Notes under the pieces: generated by a model
Seen by the model: only the letters and a program-made list of their open reading frames with translations
Databases searched by the model: none
Told to the model about the DNA's origin: nothing
In this document: piece by piece, positions 1 to 64,000 of the stretch
How the letters are laid out: the number at the start of each line of letters is the position of its first letter
How positions within the stretch are numbered: position 1 is the stretch's first letter
DNA from: Salpingoeca rosetta
Taxonomy: Eukaryota > Protista > Choanoflagellata
Length of the DNA: 64,000 bases
Reading direction: 5' to 3'
Assembly: GCA_033442325.1 (NCBI GenBank)
Contig: JAWQFM010000016.1
Span: 843,155 to 907,154, forward strand
Position numbers and translations under genes: made by a program

Positions 1-1102
1 GGTTGTAGATGACAAGGGCTGCCCACGTCAGGATGCCTGGCGGCTGGGTGGTCTTCTCGATGACGGTGGCGCCAACAACGCGAGGGATGTGCCCGACAGC
101 GACGCCAGCAGTCGTGAGAACCGTGAGCTGATCCTTCGCCTTGGCCAGCGCGCGAGAGCCTGGGCTGGCAAGCAGCGCAAAGACGTGAAAGCCCGTGTCC
201 CAGAGCCAGAGACCACGCGCGTATCGCGACATGGACGGGGTGATGACGGGGCGCACCCAGTGCTCTCCACCCGCGCGCTCCGTGTTGAACCAGAACTGAA
301 ACCAGGCGTTGTAGTACATCTTGAACTCTGTTGGCCCGATGTGAGCTGAGGCCGGCGGCACTGGCAGCTGCGCCAGCCAGTCGTTGATGTCTGTGGTGGT
401 GTTGCTGGTGTCCAGCACTGGTGCAAGCGGCGCTGGCGCGGACGGGGGCGAATCGTACTCGCTCAGGCAGAAGGTGACGTTCTTGGTAGCTGCGGCCGGG
501 AGGGAGAGGGACCACGCGTATGCGTGCGATTGAGCATCGAGGGACGGCGCGGTGTTGAGCGACGTCTGCACGCGCCAGTAGCGGTGCATCTGCTGGGTGT
601 AAGGGGGCAAGGGCATGGTGGCCTTTGTGGCGACGCTGATGCTGGTGCCGTTGACCTGCGCCGCTGACGTGGCTCCCAAGAAGTTGGGTGCCTTCCCACT
701 AAACACCAGCTTCAGCGCTGGCGAAGAAGACAGCGGAGATGTGGAGGACCCCGGTGCTTGCTTGAGGTTGGACACGGTGTACTGCGCGCACGTTGTGGTC
801 GACGAGGTGTATGCCACCTTCACATGCACCTCCACGTTCTTTCCGCACTTTGCCTTTATCACTGCGTAGTCGGGTCTCCACTCATAGCCTCCTACCAGAC
901 AAAGCAGGGTTGCGTGAGTGGAAGGGCGAGAGAAAGGGAGGGCGAGAGAAAGGGAGGGCGAGAGAAAGGGAGGGAGGGACTTGCATGCAGAGACAGTGCG
1001 AGGGTTACAGGTACAGCGCGAGGGCGGGTTGGAAGGGTGCGCAGAGAAGGGTACACAGGGAGGGATGGAAGGGGAATGGAACTAGGACACACACACACGC
1101 AC

Positions 1103-1152
<50 letters not shown>

Positions 1153-1171
1153 GCACACACACATACACACA

Positions 1172-1232
<61 letters not shown>

Positions 1233-1560
1233 CACCGTCAGCAATGGCGTCGCATGAAAGGTCGCCTTCTCCAGCAATGCCACTGTCCTCCACTGCCATG
1301 GTGACAATCTCTGGGAACAAAGGAGTGCCTGGCGACCAGTCACTGAACACGCGGTATCCCAATGCACCCATGGATGTCGGGTCCGAGGCCGGTGCCAAGG
1401 TCACATATGACCAGGACCCTTCAAAGGAGAGCTGGTACGTGTCGTTACCGGCCAGATCCGCACACGTGGCAGCAGCCCGCCGCGCTTCCTGACGGCCCTC
1501 CACACCCGAGGCCGCCACCGCCAAACAGACAACCACACACAACCCCAGCGCGACGCTCAT
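1..1560 (-). CDS. Secreted glycoside hydrolase, GH63/MGH1/trehalase-like (alpha/alpha)6 barrel; 3' end lies outside the window
   Basis: ATG at 1560 with a signal peptide (MSVALGLCVVVCLAVAASG). Exon 1560-1236, GT-AG intron 1235-892 (phase 1), then exon 891-<1 open to the edge, which the ORF track misses. It reads ...YNAWFQFWFN...VITPSMSRYARGLWLWDTGFH...GHIPR...TTQPPGILTWAALVIYN, matching the PS..Y...WxWDxxFH and TQPP motifs of this family. Confidence 0.75.
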
Positions 1561-1922
1561 CGTCACAGTGGCAGCGATGACGCTGGCTGTCCTTCTGGCC
1601 GACGCAAACTGCTGCAAATCATTCCTACTTTTCAACAATCGCAAAACCAAGCAGTACGCAACAGCCAACAGCCAACAACCAACAACCAATACAGAGAGAG
1701 AGCCACCACTGCACTGCTTGCTTGTCGCTGTTTCTCGCTGCCCGCAACTGCTGTTTCTCACTGTCAACTCCCCTGTGTTTCTTCGTTTGCTCATTCACCC
1801 TCGTCCTTGCGTTGTTGTTGTGTTGTTGGTGCTTGACGTTTCCACTGACAGCGCGTGTGAATCAAATCGTTGTGAATGCCTGGACCAACCACAGCAGCCA
1901 TTTCCCTCTTCTCCAGATCGGT

Positions 1923-1986
<64 letters not shown>

Positions 1987-2100
1987 TGGAAGTTGGAATG
2001 TTTGCCGTGGCTCTGTGCCTCGCCTTTGCGTTTCATCCAACTCACCCATTCACCATCACACACTTCCTTGACTTCCTTGTCTCCACCCAACCGGCACTTG

Positions 2101-4831
<2,731 letters not shown>

Positions 4832-5353
4832 GCGCGCTCGGTAAAGTGCAACGAAAGGCAGTGCAGCCGTGCCAACGTGCACACGCGCACGCAAACCCGC
4901 ACGCTCGCGTGCGCTGTGCAAGTGACATGCGTGTCGTGATGCCATCATCGTTTCGTGTGTGACTGTGTGTGCGCACGCGGCAAATGCTCGTTTCATTCCC
5001 CGCAGCCCTTGTCGCGGCAGGGAGTGGGTGATAGTGCTGCTGATTGCGCTGTTTTTGTCCCCTTGCATTGCTCTCGCTTGTGCTTTCTCCTGCTCTTTGC
5101 TCTCGTGTTAGTTGTCGGCTTGCGTTGGTTTCTCTTGCTCGCGTGTTTCTTGTGCACTGACTGTATCGTTTGCGTACGTGGAAGACACAATGAAAACGGG
5201 AACAAATGCACCAGTGGTGGAAAGCACCACACAGCACACCACGCCATGTCTTAATAACCAAATACAACCACCCACTGCAATACATGTGTGTGAGTGTGTG
5301 TGTGTGTGTGTACCCTTACAACTCTCCCTCCACTCAAAGGTGGTTGCTGTTGC

Positions 5354-5567
5354 TTAAATCTCCGATTGCGACGAGGAGCCGTTGACGGAAATGGTGACGA
5401 GAGACGCCTTCTTCGCCACCGCCTTTGTTGTGTTGATGCTCCGGTGCAGCATGCTCGCCGCCATCCGGTCCACCTGCTTCTTGGCCGAGATCACAGCGCC
5501 GTGCAGCGTGCCGTGGTGGCTTCGCTCCGTGCCCTCCCCGGCGAAGAACAGCCGCGGGTTGGCCCTT

Positions 5568-5612
<45 letters not shown>

Positions 5613-6042
5613 AGTGCGTGTGTGTGTGTGTGTGTGTGTGTGGGTGTGTGTGTGTGTGTCAGTGCGTGTGTGGGTGTGTGTGGGGGGGGGGGTGTCAGTG
5701 TGTGTGTGTGTGTGTGAGCTACGTTTGCATGCAATTGAGAACGAGGAAATCACATGCTGTGCGTGCACGCCCAGCTTCAATGCCAAGCAACATACCCAGT
5801 CGTGCTCTCCACTGGCGCTGCGTACGCGTCCATGTCTTCACTGCGAGATCGAACGTGCGAGCAACAGAAACATGGGCAGTGATGTGCGGTGTGTGGCATG
5901 TGGCACGTGGTGTGTGGTGAGATGGACGCAAGCATCCCAAGACACCTTTAACGCAGCCCAAGAAGCACAATGCCACAGAACATGGCCATTGGCGGCAAAC
6001 AACGAAAAAGTAGCAGAAACACTACCATCAACAGCAGCAACA

Positions 6043-6073
<31 letters not shown>

Positions 6074-6494
6074 CGGCACCACCACCACCTAAGCCATCAT
6101 CACCGAATATCGCACCCTGAGCCGTTGACTTTGATGAAGGAGGCGGCGCCGTGGATGTGCGGATGGCGCGACCAGCGCGTCATGCGGCAGCACAGCGGCT
6201 GCAGTCGCAGTGAATGATGCATTCGACAGTCGCAGTGCAATGTCGATGAGAGAGTGTGCAGGTGGGCCATGTTGATGTCAAAGGTCGTTGCTCAACGGAC
6301 GGAAAGCAATCACCAGTCTGACAATCACCACCATCAGCAACATCACAACCACCACCACTGCTTAATATCACCGCCACGACAACAGCGACGCATTGAATTA
6401 CCGTGACGTCCTCCTCTGATCCGTTGGGAAACATGCGCTTCAGCTCTTCCGTCAGCAGCGGCGCCACGTCCTCGTCGCTGAGCGCTTCCTGTGT

Positions 6495-6567
<73 letters not shown>

Positions 6568-7550
6568 TGAGAAGAAATAGCAAGGATGGTTGCAATAGCA
6601 CGTGCGAAGGCATGGCAAAACGAACAGCACACACACCCGCACACGCACTGACACATGCACACACACGCACGCACACACACACACACACACACGCACGCAC
6701 ACACACACACACATACACACACACACACACACACTGACAGACAAAACACACAATCCAACGCACACACACGCGCGCGCGAGCGCGCCCATGGTACAGACCT
6801 GACGGGGACGGTGACGAGAACGAAATCGCACAAGACGTCGCGGCCGTGGCGGTTCCGCACCTTCATGTGTGCCGTTACATCTGGTGGGTGGAGATGAAGA
6901 GTGGTGCGAAGTGGGAGGGGAAGGTCATGGATACGGAGAAGGCAGAGATGGAGAGGTGGTGAGGCGGTCAAGAAGCAGAGGTGGCAGTTGGTAGTGTTTG
7001 CTTTGATGCAAGGGTGTCATGGCCATTGCAGGCGACAATGAGGACGACTGTGGCTGCTACCTTTTCCGTTGACTTCAATTGTGTTGTCCTCTTCCGCAAT
7101 ATGTGTGACCTGAACCCGCAAAACGCAATATTGTCTGTGAACGAAACATCCTGCAAAACGCGCGACCACACACATACACACAAACGAAAACTCTCACACA
7201 AACATACACACACACGCAGGCACACACAAACATGCACAAACGCGGGCACACAACAAGTGTATGCAACCCCGCCCACAAGCAATCAGGGAGGACCGACCGG
7301 CTGGTTGTATTTGACGTGTGCGCGCTTGGCGAGATCGTGGACGACGTGCGCAAGATCACGAACGAGCAGCGGCCGACCTGGTGACGACACAACAATTTGC
7401 ACACAGCATCGGGGTTGTGTTACATCGTCGTTTGTCGTTGTGAGCAACTAAAAGCAACGTGAATGTGCATGTCAGGACACCTTGACCAGCGTGGACAAGA
7501 AGAACGCCAACCATCATGCATGAACGCGACAATGCAAGTTCACACGCCAC

Positions 7551-7593
<43 letters not shown>

Positions 7594-9173
7594 CCATCAC
7601 CATCATCATCATCATCATCATCATGAACACCTGGGAGTGGAATGCGTTCGAGGAACCAGTTGCGACTCAGGGCTGAGAAGGCGGCGACGTGCTGCGCTTC
7701 CTCGCGTGTGCGGAAATACCCGAGCAGCTGCCGCGCCCTCGCACTCAACTGCCATGGTGGGTCATGTGTGTGTGTGTGTTGGGGCTTAGGAAGGAGGGGA
7801 TAAACAACGCACGCAGCGACAGCACGTTTGATCAGATCAACATGGCTGAGCAGACGCACAAACGACCACGTCGCAGACGACATGCACGCAGCAGAGATGT
7901 CGCATCTCTGTCTCCCTCAACGCTCCGTTGCTGCCAAACCTCGCGACAGTCGTCAGTGGTGCGAATAGCGCGTGCAAGACGTGACGCAACGCTCCTGTCC
8001 TTCGGAAGCGCGGATCCGCGGTCCTCATGCGCCGTGTGAATGTCCTCAATATCGTCTCGAATCTGCCAAACGGTGGAAGGGATTGCGGTTGTGACGGTGA
8101 GCGCAGGATTGAAGGGGACAACGCGCATAGTAGCCAAAATGTGTGTGTGTGTGAGGGTGCTCAAGTGCCTTGGCATATGCCGTAATGCCAGGTCACCTGC
8201 TCCATGAGTTCTGTGTAGACGTCCATGGCGTCCTCAATCTCGTCCTCGCCCACCACCTCTCCTGCCCGCGAAATGCCCACGTCCAGCTCCTGTTACGTGT
8301 CAAGCCGCAAGACATGCACATGTGCAGACAGCAATGATCAGCGATCGTGTGCATGTGTGCATGTGCTCATGTGCTCATGTGCTCACGTGTGCATGTGCTC
8401 ATGTGTGCATGTGCTCATGTGTGCATGTGCTCATGTGTGCATGTGTGCATGTGTGTGTGCCTGCAGGGGATTGTGTTCATGTCCTTCGGTGCTGTCAACA
8501 ACAGCAGCACCATCCGTTTGTGCAATGGGTGGTACCTTTCGTGCAGGGTCTGCCAGCTCAAACACGTCGCACGCCACCTCCCGTGCCATGGACACGAGAT
8601 CGTTGTCGTGTGTACCGTACAGCCTGCAACGAAACAAGCACAGGGCGTTGCCATGCAATGAGCTTGCGACGCGATTCTTGCTCCGTGTATCCAATACGTT
8701 CACTCACTAGCTCATTCACTCACTCACTCACAGCTACAGCGTTGCCAGCATGTGAGAGAGAGAGTGTGTGTGTGTGTGTGTGCATGTAGGTGTACATGTA
8801 GGTGTGCGTGCGTGTGCGTGTGTGTGTGTGTACGTACTCGCAGCCGCCTGCGTCGAGGTAGACCTTTGAGAGTGTTGGCAACTGCATCGCCCGCACACGT
8901 CCGCCCGGCCGTGGAGTCGCCTCTGCATACGATGATGCGCACATTCACGCAGATATGAGCACAACGCAGGAGGGTGATGGCAGTGCAAAGGTGGCTAAGG
9001 ACACCACAGCTGTAGCTTCATGAACAGACAGTGCACGCACGTACGCAAACTTGCACACATGCACATGCTCACACATGCACACACACATACACACGACCCC
9101 ATATTCACTCATTCTCACTCTCACTCACTCTCACTCACTCTCACTCACTCTCACTCACTCACTCACTCACTCA

Positions 9174-9269
<96 letters not shown>

Positions 9270-9499
9270 CACACACACACTCTCTGTGTCTGTGTCTCAC
9301 CCAGGACGAGGACATCTGCAATGCCGTGCGCTTCGCGGAGATGTGTGGCAGCAGCAATGCCAGCCAACCCGGCACCTACAATCACAACCTGTGTTCAACA
9401 ACCCAGGAATGGTGTTACATCGACACGTGATCGCAAATGCCGCATGCGCGCGCACGTACGAATGCGAGCACCCACTGCTTGAAGCTTGCGCACTCCCCG

Positions 9500-9595
<96 letters not shown>

Positions 9596-10352
9596 CACAC
9601 ACACACGCACACATGCCATGCCTTGTGATAGGGCCGCTGGAAGAACTCGTTGCGCTCATCGGACGTCTCCTCATGGTCCACATCCGCTGTCTCGTCAATG
9701 TACTCGTGCTGGTCTTCAATGTCACCGTGCTGCTGATGCTTGACATCGTGGCGCATGTGCGCACCGCCGGCCTCTTCCTCATCCTTGCCCTTGACAGTGA
9801 GGTTCGCGGTGGGCACGGGCTGCAAGCCGTCAATCACTGTCTGGAAATGCGTCTGAAAGTCAGTGCGCCGTCCGACCGTGTCCAGCTGCAAATAGAAGAC
9901 GCGCTTGGCAGTGACGATGCCGATGCGGGCGTCTGCCTGCGAGTTCTTTGGCCAAGTGACGGTGCCGCCACTCAGCGTGCGGTGCACGCGTTGCTTGCCA
10001 CTGCTGCTCCGTCCAAGCCCGTCATGTGGCGCTGCTGTTGCCGTCACTGCTGTTGCTGTGTCTGAGGGATTGGCGGTCTCGTTGTCAGCGGCGTCATGAG
10101 CGTTGCCACTTGCGCTGCTGTCCTGTGTGTGGGGTGTGTGCTCTGAGCCTGGCTCCTCCGCGTCCTCAGGTGACAGTAGGTCCTCTGGCGAAAGCACCGT
10201 GCTCTCGTGTGTGAGCTGGAAGACGCCTTTTGGCTTGATTGCATCTGGTCCCGCAAAGTACGCAACATGTCCATCCTTGTGCAGCTGTCAAGCATGGAAG
10301 AGGAGCAGAGGATGTGTGTGTGTGTGTGTATGTGTGTGTGTGCGTGTGTGTG

Positions 10353-10385
<33 letters not shown>

Positions 10386-10596
10386 CTGGGTTGTCTCTGC
10401 CTTGCTGTGCTTGCTGCAACAACACTGTCTTCACTGTAGTCTATCGCCTTGGGATTCATTCCTCGGCCCCTTGTTCTCCTGCGATACACACACACACACA
10501 CACACATCGAACCTTGAAGAAGCGGTGTCGGAAGGCCTTGTTCACCTTCCCTTGCTTCCATGCCCAGCCCTCAAACACCAAGCGCTGGTGCTCCAT
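5354..10596 (-). CDS. N-terminal PH domain fused to a flavin-containing amine oxidase (PAO/LSD1-like fold), multi-exon
   Basis: Spliced product: MEHQRLVFEGWAWKQGKVNKAFRHRFFK|LHKDGHVAYFAGPDAIKPKGVFQL...RIGIVTAKRVFYLQLDT (PH). Then VVIVGAGLAGIAAA...VLVL|EATPRPGGRV (Rossmann GxGxxG + GGR), DFVLVTVP, LSDEDVAPLLTEELKRMFP, TRW, RLFFAGEGT..HGTLHGA. Stop at 5354-5356. Confidence 0.82.
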
Positions 10597-11367
10597 CGTC
10601 GTCGCTGCTTCCAGCTTGTCGCATGTGGTTTTTGTGGTGTCGCGACCCACTTCTTTGCTTGTTGTTTGGATGTCTGCTTGTCCGGTTGGCCGGATGTGCT
10701 TCTCCTTCAGTCCTTCCCCTTCCCCTCCGCCCTTCCACCCCTTCTCAGCTTCCCGTGTTCGCCTCGCGTCCACTCCGTTCACTCTTTCGCTCTCTTCCCC
10801 TTGGCTTCACGTTGTCAAACCATGCCAATCACCAACTCTTGTTCAATGAAACAGCTCGACGTTAGGAATGATGTGCGTGACAACACCAACAACACAACGC
10901 AAGCACGCCAAAACCAACACACAACTACACAAGGCAATGCAACGCACACACACCTGCAATCAACACAACCCCCCTCTGCATTTCCCGCACTCAAACACAG
11001 CAGCAAAGAAGCAACAGCAGTACATCTCATCCTCGTCATCACGCAACAGGCCCGAGACCCAACAGAAAGAAGGACACGCAAAGATGACAGAAAGAAGGAC
11101 ACGCAAAGAACTGAAACGCAAGGAAAGAAGAAAACAACACACACACACACACACACACACACCTAGACACCTACACACACCCACTCACTCACGTACAGCA
11201 TATGACGCATAAGAGGCCATCCACCATGCACGCTTTCAGAACGCCAACACTCTGCCAACTGCAAACGCGCACGCGCGCGTGCGTAAGTCCATGCAGACCC
11301 ATCCTCAACCAGGAAACAACCCAACATCCCCTCTCCATCCCGCCTCCAGGGCTCCTTCGTCTCTTCA

Positions 11368-12959
11368 CTACTGCTGCTTTGAAAAAGCAAGAGCAAATTC
11401 AGCGTCGTCCTCCATGTCATCATCATCATCATCATCATCATCACCGTCATCATCGTAATCATCATCGCTGTGGTGATCAAGGCTGCGAACACCGCTCGTC
11501 GCTTCAAATGCGCCCATGCTGCCAAACGCCCCACCCACACGCGCATACGAAGAAGTAACTGCCCAGTCATCCTCGCCAGCGCCAATGTTGCTGTCATCAG
11601 TCTCATCCTCCTCGTAATCGTCAAGAGCGAGCTCCTCCAGCGGGTCAATGTCCGGGTAGTCGGAGTAGTCACCGTCTTCGTCGTCCAACGCATACTTGAG
11701 GGCTGCATCCTTCTTGTCGCCGCTGCCGCTGCCAGCACCTTCACGCCCTCTCGCTCGCGCTTCAAACGTCTTGACAAACGCTTGCCGCTCCTCGTTGAGC
11801 TCTGCAACGCTGCCCCACACCTTGTTCGGGCCATCACGAGCAGTGGCCGTCTGCATGGCTGCGGGAATGGCGCCGAGCCAGGCCTTCCTTGCCTCCGCCG
11901 CTGCAGCACTGCTGGCGCGGAACATGCCTTCGGGCACGTCCAGGTTGTGCAGGTCATCCTTGCCAAGGCACGGGCTGGCGGTGTAGATGATGCGATACAG
12001 GCTCTTCACTGCGGTTTCGGCGCTCATTGTGGTCTCGGTAAGCCGCAAGGGGCCGCACCGCAGGAGCAGGCGTACGGCAACCCGCGCGCAATGGAGGCCC
12101 CCACCGTCACGGCGGCTGCGGCTGCTGTCGTCGTCGTTGTTGTTGTTGTTGTCGTTGTTGTTTGCGCTGCTTCCGCTGACGGTGCCATTGCTGCTGTCAG
12201 AGTCAAACAGCAGTTCAGGCACGCGCTTCCTCAGCAGTTGTCGCTCGCTCGCCGCGACTGCCGGTGTCATTTGCGACAGTCGCATCTCCAGGAGCATCTG
12301 CACGTGCAGCACGCGCATTAGGGCCAGTCGGGCCAGCCGCCTGTGGTGCCCCTGCTCCTGGCGCTGCTTGAGGATGTCTTGCACCTCCTTCAACTCCGCT
12401 TCGGCGTCATCCTTTGTCCACGTATCCTTCTTGACTCCAACCTTGTCCAAGATGGGTTTCTGTGCCATCACCAGCTCACCCATCGCAGTGCGCGCGTTCA
12501 GCACTTGCTTCACCGACTTGTACGCGTCAGAGCCTGAACGGAAGCGACCAGAGTGCAACAGCTTTTTCAGTTCCTCCTGCGACATCTTGCTTGCGCGGAC
12601 GCCGTTTTTCCGCAGCTTTCGGATGGCATCCTCCTCCTGTCGCCACAAGGGCGTGAAGCGCTGAAACAGCTGGTGCAGTACAATCCTCCGCTGCCTCGTG
12701 CGCTCAACGAGCCCTTCCTCAAACAAGTTGTGGCCGACAATGGCCTGCCACACCTTGTCGTGAGCAAGTGCCACTGCGCCGCCGCCATCGAGAACACCCG
12801 GGCACGTGCTCATGGATGGCGACAGGTCTGGCCCAGCCGCACTCTCATGTGGAGGCTGCTCACTCGCCCCGGCGCCGTTGTTGTTGGCCTTACTGGTGTC
12901 GGAGTTGCTGGCCAACTGCTTCGTGGTGTCCTTGCTCTTGCTATTGCTCTTGCTCTTCT

Positions 12960-12991
<32 letters not shown>

Positions 12992-15900
12992 TTCTTGCTC
13001 TTCTTCTTGCCGGCGCTCTGCTCAGGGTCTTCGGTGCGGGTGCTGGCGGAGTCCCGCCCATTGCCATCGCAACCAACAATGAGACTGTTCCACTTTGTTG
13101 GGAAGGGCAAGCTAAACATGTGACCGGCATACTCCAGAATGGCTGCGATCGTGAGGTCGCTGCAGAGCTTGCCTGCTTGCGTCTCGGCCCCGTTCACCTC
13201 CTTGCCCTTGCTGTTATCGTTCTCCTCGTTCTTCTTGTTCTCCTTCTTGTCCTTCTTCTTCTTGTCCTGGTCACCACTACCGGCCGAATTCGTGCTGTTG
13301 TTGTCATGTACTGCTCCTTCTCGCTTGCCGTTGCTTGCATTAACTTCTGCCGGCTCGCCATCACCCACGCGGCCGTTAGCTACATCCACCAACTCCTTTG
13401 GGGTCATGCCGCTTGTGCCGGGCGGTGTCAGTGCGGAGGCGCCATCGCGCAGAAGATCAACCAGCGCAAACAGTGCACTTCGCAGGGACCTGCGTGCCCG
13501 TGCCAGCTTCTCGTGCGCCTGCTTTTGCTGCTGTTGCCACTTCTGCAGTTGGTCTTCAGCCTGTGGAATTTGCATTTCAATATCTTGCTTGTCCTCGTGC
13601 AAGCGGTCGATGATGGTCTGCAAGTCCTCGTCTGTTGGCCTCATGTCGTCATCACCATCATCATCGTCGTCACCACCGCTTTCAGCGTTGCTAGCAGCGG
13701 CAGCGGCGTGTTCCTCATCCCCTTGGTCATATTGAGATGGAGAGTAATCCTCGTCGTCATCGCTCCTGTCATCGTCATCGTCGACGAAATCTGCCTCGTA
13801 GCCGTTGTCATCACTCTCTCCATCGCTAATGCTTTCATGCAGCCTGTCCTCAGCACCTTCAACGACGCCATCGTAGCTATCAACATCATCGGCATCAATG
13901 CCGTTGTCATCGTAGTTGTCATCAGTGCCGGCACCATCCTCGTTCTCATCCTGTTCATCATCCTCATCATCTTCGTCGTCGTCATCATCCTCATCAAGCA
14001 CGTCCTCATCGTCGTCATCGGTCGACACTGCACCATCCCTCTGCACCATGTTCAATAGCTCTTGGTGGCCATCGTCACACACCTCTGCCTCCTCCTCTTC
14101 CTCATCATCTTCCTCCTCTTCCTCTTCTTCTTCGTCCTCATCATCATCTTCTTCTTCGTCCTCATCATCGTCATCGCTGCTGTCGTTTGCGCCCGTGTCA
14201 TACGACCCAGCAGAGTAGTTCCCATCTTCGCCTTCGTATTCTTCTTCGTCTTCGTATTCTTCTTCCTGCTCGAAGGTGTTGTGCCCGTACAGATGAGCCT
14301 CCAAGTCAATGCGTTCTTTCTGGAGCTGTAGATGGCGCTCAAGCATGGCAGCAAGCGTGTTCGTCAAATCGTCCACGACCTGGTCGCAGGTGAATGCATC
14401 GGCCTTTGCGCGCACCACCGCCAGCTGCGCCTGCGTCACGCGCACGTGTGCTTCCTGCATGCACAGGTGGGTGCCAGAGCACGTCACGCTGGTAGTCGTG
14501 CCTGCTTGAGGCAGTGCCGACGGCGATTCGGCGCTTGAAGTTGATGCAGTGAGCAAAGATGACGATGATGACACCGACGACGACGCTGTCGAGGAGGAAG
14601 AGGGTGCACTCCTCGCTGAGGAGCTAGAGGCGGTGCTCCCTCGCACGGTCGCAGGCAGGCTCATGCCCGTGTCACTGGTCCGCCGTTCCTGCAGCTGACT
14701 CTTGAGATCCTCGAGTGTGGACTCGCAAGCACCAATGGCGTTGCTGTCCAAGTGCTCCAGGTGAAGTTTCGCCGCACACACGGTACACACGGGGTCGTGA
14801 AAGCGCTTTCCCGTGTCACCATCGCCCTCTGTGTCGCCACCGCGATCGTGCGCTGCCTGTGGCGGCTCGTTCATGTGGCAGTGCGTCTGGTAAACGCCCT
14901 CGCACTCGTCACACTCGAGGAACACGGGCTCACAGCACAGCATGCGTTTGTGCTGCTTTTGATCGTGGCAGCGCAGCTTGCATGCGTGACCACAGGGCAG
15001 CGGGCGCGGGCACTCCTGCGAGCAGCCACCGTGGTTGTGCGGCTCAATTGTTCTCTCAGACAGCAGCGGTGTCTCCAGCTCGCACGGGCCGTGGTGTTCA
15101 TGTTGCGGACACACAATGGGAAGGCCAGCACAGACAGCCTCCTCAGGCAGGGTGCCAAAGAACTTCTTCCAGAGCCAGCGGCCTTTCTTGACGTTGCAGC
15201 GGTCAAACGTAGACTTGTTGCCCACGACGATCATGCCATCACGCGCACGAGACAGCATCACGTTCACGCGCTCGGGCTCACGCAAGAAGCCGATGCTGCC
15301 CTTGTTGTTGCTGCGCACGAGGGAAATCACCACAATCTTTGCCTCCTCGCCCTGGAAATTGTCGACCGTCACGACCTTGATGGGGAACTCGCGGCGCGCC
15401 GCCTGCAGCAGCGCCACATTGCGTTTGATCACGGCCTTTTCGCGCTTGTCTTCACCATCCTCATCACCGTCGCCGTCAGCACCGTTGTCGTTGCTGTTGG
15501 TGGCGCCGCCATCAGCACTAAGCTCACGACCGACGCTCGCTGATGATGGCGTCGCTGTTGTTGCATGCCTAGTGCCATGGATACCACCCGACGTGCCGTC
15601 GCGGCTGCTGGTGGAGTTGTTGTTGCGGTTGTCGCCGTCGTCGTCATCGTCATGGCCGTCGCCGAGGGAGAAGTCACGCCGGCGCCAGGCCTGTTGCGGG
15701 TCCTCAAACCGCCGACGCCACCGGTCCTGCTTGTGGCTGTGCAGGTGGCTGGCAAGCTCGTGTGAGTCTGCCCTGCACGCCATGCACTCGAGGTGGAGGT
15801 GCTGCTTGGCCTCCGTGGTGATGCTGCGCAGCATGCCGTCCAACAGGCGCGCCTGGCCGCCATATGGGGTGAGCACAACAATGTCGCTGCTCTTGTAGCC

Positions 15901-16646
15901 TTGCAGGAGCAAGTGCTGCACCACCTGAAATACGATGCGCGCCTCCCCCAGGTTGTGGCGGGAGCGCGTGGTGCTGTCTCTGAAGCCCTCCTTCTCGTCG
16001 TGGTTGAGGAAGACGACGTTGTGCCGCAGGCCGACGATGTCTTTGCGCTTCTTCGTCTGCTTGTGGTCCTGCAGGTCAGGATAGGTCATCTCGCGCACGA
16101 GGCGGCTGATGGCGGGGCGCATGCGGTGCTGCTCGTGCAGGGAGGCAAAGCCGAGGACAGGCACAAGGCGCTCGAACAGCGACACGTTGAGGTTGAAGCC
16201 CTCGCCACTCTCCCGCTCGAACTTGTAGCGGTTGACCTTTGGGCGCAGCTGCTTGTGGTCGCCGATGAGGATGGCGTGCTGGCACTTTGTGGGCACGGAC
16301 GCAAGCACGTGCGCCTCCAGGATTTCGCCGGCTTCCTCCGCCATGTACACGGGGATGTCCAGGCCCTTGAGCACGTCGGCGTGGCCGGCAGCACCAGTCG
16401 TTGTGCAGCCAATGATGTCTGCATCCGCCAAGATGGTGCGGTCCTTGGCGGCCCGCAGCTTGCCCAGTTGCTCGTCAGCATCAGCAATAGCCCTGCGAAG
16501 GTCGACGACGAGCTCCGGGATGCGCTCATTCCAATTGAGGGCGGTCAGCTTGCGTGTATCCAGCGGGTACTTCCACAACTTGTTGTTGGCCAAGCCCTGT
16601 GGTGGCGGGGCTCCTGTGCACCACAGCCCCCACAATGACTCGGCCT

Positions 16647-16741
<95 letters not shown>

Positions 16742-19212
16742 GCACTTGCAGACTTGGCCTTGGTTGCTGGTTTGTGCTTGTGCTTGTGCTTGTGCTGGGT
16801 GCCTGGGTCGCTGCTGCTGTTTGACCGGAGAGGCGGGAATCCAAAGGCAGCACGCTCTTCCGGGCTGCCCCTGTAGCCAAGATAGCACTGAGCAGCTGCC
16901 TCGCTGTGCCGCTCAAAGCAAATGGCGCGGCGCAGGGCGCAGATGTGGTTGCGCAAGCGTGTCTTCTGTTTCCGCAGCCTACCCTCCTCCTTCCGCTGAG
17001 CAGGCTTGAGGGCGTGTGAGTCACTGCCCTCGCGCAAGTTGCGCAGCTGATACTGCTCAAGACGAGGGTGCCTGCATCTGCTGCCCAGGCGCACGATCTT
17101 CTTGGTAACGGCGAGCTGCTTGTGGCGCGTTGCCTCCCGACGACGCCCAGCTGTGCCTTGCTGGTCGCTGCTGCCGCTTGTATCACTGTCAGCGCCGTCA
17201 CTGCCGTCACCGCCGTCCCCATCGTCACCATCGTCGTCGCCGATCTCATCACCGAGGAGCTCGGAGAGGAACTGGTCCAGCGCGTGGTTGGTGAAGCAGA
17301 CGACGAGCACCTTGAGCTTGAGCACCTGCACAAGGAAGCGTGTGATGACCACGCCAATGTGCGTCTTGCCTGTGCCTGGTGGGCCCTGGATCAGCGCCAG
17401 GCGGTTGCGCATGACGTGGACCATCGCGGCGCGCTGGCTGGCGTTCAGCTCTGCACCGCCATCGCGGCTGCGCAGGAACTGGGCAAGCTGTGCATCGTGC
17501 TGCCCACGCTTCATGTACTCTGGAGGGCCGACGACTGTGCGGCGGTGGCGCCGTGCCTGCCGCTTCCTGTTTGCTGGGGCCGGCTGCCACCCGCCGCCAT
17601 CATCACCATCATCACCATCATCAACGTCATCAACGTCATCAACGTGGCTGTTGGTATGACGGGAGTTGTTGCTGCTGGGTGCGGTGTTGCTGGCACTGGA
17701 ACTGGCGTCAGTGGTGCTCGTGCCATTGTGGTGGCCAACATTGATGAGGTCTCGCTCCTTCAGCTTGTAGTTGGTGTTCTTGCGCACTTCCTCCTCAAAG
17801 GGGAAGTCGCTCATTTCCTGCAGCTGCCGCAGCGGCTTGTCATATGCGAACAAAGGGGACAGCTGAAGCAAGGTGTACGATCGGTTCTGTTCTTGCTGCG
17901 CGGGCTGCTTCTTGAGGACGTGGGTAATGCTCCCGCACTCGTGGTGGACCAGGTCCCTGACAATCTCGTCGGCCACTGCGTCATCGAGGAGGGTGAGATG
18001 AACCTTGCCTTTCATCAGCATGCCGATGTCACGTATGCGGTCGATGCGGGCAAGGTGCTTCGGCACGCCGTTCTCAAGCAACACGACAAGCCAGTCTGCC
18101 ATGAGCACGCGCTCGCGCTGCCAGAAGCGGATGCGGGAGGTATTGTTGAGCTTGTGGTACGCACTGTCGCGCCCAAGCTCAAAGGTGAAGGTGATGGCGC
18201 GGCCGTTGAGCAGCAGGTCAAACTCGCAGGGGCGCACGTTGTAAACCGGAAGATAGCGGGACTGCGTCAGGCCGAACACCGCGTCGCTGTCGTCGCTGTT
18301 GCCGCTGCGCAGGAGGCCGATGTTGTCTTCGCGCAGAAGACGGAAGTGGTGCTCGAGCAGCTGCTCCATGTTGGCATTGCCTTCCAGCGGGAAGAGGTGC
18401 TCGCCAGGGGCCAACGATCGTTGCAGGACCTCAATCTTGGGGACGATGGGCAGTGTTCGAAATGATGTACCCTCAAAGAGAGCCAGAAAGGCTTGAACGT
18501 CGCTGTTGCTGGACCGGCACTTGCGAACGGCAGGCGATTGCCGAAACCTGTGCATCGACGACAGGATGGATCGGGAAAGCAAGCCCTGAGTGGTCGTGCA
18601 CACGATGCGGAACAGCTTGGCGATTGCGGTGATGTGCTCCGCGTGCGACTGGCCCGGGTGTGGGGTCTCAATCTCGAACAACACTGCCTTCAGCGCCCTG
18701 GAGTCGGAGGCCATGGCACGGAGGGCGGCGTTGCGTTGCCGCTCAAACTCCTTCGCTTCGATGACCAGCAGGCGGTTGATCGCGTTCACCCAGCGATCGG
18801 GGGTGAAATCATTGGCGTCAGAAGCCCTGGGAAGGATATCGTTGAGGGGTTTGGACAGATTCAGGAGCCTAACAAGCTCGCTGTCAGAGGAGCGGCGAAA
18901 GTCAGCGAGAGCGAGCAGAAAGACGCGCTTCTTGGAAGGGCTGGCCTTCTTCTTGCTGTGGGCGATGCCCTCAAAAGCTCTTCGATAGCGCTCAAAACCA
19001 GGGTCTTGCTGTTGCTGTTGCTGCTGCCGCTGGTCGCGGTGGCGGTTTTGCTGGCGTCGCCGGCTGGACGATGAGGATGCATGAGACGATGTCGTTGAGG
19101 AGCGAGAGGAGGTGGAGGATGACGAAGAAGATCGTGCGGCTGATGCTGCCGCGCGTCGTGGCGCTCGAAGGCGTGGCCGTGGTCGTTGTTGTTGCTGCGG
19201 AGACGCTGACAT
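11368..19212 (-). CDS. ZNFX1: ZNFX1-like Upf1-family (SF1B) RNA helicase with NFX1-type zinc finger, intronless, about 2614 aa
   Basis: Single 7.8-kb ORF; likely start at 19212 (MSASPQQQ). Motifs: LEHHFRLLRED, LIQGPPGTGKT, VVCFTNHALDQFL, IIGCTTTGAA, EEAGEILEAHVL, LIGDHKQLRPKV, LNVSLFERL, QHRMRPAIS, VLTPYGGQ, TVDNFQGEE, NVMLSRA, then GGCSQECPRPLPCGHACKLRCH. Confidence 0.92.
16647..16740 (-). repeat. (AACAGC)n hexamer repeat encoding an (NS)n tract inside the ZNFX1 helicase insertion
   Basis: About 15 perfect copies of ttgctg on the + strand, in frame. Confidence 0.9.
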
Positions 19213-19215
19213 GGC

Positions 19216-19305
<90 letters not shown>

Positions 19306-19545
19306 TTGAAATACAGGGAAATGAACACGAGAGAACGAGAACAGCAGGGTGAAGGACAGGTTGAGTATGTGTGTGTGTGTGTGTGTGTGCGTGTTGCGGA
19401 GCTGACTGTCCATCAGGTCCATCGATCTCGAAACAACAACAAGTCTGTCAACAACAGAAGAACAGAGGAGGGTCGGAGCGTCTCACACTCACACTGACTG
19501 GCTTGGTTGGTTGTGTGGAGAGGAGGAGAAAAAGACACTTACAAA

Positions 19546-19598
<53 letters not shown>

Positions 19599-20276
19599 GA
19601 CGCACTGACATGCACACAACACCACACAAACACACCAGCGGTTGGTGTTAAAGTGCGGACAGCTAGATTATTGGTTGAAGTTTTCAACAAATGATCTCCA
19701 ACAAAGGAAACTGCTGACTCGACGCTTTTCGTGGGGCTGACACAACAGAAACTGCGTCCGCTCTTTTGTGGTTGCTTCGCTTGTTGCTCCTTTGCTCGTT
19801 GCTTCTTGTGTGATCTTGTGTGACATGGCAGCCTTCGTGTTTGCTTCTGCTTCTCAGTGTTTCGAAGGTTGGCTGTCTGGCTGTGATGGCGACCACCAGC
19901 ATTAGTAACAATACATCAACGTACACATGACAGGTTGGTTGCTTCAGTGTGTTGGCGTGTGTAACCCATCACTTTATCACTCCATCACTCCATCACACAC
20001 AGTCACACCGTCACACCGTCACGCCGTCACTCCGCCACACCGTCACACCGTCACTCTGCAGCAAGAGCAAGGAAGCTGAGAAGCTGGGAAGGCAGGCAGT
20101 TGTGGCGCTGGAAAGTTGTCGGTGCTCCAAGTCGGTGATGTTCATTTTCCTGCTTCTCATTGACAGCCAGACAGTCCAAGCAAGCAACGTCCCAAGTACT
20201 CGAGCACACAAGACGCCCAACTGAAGGAAGATACGCCTTCCGATACAAGTTCTTTCGGCTTCGCAGACAAGTCAAC

Positions 20277-20534
20277 ATGCCCGGCGGTGGAAAAGGCGGT
20301 AGTGGCGGAGGAAAAGGTGGCAGCCACGGCGGTGGCAGCCAGGGCCATGCTGGTGGCAAAGGCAGCGGCAGTGGTGGAAAGGGGCCAGGCGGCTGGCCGT
20401 CAACCACGGGCAACGCTTCGGGCGGCGGGCGCACCAACGCGCCACCTGGCGGCAAGACGTCTGGCGGATGGCCTTCCACCACGGGCAACCCTTCAGGTGG
20501 CGGCCGCTACAATGCGCCACCCGGCAGCAAGTGA
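20277..20534 (+). CDS. Small Gly-rich protein (85 aa) with two copies of GGWPSTTGNxSGGGRxNAPP
   Basis: ATG in aacATG context. The 25-aa internal duplication differs at many synonymous sites, and a paralog lies 1.2 kb downstream. Confidence 0.75.
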   Translation: MPGGGKGGSGGGKGGSHGGGSQGHAGGKGSGSGGKGPGGWPSTTGNASGGGRTNAPPGGKTSGGWPSTTGNPSGGGRYNAPPGSK

Positions 20535-21247
20535 GGCTGAATCGAGGCAAAGGCGAATGACGGATCGGCAGCAGCTCTCCCAACAACTCGACGACTCTGC
20601 GACCCGATGCGTGTGAATTTGAGCTTTGTGTGCTTGTTCACGTGGTCTCGGGTCCTGCGTGTTCCCTCTGAATTGCTTCCCCTTCTTCCTGCTTCTTTCG
20701 CCTTTCTGATTCCTCTTCCTTCTCCCTTTCCTACATGTGTGTGTGTGTCTTGCCTTTGCTTCTTGCAACCTGCAAACGGTGCCGCAGCAGTAAACAGCCT
20801 CAAGACACCAGCCTGTTGCTTAAACCTTTAAACCGCATCACAACCTCATCAGGGTGAGTCTGTCTGTAAGCATTTGCGTGCGGTGGAATCGAACCCAATC
20901 ACTCAAGGAACAGCGGCAAGACAACGCACCCCCTGTGGCACAGCGGGATGACGGTACGGTGGCGCCTTGCACAACTTTCTTCACTCGCGTTGCTTTGCTT
21001 GCAAGGCTTCGTTTGCATTACTTCATCAACATCACTCAAGCAATACACAATGGAGAAGTAATAGGGTGGAAGTAACATGTAATTTAACACTCACAACCAC
21101 AACACTCCCACCCTGCGCCTCGCTTACTTGATCGACTCAACGCCGCCGTTTCTGGCTGTCATCAACGATACTGGCTCACATCTATTCATTTTCTTTGCTG
21201 ACACGCAACGGACACACGGAGGAACTAAGCGGGGGAACAAGAGCCAC

Positions 21248-21279
<32 letters not shown>

Positions 21280-21459
21280 CAAGCAAAGGAGCGCGGGAAC
21301 CCACCAAGAAGGCACAACAGCACACCAAGGACAAGGAAAAGGCAAGACAAGAAGACAAGGACGGGGCTTCGGCGGCGTTCAGAATCCAGCCCACAAACAG
21401 CACGAACAAGAAGACCAAGTCCAATCCTCCTTTCAGCAGCCTTTAAGCCAGCCAGCAAG

Positions 21460-21744
21460 ATGCCTGGAGGCGGAAGAGGCGTGGGCAGCAAGCCCGGAGG
21501 AGACAAGGCTGGCCGGGGCAAGGCAAAGGGCAAAGCCGGTGGATTCAAAGGCGGTGCCCACGGCGGCAAGAGTCCGGGTGGATGGAAGATCCCCGGTGTG
21601 CAGACTGGCGTGGGCAAGGGCGGCGGACACGGCAGCAAAGGGCCTGGCGGCTGGGCCTCCACCACGGACGTTCCACCAGGCACGGGCCCCACTGGCCAGC
21701 GTCCAATCTCCCCACCTAAACCACCAGCGGCAATTGGCCACTGA
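21460..21744 (+). CDS. Small Gly/Lys-rich protein (94 aa), paralog of the 20277 peptide
   Basis: Same MPGGG start. Shares (S/G)KGPGGWxSTT and a second GGKSPGGW unit; aagATG context. Confidence 0.65.
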
Positions 21745-21872
21745 AGCGTGCGCGCGCCCTCGTGTGTGTGTGTGCGCGCGCGCTAGTGTGTGTGCTAGTG
21801 TGTGTGTGTGTGTGTGTGTGTGTGCTAGTGTGTGTGTGTGTGCGTGCTTGTGTGTGTGTGTGTGTGTGTGTG

Positions 21873-21951
<79 letters not shown>

Positions 21952-22040
21952 TGGGTGGTGTCTGCTGCTCCTCAAATACAAACAAAGCAGAAATTCATTG
22001 GAAGATATGGGTCAATACTCATGACTTCAACCGCAACCCA

Positions 22041-24284
22041 ATGCTCACGTTTCTTCGGCAAGAGGATGAAGACAGCGTGGAAGACCGCGCGCAAGTCAGA
22101 CACGTACGTGTGTGAGCGTGGCGGCGGTACTGGTGGTTGTGGTGGGTGGCTGACGTTGATGATAGGGAACCACGCGCGTCACGCTGTTGTGACGTGTGAC
22201 CTTGGCTTGCTACAAGTTCTCTTGCTGCCTTGTACTTGAGCTGTTGCGCCTGTGGCACCAACAACACGAGTGAAGCGAGCGAGCAAACTAACATTCACAC
22301 CCAACGACGACAACAACTTTCGTTCACACACACACACATGTACACACATGTACACACACACGCGCTCGCGCGCACACGCACGCACGTACACGCACACACA
22401 TGTACATGCACGTTGGTTGCAGGTGCTGGTGTCTGCGTTTCCAACGCCAGCAGAGGCATGTCTTGTGGACACGTGCCGACCATATCCAAAGCCTTTGTCC
22501 CTTTCTGCTGTGGCGGTGAAGAGCGGCAACGAGGATGACGGGGTTTGTGACGGCAGCCGTGAGAGCAGTGGTGCTGACGAGATTGTGGCCCACATTCTCT
22601 TTCTTCCTGTCACACTACAACGGCCAAAGCATGGTGCTTCGATGCGCAGTCAGGTACAGCCAATATGCTTCGTGGCACATGCATCACGCTTTGCACAAGC
22701 AAGAACATGAGATCACAACGACCACACACACGTACACACACGCACACTCATGTCCACACACACACACACACTGACACGCACGCACACACACACACACACA
22801 CGTTCATGCACGCTCATTTTCACGCACACACACACTGACACACACACACACACACACACACACACCAAAATTCACAGCCCAACGTGACGCTACTTGCGCC
22901 GTTGAGTGTGCTGCCAAGTTGCCAAAGACAAGGCATTGGATCGAAACTTACAGAGTGGGCGCTGGAGCAACAGAGGGCCCAAGGTGTGGCAGCAGTGTTG
23001 GTGCTCGGCTCAGAGTACTACCGCCGGTTCGGGTTCAGGCCCGTCGCAGACTTTGACCTGCACTATCCAGATGCAAGCCTAGATCCGCATTTCTTCTGCC
23101 TTGAACTGCAACAAGGCAGCATGTCTTCCTGGGCTGGCGCAACAGCCGTGCTGCCGAAACAATTTGATCTGCTGGAGCACGCGGTGGATGTTCCTGCCCG
23201 CGACACGGACACCATTCCGTACGCCCCGCTCATCCTCATCTGCAACAACCTTATGGCAGCCGTAGGGGATGGCACAGGTAGGAAGGAGAGTGATGGCGAG
23301 CGAGGGCAACGAGAAGGCGAGGAGGGCATGCACCGCAGCACACAAGCAGCCCTGTATGAACAACAACAGCAAAGGTTGCAACCACAGCAGCAGCAGCAGC
23401 AGCAGCAGCAGGAAGCGCTGCCTTTTGGGTATGCCATTGTGGACGCCAACGCGCTTGCACGCGAAACATCACCAGCACACATGGCATCCACGTGGTGTCA
23501 GCTGCTCACAGAGGCAGGGGAGTTTGCTTCAGTGCATGCTGCGCGCGAGCGATTCGCTGCATCATTCGCCCCATACGCCGGCAGGGCGGGTGCACAGGAA
23601 CAGGAGGCAGCACAGACAGGCAGCCATGACCGCAAGAACGATGGGGACAGCAGCAGCTGCGGTCTCTTTGGCGAACGCTGCTTGTTCGTCGTGCACCGTG
23701 ACGCAAAACGCCGCATGCATGCCGTCGCCACTGCCACAGACTGGCTGCCAAGTCGCGGTCTGTTACAGCGCTGCCCAGGCTTGATGCGCTACCTCACATC
23801 CCCAGCACCGCCAATCGCAGCAGCCACCACCGCGACAGTACCGTCGCAGCCATCGCAGGGGTCCACACCAAAGCCGCCGGCTACGGAGAGCCAGGCCTCA
23901 GTTCCGCAGCCGCAGCGGCCGCTCAAGGACCTGCGCTACGAGATTGTGACGGAGGAGAGCAGCGGGCTGGCACGCCTGGAGTGGGTAGCGGTGCACCCAC
24001 AGTTTCGCGGGATGGGGCTGGGCCGCGCCATTGTGCACGCTGCCCTGCGCATGGCCCTCAAACGCGGCCAGCAGGCAGCGGTGCTCTCCACGCAGACCAC
24101 AACTCCGCGCGCCGTGCGGATGTACACGCGCTCCTTCGGGTTCGAGCTCTTCTCCGAAGACAAGGCGGAGCTGGTGGCAAAGGAGGGGGAGGAGGAGGAG
24201 GAGAGGGAGGAGGAGGATGCAACAGAACGCGCAGAACCAGGGCCTCGACAGGCAGCTATCGCCGCCATTGCCCATTTGCTGTGA
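22041..24284 (+). CDS. Tandem GNAT acetyltransferase (N-terminal YhbS-like GNAT plus C-terminal GNAT)
   Basis: Exons about 22041-22103, 22423-22653 and 22878-24284. First domain: LRQED..|AFPTPAEACLVD..LSLSAV..IVAHILFLPV|LLAPLSVLPSCQRQGIGSKL..VLVLGSEYYRRFGF. Second domain: LEWVAVHPQFRGMGLGRAIV..LSTQTTTPRAVRMY..FGF. Confidence 0.85.
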
Positions 24285-24445
24285 CGTGAGTGTGACGTGT
24301 GGTGCATGATGGATGATGGGTGATGGTGGGATCTCCGAGTTGGCTCGTGCTGCTCTCTGTCTGTATTGGTGTTGGCTCATGTCAGCGCTCATTCGTTATT
24401 CTCCATTTCCCCTCCCCCGTTGTCTTTGGTGCAGCAACCATCGCC

Positions 24446-24477
<32 letters not shown>

Positions 24478-24626
24478 TGTGTGTCTATCTTTGGTCCTGC
24501 TGCACTCTGTGTTTGTGATCGTACTAAAGAACGTGATGGCTTGTTACTCTCAGCATGTCGTGTACATCAAGGTTAAGAAGAGAACAATGCGTCATAACAC
24601 CAAATGCAAGTGACGGGCAAGCTTGG

Positions 24627-25839
24627 TCACAGATTCTTGAGGTAGCGTCCTTCACGAGCCGTATTGGCGTTTGCAACCATGCTCCTTTCCCATGCCTTGT
24701 AGATGGACGACGTGATCCAGCCCGGGATGCCCAACAGCGCACAGTTTGCGACCAATGCAACAACCAGCAGGGCTGCATACACCAGAGGACCCAGAAGCAA
24801 CGCCCATACACAGGCAGCGACAAGTGTTGCGATTGGCAGGAGGTAATACTCGCTGTCGAGGAAGAACATAATCGCCAGAGAGCCCAGTGGGATGATGCAG
24901 TGAAGAAATGAAAATGACAGCTTGTGAAGGAATCCAATGCTGTCATTTTCAGCCAGCGGACAAGCGGCACGGACATTGAGATGCGTGTGTGCGTGCGTGT
25001 GTGCGTGCGTGCGTGTGCGTACGTGTGAGCGACGATGCAAGCCCAGCAGAGTCATGAAACGAACAAGCAAATAGTGGACTCACATGGTCATCCCCACCAC
25101 GCACATCAATCGCCCTTGAAACACAGGCAAGCGATACAACTACTTTGGTGATCATGCCACACTCTTGAAGGCTCTTGAAGGCAAACACAAAAAAATATGC
25201 GGTCGTCTTCGAGCCAACAGCAAGCCAGGACAGGACGTACTTGATATCACCGTTTCGATTGTACCACGAGTCTCTGTACAGCATGATGGTAACCTCTGCC
25301 CGTTCCACCAAGTCGGCAGCGAGGATATGCGTTTCAAGATCAGTTGCCAAATACTGGGTCCGGTTCTTCGCAGTCACCCTCAGAAAGTCGTTGCCGCTTC
25401 CCAGGTTTATGTCTGTGCGCGCCACTAGAGCGTGTTCCCAGACAATTTGCAGGGGAACGTCGACAGCAAAGTAGAGGGGGATGTCGATGAAGAGGGTCAG
25501 GACCTGGTACCCAGCCACACCGGCGCAGCAGTAGAACGCAATCTCAAAGGGAATGGTGCCGTACATGCCAAGGCACGCCACGACAATTACCCCAACGACG
25601 GAGATCAGTTTCATGAAGATGGCTGTCTTTGCCTGAAAAGTGGACCAGATATCGAGGAACGTGATGGCACAGCTGCCAAGGGCTGCCCCAAGCAACCTTG
25701 GGCCGCCCGTCGTTGCGCGGATGCAGTGGTATTTGTATCGCAGAAAGCAGGAATAGTAGCCTGTTGTTTGCGTTGGCCTTCCAGTCAAGGCCACGTCAAC
25801 TGAGGACGTCTCACGCGAAAACGCAAACTGCTCCGGCAT
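24627..25839 (-). CDS. Hypothetical multi-pass membrane protein (probably 2 exons)
   Basis: Non-repetitive ORF 25839 to about 25084 with several hydrophobic segments. A GTGAGT donor lies at about 25083, followed by a second hydrophobic exon ending at the stop at 24627. No family recognised; start and acceptor are uncertain. Confidence 0.5.
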
Positions 25840-27293
25840 GTTGGTGTTTGGCTGCTGTGTTTTCTGACACAGAAAGCGATTCGGATCGCTTCGGAGGAGA
25901 GTAGAGGCACACGCTTGTCAGGGAGATGGTTCAGCGAGAAAGCCTCTTGAGGCTGCTTCTCAGGATGATTTGGAGGCCGGATGTTGCCCTTGCTGCCTGT
26001 GCATGGCTTGGGTGTTGGATGATGATGATGGCGGAAAATGACCGCTGTGCTGTATGTGCGTTTGTTGAGACCAACAACGCACAAGCTGTGTCACATCAAT
26101 TTACTCTGCCTTGCTTGTACTTGCATGTCAGATGTCTCTGTGACTGTACACCAAAATACAAGGTGAGGCAGCAGAGATGCCGCTGGCCTTTCCCATGACA
26201 GAGCCCACTTCGTGGATCGATGCCCAGCCAGAGTCCCCCCTCCGACTCTCAATGCTGTTGTGGATGCCGACCAGCATCTCAACGCGCGCTTGTTGTGCTG
26301 CTGCTGATGTGTTGGTTTGTATTACATTACATTGCAACTATCGTTACATACTGTTGCTGTGGTTGTGCAGTGTCATATTCGAAGCAGCACAACACAAACA
26401 GATGTCTGTCCAAGACCGAGGTCATCTCGTCCCTTCATACACACCATGTGAGCTTGGTCAAATCATGCAAAGGTTTTTTTTTGTTCTTTGTTCTCCAACA
26501 TCGCGCTCAAGAACACAGAAAGTCGCACACACTGCAGACTGCAAGCAAGTGTCATGTTGCCGTGGTTCCACGCTCACACACAACACAACAACATGGACGC
26601 ACTTCCTCAAACCGAAGCAATCGCGTCCACGGCAACAAAATTAGCTTGCTCATGCAAAGGTTTGTGTGTCTTTGTTGTCGTGACCTGGTAGGTTCAATGC
26701 CACACAAGCCCAGGGTCATAGTTTCATCCCACAGCACAACAAGCTCGCGTTGATACCTGCATTTACGCTGGATCACCCCACGATGAAGGACCGGGACACA
26801 AATGCCAACAGTGCCCCACACCCGAACCTACCACAACCTTCGCCATTTCAACTGATTGGTGCTGGCAACTTTTTCTGGAAGCCCCCACCAAAAATGGCGT
26901 GAGGGATGTTCCTCCATACAGTGGTCGTGTCGTGTGCTGCTTAAAATTATCCACTGTGCTGGTTGTTTTGCCATGCTCGTGTGCTTGCTGTTTTGTGACT
27001 ACTGCTATGTTGCGCTTGGCTGCTGGCTTGTTTTGTCTCTTGCTCTCTTGCTGAATTGGTTGCCGTGTCGGGCAGTGCAGTGGGTGGCTTGAATCTCGAC
27101 CTTCGTCTGCTGCCTTGGCTTTTCCACCCAGAGTTGTTCATTTTCTGTCAACTCCACTGAGCAGGCAAGCAGGCAAGAACCGCAACTCCACGCAAGGAAA
27201 GCGAACAATCAAGGTTTTCACTCAATACGAAGGACACACCAAGGCGAGGCGTCCCTGCACTCATCGTCTCAGGGACTTCAAGCGCAAACAACG

Positions 27294-30200
27294 ATGGCAA
27301 GAAGGACAAGCTCAAGCGCCAGGGCCTGCGACTGCTTCATTTCACTGCGCTTCAATGAAGCCATCAACGCGGGAAAGGCGCTGCAGGCTGCTCTCTCTGA
27401 GCGAGGCGTGACAGCCTTCCTGTGCGAGGTCCCGCCAGGCAGAGACATCGAAAGCACCATCGTGGAGGCCCTGTCAACCTGCAGGATGGCCGTCATCATG
27501 GGGACCAAAACGTATGGGAAGAAGACACCAGCCTCGTTTGGCACAAGAGAAGAGTTGAGGTTCATCATCGACGAGAAGAAGCCATTCTTCTACATCAAAA
27601 TGTGCGCCAAGCTCAAGTCAACTACCGCACGGTTTCGCCTCCCAGATACCATCTCCTACCATATGTGGCAGCCCGACAACAATGATCCCAACATTATTGT
27701 GCCAGCCGATCTCGTCGACGGGATTGTGAAGAGCCTCACGGTTAGTCCTGCTATGTGAGTGTGAGGAGAGCGAGGATGGAGCATGACGTGCAGTGCAAAA
27801 GGTGGGGCAACTTGAAGGAGCAGTGGGGACTGGTCATTCGTGCCTCCCTGCAGTGCTTGTTTGTCGCAATCCCAAGCCAGGCTAACAGAACCGTGATTTC
27901 TGCAATGCATGCCCCTTGCCCTTGTTGCTTCCGCTTGAACCCTCACCTCCTCCTCCAGGATTTGCCCGCCGCAGGCGTGTACAATGACATTGACGATGTC
28001 TTGTCTCCTTTACCTGACCACGCCTTCAACTTTCCACAACCAGAGTCGCAAGTGACACACCATGCTGCTTCCGTAATTTCCTCCTCATGCCCAGACCTCA
28101 CAAAGGACACGGCTTTGGTGGAGAAGAACAGCTCAGTGTCTGGCGTGCCCACAAGCGGCCACATGGCCTCATCCAAGACCTCCGGCCATGGCTCTGGCCC
28201 AGAATCGCCCGCGCACACACCTCCTATCTCGGAAGGCGTGGATGGTCAAACTGCAACTTCACACGGGACGCAAGGCACGTCCTCGCAAGCGCCGTCATCC
28301 TCACTGGCTGTCGCCTCGCCTCCAAACGCTCGCCTCTCACAGGAGCAGAGAAGCCAGACACTGTGTGATATGACATCGTCATCCAAGAACACGACTTCAA
28401 CCACCTCGCCGGTGAGCAACCATGTCGTGACGAAAAGTTCTCGGTGTGCTTGTGACCTCTCCAGAAGTGAACAGTTGGTTGTTCACACCGATGGACCTCA
28501 TCCGTTGCTTGATACCTGGCTGCTCTGGGCACTGTTAGAAGTATCTTCATCCATCATTATCATATCGTCTTGCTACTCAACTCCTGCTTTGTCCCATTTG
28601 CACATACTCATGCCTCACCACCGAAACGTGCATCAACGAGCCACTCACACGCACTCACTCGCACACACACACACATAAGGCTCTGCGACGTAGATTACCG
28701 GCTGTTTCAGAAAGTGCGCCGATATTGCCTCCTTTACTCAGACGGCATACCATTGCCACAAGCTTAAGCAAAAATACAAGCTTTTCCTGCTGTCTCCCAC
28801 CTCTCATGAAAAAGCGACCTGTTGAGCATGCTCGTGATGGCACCTGGGCCCAATGGCAACAGAAGCATGGCCGGCTTCACCACCGGCTGATGTATCTGAC
28901 TCCTGACGCCATCTTTCACGTGAATGTCATCAAACAAGAGGAGAAGGCTTTTGTCTTAAAGCCACTCAGCAAACTTGCGGTACACGACGAAGGCGCCAAA
29001 CTGGTCGTCAAGAACAGCAGCGGCGATACACTTCGCATTTACGCACCCGACACGCCCGAAGGCGGATCCCATTTACAGCAATGGAGGGCGGCACTATTCG
29101 CTGCCAAAAGATGGAACGGCAATGACGACATAGTTCTGCCAGCCTCAATCAAGGCAAACCACCAGTTTGCGGCCGCAATATGGAACCTCATTTTCCCCGG
29201 GACAGCGAGGGCACAGCACCCAGAGTATCGAGACGTTTGGTTGCGCTGGCTGTGTAACCCAAATGCGCAGGCGACGTTCGAGACAATGCATCGCTTGTTC
29301 ATGCGAGCTGTGAGGCAGGTAAACGACGACGCCGCGGCGCTGTCGTACTTGAATCACCTCACAGATCTTCACCACAGCGTGCACACCCGTATGATCATGA
29401 ATGCAATTGACCCCAGCTCCAACATGCTTACCTCTTGGAAGGAGCATACGATGCCCGACAGCAAGGCAACCCACAAGCACATTTTTTTCTCGCTCTTCAC
29501 GGCGTATGTCAGCAAGCAAGCGAGGTTCGCGCAGCAGCATGACAAAACGGGTGCTTGGCCGGGCTTGCTCTGCGCAGCTTTGGACTACCATCCCAGCGTT
29601 CTCCTTGACAGCTCAACAGGGCCTTCCGAGCAAGCTTTCACCGGGCCAACGATCGCGGCAGCTCAAGAAGGCAAACCAGATGATGGCGTCGGTTGTGGTG
29701 CTGGCGCTCACCACGCCGCTGAGCTGCCAGGGGAGCACCAGCACTCTCCGTTTGACGCAAACACCACAGCGGCCATGCAAGCTGAGGAAGAGAGGCTGTC
29801 ACGCCCTCAAGGGGAAGTGTGCAGCGTGCCCCTCACTTGTTTCGAGGAGCTCGTGTATTTCTTCAACGTGGATCACCTGCGGTACTACGCCTGCAAGCAT
29901 TGGGCGCAGCATGATGTCAGTCGCTACCTCTCTCTCTTGGAGACGCAGAACGCCGGTGTTCTCAAGCACGTGTTTGATGGACCAACACTGCAAGGCAGAC
30001 CAGCGGAGCGACTGTGCTTGTTGCTGCCATGCCTCGATATCCGCTCACAGGAGGACCAAGCTGCCATCGTTGAGGCGTTCACCGAGGACGGCGGTCTGCA
30101 CATGGGCACGTTTCGTGTGTTCGCTGAGGCGTGCGTGGCCAAAGCAAAGACAGATCTCCTCGCATTCTCCCTGCGAACGTTCTTCAGCACCCATGCCGCC

Positions 30201-33200
30201 TCCATTCCCGACGCTGTGAGTGAAGTGCTGACCATGCTCACGGAGCCGCAGGAGTCTGGCCATCGACACACCACAGCCAAGGCCTTTGACACGGCTAAGG
30301 TCCTTTTTGATGCGGTGGTCGTCCTGGTGGGTGGTAACCTCGTGTGCGTGGACTCCTTTGAGGACTGGAGCAGCACAAGCACTGATGAACGGAAACAATT
30401 CCTGGTCCACCTCATTCACAACTATGCTTCATCAACCCTTTGCAAAATCACCATCGAAAACCGCGGCTGGCTCGATGACTCGAACATGACGGAGCGAGCG
30501 GCATTGCGTGCCCGTGTTGAAGATGAGACTGTGGCTGTGGATTTTACATATGAGCGTTCAGAGGCGGAGTTTGCGTCACTTCTTGCAGGTTTTGTGCGCA
30601 TCTGCATACATTTGGGCTGCTTCCAAGAGCTCCGCGTCTGGGCGAACAAGATTGGGCAACGGCTGTTCAAACTGAGCTTTGGCGAAGGCTTGCGAGGCGT
30701 GACCATGGAGGCGCTGTCAAGGTCGTTTGACCTTATGCCTGAGTGCAAGGACATGGTGCTCAATGGCACGCTGCTGAGCACACCACAGTTCTTCTGCCAT
30801 GATGCTTTTAACGCGATGATCCGCGACAAGGCGACCGGCGTGGACAAGCTTCGTGGCACGTACTTTGATCTGCTGGCGTTGGCCGAGAAGCTGGACGGGT
30901 ACCCCACCTTTGCCGAGGACATGAAGCACCTGGCATCTCGACTGCTGCCGCACAAGTCCAAGACCATTCTCGACAACCTGAACCACCTGTGTGAAGTTGT
31001 GCTGCAACGAATGAAGCAGGGTGGTAACGTGAGCGGCAATGGAGCAGGTGCCAAAGGAAACAGTCAATCTGCGGCTCTTCAGGAGAGGCGCGCGGCCGGT
31101 CTCAAGCTTGGCGACCTGGTGCAGTGCAGCCTGTATGCCACGGACGCCATCTTCATTGTGCAGTCGTTCCGCAGCCGCAACCTTCTTGAAGGGTGCATTG
31201 CGCACTACGTCAACAATTGTGAACCAAGCACGTGGGTGGAGCTGTTCCGGCGCCTCGACGTCATCGCGTTCTTCATCAAGTATCTGGTGCGCGAGAGCTA
31301 CGAGAAGGCCTTCACGGCGTTCAAGAGCCACAACGGCGGAAACGAATGGGCTTCCCGGCTGGTGGATGCTGCACAGGAGCAGTTTGACGAGCCCATCATC
31401 AGCCTCGACGAGCTGCGTGTTGAAGAGGAAGAAGCGCAAGCACGGTTGATCCAGACCATTCTCGCGCGGGGCACAACCACTGCCGATCCTGAGATGTCAT
31501 TCATCATCGAGTTTACTGGGCGCTGGATGCAGCGCATGAAGGACATTGTGTCGATTCCCATGACGCCGCACAACACGCAGATCATCACCACGCTCATGTT
31601 TGCGGCATTCTACCGCTTGTCCGTGGCTCAGTCGACAAGCAATCTTGGCTCTGAAGCGTCAGGGCTGAAGTCATTGATTGCGGAGGTGGGCACCGGCGAG
31701 GGAAAGTCGGTCATCATCATCATGATGGCGCTGTACTTTGTGTGCGTCCAAGACAGACGTGTGCACATCCTGGAGAACAACGTGAGTCTGCTTGACCGCG
31801 ACTACAGCAACTACAAGGCGTTCTTTTCCCAGTTCAAGAAGTCTGATGGCACCAGCGTCACAGTGAGCACATCCATTGCACAGGAGGCTGACATTACGTA
31901 CTGCTTGCAAGAGGATGTTGAGGCACAACACCGAAGTGAGGCCCCGAAAGGGTGCAACGCGTTCCGCAACGTCGTGCTCATTGTGGATGAGGTGGATGAC
32001 CTGGTGATTGATCAAAACCCCGTCAGCGGCTTTGTCAAACGCGACGAGGACAACAGCGCACACATCCTCAAGTGCTTCCAAGCACTGAAGCGCAGCGGGC
32101 TCGCTGCAGCCAAACCAACTGGGTGCCCCGAGCGCGTTTGGAACAAGGCTCAAGCGGCCTTCCGAACCGCCCAGACCTGGCGCGAGGGAAAAGACTACGC
32201 GCTGGTGGATGGGCGACACCGAATCCTGGATGGGCGTGGTCGCCCAACCCACTACACGAGCGCAACGCTCCAGTACGTCAACTTTATTGCCGGTTACAAC
32301 GACAGCCCGAGCTTTGACACAGTGTTTTACGTGGTCAGCACGCCGCACGTGTTCAAGCAGTACGCGCTCATCTTGGGGCTCACTGGCTCTGTGGGCGGTG
32401 AGGCGGAGCGCGAGTATCTGCGGACCACGTACGATGCGGGCGTGTTCAGCGTGCCGCCGTTCCTGGACACGTGCACCGATGCGTGCAAGCAGGAGCCGCA
32501 GCAGCGGTTCGTGAAGGTAGTGGCCAGTGCGCAGCAGCAGAGATCGGAGGTGATCGAGACGGCCGAAGGCAGCGCAGATTCGGTGCCGGTGCTTGTGATT
32601 ACGCCGAACCCCAAAGAAGCAGCAGCAGTGTCAAATCAGCTGAAGGGACGCCTGGGCCAGGGGCGCGTGCAGCTGCTGCTGGAAGTTGCCAATGGAGTGT
32701 CCCAGAAGGACAAGTGGCAAACCATCATCGACCAAGCGACGCAACCTGCGCAGCAGTCTGGAACCTGCAGTGGGCCGACTGCTGGGTGGCGTGTGACGGT
32801 GACCGACTACTTTGGCGGCCGCGGGCACGATTACAAGGTGACAGACGAAGGCGTGGATGACGCCGGTGGGCTGCTGGTCATCATCACACACATCCCAGAC
32901 TCTTACCGCGAGTGGGTTCAATGGAAGGGCCGCACGGCACGGCAGGACCGCAACGGTCAGCTGGCGCTCATCCTCAACAGCGAGGAGGAGTTCATGAGGG
33001 GGCAGCGCCAGACCGTCACGCAATTCACCAATGGTGAAATTGACAGAGATGAGTTTGTGCGGCAGTTGTTGCGTGAGCGGAATGTGCAGATGAAAACGCA
33101 GCTTGACAAGTACGCCGACCAACAGCGGAGCGGAATGGCTGTGAACGAGATGTGCGATCGCTTCTACCGCAAGTACGGCACGGGAGCCGTGTGGCCAGCC

Positions 33201-33317
33201 AACGACACACAACGCAAGCTGCGCGACTTTTTGAAGACGTATGGCCATACTCCACCAATCAGCAAGACCAAAGAGTTTGCCAATGAGCTGGACATTGGAG
33301 ACGACTTTCCTTACTGA
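27294..33317 (+). CDS. TIR domain + PH-like domain + helical region + SecA-like SF2 ATPase (about 1845 aa, 3 exons)
   Basis: Exons 27294-27740, 27959-28411 and 28680-33317; all junctions are phase 0 (acg|gttagt, ccag|gat, ccg|gtgagc, taag|gct). TIR: DCFISLRF..GVTAFL..IVEALSTCRMAVIMGTKTYG..TREELRF. PH-like: RLMYLTPDAIF..LRIYAP..LQQWRAAL. SecA-like: AEVGTGEGKS, LLDRDY, IVDEVDDLVID, GLTGS, PVLV, GGRGHDY, GGLLVI, WVQWKGRTARQ. Confidence 0.85.
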
Positions 33318-33380
33318 GTCTCGACTAGAAAAGGGCACATGTTGAGTCTTGATAGTCTACCGCAAGTGGCGAAGTGGAGT

Positions 33381-33423
<43 letters not shown>

Positions 33424-33979
33424 CAGTTGCAATGGACGCTCTTTGCTTTTCGTTTGATGTGTGTGTGTGATGTGACACGATATGACAGCAGCTTGCCGTT
33501 TCTGTCTTCTTTCCCGTTCTCTTCTCTCTCTCTCTCGTTCAAGTGAGGGAGGTTCTTGAGTGCTGTTTTCCTTCGTCTCGTTGTCATTGTTGTTGTGCTT
33601 GTCCACGTGCACCCGCCCTGTCTTTCATCTGTCTGCGTGTATGTGTGCATTTCTTTGTTTCCCGTTCTGTGCTTGTCTCCTAGTGTTTGGTTTCCTTGCT
33701 CGCTTGACTTTGAGCTGACCGCTTGGCTTGTTGGTGCAAGCAAGTGTACTCATTGCGTTCAAGGAGCAGGGTTCTCTGTCTGTTCTTGCTTTTGTTCGTT
33801 TTGTTTTGCTTGCTTGTTTTTGTTTGCCACAAACAACATTCGCCACGAACCAACAAGCAGCAAAACAGAAGCAAAGAGCGAAGCAACCACCAAAGATCGA
33901 AAACCAAACAAAGCAACAAGCAACACAACACAACCACCACCACCACCACCACCACCACATCCATCCGATCCAGCCGACC

Positions 33980-35437
33980 ATGAAGCCGCGCATGAATGAA
34001 GGGCAGCTGCAGGAGTGGCAGCGAGAGCTGCTGGCGCAACGCCTCAACATCTACACTCACGATCTCTGCAGATGGATCAATCGTGAGTGTGTTGTGTGTG
34101 TGTGTGTGTTGTGTGTGTGTGTTTTGTGTTGTATTGTGTTGCCTGCAAGCAAAAGCAACTCCGCTGCCTGGTGTTGCTTGCTGTTGAACACTCATGCACA
34201 CACTTGCGTGATGTTCCAGGTGTGCTGCAGCGGGAGGTTGCGCCAGAGGACTTTGTCAAGACGTTGGGTGAGTGAGGATCGTGGTGCCATGCTTCGTGCT
34301 TGTGCTTCACTGTGCTGCCGTGCGTTCCTTTTCGTTGGATCGCCCTTCCGTTGCCTTCATGCCACCTACATGGCGTTTTCGTGCATAGGTCCTGGCGTTG
34401 TGCTTCTCGATCTTGCAAAGGCAATCCAGGCTGGCGAAGTGCAATATCGTCAAGAGTACCGCGTGGAAGAAGAGTTTCCCACCATGAAGCTGCAAGTCCG
34501 TCGCAACGCCAAAGCAGGTGCTTATGCCATGGTGTGTTGTGTTGTTGTTGTGTTGTTGTGCACGTAGCTTCTTGTCTGCGCCTTTTCCGCCCCCCCCCCT
34601 CCCGGGATTCTGTCCTCCAATCTCGTCTTCGTGCATCCCTGCTTCCCGAATTCACACACACACACACATACACACGTACACACACACGCACACGTACACA
34701 CACATACACACGTACACACACATACACACACGCATACACAACATACACACACACAACTCTCTCAGGGACGTTTGCTGCGCGCGACAACATTGCGCAGTTC
34801 ATTGCATGGGCACGACGACTTGGTATTCCAGACGACCTCATGTTCGAAACCAACGACCTTGTGTTGGAGAAGGACATGAAGCAAGTCATCTACTGGTAAG
34901 TGGAGCCCATTGGTGGTGGTGGTTGTACCGGGTGTACGTGTGTACGTGTGTGATATCGACTGCCTGTTTTCCAGTTCACAGTTCAACATAACACCACCTT
35001 CCACCAGATCACACACACACTCACACGTAAACACACTCGCACACACACTCCCACTCACACACACACACACACACACACACATGCAAGCCTCATGGAGGTA
35101 GCGCGCTGCCAGCACGGCGTTGAACCGCCACGCCTCGTGAAGATGGAGCGATCACTCGACGACGAAGTCGCACTCGTGAGTTGGGTGTCTTTTGCTGACA
35201 ATCACGCACGGATGCACTGCATGTTCCCCTCTCATGTTTGTGTGTATTATGCTGCGTTGTCGCTCACTCCTTGCCCCGCTTTTGCTTTTGTTTCACGTGT
35301 CTGTGTGTCATTGAGTGCAGACTGAGGGGACAGAAACCCCAGGTGATGCAGAGATGGACGCGGCCGTTCGCGCTCTGCTCGCAGACCTCGGTCTCGATCA
35401 ACATCTCGCTGACAAGCGCGACTCCCTCGGCAGGTAG

Positions 35438-35475
<38 letters not shown>

Positions 35476-37150
35476 GTGCATGCGTGTGTGTGTGCATGCG
35501 TGTGTGTGTGTGTGTGTGTGTGTCGCAATTGCTATGCGACTTCAGATATATTCGGCCCCCTCACTTGTGCGTAGTGCAGTTCACACCTAGTGCGTGTTGT
35601 GGTTCACCTCACGTTGCTCTCTTCCTCTCGTCCCACCACGCTCTTCAGATATTTTTTCGGGCAGGAGACGCCCGTGTTTGTGCGCACCCTGGATGGTGAT
35701 CTGCTTGTGCCCATGGAGGGCGAGTGGATCACCCTGCACCACTTCCTGCGGTGCGTCCGTGCGTCCGTGCATACGATGCCTTGAACCACACACGCACATA
35801 TATCCCACACACACACACACACACACACATCCCACACTAAACACGCACACATACCACACACACGCACATCCCACACTAAACACGCACACGTACCACATAC
35901 ACACACGCACATCCCACACTAAACACGCACATCCCACACATCCCACACCTCACACAATACCCTCATGCACGAACCCCTTTGCAGGCTCATCGCCGGCGAT
36001 TACAAGGCAGAGGTCCGCCGCGTGCTGAAGCGCTGTCGCAAGGTCGCAAAGGTGAGGCCATGAAAAGCATCCATTGCTTGCAAGCAATCGGCACCCTTGC
36101 GTGGCTCACTTCTTCACAAAGCCACACATTCACATTCACACCACGCGTCATCGCCTCCAGGTCAACGAGGGTGCTCATGCGGATGACGTGGAGCAGCACG
36201 CCGCATGCTCCACTTCCGGCTTAAACGAAGAAGCGCAGACGTCCATGGATGAGATCGAGTAAGTGAGGAAGGGGAAGGAGGCAAGTCAAGGAGAGAGATA
36301 GAGAGATAGAGAGGGACAGAGAGAAATGGCGTGTGTGTGCTGAGTGACACGCACAAACACACATGCACATGCATACATACACACACGCAAGCCCCCCCCA
36401 CACACACACACACGAGAGAGGAGAGGAGTGTTGCTGACATATGTGCTCCTCGTTTGTTTGTGGACTGCCGGGGTAGGAAGCGCATTGAGACCCAGCGCCG
36501 CGAATTTTCGGCACAGGTGGCCACGCTTGTTGGCGATATTGAGCGGGAGAAAAAGGAAGCAGATGCCCTCCACCAGGTGTGTGTGTGCGTGTCTGGGTGC
36601 GTGTCTGGGTGCGTGTGTCTGGATGTGTACATATGCGTGCGTGTGTGTGTGTTTGCGTGCGTGTGGTGTGAAGAGTCATGACAATTTGCAAACACATGTT
36701 CTTGATGATGCGTATGTGCGAGTGTCTAAACAACATATCATCTCTCCGTAATTTGTTACAGCACGTGGACGAGCTGAGGCTGACAAAGCAGAAGCAGGAC
36801 ACGGCGCTCTCTCAAGCACAGGAGGACATCCGCACACTCCGCAAGCGCATTGCACGCGAACGCTTCAACCGTGCTGCACAGCACGCCGTCGCCAACATGT
36901 ATGCACGCACACCCATGCTTTGTTTGTTTGCTTGGTTGTTTGCTTGCACCTTGTGACTTACAAACGCCATCTTACACAACTATCTCAATCGAATGTGGCG
37001 CCCTCTTTGTCAACATGTTGCTTCTCCCCGCTTACCTCCTCACACATTCACATGCACGCGCACATGCACGCTTGTAAATACATGCGCACGATAATTTTGG
37101 TTCTGACGTGCAGCCGTCGTCGCAGCTCAAACATCTCAACACTCAAGGTC

Positions 37151-37249
<99 letters not shown>

Positions 37250-37608
37250 GTGTCGGTGTGAAGAGGACAGTAGCAGAGCACTTTCAATTTACAGTTTGCA
37301 GGGCCAACAAGGTGACATGGGCCCATTTATGTTACCTTCGTCGCTCATCAATTTTTTTTTGTGTGTTCATCTCTCCGTCCAGGCCGCCGTCTTTGCCCTG
37401 CGCCAACTGGCCAAAGCCACAAAAGCCTTTGATTGTAAGTCCATGCACGCACGCACCAACCACACAACACAATACAACACAACACAACGCAATACAACAC
37501 AACACAACACAACACGACACAACAACCCTGAGCTTTTCGTATTCCATCTCCATGCCACATGCGCACTGCATCTAGTCGAAGCAGCGACGACATTCCCGGG
37601 CACAGACA

Positions 37609-37652
<44 letters not shown>

Positions 37653-39284
37653 TGCACATGCACGCAGCTGCGGAGTTTGTGCACGAGGCGCCACCGAAAC
37701 AAGACAGACTGCATTCTGCATTGGCGCGAGCAGACCGAAGCCCACGGACCACGAGTCCCGTCAGGGAACTTCACGACACCGTCGTCGCAGCGGGCCCGAA
37801 CACCACCGCCGCCAGCGCCGCTGCCACACGATCGGCACCAGCCACCACGTCAACAGCAACAGCCACCGCCACGGCAAGGCCTGCAGGTGCCGCTGTCTCT
37901 GGGACATCATCAACCCCATCAAAGGTGACCACACGCGAGGCTGCACGCACGCAGGGCCACCAGTCATTTGCTTCCCCGCCACATTCCCCAGACGTCGGTG
38001 ATACGTCTTACCTGTTTGATGAGCCGGGCTCGCACCAGCCCACGCCTGTCAAGACCACGAGACACCTGACGCGCCAGCAGTGGACGGAAGGGCGGTCCTC
38101 AGAGCCGCACATACCGCGACTTCGCGTGTCAAACTACAGCGTGGACGACTCGTTTGATGTTGAGGTCGGACCCAAGCTCAAGGGCAAGCACCTCTCCTAC
38201 TCCGCAGGTCAGCATTTGCGCGTGTGTGTGTGTTGTGTGCATACATGAGTGTGTGCACATGTGCGTGTGCGTGTGTGCGGTGTCAAGTGTGTCAGGTAGC
38301 GAGGCAGAGCATTTCTGTTCCGTGTCTTGCCTGCAAGCAACGACTCACACCGCCCTGTCCGAATCCATTCCACAGGTGACTTGTACGCGGTGCAGGAGCA
38401 TGTGACACACACCCGCCGTTCCCGTTCACCTCGCGCGAACACTGGCGAGCGCCGTGACCACAGCAACAGCGATGTGGATGCTGCGTTCGCCGATCCCTCT
38501 GTGGAGGCGGTTCTTTTGCCATCACCAACAGGTCGCTCGCGCACAGCCATCAGGCACCATGGCAACAAGGCCCTGCCGGAGCACGTTGGCGCATCGCACG
38601 TCATGCGCATGAAGATGGCGGATGGCAGCCGCACACAGACAACAACCACAGCACGGCGACAGGAGCAGCACCAGTACCTTTCTCATCGCAGTGGTAGCGG
38701 CAGTCGCAGCGGCTCTTCCGTCCTCGATGGTGAAGCGGGCATTGTCGTGACGCAAGACGGCCGCCGCTTCCGTGTCGTCGGCGTGAACGAAGTGAAGAAA
38801 ATCGAAAGGTGTGTGTGTGTGTGTGCGTGTGTGTGCATGTGTGTGCATGTGTGATGTGTGGATGCTATTGTTGTTGTTTAAGTTTACAAGTGCTTGTGTT
38901 GTGGGATTGCAATTGCATGTGCGTGCCTGTGAGTGAGGCTTTGCCGCTTTGCCCAACTACTTAGCCTCACTGTGTGTCTCGCTCATCGCTACTGCTGCTT
39001 TCCTCTCGGTGCTCCCACTGCTCCTCTTCAGGCGGCTGTCCGGTGCCAGCAAAGACGACACGACGACGGGCGCATACACGCGCACAACGACGCGCCGCCT
39101 CTCGACGCGGGAAGCGGAGGCGCTTGGTTTGCTGGACAAGGCACGGCAGCTTTATGCCGGCGTGCACTCTCGCGACATTCTGGATGGACATCAGGTTCCC
39201 TATGCCCCAACACCGCGTGTCCGCGTTGGGCGCGAGCGCAACTTCTTCTCGCCCAGCGCCGCAAGCTCAAGCATGGAGCAGTGA
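33980..39284 (+). CDS. GAS2-family protein (CH domain + divergent GAR domain + coiled coil + low-complexity tail), multi-exon
   Basis: Spliced: [77 protein letters not shown] (GAS2-type CH). Then [33 protein letters not shown] (GAR-like). Last exon ends SSMEQ* at 39284. Confidence 0.85.
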
Positions 39285-39653
39285 ACGTCTGTGATGACGT
39301 GACCGTGTTTCATCGTGTGCACGTGCACAATTTGCCCTTGTTCCAACGTGGTGTCCTTGCTTGCGTTCTTGTGTTTGTCTCGTTCATGTTCAATTTGTGC
39401 CTTCTTCCCACTTCCCGACCTATATCCATTGGATGTGTCCATATGTTTCCATGTTGGCGGAAAACGGCTGGAATCGCGTTGTTTATCGTTGGCTGGTCAA
39501 CATACAATGTCAAGCATCACGCACGCAAGGGCAGAAGGAAACAAAAAAAAAAAACGAAAGAAGGAAGCAATCCGCAGACCGCGTGCTTGGCCACCAGTTA
39601 CGACGCATTTCAGCGCACACACACACACGCACACAGATGAAAGACTACTGCCG

Positions 39654-44622
<4,969 letters not shown>

Positions 44623-44805
44623 CGTCCTGAAGTGTGGTGTGTGGGTGTGGTGTTTGTGGAGGAGGGAGGAGCGGTGTTGTTGTCAGCAAACACAGCAGCG
44701 CTGGTGTATTTGGCCTATTTATAGTCCAGACTGTCCTACTCAAGATGCAAGCAAGCAAGCAAAGCAAAGCAGAGGATGCGTTCAAAGCAGAGCAACACCC
44801 ACGAG

Positions 44806-45267
44806 TCATGCTTTGGCTTCCTGTTCATGCCCTCCCCCTTGGTCTCCTTGCTGGTTTTCTTCTTCTCTGCAACCCTTCAGCGTCTTCTGCTTCTCTGCTC
44901 CATCTTTGTTGGCAGCAACGTGACCATTCCCTTCACCGTTGTCGCCTCCACTTTGTTGATCTCCATCCACGCTCGCATCTCGTTCCACTTGGCCCTGCTC
45001 ATCGCTGTTCTCTGTCCTCGTGCTTGTCTCCAAGCTGCCATCAACAACAGAGTCCCCGCCATCATCCGCAGCCTGTTTCCCTTCCGCCACCGCCGTATCG
45101 CTTGAGAGCGAGACGTGTGCGTCCATCAACCGCCGCAGCTGCTCCTGCATGTCTAACAACTGCTCATCGCGCTGATGCAGCTGCACGGACACGTCCAAGT
45201 GCTTCTTCGCCAGCTTGTTGTAGTCGCCCTCCAGCGTCCCCAACTGCTCAGAAGCAGACACGTACGC

Positions 45268-45349
<82 letters not shown>

Positions 45350-45468
45350 GTGTGTGTGAGTGTGAGTGTGTGGTGATGTGGTGATGTGGTGATGTGGTGA
45401 GGTGGTGAGCGACCGAAACAACATGCAAGGGGCGGGCAGGCAGGAAGCAATGGCATCACCACATGCCC

Positions 45469-45520
<52 letters not shown>

Positions 45521-46954
45521 CGCACACACACACACACACAAGAAGTACACAATACAAGCATCCTCCGTCCCTCCGTCCCTTTACCCATCACACACCTGCG
45601 CCTCGAGGGCTGCGTTGCGCTGTTCGAGACGGTGGCACTTGTCACGAAGGCGGGCGAGTTCGCTCGTGCGCTCCTCCTCTTCCTTCTTCTCTGTGTGGTA
45701 CTGCTTCTCATACCGCTGCAGCTGCTTCTGCGTCACGGCTGCGGCCTTTGTCGCGTGCAAGAGTTCCTCCTCGGCGCCCACGTACCGCTGCTGCAGGCCG
45801 TCTCGCCCAAGCACCGTCATGACGCCGTCAAAGTTGTGCCGGTGCAGCAGGTTGTGGTTCGTGTGCAGGATGGCCAGCCCCGCCTTGAAGAGGAGCGGAA
45901 TGCCTTCAAGCAAAAACACGTCAAACAGGCGAAACGCGGCCTCCGTGTGCAGGGAGCTGGTGAACGCCGTGAGGAACCACTGGCTCGCGTACATGGACGG
46001 CGCAAGGCCAAGGTCGCCAAAGTGGGCGTGCAGGTCGGGAAAGGTGGCGCGGATGAGCGCGTCAAACTGGTGCAGCCGCAGCGGCAGGTCCGCCATGGAG
46101 GGCTTGAACATGCCGCGGAGACGGTAGTCGCGCATGAGGATGATGAAGAGATCAAAGGCCTCTTCCTCGGGCATGTGCATGAGCAGGATGGCCACGATGA
46201 AGGCGGAGCCCTGGCAGTAGCCAACCTCCGTGTCGTACAAAGAATATGCCTTCATCACGTTGTACAGCACCTCCTGCCCGTCGCCCTGCTTGTCCTTGAA
46301 CTTGTGGTGCTTTGGGAACGTGCGCGCCAGGTCCTGCTGAATCAGCTTGTCGTGCGGCGTGTCTTGCGCAATCAGCTCTGCGTAGGATGGGGCGTTATCC
46401 GTGTGCAGCCGTGCGGCAGACACCTCGCTCGCCTGCTGCTGTGACCGTGCCAGGTGCTGCCACACCACGCACCGCAAGGCGCCCGGCACACCCTCGTACA
46501 GCAGGTCCAGCAGCCGCCGCTGCTTCTTGCGATACCACGTGTCCCAGTTGGACAGGATCTCCGTCCACAGCATGAAGCGTTCCACCTCCGGATCCGCTGC
46601 CTCCTCCTGCTTGCCGTTCTCTGCTTGCTGCTGCTGGTGGTGCTGTAGTTGTGATGATGACGATGACGTAGATGCCATGCGCTCCTTCACTTTGACGGCT
46701 GGATCTGCGGATGCGCTGCGCCTCATCGCGTGCCTGCGTGGGCCGTTCTGCCCGTGTTGCAGCAACTGTTGCTCTGCAATGTGCTGTTCCTGCAGCGGGC
46801 CGCTGTCACTGCCGCATCGTCGCTTCGACGCTTCACTTCCAGCAACAGCACTGTCCAGCTGCGGCGAGGTGCGTTCAAACGACACCGCCCGGTTGTCCTT
46901 CTCCAGCAGCTGGTTCTGCCGCTCCAGCATATCAAGCAGCTCTTGCTCGTCCAT
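44806..46954 (-). CDS. EVI5: EVI5-like TBC-domain Rab GTPase-activating protein (2 exons)
   Basis: MDEQELLDMLERQNQLLEKD (EVI5 N-terminal motif), W..ILSNWD.W..KK, GVP.ALR.VVWQ, IQQDLARTFP (arginine finger), GYCQG (glutamine finger), MYASQWFLT. Exons about 46954-45597 and 45249-44806. Confidence 0.9.
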
Positions 46955-47020
46955 TGTGTCTGTCTGCGTCTGTGCGTGTCTGTGAGTGTGTGTGTGTGTG
47001 TGCGTGTGTGTGTGTGTGTC

Positions 47021-47080
<60 letters not shown>

Positions 47081-47485
47081 AGAGCAACAGTGTGTGTGTG
47101 TGACCTGTGCGGGGACGAGGCAACAGATCAAGCCGCTACCGCCGCCGTCGCCGCGAGCACGTGCGCTCGCCATCCCTCCTGCGGTTTCGGCGTCAGTACT
47201 TTAACCACCGCCACCACCACGACCCAGCTGTCATCCCACACCACCAGCTGCACCAGGGGCGGCGTGGCCGCAGCATGTCAACAACGTCCTCGTCACCGCG
47301 GTCGCACTCGTACACGTGCACAAGCTCGACATCCAGCTCACAGCGACACTCTGGCGAGGGCAACGGCGGTGGCGGTGACGGTGGGACTGCAGGCACGCAC
47401 ACCCGCCGTGACCGCTCTGGATATGCTGAACTGCCCCCGCGCGCGGCGACGCTGGTCGTACAGTGGTAGCTCGCCAAGCACATCG

Positions 47486-48366
47486 NNNNNNNNNNNNNNN
47501 NNNNNNNNNNNNNNNNNNNNNNNNNNNNNNNNNNNNNNNNNNNNNNNNNNNNNNNNNNNNNNNNNNNNNNNNNNNNNNNNNNNNNNNNNNNNNNNNNNNN
47601 NNNNNNNNNNNNNNNNNNNNNNNNNNNNNNNNNNNNNNNNNNNNNNNNNNNNNNNNNNNNNNNNNNNNNNNNNNNNNNNNNNNNNNNNNNNNNNNNNNNN
47701 NNNNNNNNNNNNNNNNNNNNNNNNNNNNNNNNNNNNNNNNNNNNNNNNNNNNNNNNNNNNNNNNNNNNNNNNNNNNNNNNNNNNNNNNNNNNNNNNNNNN
47801 NNNNNNNNNNNNNNNNNNNNNNNNNNNNNNNNNNNNNNNNNNNNNNNNNNNNNNNNNNNNNNNNNNNNNNNNNNNNNNNNNNNNNNNNNNNNNNNNNNNN
47901 NNNNNNNNNNNNNNNNNNNNNNNNNNNNNNNNNNNNNNNNNNNNNNNNNNNNNNNNNNNNNNNNNNNNNNNNNNNNNNNNNNNNNNNNNNNNNNNNNNNN
48001 NNNNNNNNNNNNNNNNNNNNNNNNNNNNNNNNNNNNNNNNNNNNNNNNNNNNNNNNNNNNNNNNNNNNNNNNNNNNNNNNNNNNNNNNNNNNNNNNNNNN
48101 NNNNNNNNNNNNNNNNNNNNNNNNNNNNNNNNNNNNNNNNNNNNNNNNNNNNNNNNNNNNNNNNNNNNNNNNNNNNNNNNNNNNNNNNNNNNNNNNNNNN
48201 NNNNNNNNNNNNNNNNNNNNNNNNNNNNNNNNNNNNNNNNNNNNNNNNNNNNNNNNNNNNNNNNNNNNNNNNNNNNNNNNNNNNNNNNNNNNNNNNNNNN
48301 NNNNNNNNNNNNNNNNNNNNNNNNNNNNNNNNNNNNNNNNNNNNNNNNNNNNNNNNNNNNNNNNNN
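47486..48366. other. Assembly gap (N run)
   Basis: 881 N. Confidence 1.
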
Positions 48367-48503
48367 AATGTTTTGACAAGCGAGGGTGGGTGCCCGATGC
48401 AGATTAATCTTCCATGAGAAGCCTCTAGATAGGCTACACCAGAGGGTTGTTTGCTACAGACGCGAGCATCTCACGACCTCCAAACAAACAACAGCAGCAA
48501 CAT

Positions 48504-48605
<102 letters not shown>

Positions 48606-48609
48606 ACAG

Positions 48610-50656
48610 GGCGGACCGGGTGCGTGCGAAAGAGCTGCGTCGGCAGGCCAAGCACCAACACCACCACTTTTATGTTGACGGCAACAACAACGACAACCGC
48701 GTCCTCGACCTCTCCTCCTCCTCCTCCTCGTCAGAAGGGGGTGGACAGGCGCCATCGCCTGATGCTGGGCGCGGCAGCGGTGGTCGAAGCAAGCGCAGTG
48801 GCAAGCGGGACAAACACGTGCACTTCCACTACAAGCCAGACTCCGAGGCAGAGCAAGGGCGCCGTGGTGGTCGCCGTGCTGGTGGTCGTGGGCGAGATAA
48901 GGGTGCAGGCCAAGGAAGATACGGTGACACGCGCTATGCACGCGGCATGCATGGTGACGTGTTTGACGAGAACGCCTATGACGATGACGGCGATGGCTTT
49001 GGAAACGACAACACCGCTGATCAGGGCCGTACGACCGATTACGAGAGGCGATTTCAGCGCGCGCCTTACAACGAAGCACGCGGCAAGTACGGAGCGTCGT
49101 CGGCTTCGACTCATCCCACCGCAGCACGTGCTGGTAGCGGTGGCGGTCGCGCTGGTCGTGGTGATGATGCTGGCCGGACAATGATGGAGCAGGTTGACGA
49201 CTTTGAGGACGCAAACAGGTGCGCACACGCATGTGTGTGTGTGTGCATGTGATGGGTTTACCTTGCGTCACTGCGGCTGCTTCCATTGCTCTATTTTGCT
49301 GTTTCGCTTTCATGTTTTGCGTTTGTGTGTTCCGTGTTGGTCACAGACACAACCTGCTAATCTTGGCGCTAACCCGCCCAATCCATTCAATCCCTCGACG
49401 TGCCAACCACACCAGAGCACTGCGCCGCCTGTTGTCGCCGTCAACAGCACCGCGTGACCCCGTGGTTGCGCGCGAACGTGATATCATCTTCAAGAAGCTT
49501 GATTTGATGGAGCGCGCCAACAAGCGCCTTCAAGAGAAGGTGCGGCGTGTTGGCAGTGCACCTGGTGTGCACACGTGTCTGTGTATGTCTGTTGGTGTGA
49601 AAAGTGTGGTGTATTTGCGTGTTTGGGTGCATGTGAAAGTGTGCTTGTGGCTGCGAACGTGAGAGTTGTGCGCGCGTGCGTGTGTGTGCGAGAGCAAGCA
49701 AGGTTGTGCCAAGTGCGTTATGTTGTGGTGTCGTTTGTATTTGTATCACGTAGAGCTCACGCCACCCCGCACATGAATGTCAACACGCATGCACACACTT
49801 CAATCAAACCTTCATTGCTTTAGCTGCAGCGACGGGAAGCTGAGAAGGCCGCGCTGGAAAACCAAGTCGAGCACACGTCCGAGCTGCAACGCGCATTTGA
49901 GGACATCAAGACGTCGCTCAGGGTCAGTCTTTGCACACGTTGCATGAGAATGTGCGTGCATGTATCTGTGAGTTCGTGCATGTGTGTGGGTGTGTACGTG
50001 CTGCATGTGACACACACACACACATACAAAGCACGCACACATGCACACATGCACACACACACATAACACAACACACACATACACATACACACATGCACAC
50101 ACGCGTTCAAACATGAGATGCCCACCATAACGTTGCTTAACGCGTGCTTTCTTCATTTCATGCGACAGGAATCCAAAGCAAAGGCCGACAAGAAGCTGAA
50201 GGAGAAATCGCGCGAATGTCTGCGGCTTGAAGAGGAACTGGCGCGCGTGCGTGCAACGCAGTCCTATTCCTCCAATGCGGTAAATTCAACGACGCACACG
50301 CGTGGGTGTTGCGCGCGTGCGTGCGCGTGTTGTGACTGCTACTGCTGCTGCTGGGTGTGTGTTCTGAGGCTCCGCAAGCATCAACCCGTGCGTGTATTCG
50401 CACATACAACCACACAACTACAAAGCGTGGATTGACGCGTGACCGTGCTTGCGTGCAACTGTTTGCGGTTTAGATGCGGGATTTCCAGCAAGCGGTGAGC
50501 GACTTGGAAGCACGCGCGGCGGGCGAAAAGGCCGCGATGAAGCGTGCACACAAGGAGACGAAAAAACGGTACGTTGAATGTTTGGCACTGGTCACGGTGA
50601 CCGAAACAATATCAGTGATTGTTGTTGTTAATCTGTCATCACCCTCAACACACACC

Positions 50657-50728
<72 letters not shown>

Positions 50729-51454
50729 CACTCTCTCACGCACTTACTTTGTTTGTGCGCAGGCTGCGGCAGTGTGAGTCTGTCCTGCAGCAAGTTCGGC
50801 AGGACTTGGACGTTGCACAGAACAACTTTGAGCTGGTAAGCAAGGCTGTGTTGACTCAGGAAAGGAGATAACACCCTGTGTGTGTGTGTGTGTATGTTCG
50901 CGCGCGAGGGTTATCCTCACACACATGGTTTTGTTGGTTCGCCACGATGACATATGTTGATGTCGTGTGCTGACACTGCAATCTCCCTCACCCATGACAT
51001 GCCCACCATGCACACACGCGCGCGTGCACGCACACATATGGTCGTGTAGGCGGTGCGTGATCGTGACGCAGAAGCGCAGAGGCGACAGCAGCTGGAGGAG
51101 AAGCTGGATGAGGGCGAGCGCGAACGCGACTCGCTGACACAGCAGCTTCATGCACGCGTAAGTGTTGCTCAACCTGATCATCCATTGCTGTTCGCAACAC
51201 CACAACATACAAGGGCGCGACTCATTCAGAAACACACAAGTGTAATCACAAACACAAGCACAAACACAACTGCAATGTAACCACGCGCGACAGTCACACT
51301 CTCACACATACACGCAAGCCATAACCACAACTAAAAGTCGCGCGTGCAAAATTGCTTGCTCACACACACACACACACGCACTCCCTCACACTCCCACACA
51401 CACACTCCCACACACACACACACACACACACTCCCACACACACACACACACACT

Positions 51455-51505
<51 letters not shown>

Positions 51506-53199
51506 ACTCACACACTCACACACTCACACATTCTCTGTGCACATGTCAGGGTGCGGACCTGAGCGCGTTGGAGGATCGCTTGAACACAACAACAGCGGCA
51601 ACAGAGGAGACAGTGGCCGATCTGAACCACAAACTCGACGCTGCACGCACGCAGATTGCGACACTCAAGAGCAAACTTGCAACTGCAGAAGAGCTGGCAG
51701 AGACGCGACGAAAGTGAGTGCATCGTGTTCACAAACAGTGATAATTGGTTGCGAGGTGTTGGACTGGCATGAGCTTCACGCAGAGCAGAGCAACGAGGTG
51801 CACGTTTGCCTTCTTGCGAAAGTCATGGTACAACTCGACATTGCATGCCTGTTACTCATTCTTGTATGGTGCGTCGTGTGCAGCATGCTGTCAGAGCAAG
51901 GCGACATCAAGGACTCAGCACTCAGGCGCGCAAACGAAATGATCGATAACATCAGAGATCAGGTGATTGAAAGCAGGCATGAAAGTACAAGCGATTGTGT
52001 TGTCATGTGTGTCTGTGAAGGTGCTGTTGCTTTGAGCTTGGGTTGCCTGCATTGTTCATCCTTGTCTGCTGATGCATTGTGTTTGTATCCCCACTCTCTG
52101 ACCCATGCACTCACAAACACACGCACTCACGCACGCATTCATGCACACTTCCCTTCCTCCCTCTTCCTACACGGCCTGGCCAGCTGGCCGCAACGCAAGA
52201 AAGCGAGCAGAAAACAAAGGAAGAATTGCGTGACACCACGCATCAGCGCGACGCCCTGGTGCGTGCCCTGCACCTGTCGCCTGGTGTCGTTGTGTTGTTC
52301 GAATTCATCTCGGCTGATGTTTGCCATGAGACGCTACGAATGATTTTCACTCCGCCTTGCCACCGAAGCATCTGACCGCCTGCACTGCCAACTCTTCACC
52401 CTCCACTAGCCACATATGTATCGTCCGCCCTCACCCCCAAATTACTCCCTGCCATTGTCCATCTTCTCTTCAGCGCCGGGATCTCGAAACGACCCAGCAG
52501 CGCATCGAATCTTTGCAGGAGACGTCAGAGAATCAGCGAAAGCAAATCTCCTCTCTCGAGGGCACAACACAGCGCCTGGAACTGCAGGTATGAGCGTACA
52601 CACCACACACGACACACACACACACGCACGCACGTACATTCATATGTGTTTGCCCTTGGCTCGTGCCACTGTGAACCATCACTGCCTTGCCCAACCAACA
52701 CTGTTATCGCTTTCGTTGATCAACTTGATGTCCTGGCGTTGTCGTTATGCAATGTTGTGGTGCACCAGGTTGAGTCGCTGGAGAGAGACGTGAGCGAAGC
52801 ACGTGAGCGGGCGACATCGCTTGAGCGCGATCTCAACACCGCCCGCAGCGAACACCTCAGGACAACAGGACAACAGACCGAGGAGGTGTGCTGTCGTTTT
52901 TGCATGTCTTGTGTATGGAGAAATTGGCATGTTGTGAATGTGTGTGTGTGTGTGTGTCGGTGCGTGAATGTGTGGAAACAGTGTGTGCGACGCGTTGTTG
53001 TGTTTGTATGCATGTCCACAACAAGACAGGTGTGCCAGTACAATATTGCCCTTGCGCTTGGCATTCACCCCATTATTCGCTGTTTCTGCAACTTAAATTG
53101 CATCAGGCACGACAGCAACAGCAGCGCTTGAATGAGCGCATTGCTGCCCTCGAGGCCGAGCTTAAGGCCACGAAGGACGGTGCGTTGTGGGGAAGAGAG

Positions 53200-53268
<69 letters not shown>

Positions 53269-53784
53269 TGAGTGCGTGCATCATGACAGCAAGAAAGGAG
53301 CTTCTCTCTGGCGGTGTATCTTGTCTGTCACACTAACGTTTGTACCTTGCACCTCTTTCGACCATTGCATCTGTGTGCGTGTATGTGTGTGTATATGTGT
53401 ATGTATATGTATATTTACGCTCAGCGCTCCAAGCGACTGAACAGGCCAAGTTGGATGCGCAGCGCAAGGCTGCTGCCGAGTCTCTTGCGCTGCGCGAAAA
53501 GCTCGACTACGCCAACACAGAGAAGCGAACGTAAGCCACGCGTGCGTTTTGGGGGAGGAGGAAGGGGACAGGGGCGCTTGCATGAATTGTTTTTTATTTT
53601 ATTTTATTTTGCTGGCTCGTGATGCTGGTGGCGCCTGTGTCATTCACTTGCTCACGCCCACTCCCCCCGTCATAATGAATTCGCTTTGTGACGTGACAGG
53701 CTGAAGAACTATGTTGCATATGTCAAGTCGACGTTCAACTCTGTGTTCAAGGATGCTGAGGGGGAGCCTGGCGAATGCGATTGA
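48610..53784 (+). CDS. ODF2: ODF2/cenexin-like coiled-coil protein; 5' end uncertain, possibly in the gap
   Basis: About 14 short coiled-coil exons, including [22 protein letters not shown] and [15 protein letters not shown]. The C-terminus [12 protein letters not shown]|[16 protein letters not shown] resembles the ODF2 C-terminal motif MQNYVQFLKSSYANVF. Stop at 53782-53784. Confidence 0.72.
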
Positions 53785-54156
53785 CTGTGAAATGAAATGA
53801 GTGGTTCACGTCACTCTGATGTTGCAATGCATCAGCAATGTCTAACCACTGTCGTTTCACGAACACAACTATGCCCGCATGCACTCTTTGTGCACTCTGT
53901 GTTTTGTTTTACAATGTTTGTGCTCAAACTATCTGCCCCTTCTTCTGAACAGCATCCACCATCTGCCATTGTCTGTGTGTCCTCGCTGCTGTACATAGAC
54001 ACACGATTTTCTGTCATCACATTCGTGTTCCCCGCTGCTTTCATTTCCCTCGACACCTGGCTTTTTTTTTTTTTTGCTTTGTTCTGCTGAGTACAAACTG
54101 CTTTATTGCACACACACGCACACAAACGATCTGGCAGTACAAGCGAGCGCCTAAGC

Positions 54157-54157
<1 letters not shown>

Positions 54158-54255
<98 letters not shown>

Positions 54256-54256
54256 C
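54158..54256. repeat. (CAA)n trinucleotide microsatellite in the convergent 3' region of ODF2-like and FMO
   Basis: About 33 perfect copies, ending a few bases from the FMO stop codon. Confidence 0.95.
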
Positions 54257-54261
54257 TTGCG

Positions 54262-54363
54262 TTACACGTACTTCTTCGCAACAATGTCTTTCACGATATG
54301 TGCAGACTCCCGGTTGATTTCAGCTGCAGATGTGAGCGCCCACACACACACACACACACGCAC

Positions 54364-54424
<61 letters not shown>

Positions 54425-54750
54425 TATGCACATGCACGCGCACAATTTACATGTGAGTGCACGATTCGAGGCACACAACGCAGTGTAACTAACCCAAGCA
54501 ATGCGAACCAAATCACCTCATTTGTTTGCTTGTAAGCAATACGGCACGACCTACCGAGCCTGCCCATGTAGTCGTTGAAGCCGAGCATGTACAACCGCTT
54601 CTGATGTGGAACCTCCTGCACACGAGACAGTGCCCGTCGCAGGTGTGAATGAGCATTGGTGGCGTTCTGCCAGGGAATGATCTGTGCTTGCACATGCGTG
54701 TCTGTATGTGCACGATGTGCAGTGCAAACCTGAAGCCGTTGGCACACGCA

Positions 54751-54799
<49 letters not shown>

Positions 54800-55043
54800 G
54801 CACACACACACACACGCACATGTCACAGCACCTGGCCACTGGAGACGACGTTGTGTTCGTTTGGCAGCTGCGCCACGACATCTGACGGAAGGAACCTGGA
54901 ATACGGGCCCGTGTTGTGCTTGAAACCGGTTGCCAGCAGGATGTGGTCAAATGTCCCTGTGCTGCCGTCCGCGAAGTGCACCTGTCGCGAGGTTGCAGCA
55001 GATGTGAGAGGAGGCTGCGCGCGTGTGTGCATTGTGCATTGGC

Positions 55044-55108
<65 letters not shown>

Positions 55109-55602
55109 CACATGTGCACACATCAAGGACTCAAATAACAAGCACCTACAACACTGCAAAACAGGCACATGGTCACAAACGCGGCAAGACCGCACCGTGT
55201 TTCCGTCAATGTGGTCAATCTCGTGTTTGATGACAGCAATTTCGCCCTTCTTGATCAGCGCCATCGTACCAATGTCTTGCACAGGCGCCCTGCACGAACA
55301 CACGGTGTGAATGGAGTGGCATGGCAGGGAGGTGTGTGAAACTGTGTGAAACTGTGTGAAACTGTGGAGATGAGCTTGACCCGTTGAGTGCACGTGCTGG
55401 CATGTTCAACAGCGCGTCAACACCGCACCAAGCGAAGCAGTCAACACGATGCAGGCGCGGTGGGCACGCACTTGTGGTGAACGACAATGTCGGTCACGAA
55501 ACCGGTCTTCTTCAGGGAGATGTTGTACTGCATTCGTTGTGTTGGGTAAACAAGAGAAAGAGCGCGCCACAAACACATGAGCCAAGCTGCCCGCATCATC
55601 AT

Positions 55603-55673
<71 letters not shown>

Positions 55674-55875
55674 CACACGCACACACACAACACACAACAC
55701 ACAACATACAACACATACCGGCGTGAGGTCGCCCCAGACGAGGCTGTAGATGAGGTCGCGGCCGCTGTCGTGCACCCACGGTGGCAGCGGACGCATCACG
55801 TCGTACATGTGTCCAAACACGCGCGTCAACGAGCGCGGCAGCATGTGGATGGGTGACCGCACCAGCACCTGTGTG

Positions 55876-55940
<65 letters not shown>

Positions 55941-57847
55941 AATGCGCATGTGCGTGAGTCAACGTTCCTGACAGCTGTCCTGCATCCACTCCACCACCTC
56001 TTCACTGCATCAATAACACCACCAGCACCTCATCTGTCCTCCACACCCCTCTCGCCTTCAGCACTTCAACGCCAATCTCACCGTCGGCTGTGCGCCCCAT
56101 TCCCAGAGATCAAGTGCCATCTCAGATCCGGAGTTGCCAAATCCAACAACCAGCACACGCTTGCCCTCAAACTCTTTGCCGCTCGTGTACTCCTGGGTCG
56201 CGGTGGTGGCGGTAGTCGTGGTGGTGGTGGTGGTGGTTGTGGTTGTGGTCAGGGAACAAGTGAGAGGATGTGGGATAATACCGACTTCAACCGAAACGTG
56301 CACGCACATGTGAACACATGGACGCATTCACTCCGGCACTTTGTACATGCACGCATGCACATCAACCATGCCGTTGGTCACAGCAGCGGACCTGCGAGTG
56401 GAGGAGGCGACCAGGAAATGAGGCCTCGCCCTTGAAGTGCGGCACATTCGGCTGAGACTCCTGGCCAGTGCACACCGCCAGCACGTTGGATGTGTATGTG
56501 CGCACGCTGCCATCTGCCGCCTTCGTTTCGACCGTCCATGTTTCTTTGGACTCGTCAAACGTCGTCGTCGTCACCTGCGAGGAGTTGGGGCGGGCGTGCC
56601 CTGTGAGATGCAGTCGACACAACATCGCACAAATACACATGGACACACACACGCACCCACGCACATGTATGTATGTGCGCATTCCGACACCTGCAGGCGC
56701 GCAGACAGCATCTCTCACCTCTGTGTGTGTCTTGACGTTGTGGAAAGCAGCGTAGGCGCGGTAATACTTTGCAAGAAAGCTGCGCGACACGAAAGTTGGG
56801 GTCCAGTCCGGAAACCGCTGTGATTGGGGCGCCGCACGTGAGCTGGCGCAATGGCAAGGGTACAGTGGGGGAAGGCAGTAGAGCATGGTGGCAGCGGTAG
56901 ACAACAAGACAGCACGCAGATGCAACCGAAAAAAAAAACACATGCCGCACATGAGACAGCACACGCGCATGCACGCAGGCACACACCCAGTATGGAAGTT
57001 CGGAGATGCCGCGGACGGTGTGGAGGTGGAGGCGATCGTAGCGGTTCTCCCACGCAGAGCCAGGCTCGTCCTTCTCAAACACTACATAGGAGATCTAATA
57101 GCCACACTCACACATGCACGCGTGAGTGAACATGCACAGCTGCTGATATAACACAAGCGCGTGCAGTACATGCACATTGCTCAAACCATCCAGCACAATA
57201 TTTCGACAGGAAAACCACCAACACTCACGCCAGCGCGCTCCAAACGTCCAGCCAGAGAAAGCCCTGCAGATGAACAGTGGTGCGTAGTGATGGAAGGTGT
57301 GTGTCGGTTAGGGCGGGCAAATACATGAACAGGGCAGAGAGGGAGAGTGAGTAAGTCAGTGAGTAAGCGGCAGGCGCGCAACACAGCACACCACACAACA
57401 CCACACAACACAGCACCACACGCGCGTGCCAAGCATACCTGCTGCGCCAGCTCCAACAATAATCACGCTGTAGGTGGAGGGATCATCACTGCCATCTTCA
57501 TCTCGGCTCCGTCGGATTGGAACATCTGGTTGGCCTGCATGCACGTCACACGCACGTTGCAAGAGCACACGAATGTGAGCTGACGCGAGATCGTGCGTGC
57601 TGGGTGGCATGGACTGGCGTCGCTCACCGAACACGACGAGAGCACACTCTCCTCCCACCCCCGGTCCTTTCTACCTCCCTCTGCTCCTCCCTCTCTGCCC
57701 CTCCCTCTTGCCCCTCCCTCGCCCTCCCCCCTCCTCTTTCCAAGCCTCACCGATTTGTGGGGAGAGGATGTAGACTGCCTTCTGCAGCAGGACGACGGCC
57801 AGTGCGCCGAGCAGGAAGGAGCGAGCGTGCTCCCACATCATCACCAT
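54262..57847 (-). CDS. YUCCA-like class B flavin monooxygenase with an N-terminal membrane anchor
   Basis: Spliced: MVMMWEHARSFLLGALAVVLLQKAVYILSPQIG..VIIVGAGAAG, WENRYDRLHLHT, VCTG, FPGRLLHSQ|EY (FxGxxxHxxxY), GKRVLVVGFGNSGSEMALDL, VRSPIHMLPR, PVQDIG, ILLATGF, GRL|AEINRESAHIVKDI..*. Confidence 0.92.
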
Positions 57848-58038
57848 CTTCAACGCCGTCTGCGTTGATTCCCCTTTTTTCGTGTGTCGCTGTCGCCAAC
57901 CCCAGCAGCAAACAAACAACACAGCACAAAAAAATGCACTGTGAAGTAGTAGCCGAAAAACACGTGAAGACACCAATCATTTATCCACCGGTTGTTTGTT
58001 TTCCCTCCTCTCCTTCTTGTTGCTTGTGGAACAGCGCC
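57848..58038. promoter_or_regulatory. Putative compact bidirectional promoter (FMO / PLD)
   Basis: Only 191 bp separate two divergent start codons. Confidence 0.55.
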
Positions 58039-58950
58039 ATGCTTGTTGTTGGAGGAAAGAAGGTGGCTGTGGTCCTGGCTGTCATCGTGGCCGCCGCTGC
58101 TGCTGCGGTGACGGTGATGGCTGCGGCTGCTGCTGATCCGTCCTGCTGCAAGTACTGCAGCGATGGCTCAAAGGCGTGTGGGGACTCGTGCATTTCGGAC
58201 TCAAACACGTGCCATCAGCCCCCAGGCTGCGCCTGCAATGGTATGTCAGAAGAGAACAGACCACACACAACCACACACACAACCACACACAACCACACAC
58301 ACAAACAAAACACAGATTGCTTGCTTGTTGTAGGACTGTTCTCCGCAAGTCACGGTGTTGCCGTGCACTGCTCGCCGCTTCAACGCCACACTGAAGCATC
58401 TAACCCTTGTCTCTTGTATTATTTTTTTTTCAATGATCCGCGTGCAGGCACTGCACCACCGTCTCCGCCCTCTGATCCGTCGTATGACCACCAGACCAAG
58501 ACGTACCACGCCCAGTTCAAGCCGCTGGAGCTGTCGTCTGCGGATCTCACCATCACCCCGTTCTTCAGCCCAGATCACTCGGTGGACACCATCGTGGACT
58601 TTATCAGCAAGGCCAGCAAGACGCTCGACATCATCACGCCAAGCTTCTCCAGCTGGAGCCACTGCTCGAGCGTACGTTTGATTTTTCCTGGGTGTGGCGC
58701 AAGGCCTTAGTTCTTGGTGCTTGAGCAAAGTCACATGCTTCCCTGTGTGTGTGTGTGTGTGTGTGTGTTTGCTGCGTTGCTGTTGTGCAATGCTCATCGC
58801 CTTGCCGTCATCTTGCTGTTGTCTTGCTGTTGTCTTGCTGTTGTCTTGTGCAGGGATCGCCCTGTGTTGGCTGCAAGGTGTCCACCTGCAGCGGTGAGAA
58901 GTTCCCCGTCTTCCAGGCCATCCTCAACGCCGCGCACAGGTGGGCGCGAG

Positions 58951-59017
<67 letters not shown>

Positions 59018-60017
59018 GGGGGTGGTTGTCTCTCTTGGTGTCCGTGTGTCCGTCTGTCTGTGTCTGTCTTGTTTCATGCTGCACGAACGTGGGCTGCCTT
59101 TCTTGAGCCTTCCACCCCTTGCTTGCTCCCCATACTCGCCCTTCATGCTTGCTTGCTCCCTTTTGCCATGGCTGATTTCCTCCTGCGTTGTCTCGTCAGG
59201 GGCGTGTCCATCCGCATCATCACCAACGACTTTGGTGATGTGACGTGCGAGGGCAAGATTGCGCCCTTTGACTTCCTCTCGCTCAACGGCGTGAAGGTTG
59301 GCATGTACACGTCGACGACCTTCACCCACTCCAAGTTCATGATGCGGGACAGCAACGCGGCGTCCATCTCCTCCGTCAACTGGAGCCGCAGCTCCTACAT
59401 GAAGAACCGCGAGGCCGGCGCAAACATCGAAGGTACTGGTAAGCACGCCCCGTGCTAGGATTTGTTTTTGTGGTTGTGTGTGTGTGTACTTGTGTGTGCT
59501 TGTGTGTATGTGTGTGTGTACTTGAGTTTATCTAGTTAGCTCTCCTGCTGCCCCTCTTTTGCCCTCAAACGAACCAACAATAACAACCCCCTCCTCCATG
59601 CCCGTCAACCCGCCTGTTCCCTCACCTCACCTCACCTCACCCCACCCCACCTCACCTCACCTCACCTCACCTCACGTTTAACCACCATCCATCCACCACC
59701 CTGCCCGCCTCCCTCCTCAACACCAGGCAAGGACATGGCGCTTGTGATTGATTTCCTGACGGCGGTGTATGAGCGGGACTGGGAAGCGACGCGCCCGTAC
59801 AACGTGACCAACTCGTACTCGGCCTCGGATATGGCCATCATCACCAACCCGGCGCACCGCGACTTTGACATCCCCTCTGGCCCAGACCGCCCCTACGTCT
59901 CCCCAAAGCCAAAGCCCATCCCCATCAATGCCCCATTCAAGGTCTGTGCGTACGTGTGCCTCTGTGTGTATGTGTGTGTTGTGTTGTGTTGTGTTGTGTT
60001 GTGTTGTGTTGTGGTGT

Positions 60018-60080
<63 letters not shown>

Positions 60081-61220
60081 CTACTTGCTGGCTGCTTGAA
60101 TTGACAACTGCTCCCAGTTTTGGCCTCGTACCCCAGTGCTCACTCCCTTGCCCCAATCCCCAACACCCCGCCCCCTCTTCTGCCCGCTGCAGCTGTGGAC
60201 GTCCCCCGACTTCTCGTACAAGGCGCTCATGTCTGATCTCCAAGCCGTCAAGCACTCCTTCAAGCTCTACATCTACCAGGTGTGCTTTGTGTTCTTTGTG
60301 TGTCTGTGGCTGTCTCTCTGCAACTGTGACTCTGTGTTGTGGAACTGGCGTGTCAGTTGTATGTACACTGTTCTACTGCTACTCGACTGACTCCTTCTCT
60401 CACCACCACCACCACCCCTGATCATCCCCCCCCCCCCAAATTGCCGCAGGTGACGGACGACCGGCTGTGCGACTGGCTGCTGGATGCGCACAAGCGCGGC
60501 GTCAACATCACCATGCTCGTCTCCAGCGAGATTTACGGCAGCGGCGACCAGCAGAAGGCCAGCGAGTGCTTTGAGAAGCTCCAGGCAAAGGGGCTCGTCA
60601 TCCACCGCGCCTGGCAGTTTGGCTTCTACATGTACAACCACGTGCGTAGCAAATAAGGGGGGGGGGGAGGGGAATGTGTGTGTGTGTGTGTGATGTGTAT
60701 GTGTGTGTATTCGTATGTGCGTGTGTGATGTGTTTGTGCGTGTGTGTATTCGTATGTGTTTGTGCGTTGAGTGTGTCATGTGCACACGCATGGTTCCGCC
60801 TCTGTGTGATGCCACCCTCCGTCACGCGTCAGAACAGCACCGTCATCGCTCGCTCCCTCACGCCCTCCCTCCTCGTCTCCTTCATTCAACCACCACCAAC
60901 CCATTACTACCACCAACCAACCGCCTGTGCAGCAAAAGTTCTGGATTGCGGACGGCACGCGCGTGTCGTTTTCGACGGGCAACTGGAGCCCCTCGGACTT
61001 CCCTGGCGGCGACGGCGCGTACCCGCCGTACGGCGAGCCCGGCTGGCAGAGCGTCAACCGCGACTTCAACGTGCGCATCGACGACCCGGCCGTGGCCAAG
61101 GTCTTTGACGATGTCATCATGGGCGACTGGAGCAACTCCACCACGTGGCACCCGCCCCACCACCACGCCGGCGCCGTGTCCATGACCAACCTCTTTGACA
61201 CCATTGAGCAGCTGCCGTGA
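58039..61220 (+). CDS. Secreted phospholipase D-superfamily protein (two HKD motifs) with an N-terminal 8-Cys module
   Basis: Signal peptide, then CCKYCSDGSKACGDSCISDSNTCHQPPGCAC, ITPFFSPD, HSKFMMRD..SISSVNWS..NREAG. The second HKD is split by an intron (H|QKFWIAD..STGNWS..NRDF). Stop at 61220. Confidence 0.92.
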
Positions 61221-61411
61221 GGTCGCTCCCTCGTCTTGCGGCGGTTTGTGTCGCTGGCGGTGGTGTGGTGTGTCTTCTCTACCACCGAACCGTCTCAAGT
61301 AGTTGTATGTGATGGTGGATCACGTTTGTTGCGGGCTTATCGGCGGACTTGCAACGCCTTTCCTGCGCGTTTTGTATGGTAGCTTGCTGTGCGGTGTGGA
61401 GCATGCGTGTG

Positions 61412-61464
<53 letters not shown>

Positions 61465-61467
61465 CGT

Positions 61468-61567
61468 NNNNNNNNNNNNNNNNNNNNNNNNNNNNNNNNN
61501 NNNNNNNNNNNNNNNNNNNNNNNNNNNNNNNNNNNNNNNNNNNNNNNNNNNNNNNNNNNNNNNNNNN
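61468..61567. other. Assembly gap (100 N)
   Basis: N run. Confidence 1.
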
Positions 61568-61779
61568 TTCGTCTCTAGGCTGCGGTTCCCGTGTCTGCTC
61601 CATGCCGTATCCTCTTATACTCGGATAACCTCCCGCGCTACATCAACTGACGTATTACGCCCAAATCCCTTACGAATTTAGAAATTCTCGGGGATTGCCA
61701 CGAATACTATTAACTCCGTCCATTCAATCCAAAAGACTGATATTGGGATTCACCGATACAACTTCCCCAATTTAACACG

Positions 61780-61852
<73 letters not shown>

Positions 61853-61863
61853 CACACGCACCA

Positions 61864-62333
61864 CTATTTGGTGGAGGATGATGTCATGTCGAACAGCTTT
61901 TCAGGGTGGCGCGTGCACGGTTTGGAGAAGAGACACGTGTGGCACACGCGATCCGGCCGTGAACGCGAGACCTTCTTGAAGCTGAAAGCGCTGGTCGGTG
62001 GCTTCAGCTGGACGAGTGGTGGCGGCGGCACGGGCGCCCAGGGCCCGCGTGTCAGGTGCTGTGTTGCTCGCAGCATGTACCACTCCGGCTCGGGGTCTTC
62101 CTTGTTCTTCCGCTTCATCTGCGCTTCCTCATCATCGTCGTCGAGGGTTGCGGTCAGCAGCGGCGAGTAGTAGCAGTCAAAGAAGTCGGATGTCGTGCCA
62201 ACACCAACGTCTACACAGCGCAGGGTGCAGAAGTGTGAGTGCTGGGATGGAGGGGCGAAATGGAGGGAGGGAGTGGGGGAGTGGGGGAGTGGGGAGCGCA
62301 GCTTAACAGTCACACACATACACACACACACAC

Positions 62334-62365
<32 letters not shown>

Positions 62366-63100
62366 TCACTCACTCACTCTCACTCACTCACACACACACA
62401 CACACACTCTCTCTCTCTCTCTCACTCACACTCACACACACTCTCACACACAAACACACTCACTCACTCACATACAGCATGCAATCGGCTCACCTCTCGT
62501 TGCTGGTGCAGTGTCTAGGCTGGAAGTAGCGCCGACAATGTCAGCCGGCAGCTTGGTCTTGATGACAGTTGGCGTGATGACGTCCACGCCACTGTCGTGC
62601 GTCATGGCTGCCAGCAGCTTTGTCTTGTCGTCTGCCAGCTGGTCACCAACGCGTTTGGCATCGCGAGGTTCTGTCCACGAACGGGAAGATGGAGGAGAAG
62701 AGCATGAAGATGGAGGAGAAGATGCAGGGAGGATGAGTGAGCGGATGGGCCGGGAGGAGATGCAGTGCAGTTGGACCAAAAGGGAGTTATCCACTGGAAT
62801 ACCAACCTCGCTTCAGCTTCCTCGTGGTGGTCTTGGGTGCGTCCATCTTGGCAATCTCAGTCCAGCGGGTTGCTTGCTTGCAGGGGAGGGGGGCAGCAGC
62901 TTGGAAATGACCAGCCGTGCACGCACCAACACTGCACGCAACGGCACTACTTCCAAGCCATCGTCAGCAGCGAGCGAGTGGCGAGGTGCACAGACTGGCG
63001 GGGTGGACAAGGAGAACTTTGAAGAACAGACGTTGTCTGTTCGTTGAGCTGATGGATGGTGCACATGCATGGCTGGTGGTCGCCGCACAGCGGAGGACGT
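61864..63100 (-). CDS. 3' exons of a hypothetical protein; 5' part unresolved across the gap
   Basis: Coding-like exons at about 62670-62493 and 62210-61864 (ends CHTCLFSKPCTRHPEKLFDMTSSSTK*), separated by a GT-repeat-led intron. No family recognised. Confidence 0.45.
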
Positions 63101-63200
63101 NNNNNNNNNNNNNNNNNNNNNNNNNNNNNNNNNNNNNNNNNNNNNNNNNNNNNNNNNNNNNNNNNNNNNNNNNNNNNNNNNNNNNNNNNNNNNNNNNNNN
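63101..63200. other. Assembly gap (100 N)
   Basis: N run. Confidence 1.
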
Positions 63201-63618
63201 GAGGAGGGCGTTGGGTGGGAAGGACGTGGAGAAGACGTGGGGAAGAACAGCTGCCTCTGTTCGGTCACTCGCTCGTGGTGGGCTTGGCACAGCACGAGGT
63301 GGGCGGGTGCGGGGAGAAGCGGCACTCTTGTCCTAATGTGTCGGTGTTCTTCTTCTGCGCGGCGACACTGCCAGTGAGCGTGTCCAATGTACTGACGTGG
63401 AATGCCCGCTGGGTCAGGTACCTTCCACCAACGCGTCACATCACATCTTCAACTCCAAGGCAGACACGGGATCGCCTCGTTGCCCCTGTGCACCAGCGCA
63501 CCATGTCGTGTCACAAGTCATCACAACATCTCATGCGTGTCAGCACCACCGTCGTTGCTTCTGTGATTTCTGCACTGCTGTCTTCCTTTCTCTTTCCTCC
63601 CACAAACAAACAGCAAAG

Positions 63619-63861
63619 ATGGCCATGCGACGACCACGGCGCACGCTGCGCCCACGACCGTACGACACTGGCACTGGCTCCGGCAGCAGCGGCAGCAGCA
63701 GCAGACGCAGCCACCACCACCACCGCTCCCAGTACCAGCAGCACCAGCAGCAACAACAGGGGTCCATGTCTGCAGCAGCGGCTGCGCCCACCATCCAAGC
63801 CGGTGTGCCGCTTGAAATCCTTCCCGTCAAGCCACAGGATGAAGATGGCTGGCGCCTCCAG
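63619..63861 (+). CDS. First exon of a gene continuing beyond the window
   Basis: aagATGG context; 81 codons (MAMRRPRR...PLEILPVKPQDEDGWRLQ) ending at a cag|GTGAGA donor followed by a (GT)n tract. Confidence 0.6.
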
Positions 63862-63890
63862 GTGAGATGTGATATGTTGAGTGTGCGCGC

Positions 63891-64000
<110 letters not shown>

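Follow-up and report, generated by a model that had tools for sequence, protein, structure and literature searches.

The window analyzed here, a stretch of 64,000 nucleotides from the choanoflagellate Salpingoeca rosetta, contains a very short open reading frame at 20277–20534 that encodes two tandem copies of a WPSTTGN-type motif. The locus raises the question whether this reading frame is a gene at all and, if so, where its repeated motif has come from and what role such a small peptide could have. These points are addressed below, beginning with the gene itself and proceeding to its relatives, its probable origin, the constraint on its peptide, and the functions that could be assigned to it.

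The Micro-Protein Gene and Its Transcript

The reading frame begins with an ATG at 20277 and ends with a stop codon at 20532–20534; its 85-residue product starts with MPGGGKGG and ends with PPGSK, the three residues GSK after the second repeat closing the protein. The features of the locus, with the evidence from which they were defined, are as follows:

20277–20534, + strand: coding sequence, 85 aa plus stop (sequence, composition, homologs with a best E of 8.5e-11, AlphaFold2 model)
20277–20372, + strand: N-terminal Gly/Lys/Ser/His-rich low-complexity region, 32 residues (alignment with bacterial ORFs)
20373–20447, + strand: repeat 1, 25 aa, motif GGWPSTTGNASGGGRTNAPP (codon register, repeat search, DNA pattern)
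20448–20522, + strand: repeat 2, 25 aa, motif GGWPSTTGNPSGGGRYNAPP (codon register, repeat search, DNA pattern)
19988–20808, + strand: unspliced monocistronic mRNA, ~0.81 kb (transcript contigs, stranded RNA-seq)
20138–20224, + strand: 28-codon upstream ORF within the 5′ UTR, in a different frame from the main ORF (ATG list, transcript extent)
21460–21744, + strand: diverged tandem paralog, 94 aa, with two degenerate units (GGWKIPG...) (alignment, repeat search, RNA-seq)

The initial annotation, made from the sequence letters, had described an 85-residue reading frame with two 25-residue motif copies, no signal peptide, and divergent transcription from a ZNFX1-like gene; each of these points is borne out. 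An independent repeat search recovered a 75-nt unit at 20372–20446 and 20447–20521 with 79% identity, and a DNA pattern for the motif occurred twice in the window, compared to 0.00 occurrences expected from shuffles, with both repeats matching exactly. The protein has a composition of 42% Gly and a pI of 11.3; by inspection, a hydrophobic N-terminal stretch is absent, and since the 85-residue protein contains no hydrophobic segment, it has no signal peptide. AlphaFold2 returned a mean pLDDT of 52 and no secondary structure; the protein is predicted to be intrinsically disordered, a model outcome that is also compatible with a small defined fold or with folding upon binding. The adjoining gene on the − strand encodes an SF1 helicase of 2684 aa of the ZNFX1/Upf1 type (AAA_11/AAA_12), and strand-specific reads confirm that this gene and the micro-protein gene are transcribed divergently. 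Other neighbors in the window are a double GNAT and, at a distance of 7 kb, a weak TIR-domain match.

Transcription at positions 19000–24000 was examined with raw reads from two stranded RNA-seq runs of the same species and with two sets of transcript-like contigs. Transcript contigs span the mRNA from end to end (809 nt at 20000–20808 in run X18; 813 nt at 19988–20800 in run X25), and the reads form a sharp-edged block from ~19990 to ~20808 with a depth of 100–127 and the first mate on the − strand (X41, X42); this block represents + strand RNA, since reads from the helicase gene on the − strand, used as calibration, show the opposite orientation. The 5′ end of the mRNA is approximate, with some reads extending to ~19914, and just downstream of the mRNA the depth falls to zero at 20837–21003. 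No splice joints were seen inside the block. The mRNA has the highest read depth in the interval 19000–24000; for comparison, the helicase gene is covered at ~5–50 and the GNAT gene at ~10–35. The main ATG has a purine at position −3, and in addition to the upstream ORF in the 5′ UTR there is a second upstream ATG at 19927 (50 codons), which counts only if the transcript starts near 19914.

A gene with this 85-residue product is absent from a large collection of gene calls and has therefore been missed by annotation, as the initial annotation had expected of so small a gene; family libraries likewise contain no match. The Gly codon usage of the micro-protein gene is like that of the host helicase gene; together with the long UTRs and the eukaryotic genes on both sides on one contig, this argues that the gene is integrated and does not represent contamination. 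The ORF at 20277–20534 represents a true eukaryotic nuclear gene with a high level of transcription and a predicted protein product.

A Widespread Family of Small Bacterial Proteins

The family is characterized by the motif [GN]-W-P-S-[TK]-T-G-N-x-S-G-[GKS]-G-R-x-N-x-P-P, with either P or S ([PS]) at the last position in the family test. A degenerate DNA pattern for WP[ST]TTGNxSGGGR, scanned in one genome per bacterial or archaeal species, matched at least 120 bacterial loci, each in its own genome, in at least 12 phyla, whereas at most 0.15 matches are expected by chance in the whole collection from base composition. The hosts among the matches listed include Pseudomonadota (alpha, beta, and gamma), Bacteroidota, Myxococcota, Planctomycetota, and Verrucomicrobiota, as well as Chloroflexota, Binatia, Spirochaetota, Campylobacterota, Fibrobacterota, Latescibacterota, Gemmatimonadota, and Balneola. 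The initial annotation had pointed to a very similar motif in tiny uncharacterized bacterial proteins; this was accurate, and the motif is far more widespread than it suggested.

In nearly every locus among the bacterial matches listed, the motif lies in an ORF of 25–90 codons, and most of these ORFs have a Shine-Dalgarno-like sequence and a start of the type M-[SAG]-K. In the typical layout, the motif lies between a Gly/Lys/Ser-rich stretch of variable length and a short tail whose last residue is Lys or Arg; the smallest members, from Acinetobacter, have 25 residues and contain barely more than the motif. A profile search of 5.8 billion proteins yielded 779 clusters, and an exhaustive profile search of 1.84 billion representatives yielded 343 at E <= 0.001 at the 50% identity level; all named members from the profile search are labeled “hypothetical protein,” and none has a Pfam domain for the motif. 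The initial annotation would have been abandoned had neither transcription nor homologs with the motif come to light; instead, the locus has a discrete mRNA, and the homologs number in the hundreds.

The window protein shares with the family the motif, the small size, the Gly/Lys/Ser-rich region, the basic tail ending in Lys or Arg, and significant sequence similarity. In phmmer searches against 5.8 billion sequences, its best relative was a 59-residue protein with two repeats (P0011, E 8.5e-11), followed by P0008 (1.7e-7) and P0088 (1.2e-6); the 59-residue protein is encoded on a prokaryote- or virus-like contig, and its motifs continue with T-N-A-P-P and Y-N-A-P-P, as in the window. In the alignment with bacterial ORFs, the region 20277–20372 corresponds to the start of the bacterial members, M-[SAGP]-K-G..., which varies in length; of the two repeats, repeat 1 lines up with the one motif that the bacterial relatives possess, and repeat 2 is its tandem duplicate, in which all family-invariant residues are retained. 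The window gene has, in other words, the canonical bacterial layout, to which a tandem copy of the last 25 codons has been added. Tandem arrays of two to four motifs are also found in other proteins of the family; the duplication in the window is therefore an instance of a recurrent theme.

Searches of reference resources returned little. The ESM Atlas contained only unnamed bacterial clusters of 56–62 aa for the window protein; neither this protein nor its relatives in bacteria and viruses nor the fused domains described below were matched in Pfam, NCBIfam, PHROGs, or PADLOC, the Pfam searches with the window protein and the bacterial members extending to E <= 1; a PDB sequence-profile search gave no match at E <= 10; and the motif strings were absent from the full text of 8.4 million papers.

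Viral and Eukaryotic Members and Domain Fusions

The motif was also found in 15 viral contigs. Phage-like contigs encode members of 28–63 residues and one protein of 352 residues with an N-terminal motif; a 28-aa phage member used as a tblastn query found no match in the GenBank phage collection, an outcome for which low-complexity masking by BLAST is the likely cause. In seven clusters and on two IMG/VR contigs, a canonical ubiquitin of 76 residues is fused to the motif protein (viral ubiquitin-fusion relatives P0019, P0031, P0035, P0042, P0047, P0081, L138, and L139); the ubiquitin is followed directly by M-P-K-G-G-K... or K-G-G..., then by a Gly-rich stretch, and then by the motif. The contigs with these fusions are AT-rich, are densely packed with small genes, and encode Rpb2, PCNA, thymidine kinase, histone, and RING proteins; this gene content points to giant viruses of marine protists. 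No relevant work on giant-virus ubiquitin fusions emerged from a concept search of the literature.

Among eukaryotes, the diatom Epithemia clementina has an intron-containing copy whose N-terminus resembles a presequence, and in other eukaryote-like proteins the motif follows a presequence or signal peptide and precedes a domain of 170 residues. Homologous bacterial proteins of 175–220 residues carry a C-terminal poly-Asp linker with the motif; in an AlphaFold model of such a fusion, residues 1–150 form a tandem alpha/beta domain with a pLDDT of ~90, and the linker and motif are predicted to be disordered (~50). A fold search with the fused domain of 150 aa recovered only generic matches to dual-BON, KH/NusA, BolA, and ZT_dimer folds, with TM < 0.5. 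In Marinobacter proteins the motif comes first and is followed by an acidic linker and an unrelated domain, for which the ESM Atlas contained nothing; N-terminal motifs also occur on unrelated proteins of 180–350 aa. The N-terminal domain of one relative, P0129, showed similarity to the Pfam family RMF (PF04957) at an E of 0.022 and 15.3 bits, below the cut-off of 27.9; the window protein had no match to this family.

Probable Horizontal Transfer and Origin

Repeat 1 of the window protein and its flank (K-G-P-G-G-W ... G-G-G-R-T-N-A-P-P) belong to a sequence subtype found in five Planctomycetota, mostly Phycisphaerae, and also in one genome each of Verrucomicrobiota, Latescibacterota, and Paludibacter; one Phycisphaeraceae protein is 67% identical across its full length. 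The other flank type (G-Q-G-N-x-G-G-W ... G-G-G-R-S-N) is shared by the giant-virus fusions, the diatom, marine phage, Rhodobacterales, and Bacteroidota. Since every sequence subtype crosses phyla, the motif genes appear to have been transferred horizontally on frequent occasions. Horizontal transfer is also the most likely route by which the window gene entered its lineage, since the flank signature KGPGGW...GGGRTNAPP is seen mainly in Planctomycetota (Phycisphaerae); the suggestion of horizontal acquisition in the initial annotation is thereby strengthened. From these signatures we infer that the entry of the window gene was separate from that of the diatom and giant-virus subtype, which would amount to at least two entries into eukaryotes. 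As a caveat, the assignment of a donor is fragile and unprovable, as the signatures compared are short (20–30 residues) and of low complexity; a bacterial origin of the window gene is probable.

Constraint on the Peptide

The two repeats are identical at 21 of 25 residues and at 58 of 75 nucleotides, and their codon differences comprise ten synonymous and four non-synonymous changes. By the NG86 method, the 25-aa repeats have a dN of 0.12 and a dS of 0.85 (ratio 0.14) and their 20-aa core a dN of 0.07 and a dS of 0.72, estimates that come from a small sample of 25 codons and have the same direction as the family-wide picture. In 117 distinct bacterial DNA versions of the motif, all four bases are used at third codon positions and the residues are fixed; it is therefore the peptide, and not the DNA, that is conserved, as the initial annotation had concluded from the two repeats. 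Conservation extends to positions that were not fixed by the search pattern: an Asn occurs two residues after the motif Arg in 112 of the 117 versions, and a Pro four residues after this Arg in 85. Since the repeats have diverged to a dS of ~0.85 and the family-invariant residues are intact in both, the duplication is not recent, and the peptide has been retained.

The paralog at 21460–21744 provides a comparison within the window. It begins with M-P-G-G-G-R-G, like the main gene, and its ORF contains a third copy of the 75-nt unit (21630–21704, 61% identity); the family-invariant P, N, and R of the motif are missing, and its read depth is only ~1–6, mostly antisense. The paralog is probably a decaying duplicate, and it shows how the main gene would be expected to look without constraint.

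A Candidate Docking Motif

These results are best explained by a disordered motif that has spread horizontally and would dock onto a universally conserved target. The nature of this target is deduced from composition and context, and the reading as a whole has about an even chance of being correct. The motif would function as a portable docking peptide, or short linear motif, that could act alone, in tandem copies for avidity, or tethered to varied folded domains by a flexible Gly-rich or poly-Asp linker, and in each form it would recognize the same target, one with almost no variation between bacteria and eukaryotes. This target would most likely be nucleic acid or the ribosome and translation apparatus, a choice favored by the peptide's charge, by the parallel with eL40 and eS31, by the organelle-type presequences of some eukaryotic copies, and by the sub-threshold RMF-like fusion, all of them weak indications. 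A more far-reaching version, in which a universal, virus-disseminated docking peptide recognizes an invariant site shared by bacteria, organelles, and the eukaryotic cytosol, most plausibly the ribosome or a nucleic-acid structure, is less likely than not and is put forward only tentatively. The initial annotation had offered a RiPP-like precursor, an antimicrobial peptide, and a short linear or prion-like signaling motif; the short linear motif fits best because of the predicted disorder and the modular placement at either terminus of unrelated domains, and the other two proposals, the RiPP-like precursor and the antimicrobial peptide, are not supported. A secreted antimicrobial is at odds with the absence of a signal peptide from both the window protein and typical bacterial members, and with the fusion of relatives to cytosolic ubiquitin.

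Short, invariant, disordered modules are also represented by the acidic C-terminal tip of SSB, by AT-hooks, and by the cargo-loading peptides of encapsulins; like other tail-borne motifs, the WPSTTGN motif occurs alone, in tandem, or at either terminus behind a flexible linker. It differs from these modules in its sequence, its greater length (~20 aa), and its range across bacteria, viruses, and eukaryotes, and for a targeting tag the free-standing 25-aa genes that encode barely more than the motif would be unusual.

To our knowledge, the ribosomal proteins eL40 and eS31 are the only other conserved ubiquitin extensions. As in the ubiquitin-eL40 and ubiquitin-eS31 precursors, the viral motif protein directly follows the ...LRLRGG terminus of a canonical ubiquitin, and the extension is small, very basic, and would be released by deubiquitinase cleavage. 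In contrast to eL40 and eS31, the motif extension has no zinc ribbon, no similarity to either protein, and no Pfam ribosomal match, and the window gene has no ubiquitin upstream and is expressed from its own ATG on an unspliced mRNA.

The Trp-cage mini-protein, derived from the C-terminus of exendin-4, combines one Trp, a Gly/Pro/Ser-rich stretch, an Arg, and a Pro-Pro pair. The motif contains the same elements and could pack into a very small fold; yet their spacing is different, the helix before the Trp is absent, and AlphaFold confidence is low, so that the similarity is a resemblance only.

Gene Neighborhoods and Alternative Interpretations

The gene neighborhoods of the bacterial relatives do not indicate a common functional context. 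All-against-all clustering of 1028 flanking ORFs revealed no neighbor that was common beyond genus-level synteny; the largest neighbor cluster, found at 10 of the 120 bacterial loci listed, itself reflects such synteny. The 68 immediate neighbors fell into 53 Pfam families, each occurring once, and PADLOC found only a few matches to defense models among them; neither search uncovered a recurrent family. An Rfam scan of 18 loci showed no leader and no riboswitch. Many copies are located amid housekeeping genes, such as those for GroES/EL, CspA-like proteins, and aldehyde dehydrogenase, and one two-repeat relative adjoins a radical SAM gene. The initial annotation had proposed inspecting the neighborhoods of homologs for defense genes, GNATs, and helicases; the helicase, GNAT, and TIR neighbors of the window gene are not common to its relatives, and defense-gene neighborhoods were seen only in Moraxellaceae. 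A translation-arrest leader peptide, with the Trp located 16 residues before Pro-Pro, was considered and rejected, as downstream genes are not conserved and the motif is also found within fusions and behind ubiquitin.

In Moraxellaceae, one to three tandem paralogs of 146 residues, which end in the same motif, come after the 25-residue gene, and the arrays in Acinetobacter and Psychrobacter adjoin genes for a PtuB-like HNH nuclease, a CoiA-like nuclease, and type I restriction-modification. This defense-island location could speak against the docking interpretation and for a conflict-related role.

According to such an interpretation, the family would represent a virus–host conflict factor carried on mobile elements, acting as a decoy, trigger, or inhibitor in anti-viral defense or counter-defense. 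The presence of the Acinetobacter and Psychrobacter gene and its 146-aa paralogs beside HNH, CoiA-like, and restriction-modification genes, the copies encoded by phages and giant viruses, the frequent transfer implied by subtypes that cross phyla, and the position of the window gene next to a ZNFX1-like helicase, with a weak TIR-domain gene 7 kb off, would all be consistent with this role; however, the 68 sampled neighbors outside of Moraxellaceae show no enrichment of defense families, many copies reside among housekeeping genes, and the motif proteins match no PADLOC model. A conflict factor is therefore considered unlikely.

Small repeat-motif hydrophilins, such as group 1 LEA proteins and GsiB, are shared by bacteria and eukaryotes, and they provide a precedent for a LEA-like stress protectant or a condensate-forming scaffold in which the motif would serve as a “sticker.” Like the hydrophilins (group 1 LEA, GsiB, and KGG-repeat proteins), the window protein and its relatives are small, Gly-rich, hydrophilic, and predicted to be disordered, with a repeated motif and a distribution in bacteria and eukaryotes; the 42% Gly content, the fully hydrophilic composition, the high transcript level, and the variation in motif copy number from one to four among relatives would also suit a protectant. 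The WPSTTGN motif is nonetheless unrelated to those of the hydrophilins, and neither the window protein nor the bacterial members matched Pfam KGG (PF10685) or LEA_5 (PF00477) at E <= 1. The near-invariance of at least 13 consecutive residues across phyla is tighter than a protein acting through bulk properties would predict; minimal members of only 25 aa, copies in phages and giant viruses, and poly-Asp tethering to folded domains do not fit either. On balance, a protectant or scaffold is improbable.

The window gene itself could be a relic of transfer that is transcribed without being translated and is in effect a non-coding RNA, its repeats resembling each other as a result of recent duplication and not of selection. 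One or two upstream ORFs precede the main ATG, and the neighboring paralog is clearly decaying; against these points, the family-invariant residues are intact in both repeats at a dS of ~0.85, the Gly codon usage matches that of the host helicase gene, and the gene combines high expression with a purine at position −3 of its ATG. This scenario is quite improbable for the window gene.

Finally, a RiPP-like precursor, in which each repeat would represent a core, for example the Pro-flanked hexapeptide STTGNP released by a prolyl peptidase, is very improbable: it recalls the tandem short peptide copies and flanking Pro residues of cyanobactins, fungal dikaritins, and the amatoxin MSDIN family, and could draw on the near-identical cores repeated within one precursor here and in relatives, on their high content of Ser, Thr, and Asn, on the long N-terminal domains of some members as possible leaders, and on the radical SAM gene beside one two-repeat relative; yet no modifying enzyme, protease, exporter, or other maturation gene is conserved beside the motif gene in the 120 bacterial loci listed, the 25-aa members are nearly all motif, with no room for a leader and no signal or leader logic, the context is cytosolic, N-terminal placement before folded domains and fusion to ubiquitin are atypical of such precursors, and the conserved stretch runs well past any plausible core.

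The WPSTTGN family resembles ubiquitin extensions, tail-borne linear motifs, and hydrophilins in part but lacks the defining property of each; it is therefore rated as a new kind of micro-protein or motif, judged by its absence from the searched libraries and literature.

Implications

If the docking interpretation is correct, a micro-protein family that numbers hundreds to thousands of members has escaped both gene callers and family databases, likely because its members are tiny and of low complexity. The motif core shows tighter conservation than almost any known disordered motif, and it does so over a broader span of organisms and viruses, which implies a specific and important partner. 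In the more far-reaching version, the motif would represent the first case of a short linear motif shared in conserved form by bacteria, phages, giant viruses, and eukaryotes, and its giant-virus fusions would add a third type of ubiquitin C-terminal extension protein to eL40 and eS31. Entry points for further work are provided by the giant-virus ubiquitin fusions, the diatom-like presequences, and the defense-island arrays of Acinetobacter, and a synthetic 25-mer is sufficient to begin the search for a partner. For the genome of Salpingoeca rosetta, the locus adds one previously unannotated, highly expressed gene of probable bacterial origin.

Surroundings of the micro-protein gene

Downstream of the micro-protein gene, on the same strand, lies a tandem paralog in which the residues that are invariant in the WPSTTGN family have been lost, as seen by sequence comparison:

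21460-21744, + strand, tandem paralog containing two degenerate units of 23 aa

RNA-seq reads over this paralog were few and the majority of them antisense, and it is therefore probably a duplicate in decay. The beginning of the 5′ UTR of the micro-protein mRNA holds a short tandem repeat, found by repeat search (family D2); upstream ORFs have their ATGs at 19927 and 20138.

19970-20062, tandem repeat of eight 8-nt units (CACNCCGT)

In the divergently oriented ZNFX1-like helicase gene, the RNA reads of two runs carried 26 other letters in place of 149 nt at 19028-19178, the low-complexity 5′ coding region; this resembles a coding repeat whose length differs between strains or alleles. Elsewhere in the window, the start of one ORF matched TIR_2 only weakly (E 5e-4 and 20.9 bits, under the 28-bit cut-off); on this search, a TIR fusion at this ORF would rest on a sub-threshold domain call:

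27294-27755, + strand, ORF whose start gave the TIR_2 match

Motif genes in Acinetobacter and marine phages

In the Acinetobacter arrays, a 25-aa motif gene precedes one, two, or three tandem paralogs of 146 aa, each of which ends in the same motif. Genes for a PtuB-like HNH nuclease, for a CoiA-like protein, for type I restriction-modification, and for a 368-aa protein of unknown kind flank the arrays, which may represent an uncharacterised defence-island module.

L025:3444-4873, L110:4121-5097, L007:1639-2160, Acinetobacter motif-gene arrays
L140:7361-7519 (also in L135), small motif gene on marine phage contigs

The phage gene is flanked by a 382-aa ORF and by a 255-aa ORF that, judged by eye, resembles T4 gp32-type single-strand DNA-binding proteins; these neighbours suggest a replication or recombination module.

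Targeting sequences and ubiquitin fusions

Among the eukaryote-like relatives (P0162, P0251, P0160, P0059, and P0026, from protein profile searches), the motif immediately follows a mitochondrial-type presequence, or, in P0026, a signal peptide that contains an AFAP-like site; a 170-aa domain of unknown kind then follows in three of the five. The position of the motif after a presequence hints at a role of some copies inside organelles. On giant-virus-like contigs, which also encode Rpb2, PCNA, thymidine kinase, and a histone, the motif peptide is joined directly to canonical ubiquitin:

L121:10001-10357, L123:10001-10375, L138:38-403, L139:398-790, ubiquitin-motif peptide fusions

In such a fusion, ubiquitin would carry a C-terminal extension of a new type.

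What the first reader, a model, noticed from the sequence alone, without database searches (positions are those of the whole stretch)
27294..33317. TIR-PH-SecA-like ATPase fusion: a possible NLR-analogous receptor built on a translocase motor
Seen: three ORFs listed separately in the track join through phase-0 GT-AG junctions into one protein of about 1845 aa. The TIR retains a Glu in the catalytic-helix position (TREEL, about 27552). The SecA-like unit retains GTGEGKS, DEVD and QxxGRxARQ but appears to lack the full preprotein-binding and wing domains. Known: canonical SecA is bacterial or plastid, and this organism would have no SecY partner for a cytosolic copy. Inference: an ATP-gated, membrane-targeted (PH) TIR NADase or signalling switch, an architecture I do not recognise as characterised.
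Basis: partly seen in the sequence, partly recalled or inferred. Interest (0 to 1): 0.88.

Follow-up and report, generated by a model that had tools for sequence, protein, structure and literature searches.

The report
TIR–PH-like–SecA-like ATPase gene, choanoflagellate
A gene of the choanoflagellate Salpingoeca rosetta most likely joins a TIR domain of the immune NAD-cleaving type to a cut-down copy of the bacterial SecA motor, a combination found in no searched paper and a candidate innate-immune sensor in a close relative of animals; its expression and function remain untested.

Summary
The window is Salpingoeca rosetta. The three ORFs are the exons of the annotated hypothetical gene PTSG_06287 (1800 aa).

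**Gene model.** That acceptor cuts a motif conserved in relatives, so it is the least likely of three in-frame options. No RNA read confirmed any junction.

**Domains.**
- **TIR:** confirmed. The AlphaFold model has pLDDT 93, and all 50 listed PDB matches are TIRs. The subfamily's invariant Glu87 aligns with Roq1 Glu86, which I recall to be its catalytic Glu.
- **SecA-like ATPase:** confirmed. The family profile hits only SecA in the PDB (E 5e-27), with Z 24. All ATPase motifs are intact. The preprotein-binding insert is reduced, and the wing domain and zinc tail are absent.
- **PH-like fold:** probable (hhalign 80%). Membrane targeting is untested.

**Family context.** The gene belongs to an apparently undescribed protist family of SecA-derived ATPases. 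Members carry swapped accessory domains: SH2, WWE-PARP, VWA, MORN, RRM. Among the relatives retrieved, only the two S. rosetta paralogs carry a TIR.

**Reading.** The same TIR subtype heads S. rosetta LRR-Roc-COR proteins. An ATP-driven sensor controlling a TIR NADase is the best reading but is inferred. RIG-I is a closer analogy than an NLR.

The parts
27294..27740 (+). Exon 1: TIR domain (aa 1-149). The invariant Glu87 is codon 27552-27554. The ATG has A at -3 and G at +4.
   Evidence: The AlphaFold model has pLDDT 92.9. All 50 listed Foldseek PDB matches are TIR domains. In the subfamily alignment Glu87 is invariant and aligns with Roq1 Glu86. GC3 is 0.72.
27741..27958 (+). Intron 1 (218 nt), GTTAGT...CCAG, phase 0.
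   Evidence: Read directly from the sequence. It is the same as in annotation P0001. The paralog has an intron directly after its TIR domain too. No RNA read spans it.
27959..28411 (+). Exon 2: Ser/Thr/Pro-rich linker (151 aa), probably disordered.
   Evidence: It is in frame with exon 1 and is part of P0001. It has no Pfam match. GC3 is 0.60. The paralog has a Pro-rich linker exon at the same place.
28412..28679 (+). The true 3' end is unsettled. Alternatives are 28814 (the annotation) or a 28444-28741 intron.
   Evidence: All in-frame donor/acceptor pairs were enumerated. The motif FSCCLPPLMKK (from 28782) is conserved in P0002 and P0003, which argues against the annotated acceptor at 28815. 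GC3 of 28680-28814 is only 0.40.
28782..29120 (+). PH-like domain (about aa 290-402 in P0001 numbering), with the Trp (W390) invariant among five relatives in its C-terminal helix.
   Evidence: hhalign of the 5-sequence profile against 20 S. rosetta Pfam PH domains gives probability 80%, E 1.4e-5. The best ESM Atlas feature hits are PH-clan families at 0.80-0.84. Pfam itself gives no hit.
29121..31076 (+). Middle region (about aa 403-1054). It matches no known family and its fold was not predicted here.
   Evidence: There is no Pfam or Atlas hit. It is shared only with P0002, P0003, P0046 and P0049.
31077..33314 (+). Family-conserved module (aa 1055-1800): a helical N-terminal extension followed by the SecA-like ATPase, which starts at about 31332. 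Motifs: Walker A GTGEGKS 31689-31709, DEVD 31986-31997, GLTGSVGG 32376-32399, GGRGHDY 32814-32834, QWKGRTARQ 32919-32945. The reduced insert at the PPXD position is at about 32046-32315. The long scaffold-like helix is at about 33045-33176.
   Evidence: Pfam SecA_DEAD scores E 6e-10, above the cut-off. The 70-sequence profile hits only SecA chains in the PDB, E 4.7e-27. The AlphaFold model has pLDDT 93.7 and pTM 0.92. The Foldseek top 36 are SecA or SecA2. VIA-align gives Z 24.4-17.6 to SecA against about 15.8 for the next helicases. Coordinates were checked.
33315..33317 (+). Stop codon.

Best explanation
**What is shown.** This is PTSG_06287 of Salpingoeca rosetta, most likely a single gene of three exons encoding a protein of about 1800-1845 aa. 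No signal peptide or clear membrane span was seen, so it is probably cytosolic. Its layout, from the N-terminus:
- a TIR domain that keeps the catalytic-position Glu;
- a disordered Ser/Thr/Pro-rich linker;
- a PH-like domain;
- a region of about 650 aa that matches no known family;
- a C-terminal SecA-derived SF2 ATPase.

The ATPase has every ATPase motif intact. It also has a shrunken insert at the preprotein-binding position and a long scaffold helix. It has no helical wing domain and no zinc tail.

The gene belongs to a protist-wide family of SecA-like ATPases that I did not find described. The family carries interchangeable accessory domains. Its nearest non-paralog relative has an SH2 domain where this protein has a TIR. 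A sister group carries WWE-PARP.

**What is inferred.** The SecA-like motor no longer moves proteins through SecY. It serves instead as an ATP-dependent ligand sensor or conformational switch, possibly clamping a polypeptide as SecA does. That switch would control the clustering of the N-terminal TIR. The TIR would then cleave NAD+ or make a cyclic ADP-ribose signal. The logic resembles RIG-I (signalling domain plus SF2 motor) or SARM1 and plant TIR receptors.
For: **Identity and gene model**
- P0001 is 100% identical to the window and already joins the three exons.
- The paralog PTSG_00915 has the same TIR exon, linker exon and large exon layout.
- The reading frame upstream of the annotated exon 3 encodes a motif conserved in P0002 and P0003. 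It has no in-frame ATG, so the large exon needs an upstream exon.
- The next gene upstream is on the opposite strand.

**TIR**
- The subfamily has 639 clusters, and 50 of the 55 aligned members hit Pfam TIR_2.
- Glu87 is invariant and aligns with Roq1 Glu86.
- The model has pLDDT 92.9, and all 50 listed structural matches are TIRs, including RPP1, RUN1 and SARM1.
- The same TIR subtype heads S. rosetta LRR-Roc-COR proteins.
- Elsewhere it joins WD40, AIG1, LRR, ARM, Ank and receptor-like ectodomains.

**SecA-like motor**
- Walker A, DEvD, motif III, RGhD and QxxGRTxRQ are invariant in 70 relatives.
- The genome has no SecA_SW or SecA_PP_bind match and one SecY/Sec61-family gene.

**Family**
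- Accessory domains are SH2, WWE-PARP, VWA, MORN, RRM and zf-RanBP.
- Neighbouring genes on relatives' contigs look eukaryotic.
- The family forms one side of a branch, apart from canonical SecA, with SH-aLRT 100.

**Context**
- A different S. rosetta TIR makes cADPR (bioRxiv 10.64898/2026.04.20.719644).
- Choanoflagellates lack NLRs, RIG-I and MDA5 (PMC6040629).
Against: - No transcript evidence was obtained. Three RNA runs gave almost no reads on the gene. The reads on 31100-31700 carry the paralog's letters at all five mismatch sites.
- The 3' end of intron 2 is unresolved.
- This protein's own TIR_2 score is below Pfam's cut-off, 20.9 against 28 bits.
- No enzyme activity, ligand, partner or phenotype is known.
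- In the cited preprint only 4 of 29 tested TIRs from unicellular eukaryotes were active in E. coli.
- PADLOC finds no link to known defence systems.
- The nearest relative carries an SH2 domain instead of a TIR. That fits ordinary signalling as well as it fits immunity.
Confidence: 0.45

Rival explanations
1. The protein is real and fused, but its TIR is a non-enzymatic interaction module. The protein would be a scaffold or motor in ordinary phosphotyrosine or lipid signalling, not an immune NADase.
For: The closest non-paralog relative P0003 carries an SH2 domain at the same N-terminal position. A PH-like domain follows. Animal TIRs often act as adaptors. Most Glu-bearing eukaryotic TIRs tested in E. 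coli showed no product.
Against: Glu87 is invariant across 55 diverse members of a widely shuffled subfamily, and mean identity is high at 48%. That pattern suits an active site better than a docking surface. Sister family members carry PARP, another NAD+-using domain.
Confidence: 0.2
2. There are two separate genes: a small stand-alone TIR protein (154 aa, 27294-27758) and a PH-like/SecA-like protein that starts downstream. The fusion would be an annotation artefact.
For: No RNA read spans either junction. The TIR ORF has its own stop five codons after the proposed donor. Exon 2 has weaker codon bias, GC3 0.60, and contains in-frame Met codons. Many short stand-alone members of this TIR subfamily exist.
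Against: The paralog keeps the same order and the same first-intron position after long divergence; its TIR is 36% identical. Intron 1 has good GT-AG signals in phase 0. The conserved FSCCLPP motif lies upstream of the only candidate Met of the large exon. The family habitually carries an N-terminal signalling domain, shown on a single transcript in P0003.
Confidence: 0.15
3. The SecA-like unit is still a polypeptide translocase or unfoldase. It would work at an endomembrane or in unconventional secretion, positioned by the PH-like domain, with the TIR as a regulatory add-on.
For: The whole SecA core is kept: both RecA domains, an insert at the PPXD site and the scaffold helix. It aligns over 470-567 residues with SecA, including SecY-bound forms. 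Aravind-lab surveys mention SecA-like ATPase or helicase-related domains in giant actinobacterial toxins, where they are predicted to aid secretion, and among Amoebophilus effector domains (PMC8195603, PMC3482391).
Against: The wing domain and zinc tail are absent and the PPXD-site insert is reduced. The protein scores far below every SecA model cut-off, 61 against 862 bits. Only one SecY/Sec61-family gene exists. It is presumably the ER Sec61, which is not known to use SecA (my own knowledge).
Confidence: 0.12
4. The gene is a silent or decaying duplicate with no current function.
For: There were almost no RNA reads in three runs, while the paralog was detectable.
Against: The 4.6-kb exon is open, with all catalytic motifs and GC3 of 0.70. 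Only about a quarter of each run was read, and only one study was sampled.
Confidence: 0.05

Closest known systems
Bacterial SecA / SecA2 preprotein translocase ATPase
   Same: It has the tandem RecA-like DEAD motor with SecA-specific motifs, an insert at the PPXD position and a long scaffold helix. It is the only family hit by the profile in the PDB (E 4.7e-27). VIA-align gives Z up to 24.4 over about 475-567 residues.
   Different: Identity is 17-23%. The insert is about 90 aa instead of 120-155. It has no helical wing domain, no SEC-C zinc tail and about 1250 extra N-terminal residues. It scores far below the equivalog cut-offs. It is a eukaryotic gene with spliceosomal-type introns, in an organism without plastids (from my own knowledge).
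Bacterial 'secondary SecA_DEAD domain proteins' (PMC4452313)
   Same: These are also SecA_DEAD proteins that lack all or most of SecA_SW and whose role in Sec transport is unproven.
   Different: They are bacterial, are linked to type I secretion genes, and have no TIR, PH or other signalling domains. Their relationship to the eukaryotic family was not tested here.
RIG-I-like receptors (CARD-CARD-SF2 helicase-CTD)
   Same: They have an N-terminal signalling or effector domain tethered to an SF2 ATPase that senses a polymer and changes shape. RIG-I and MDA5 are among the best non-SecA structural matches, at Z about 15.5-15.8.
   Different: The effector here is a TIR, not a CARD. The motor is SecA-type, not a DExD/H RNA helicase with Hel2i and a CTD. 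The ligand is unknown. The resemblance is functional analogy only.
SARM1 and plant TIR-NLRs (TIR NADases held by a regulatory module)
   Same: The TIR has a Glu at the catalytic position. SARM1, RUN1 and RPP1 are among the top structural matches. The TIR is fused to a large regulatory module.
   Different: The regulator is neither ARM-SAM nor a STAND NB-ARC with LRRs. The ATPase is C-terminal and of SF2 type.
S. rosetta TIR-LRR-Roc-COR proteins (PTSG_07288, PTSG_12575, PTSG_12838)
   Same: They carry the same TIR subfamily at the N-terminus, 49-53% identical, followed by an NTPase module.
   Different: Their NTPase is a Roc GTPase with LRRs, not a SecA-like ATPase.

Membership tests
TIR domain | Flavodoxin-like alpha/beta TIR fold | tested here: met
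   The AlphaFold model has pLDDT 92.9. All 50 listed Foldseek PDB matches are TIR domains, at probability 1.00 and TM about 0.6-0.68.
TIR domain | Significant match to TIR sequence profiles | tested here: met
   This protein alone scores TIR_2 E 5e-4, 20.9 bits, below the 28-bit cut-off. At the subfamily level, 50 of 55 members match TIR_2, best E 1.1e-9. The subfamily profile's best PDB hits are Roq1, SARM1, RPV1 and RUN1.
TIR domain (NADase class) | Catalytic Glu at the start of helix alpha-C | tested here: met
   Glu87 is invariant in 55 sequences. It aligns with Roq1 Glu86 and lies in helix 84-93 of the model. That Roq1 Glu86 is the catalytic residue comes from my own knowledge of the literature.
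TIR domain (NADase class) | NAD+ cleavage or cyclic ADPR production | not testable with these tools
   This needs an enzyme assay of aa 1-150, wild type against Glu87Ala.
SecA translocase | Two RecA-like DEAD motor domains with SecA-type motifs | tested here: met
   SecA_DEAD scores E 6e-10, above the cut-off. The profile hits only SecA in the PDB. The motifs are invariant.
SecA translocase | Preprotein cross-linking domain (PPXD, Pfam SecA_PP_bind) | tested here: inconclusive
   There is no SecA_PP_bind hit. An insert of about 90 aa sits at the same site, and its DYALVDGRHRILD strand pair aligns with SecA DYVVEDGQVVIVD.
SecA translocase | Helical scaffold plus helical wing domain (Pfam SecA_SW) | tested here: not met
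   There is no SecA_SW hit in the protein or anywhere in the genome. The model keeps one 44-residue helix and two short helices, only about 90 residues after the second RecA domain.
SecA translocase | C-terminal zinc-binding SEC-C tail | tested here: not met
   No SEC-C match appears in the Pfam scan. The protein ends 90 residues after the motor.
SecA translocase | Score above curated SecA/SecA2 model cut-offs | tested here: not met
   The best NCBIfam SecA model scores 61.5 bits against a cut-off of 862.
SecA translocase | A bacterial-type SecYEG channel partner | tested here: inconclusive
   The genome has one SecY/Sec61-family gene. That it is the ER Sec61 alpha subunit is my inference and was not tested.
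PH domain | Match to a PH-clan profile | tested here: inconclusive
   Pfam gives no hit even at E 10. hhalign against 20 S. rosetta PH domains gives probability 80%, E 1.4e-5. The Atlas feature hits are PH clan at 0.80-0.84, which the tool rates as a lead only.
PH domain | C-terminal helix with the conserved Trp | tested here: met
   W390 is invariant in five relatives, and the tract QQWRAALFAA aligns with the PH consensus helix.
PH domain | Phosphoinositide or membrane binding | not testable with these tools
   Most PH-like folds do not bind lipids (my own knowledge). This needs lipid-binding and localisation assays.
NLR / STAND receptor | Central STAND P-loop NTPase (NB-ARC or NACHT) | tested here: not met
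   The only NTPase is a C-terminal SF2 SecA-type motor.
NLR / STAND receptor | C-terminal repeat sensor (LRR, WD40, TPR) | tested here: not met
   No repeat family was found by Pfam in the whole protein.

The most novel reading that the evidence does not exclude
The protist-wide SecA-derived ATPases are an unrecognised class of cytosolic innate-immune or conflict sensors. A former protein-translocation motor would now clamp a foreign or aberrant polymer and switch on NAD+-using effectors. The effector is a TIR in S. rosetta and WWE-PARP in the sister group. Since choanoflagellates lack NLRs and RIG-I-like receptors, this would be one of their own solutions to cytosolic sensing.
Probability: 0.25. 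Interest if true: 0.85.

Novelty: new variant of a known kind. Interest (0 to 1): 0.6.

Why it matters
[quoted passage not shown] They have TLR-like proteins, SARM1, cGAS and STING, but no NLRs or RIG-I-like receptors (PMC6040629).

A TIR with an intact catalytic-position Glu is here tethered to an intact ATPase motor. The same TIR subtype sits on Roc-COR GTPases in the same genome. Together these point to lineage-specific 'TIR plus NTPase' sensors that could be tested in S. rosetta, which I recall (not checked here) to be genetically tractable.

It would also be a clear case of the SecA motor being re-used outside protein export. It exposes a large eukaryotic SecA-like family, with PARP, SH2, VWA and other partners, that the searched literature does not describe.

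Tried and rejected
**Transcript evidence**
- Laying three RNA runs on 26700-32699 gave no junction and almost no reads. The reads at 95-99% identity carry the paralog's bases.
- A second run search with intron 1, exon 2 and intron 2 found only holders with all the words, that is DNA.
- The look-up of encoding contigs for P0001 returned only the genome record.

**PH-like domain and middle region**
- The Pfam scan of the PH-like region gave no PH hit.
- The Atlas feature search of residues 300-1200 gave nothing usable.
- The homolog search of residues 300-1050 found only the paralog.
- Pfam on the N-terminal parts of nine relatives found nothing.

**Other database searches**
- PADLOC gave no hit.

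**Literature**
- Searches for TIR with SecA with choanoflagellate, SecA_DEAD, SecA-like and the gene identifiers found no description of this architecture.
- F2UCH1 and F2TXV3 were not found in the held (truncated) supplements of the 2026 TIR preprint.

**Readings rejected**
- My first guess was an intron-less kinetoplastid, because of the CA repeats and long ORFs. I dropped it once the window was identified as S. rosetta.
- NLR/STAND membership, because the ATPase is of SF2 type.
- A canonical SecA orthologue, for the reasons in the membership test.

Full report
**Identity and observation**

The window is from the choanoflagellate Salpingoeca rosetta. The large ORF is 100% identical to the annotated hypothetical protein PTSG_06287 (P0001, XP_004993178.1, UniProt F2UCH1, 1800 aa). 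The genome handle is 55.4 Mb.

Both proposed junctions are phase-0 GT-AG pairs:
- G|GTTAGT...CTCCTCCAG|G at 27740/27959;
- CCG|GTGAGC...ACATAAG|G at 28411/28680.

Joining them gives 1845 codons with no internal stop. The motif coordinates were verified: Glu87 is codon 27552-27554, GTGEGKS is 31689-31709, DEVD is 31986-31997 and QWKGRTARQ is 32919-32945.

**Gene model**

The public annotation already joins the three exons.

The annotated acceptor is the least likely of the options. The frame just upstream encodes FSCCLPPLMKK, which matches AFQCCLPPAMRK in the paralog PTSG_00915 and FPTQLPSLM in relative P0003. There is no in-frame ATG upstream of that motif. The large exon therefore needs an upstream exon.

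The exact acceptor remains open for two reasons:
- GC3 of 28680-28814 is only 0.40, against 0.70-0.72 in exons 1 and 3.
- A third in-frame pair also keeps the motif. Its donor is 28444 (TCG|GTGTGC) and its acceptor 28741 (TTTACTCAG|A), which is the most pyrimidine-rich acceptor of the three.

These options differ only within the linker.

The paralog (L006) has the same layout: a TIR exon, a Pro-rich linker exon and then the PH-like exon, with the first intron directly after the TIR. The next upstream gene lies on the opposite strand.

**No RNA support**

Direct RNA support could not be obtained. Three RNA-seq runs gave 8-34 reads on 6 kb and no junctions. The reads at 31100-31700 carry the paralog's base at all five mismatch sites, so they come from PTSG_00915. 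A second run search found only DNA-like holders.

I put the fusion at about 0.8.

**TIR domain**

Alone, the 150-aa N-terminus scores below Pfam's TIR_2 cut-off (E 5e-4, 20.9 bits). An exhaustive search found 639 clusters of close relatives. In an alignment of 55 of them:
- 50 match TIR_2, with a best E of 1.1e-9;
- Glu87, the second Glu of TREEL, is invariant;
- the profile's best PDB hits are Roq1, SARM1, RPV1 and RUN1;
- Glu87 aligns with Roq1 Glu86, which I recall to be its catalytic residue.

The AlphaFold model has pLDDT 92.9. All 50 listed Foldseek PDB matches are TIR domains. Glu87 lies in the helix at 84-93.

This TIR subtype is a mobile module:
- In S. rosetta it also heads three LRR-Roc-COR proteins.
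- Elsewhere it joins WD40, AIG1, PDZ, LRR, ARM and Ank domains, and a receptor-like NHL/LamG/ephrin-receptor ectodomain.

**SecA-like ATPase**

Sequence evidence:
- Pfam SecA_DEAD is above its cut-off at E 6e-10.
- The conserved module of the family spans P0001 residues about 1055-1800.
- In 70 relatives, Walker A TGEGKS, DEvD, GLTGSvGG, RGhD and Q..GRT.R.D.G are invariant.
- The profile hits only SecA chains in the PDB, at E 4.7e-27, covering B. subtilis SecA 96-617.

Structural evidence:
- The AlphaFold model of residues 1050-1800 has pLDDT 93.7 and pTM 0.92.
- The Foldseek top 36 matches are all SecA or SecA2, at E 1e-23 to 6e-13. The next match is XPD at 5e-9.
- VIA-align gives Z 24.4-17.6 over 470-567 residues, mapping model 85-745 onto E. 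coli SecA 12-815. RIG-I, Dbp5, CasDinG and MDA5 follow at about 15.8.

What is kept and what is lost:
- A stem-and-insert of about 90 aa remains at the PPXD site, including the strand pair DYALVDGRHRILD, which aligns with SecA DYVVEDGQVVIVD.
- A 44-residue scaffold-like helix remains, but only about 90 residues follow the second RecA domain.
- Pfam SecA_PP_bind, SecA_SW and SEC-C do not match.
- The best NCBIfam SecA model reaches 61 bits against a cut-off of 862.
- The genome has no SecA_SW or SecA_PP_bind match and one SecY/Sec61-family gene.

The unit is therefore SecA-derived but is not a SecA orthologue.

**PH-like domain and middle region**

Pfam is silent on 28770-29120. Three lines still point to a PH-like fold:
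- The five-sequence profile aligns to 20 bona fide S. rosetta PH domains with hhalign probability 80%, E 1.4e-5. HHRLMYL matches WKxRWFxL, and the invariant Trp lies in the last helix.
- The language-model neighbours are PH-clan families at 0.80-0.84, which the tool rates as a lead only.

I rate a PH-like fold at about 0.8. Lipid or membrane binding is not shown.

Residues about 403-1054 have no detectable family and are shared only with the closest relatives. A hydropathy scan found one stretch above threshold, starting at residues 793-797, which I did not take for a membrane span.

**Family context**

The SecA-like module occurs in hundreds of proteins from protist transcriptomes and metagenomes. 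On their contigs the neighbours are eukaryote-type genes such as Josephin, EF-hand and patatin.

Accessory domains differ between members:
- N-terminal: SH2 (P0003), RRM, zf-RanBP.
- C-terminal: WWE-PARP, VWA, MORN.

Among the 120 relatives retrieved, only the two S. rosetta paralogs carry the TIR.

I built a quick IQ-TREE of 80 motor domains. Every second family row was left out, and the tree is unrooted. It places the family on one side of a long branch (SH-aLRT 100), apart from canonical SecA and from a second 'fish/giant' SecA-like type. Within the family the order is:
- P0001 and P0002 are sisters.
- P0003 (SH2) and P0049 come next, then P0009.
- The PARP-bearing forms are the neighbouring clade.

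**Mechanism**

Shown:
- the domain make-up;
- intact ATPase and TIR catalytic residues;
- loss of the translocase-specific parts;
- modular swapping of signalling or effector domains on a conserved motor.

Inferred:
- The motor acts as an ATP-dependent sensor or switch, perhaps still clamping a polypeptide.
- That switch governs TIR self-association and NAD+ cleavage or cADPR-type signalling.

The closest analogy is RIG-I-like receptors, or SARM1 and plant TIR receptors. It is not an NLR, because the ATPase is an SF2 type and C-terminal, and no repeat sensor is present.

Three observations fit an immune or conflict role but do not prove one:
- A different S. rosetta TIR produces cADPR.
- Choanoflagellates lack NLRs and RIG-I/MDA5.
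- PARP, another NAD+-using domain, is the partner in the sister clade.

The SH2 variant and the lack of any expression or activity data keep the scaffold reading alive.

**Novelty**

No searched paper mentions the gene or a TIR-SecA architecture. The nearest published concepts are:
- bacterial 'secondary SecA_DEAD domain proteins' that lack SecA_SW (PMC4452313);
- passing mentions of SecA-like domains in bacterial toxins and effectors.

The gene model itself is public, and UniProt names it a SecA-profile protein. I class this as a new variant of a known kind: a TIR effector coupled to an NTPase, with an unprecedented SecA-derived motor.

This scan also noted the same stretch within a larger 'conflict locus' (s1-433371), and a giant SecA-like fusion elsewhere in the genome (s1-434347).

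Noticed in passing
window 11368-19422 (-): An uninterrupted 2684-aa ORF carries AAA_11 and AAA_12 (UPF1/SEN1/ZNFX1-type SF1 helicase) domains, about 8 kb from the TIR gene. I only ran Pfam on it.
   Followed up: partly
G000:C15 about 1281946-1290007 (L008, L011); also C15 about 565000 (L012) and C31 about 429200 (L013): S. rosetta has a second, more distant SecA-like family: three open frames of about 2690 aa. Pfam on the C15 copy (L011) found SecA_DEAD, P-loop_SecA and Helicase_C. The other two were found by the SecA_DEAD genome search only. In the tree the C15 copy falls outside the TIR gene's family. It sits with canonical SecA and the fish 'uncharacterized LOC' proteins, but on a very long branch, so its exact place is unsure.
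   Followed up: partly
P0192 (1427 aa, metagenomic relative of the TIR subfamily): This protein combines NHL/teneurin, LamG and ephrin-receptor-like domains and PT repeats with the same TIR subtype at the C-terminus. It looks like a receptor with an ectodomain and a cytoplasmic TIR, a TLR-like layout built from different parts.
   Followed up: no
P0122 (S. rosetta, 1299 aa): The annotated protein joins a TIR-Roc-COR protein to a C-terminal TsaD/Kae1 domain. This may be two neighbouring genes merged by the annotation.
   Followed up: no
L016 10001-18469 (Logan contig of an unnamed protist): Two SecA_DEAD genes of the family (1805 aa and 1002 aa) lie tail to tail. A gene with a patatin domain lies two genes further on.
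   Followed up: no
window 28642-28677 and 33400-33470: These are CA/GT dinucleotide repeats, one inside intron 2 and one just after the stop codon. Stray RNA reads from other loci pile up on the first, so depth there is not expression.
   Followed up: yes
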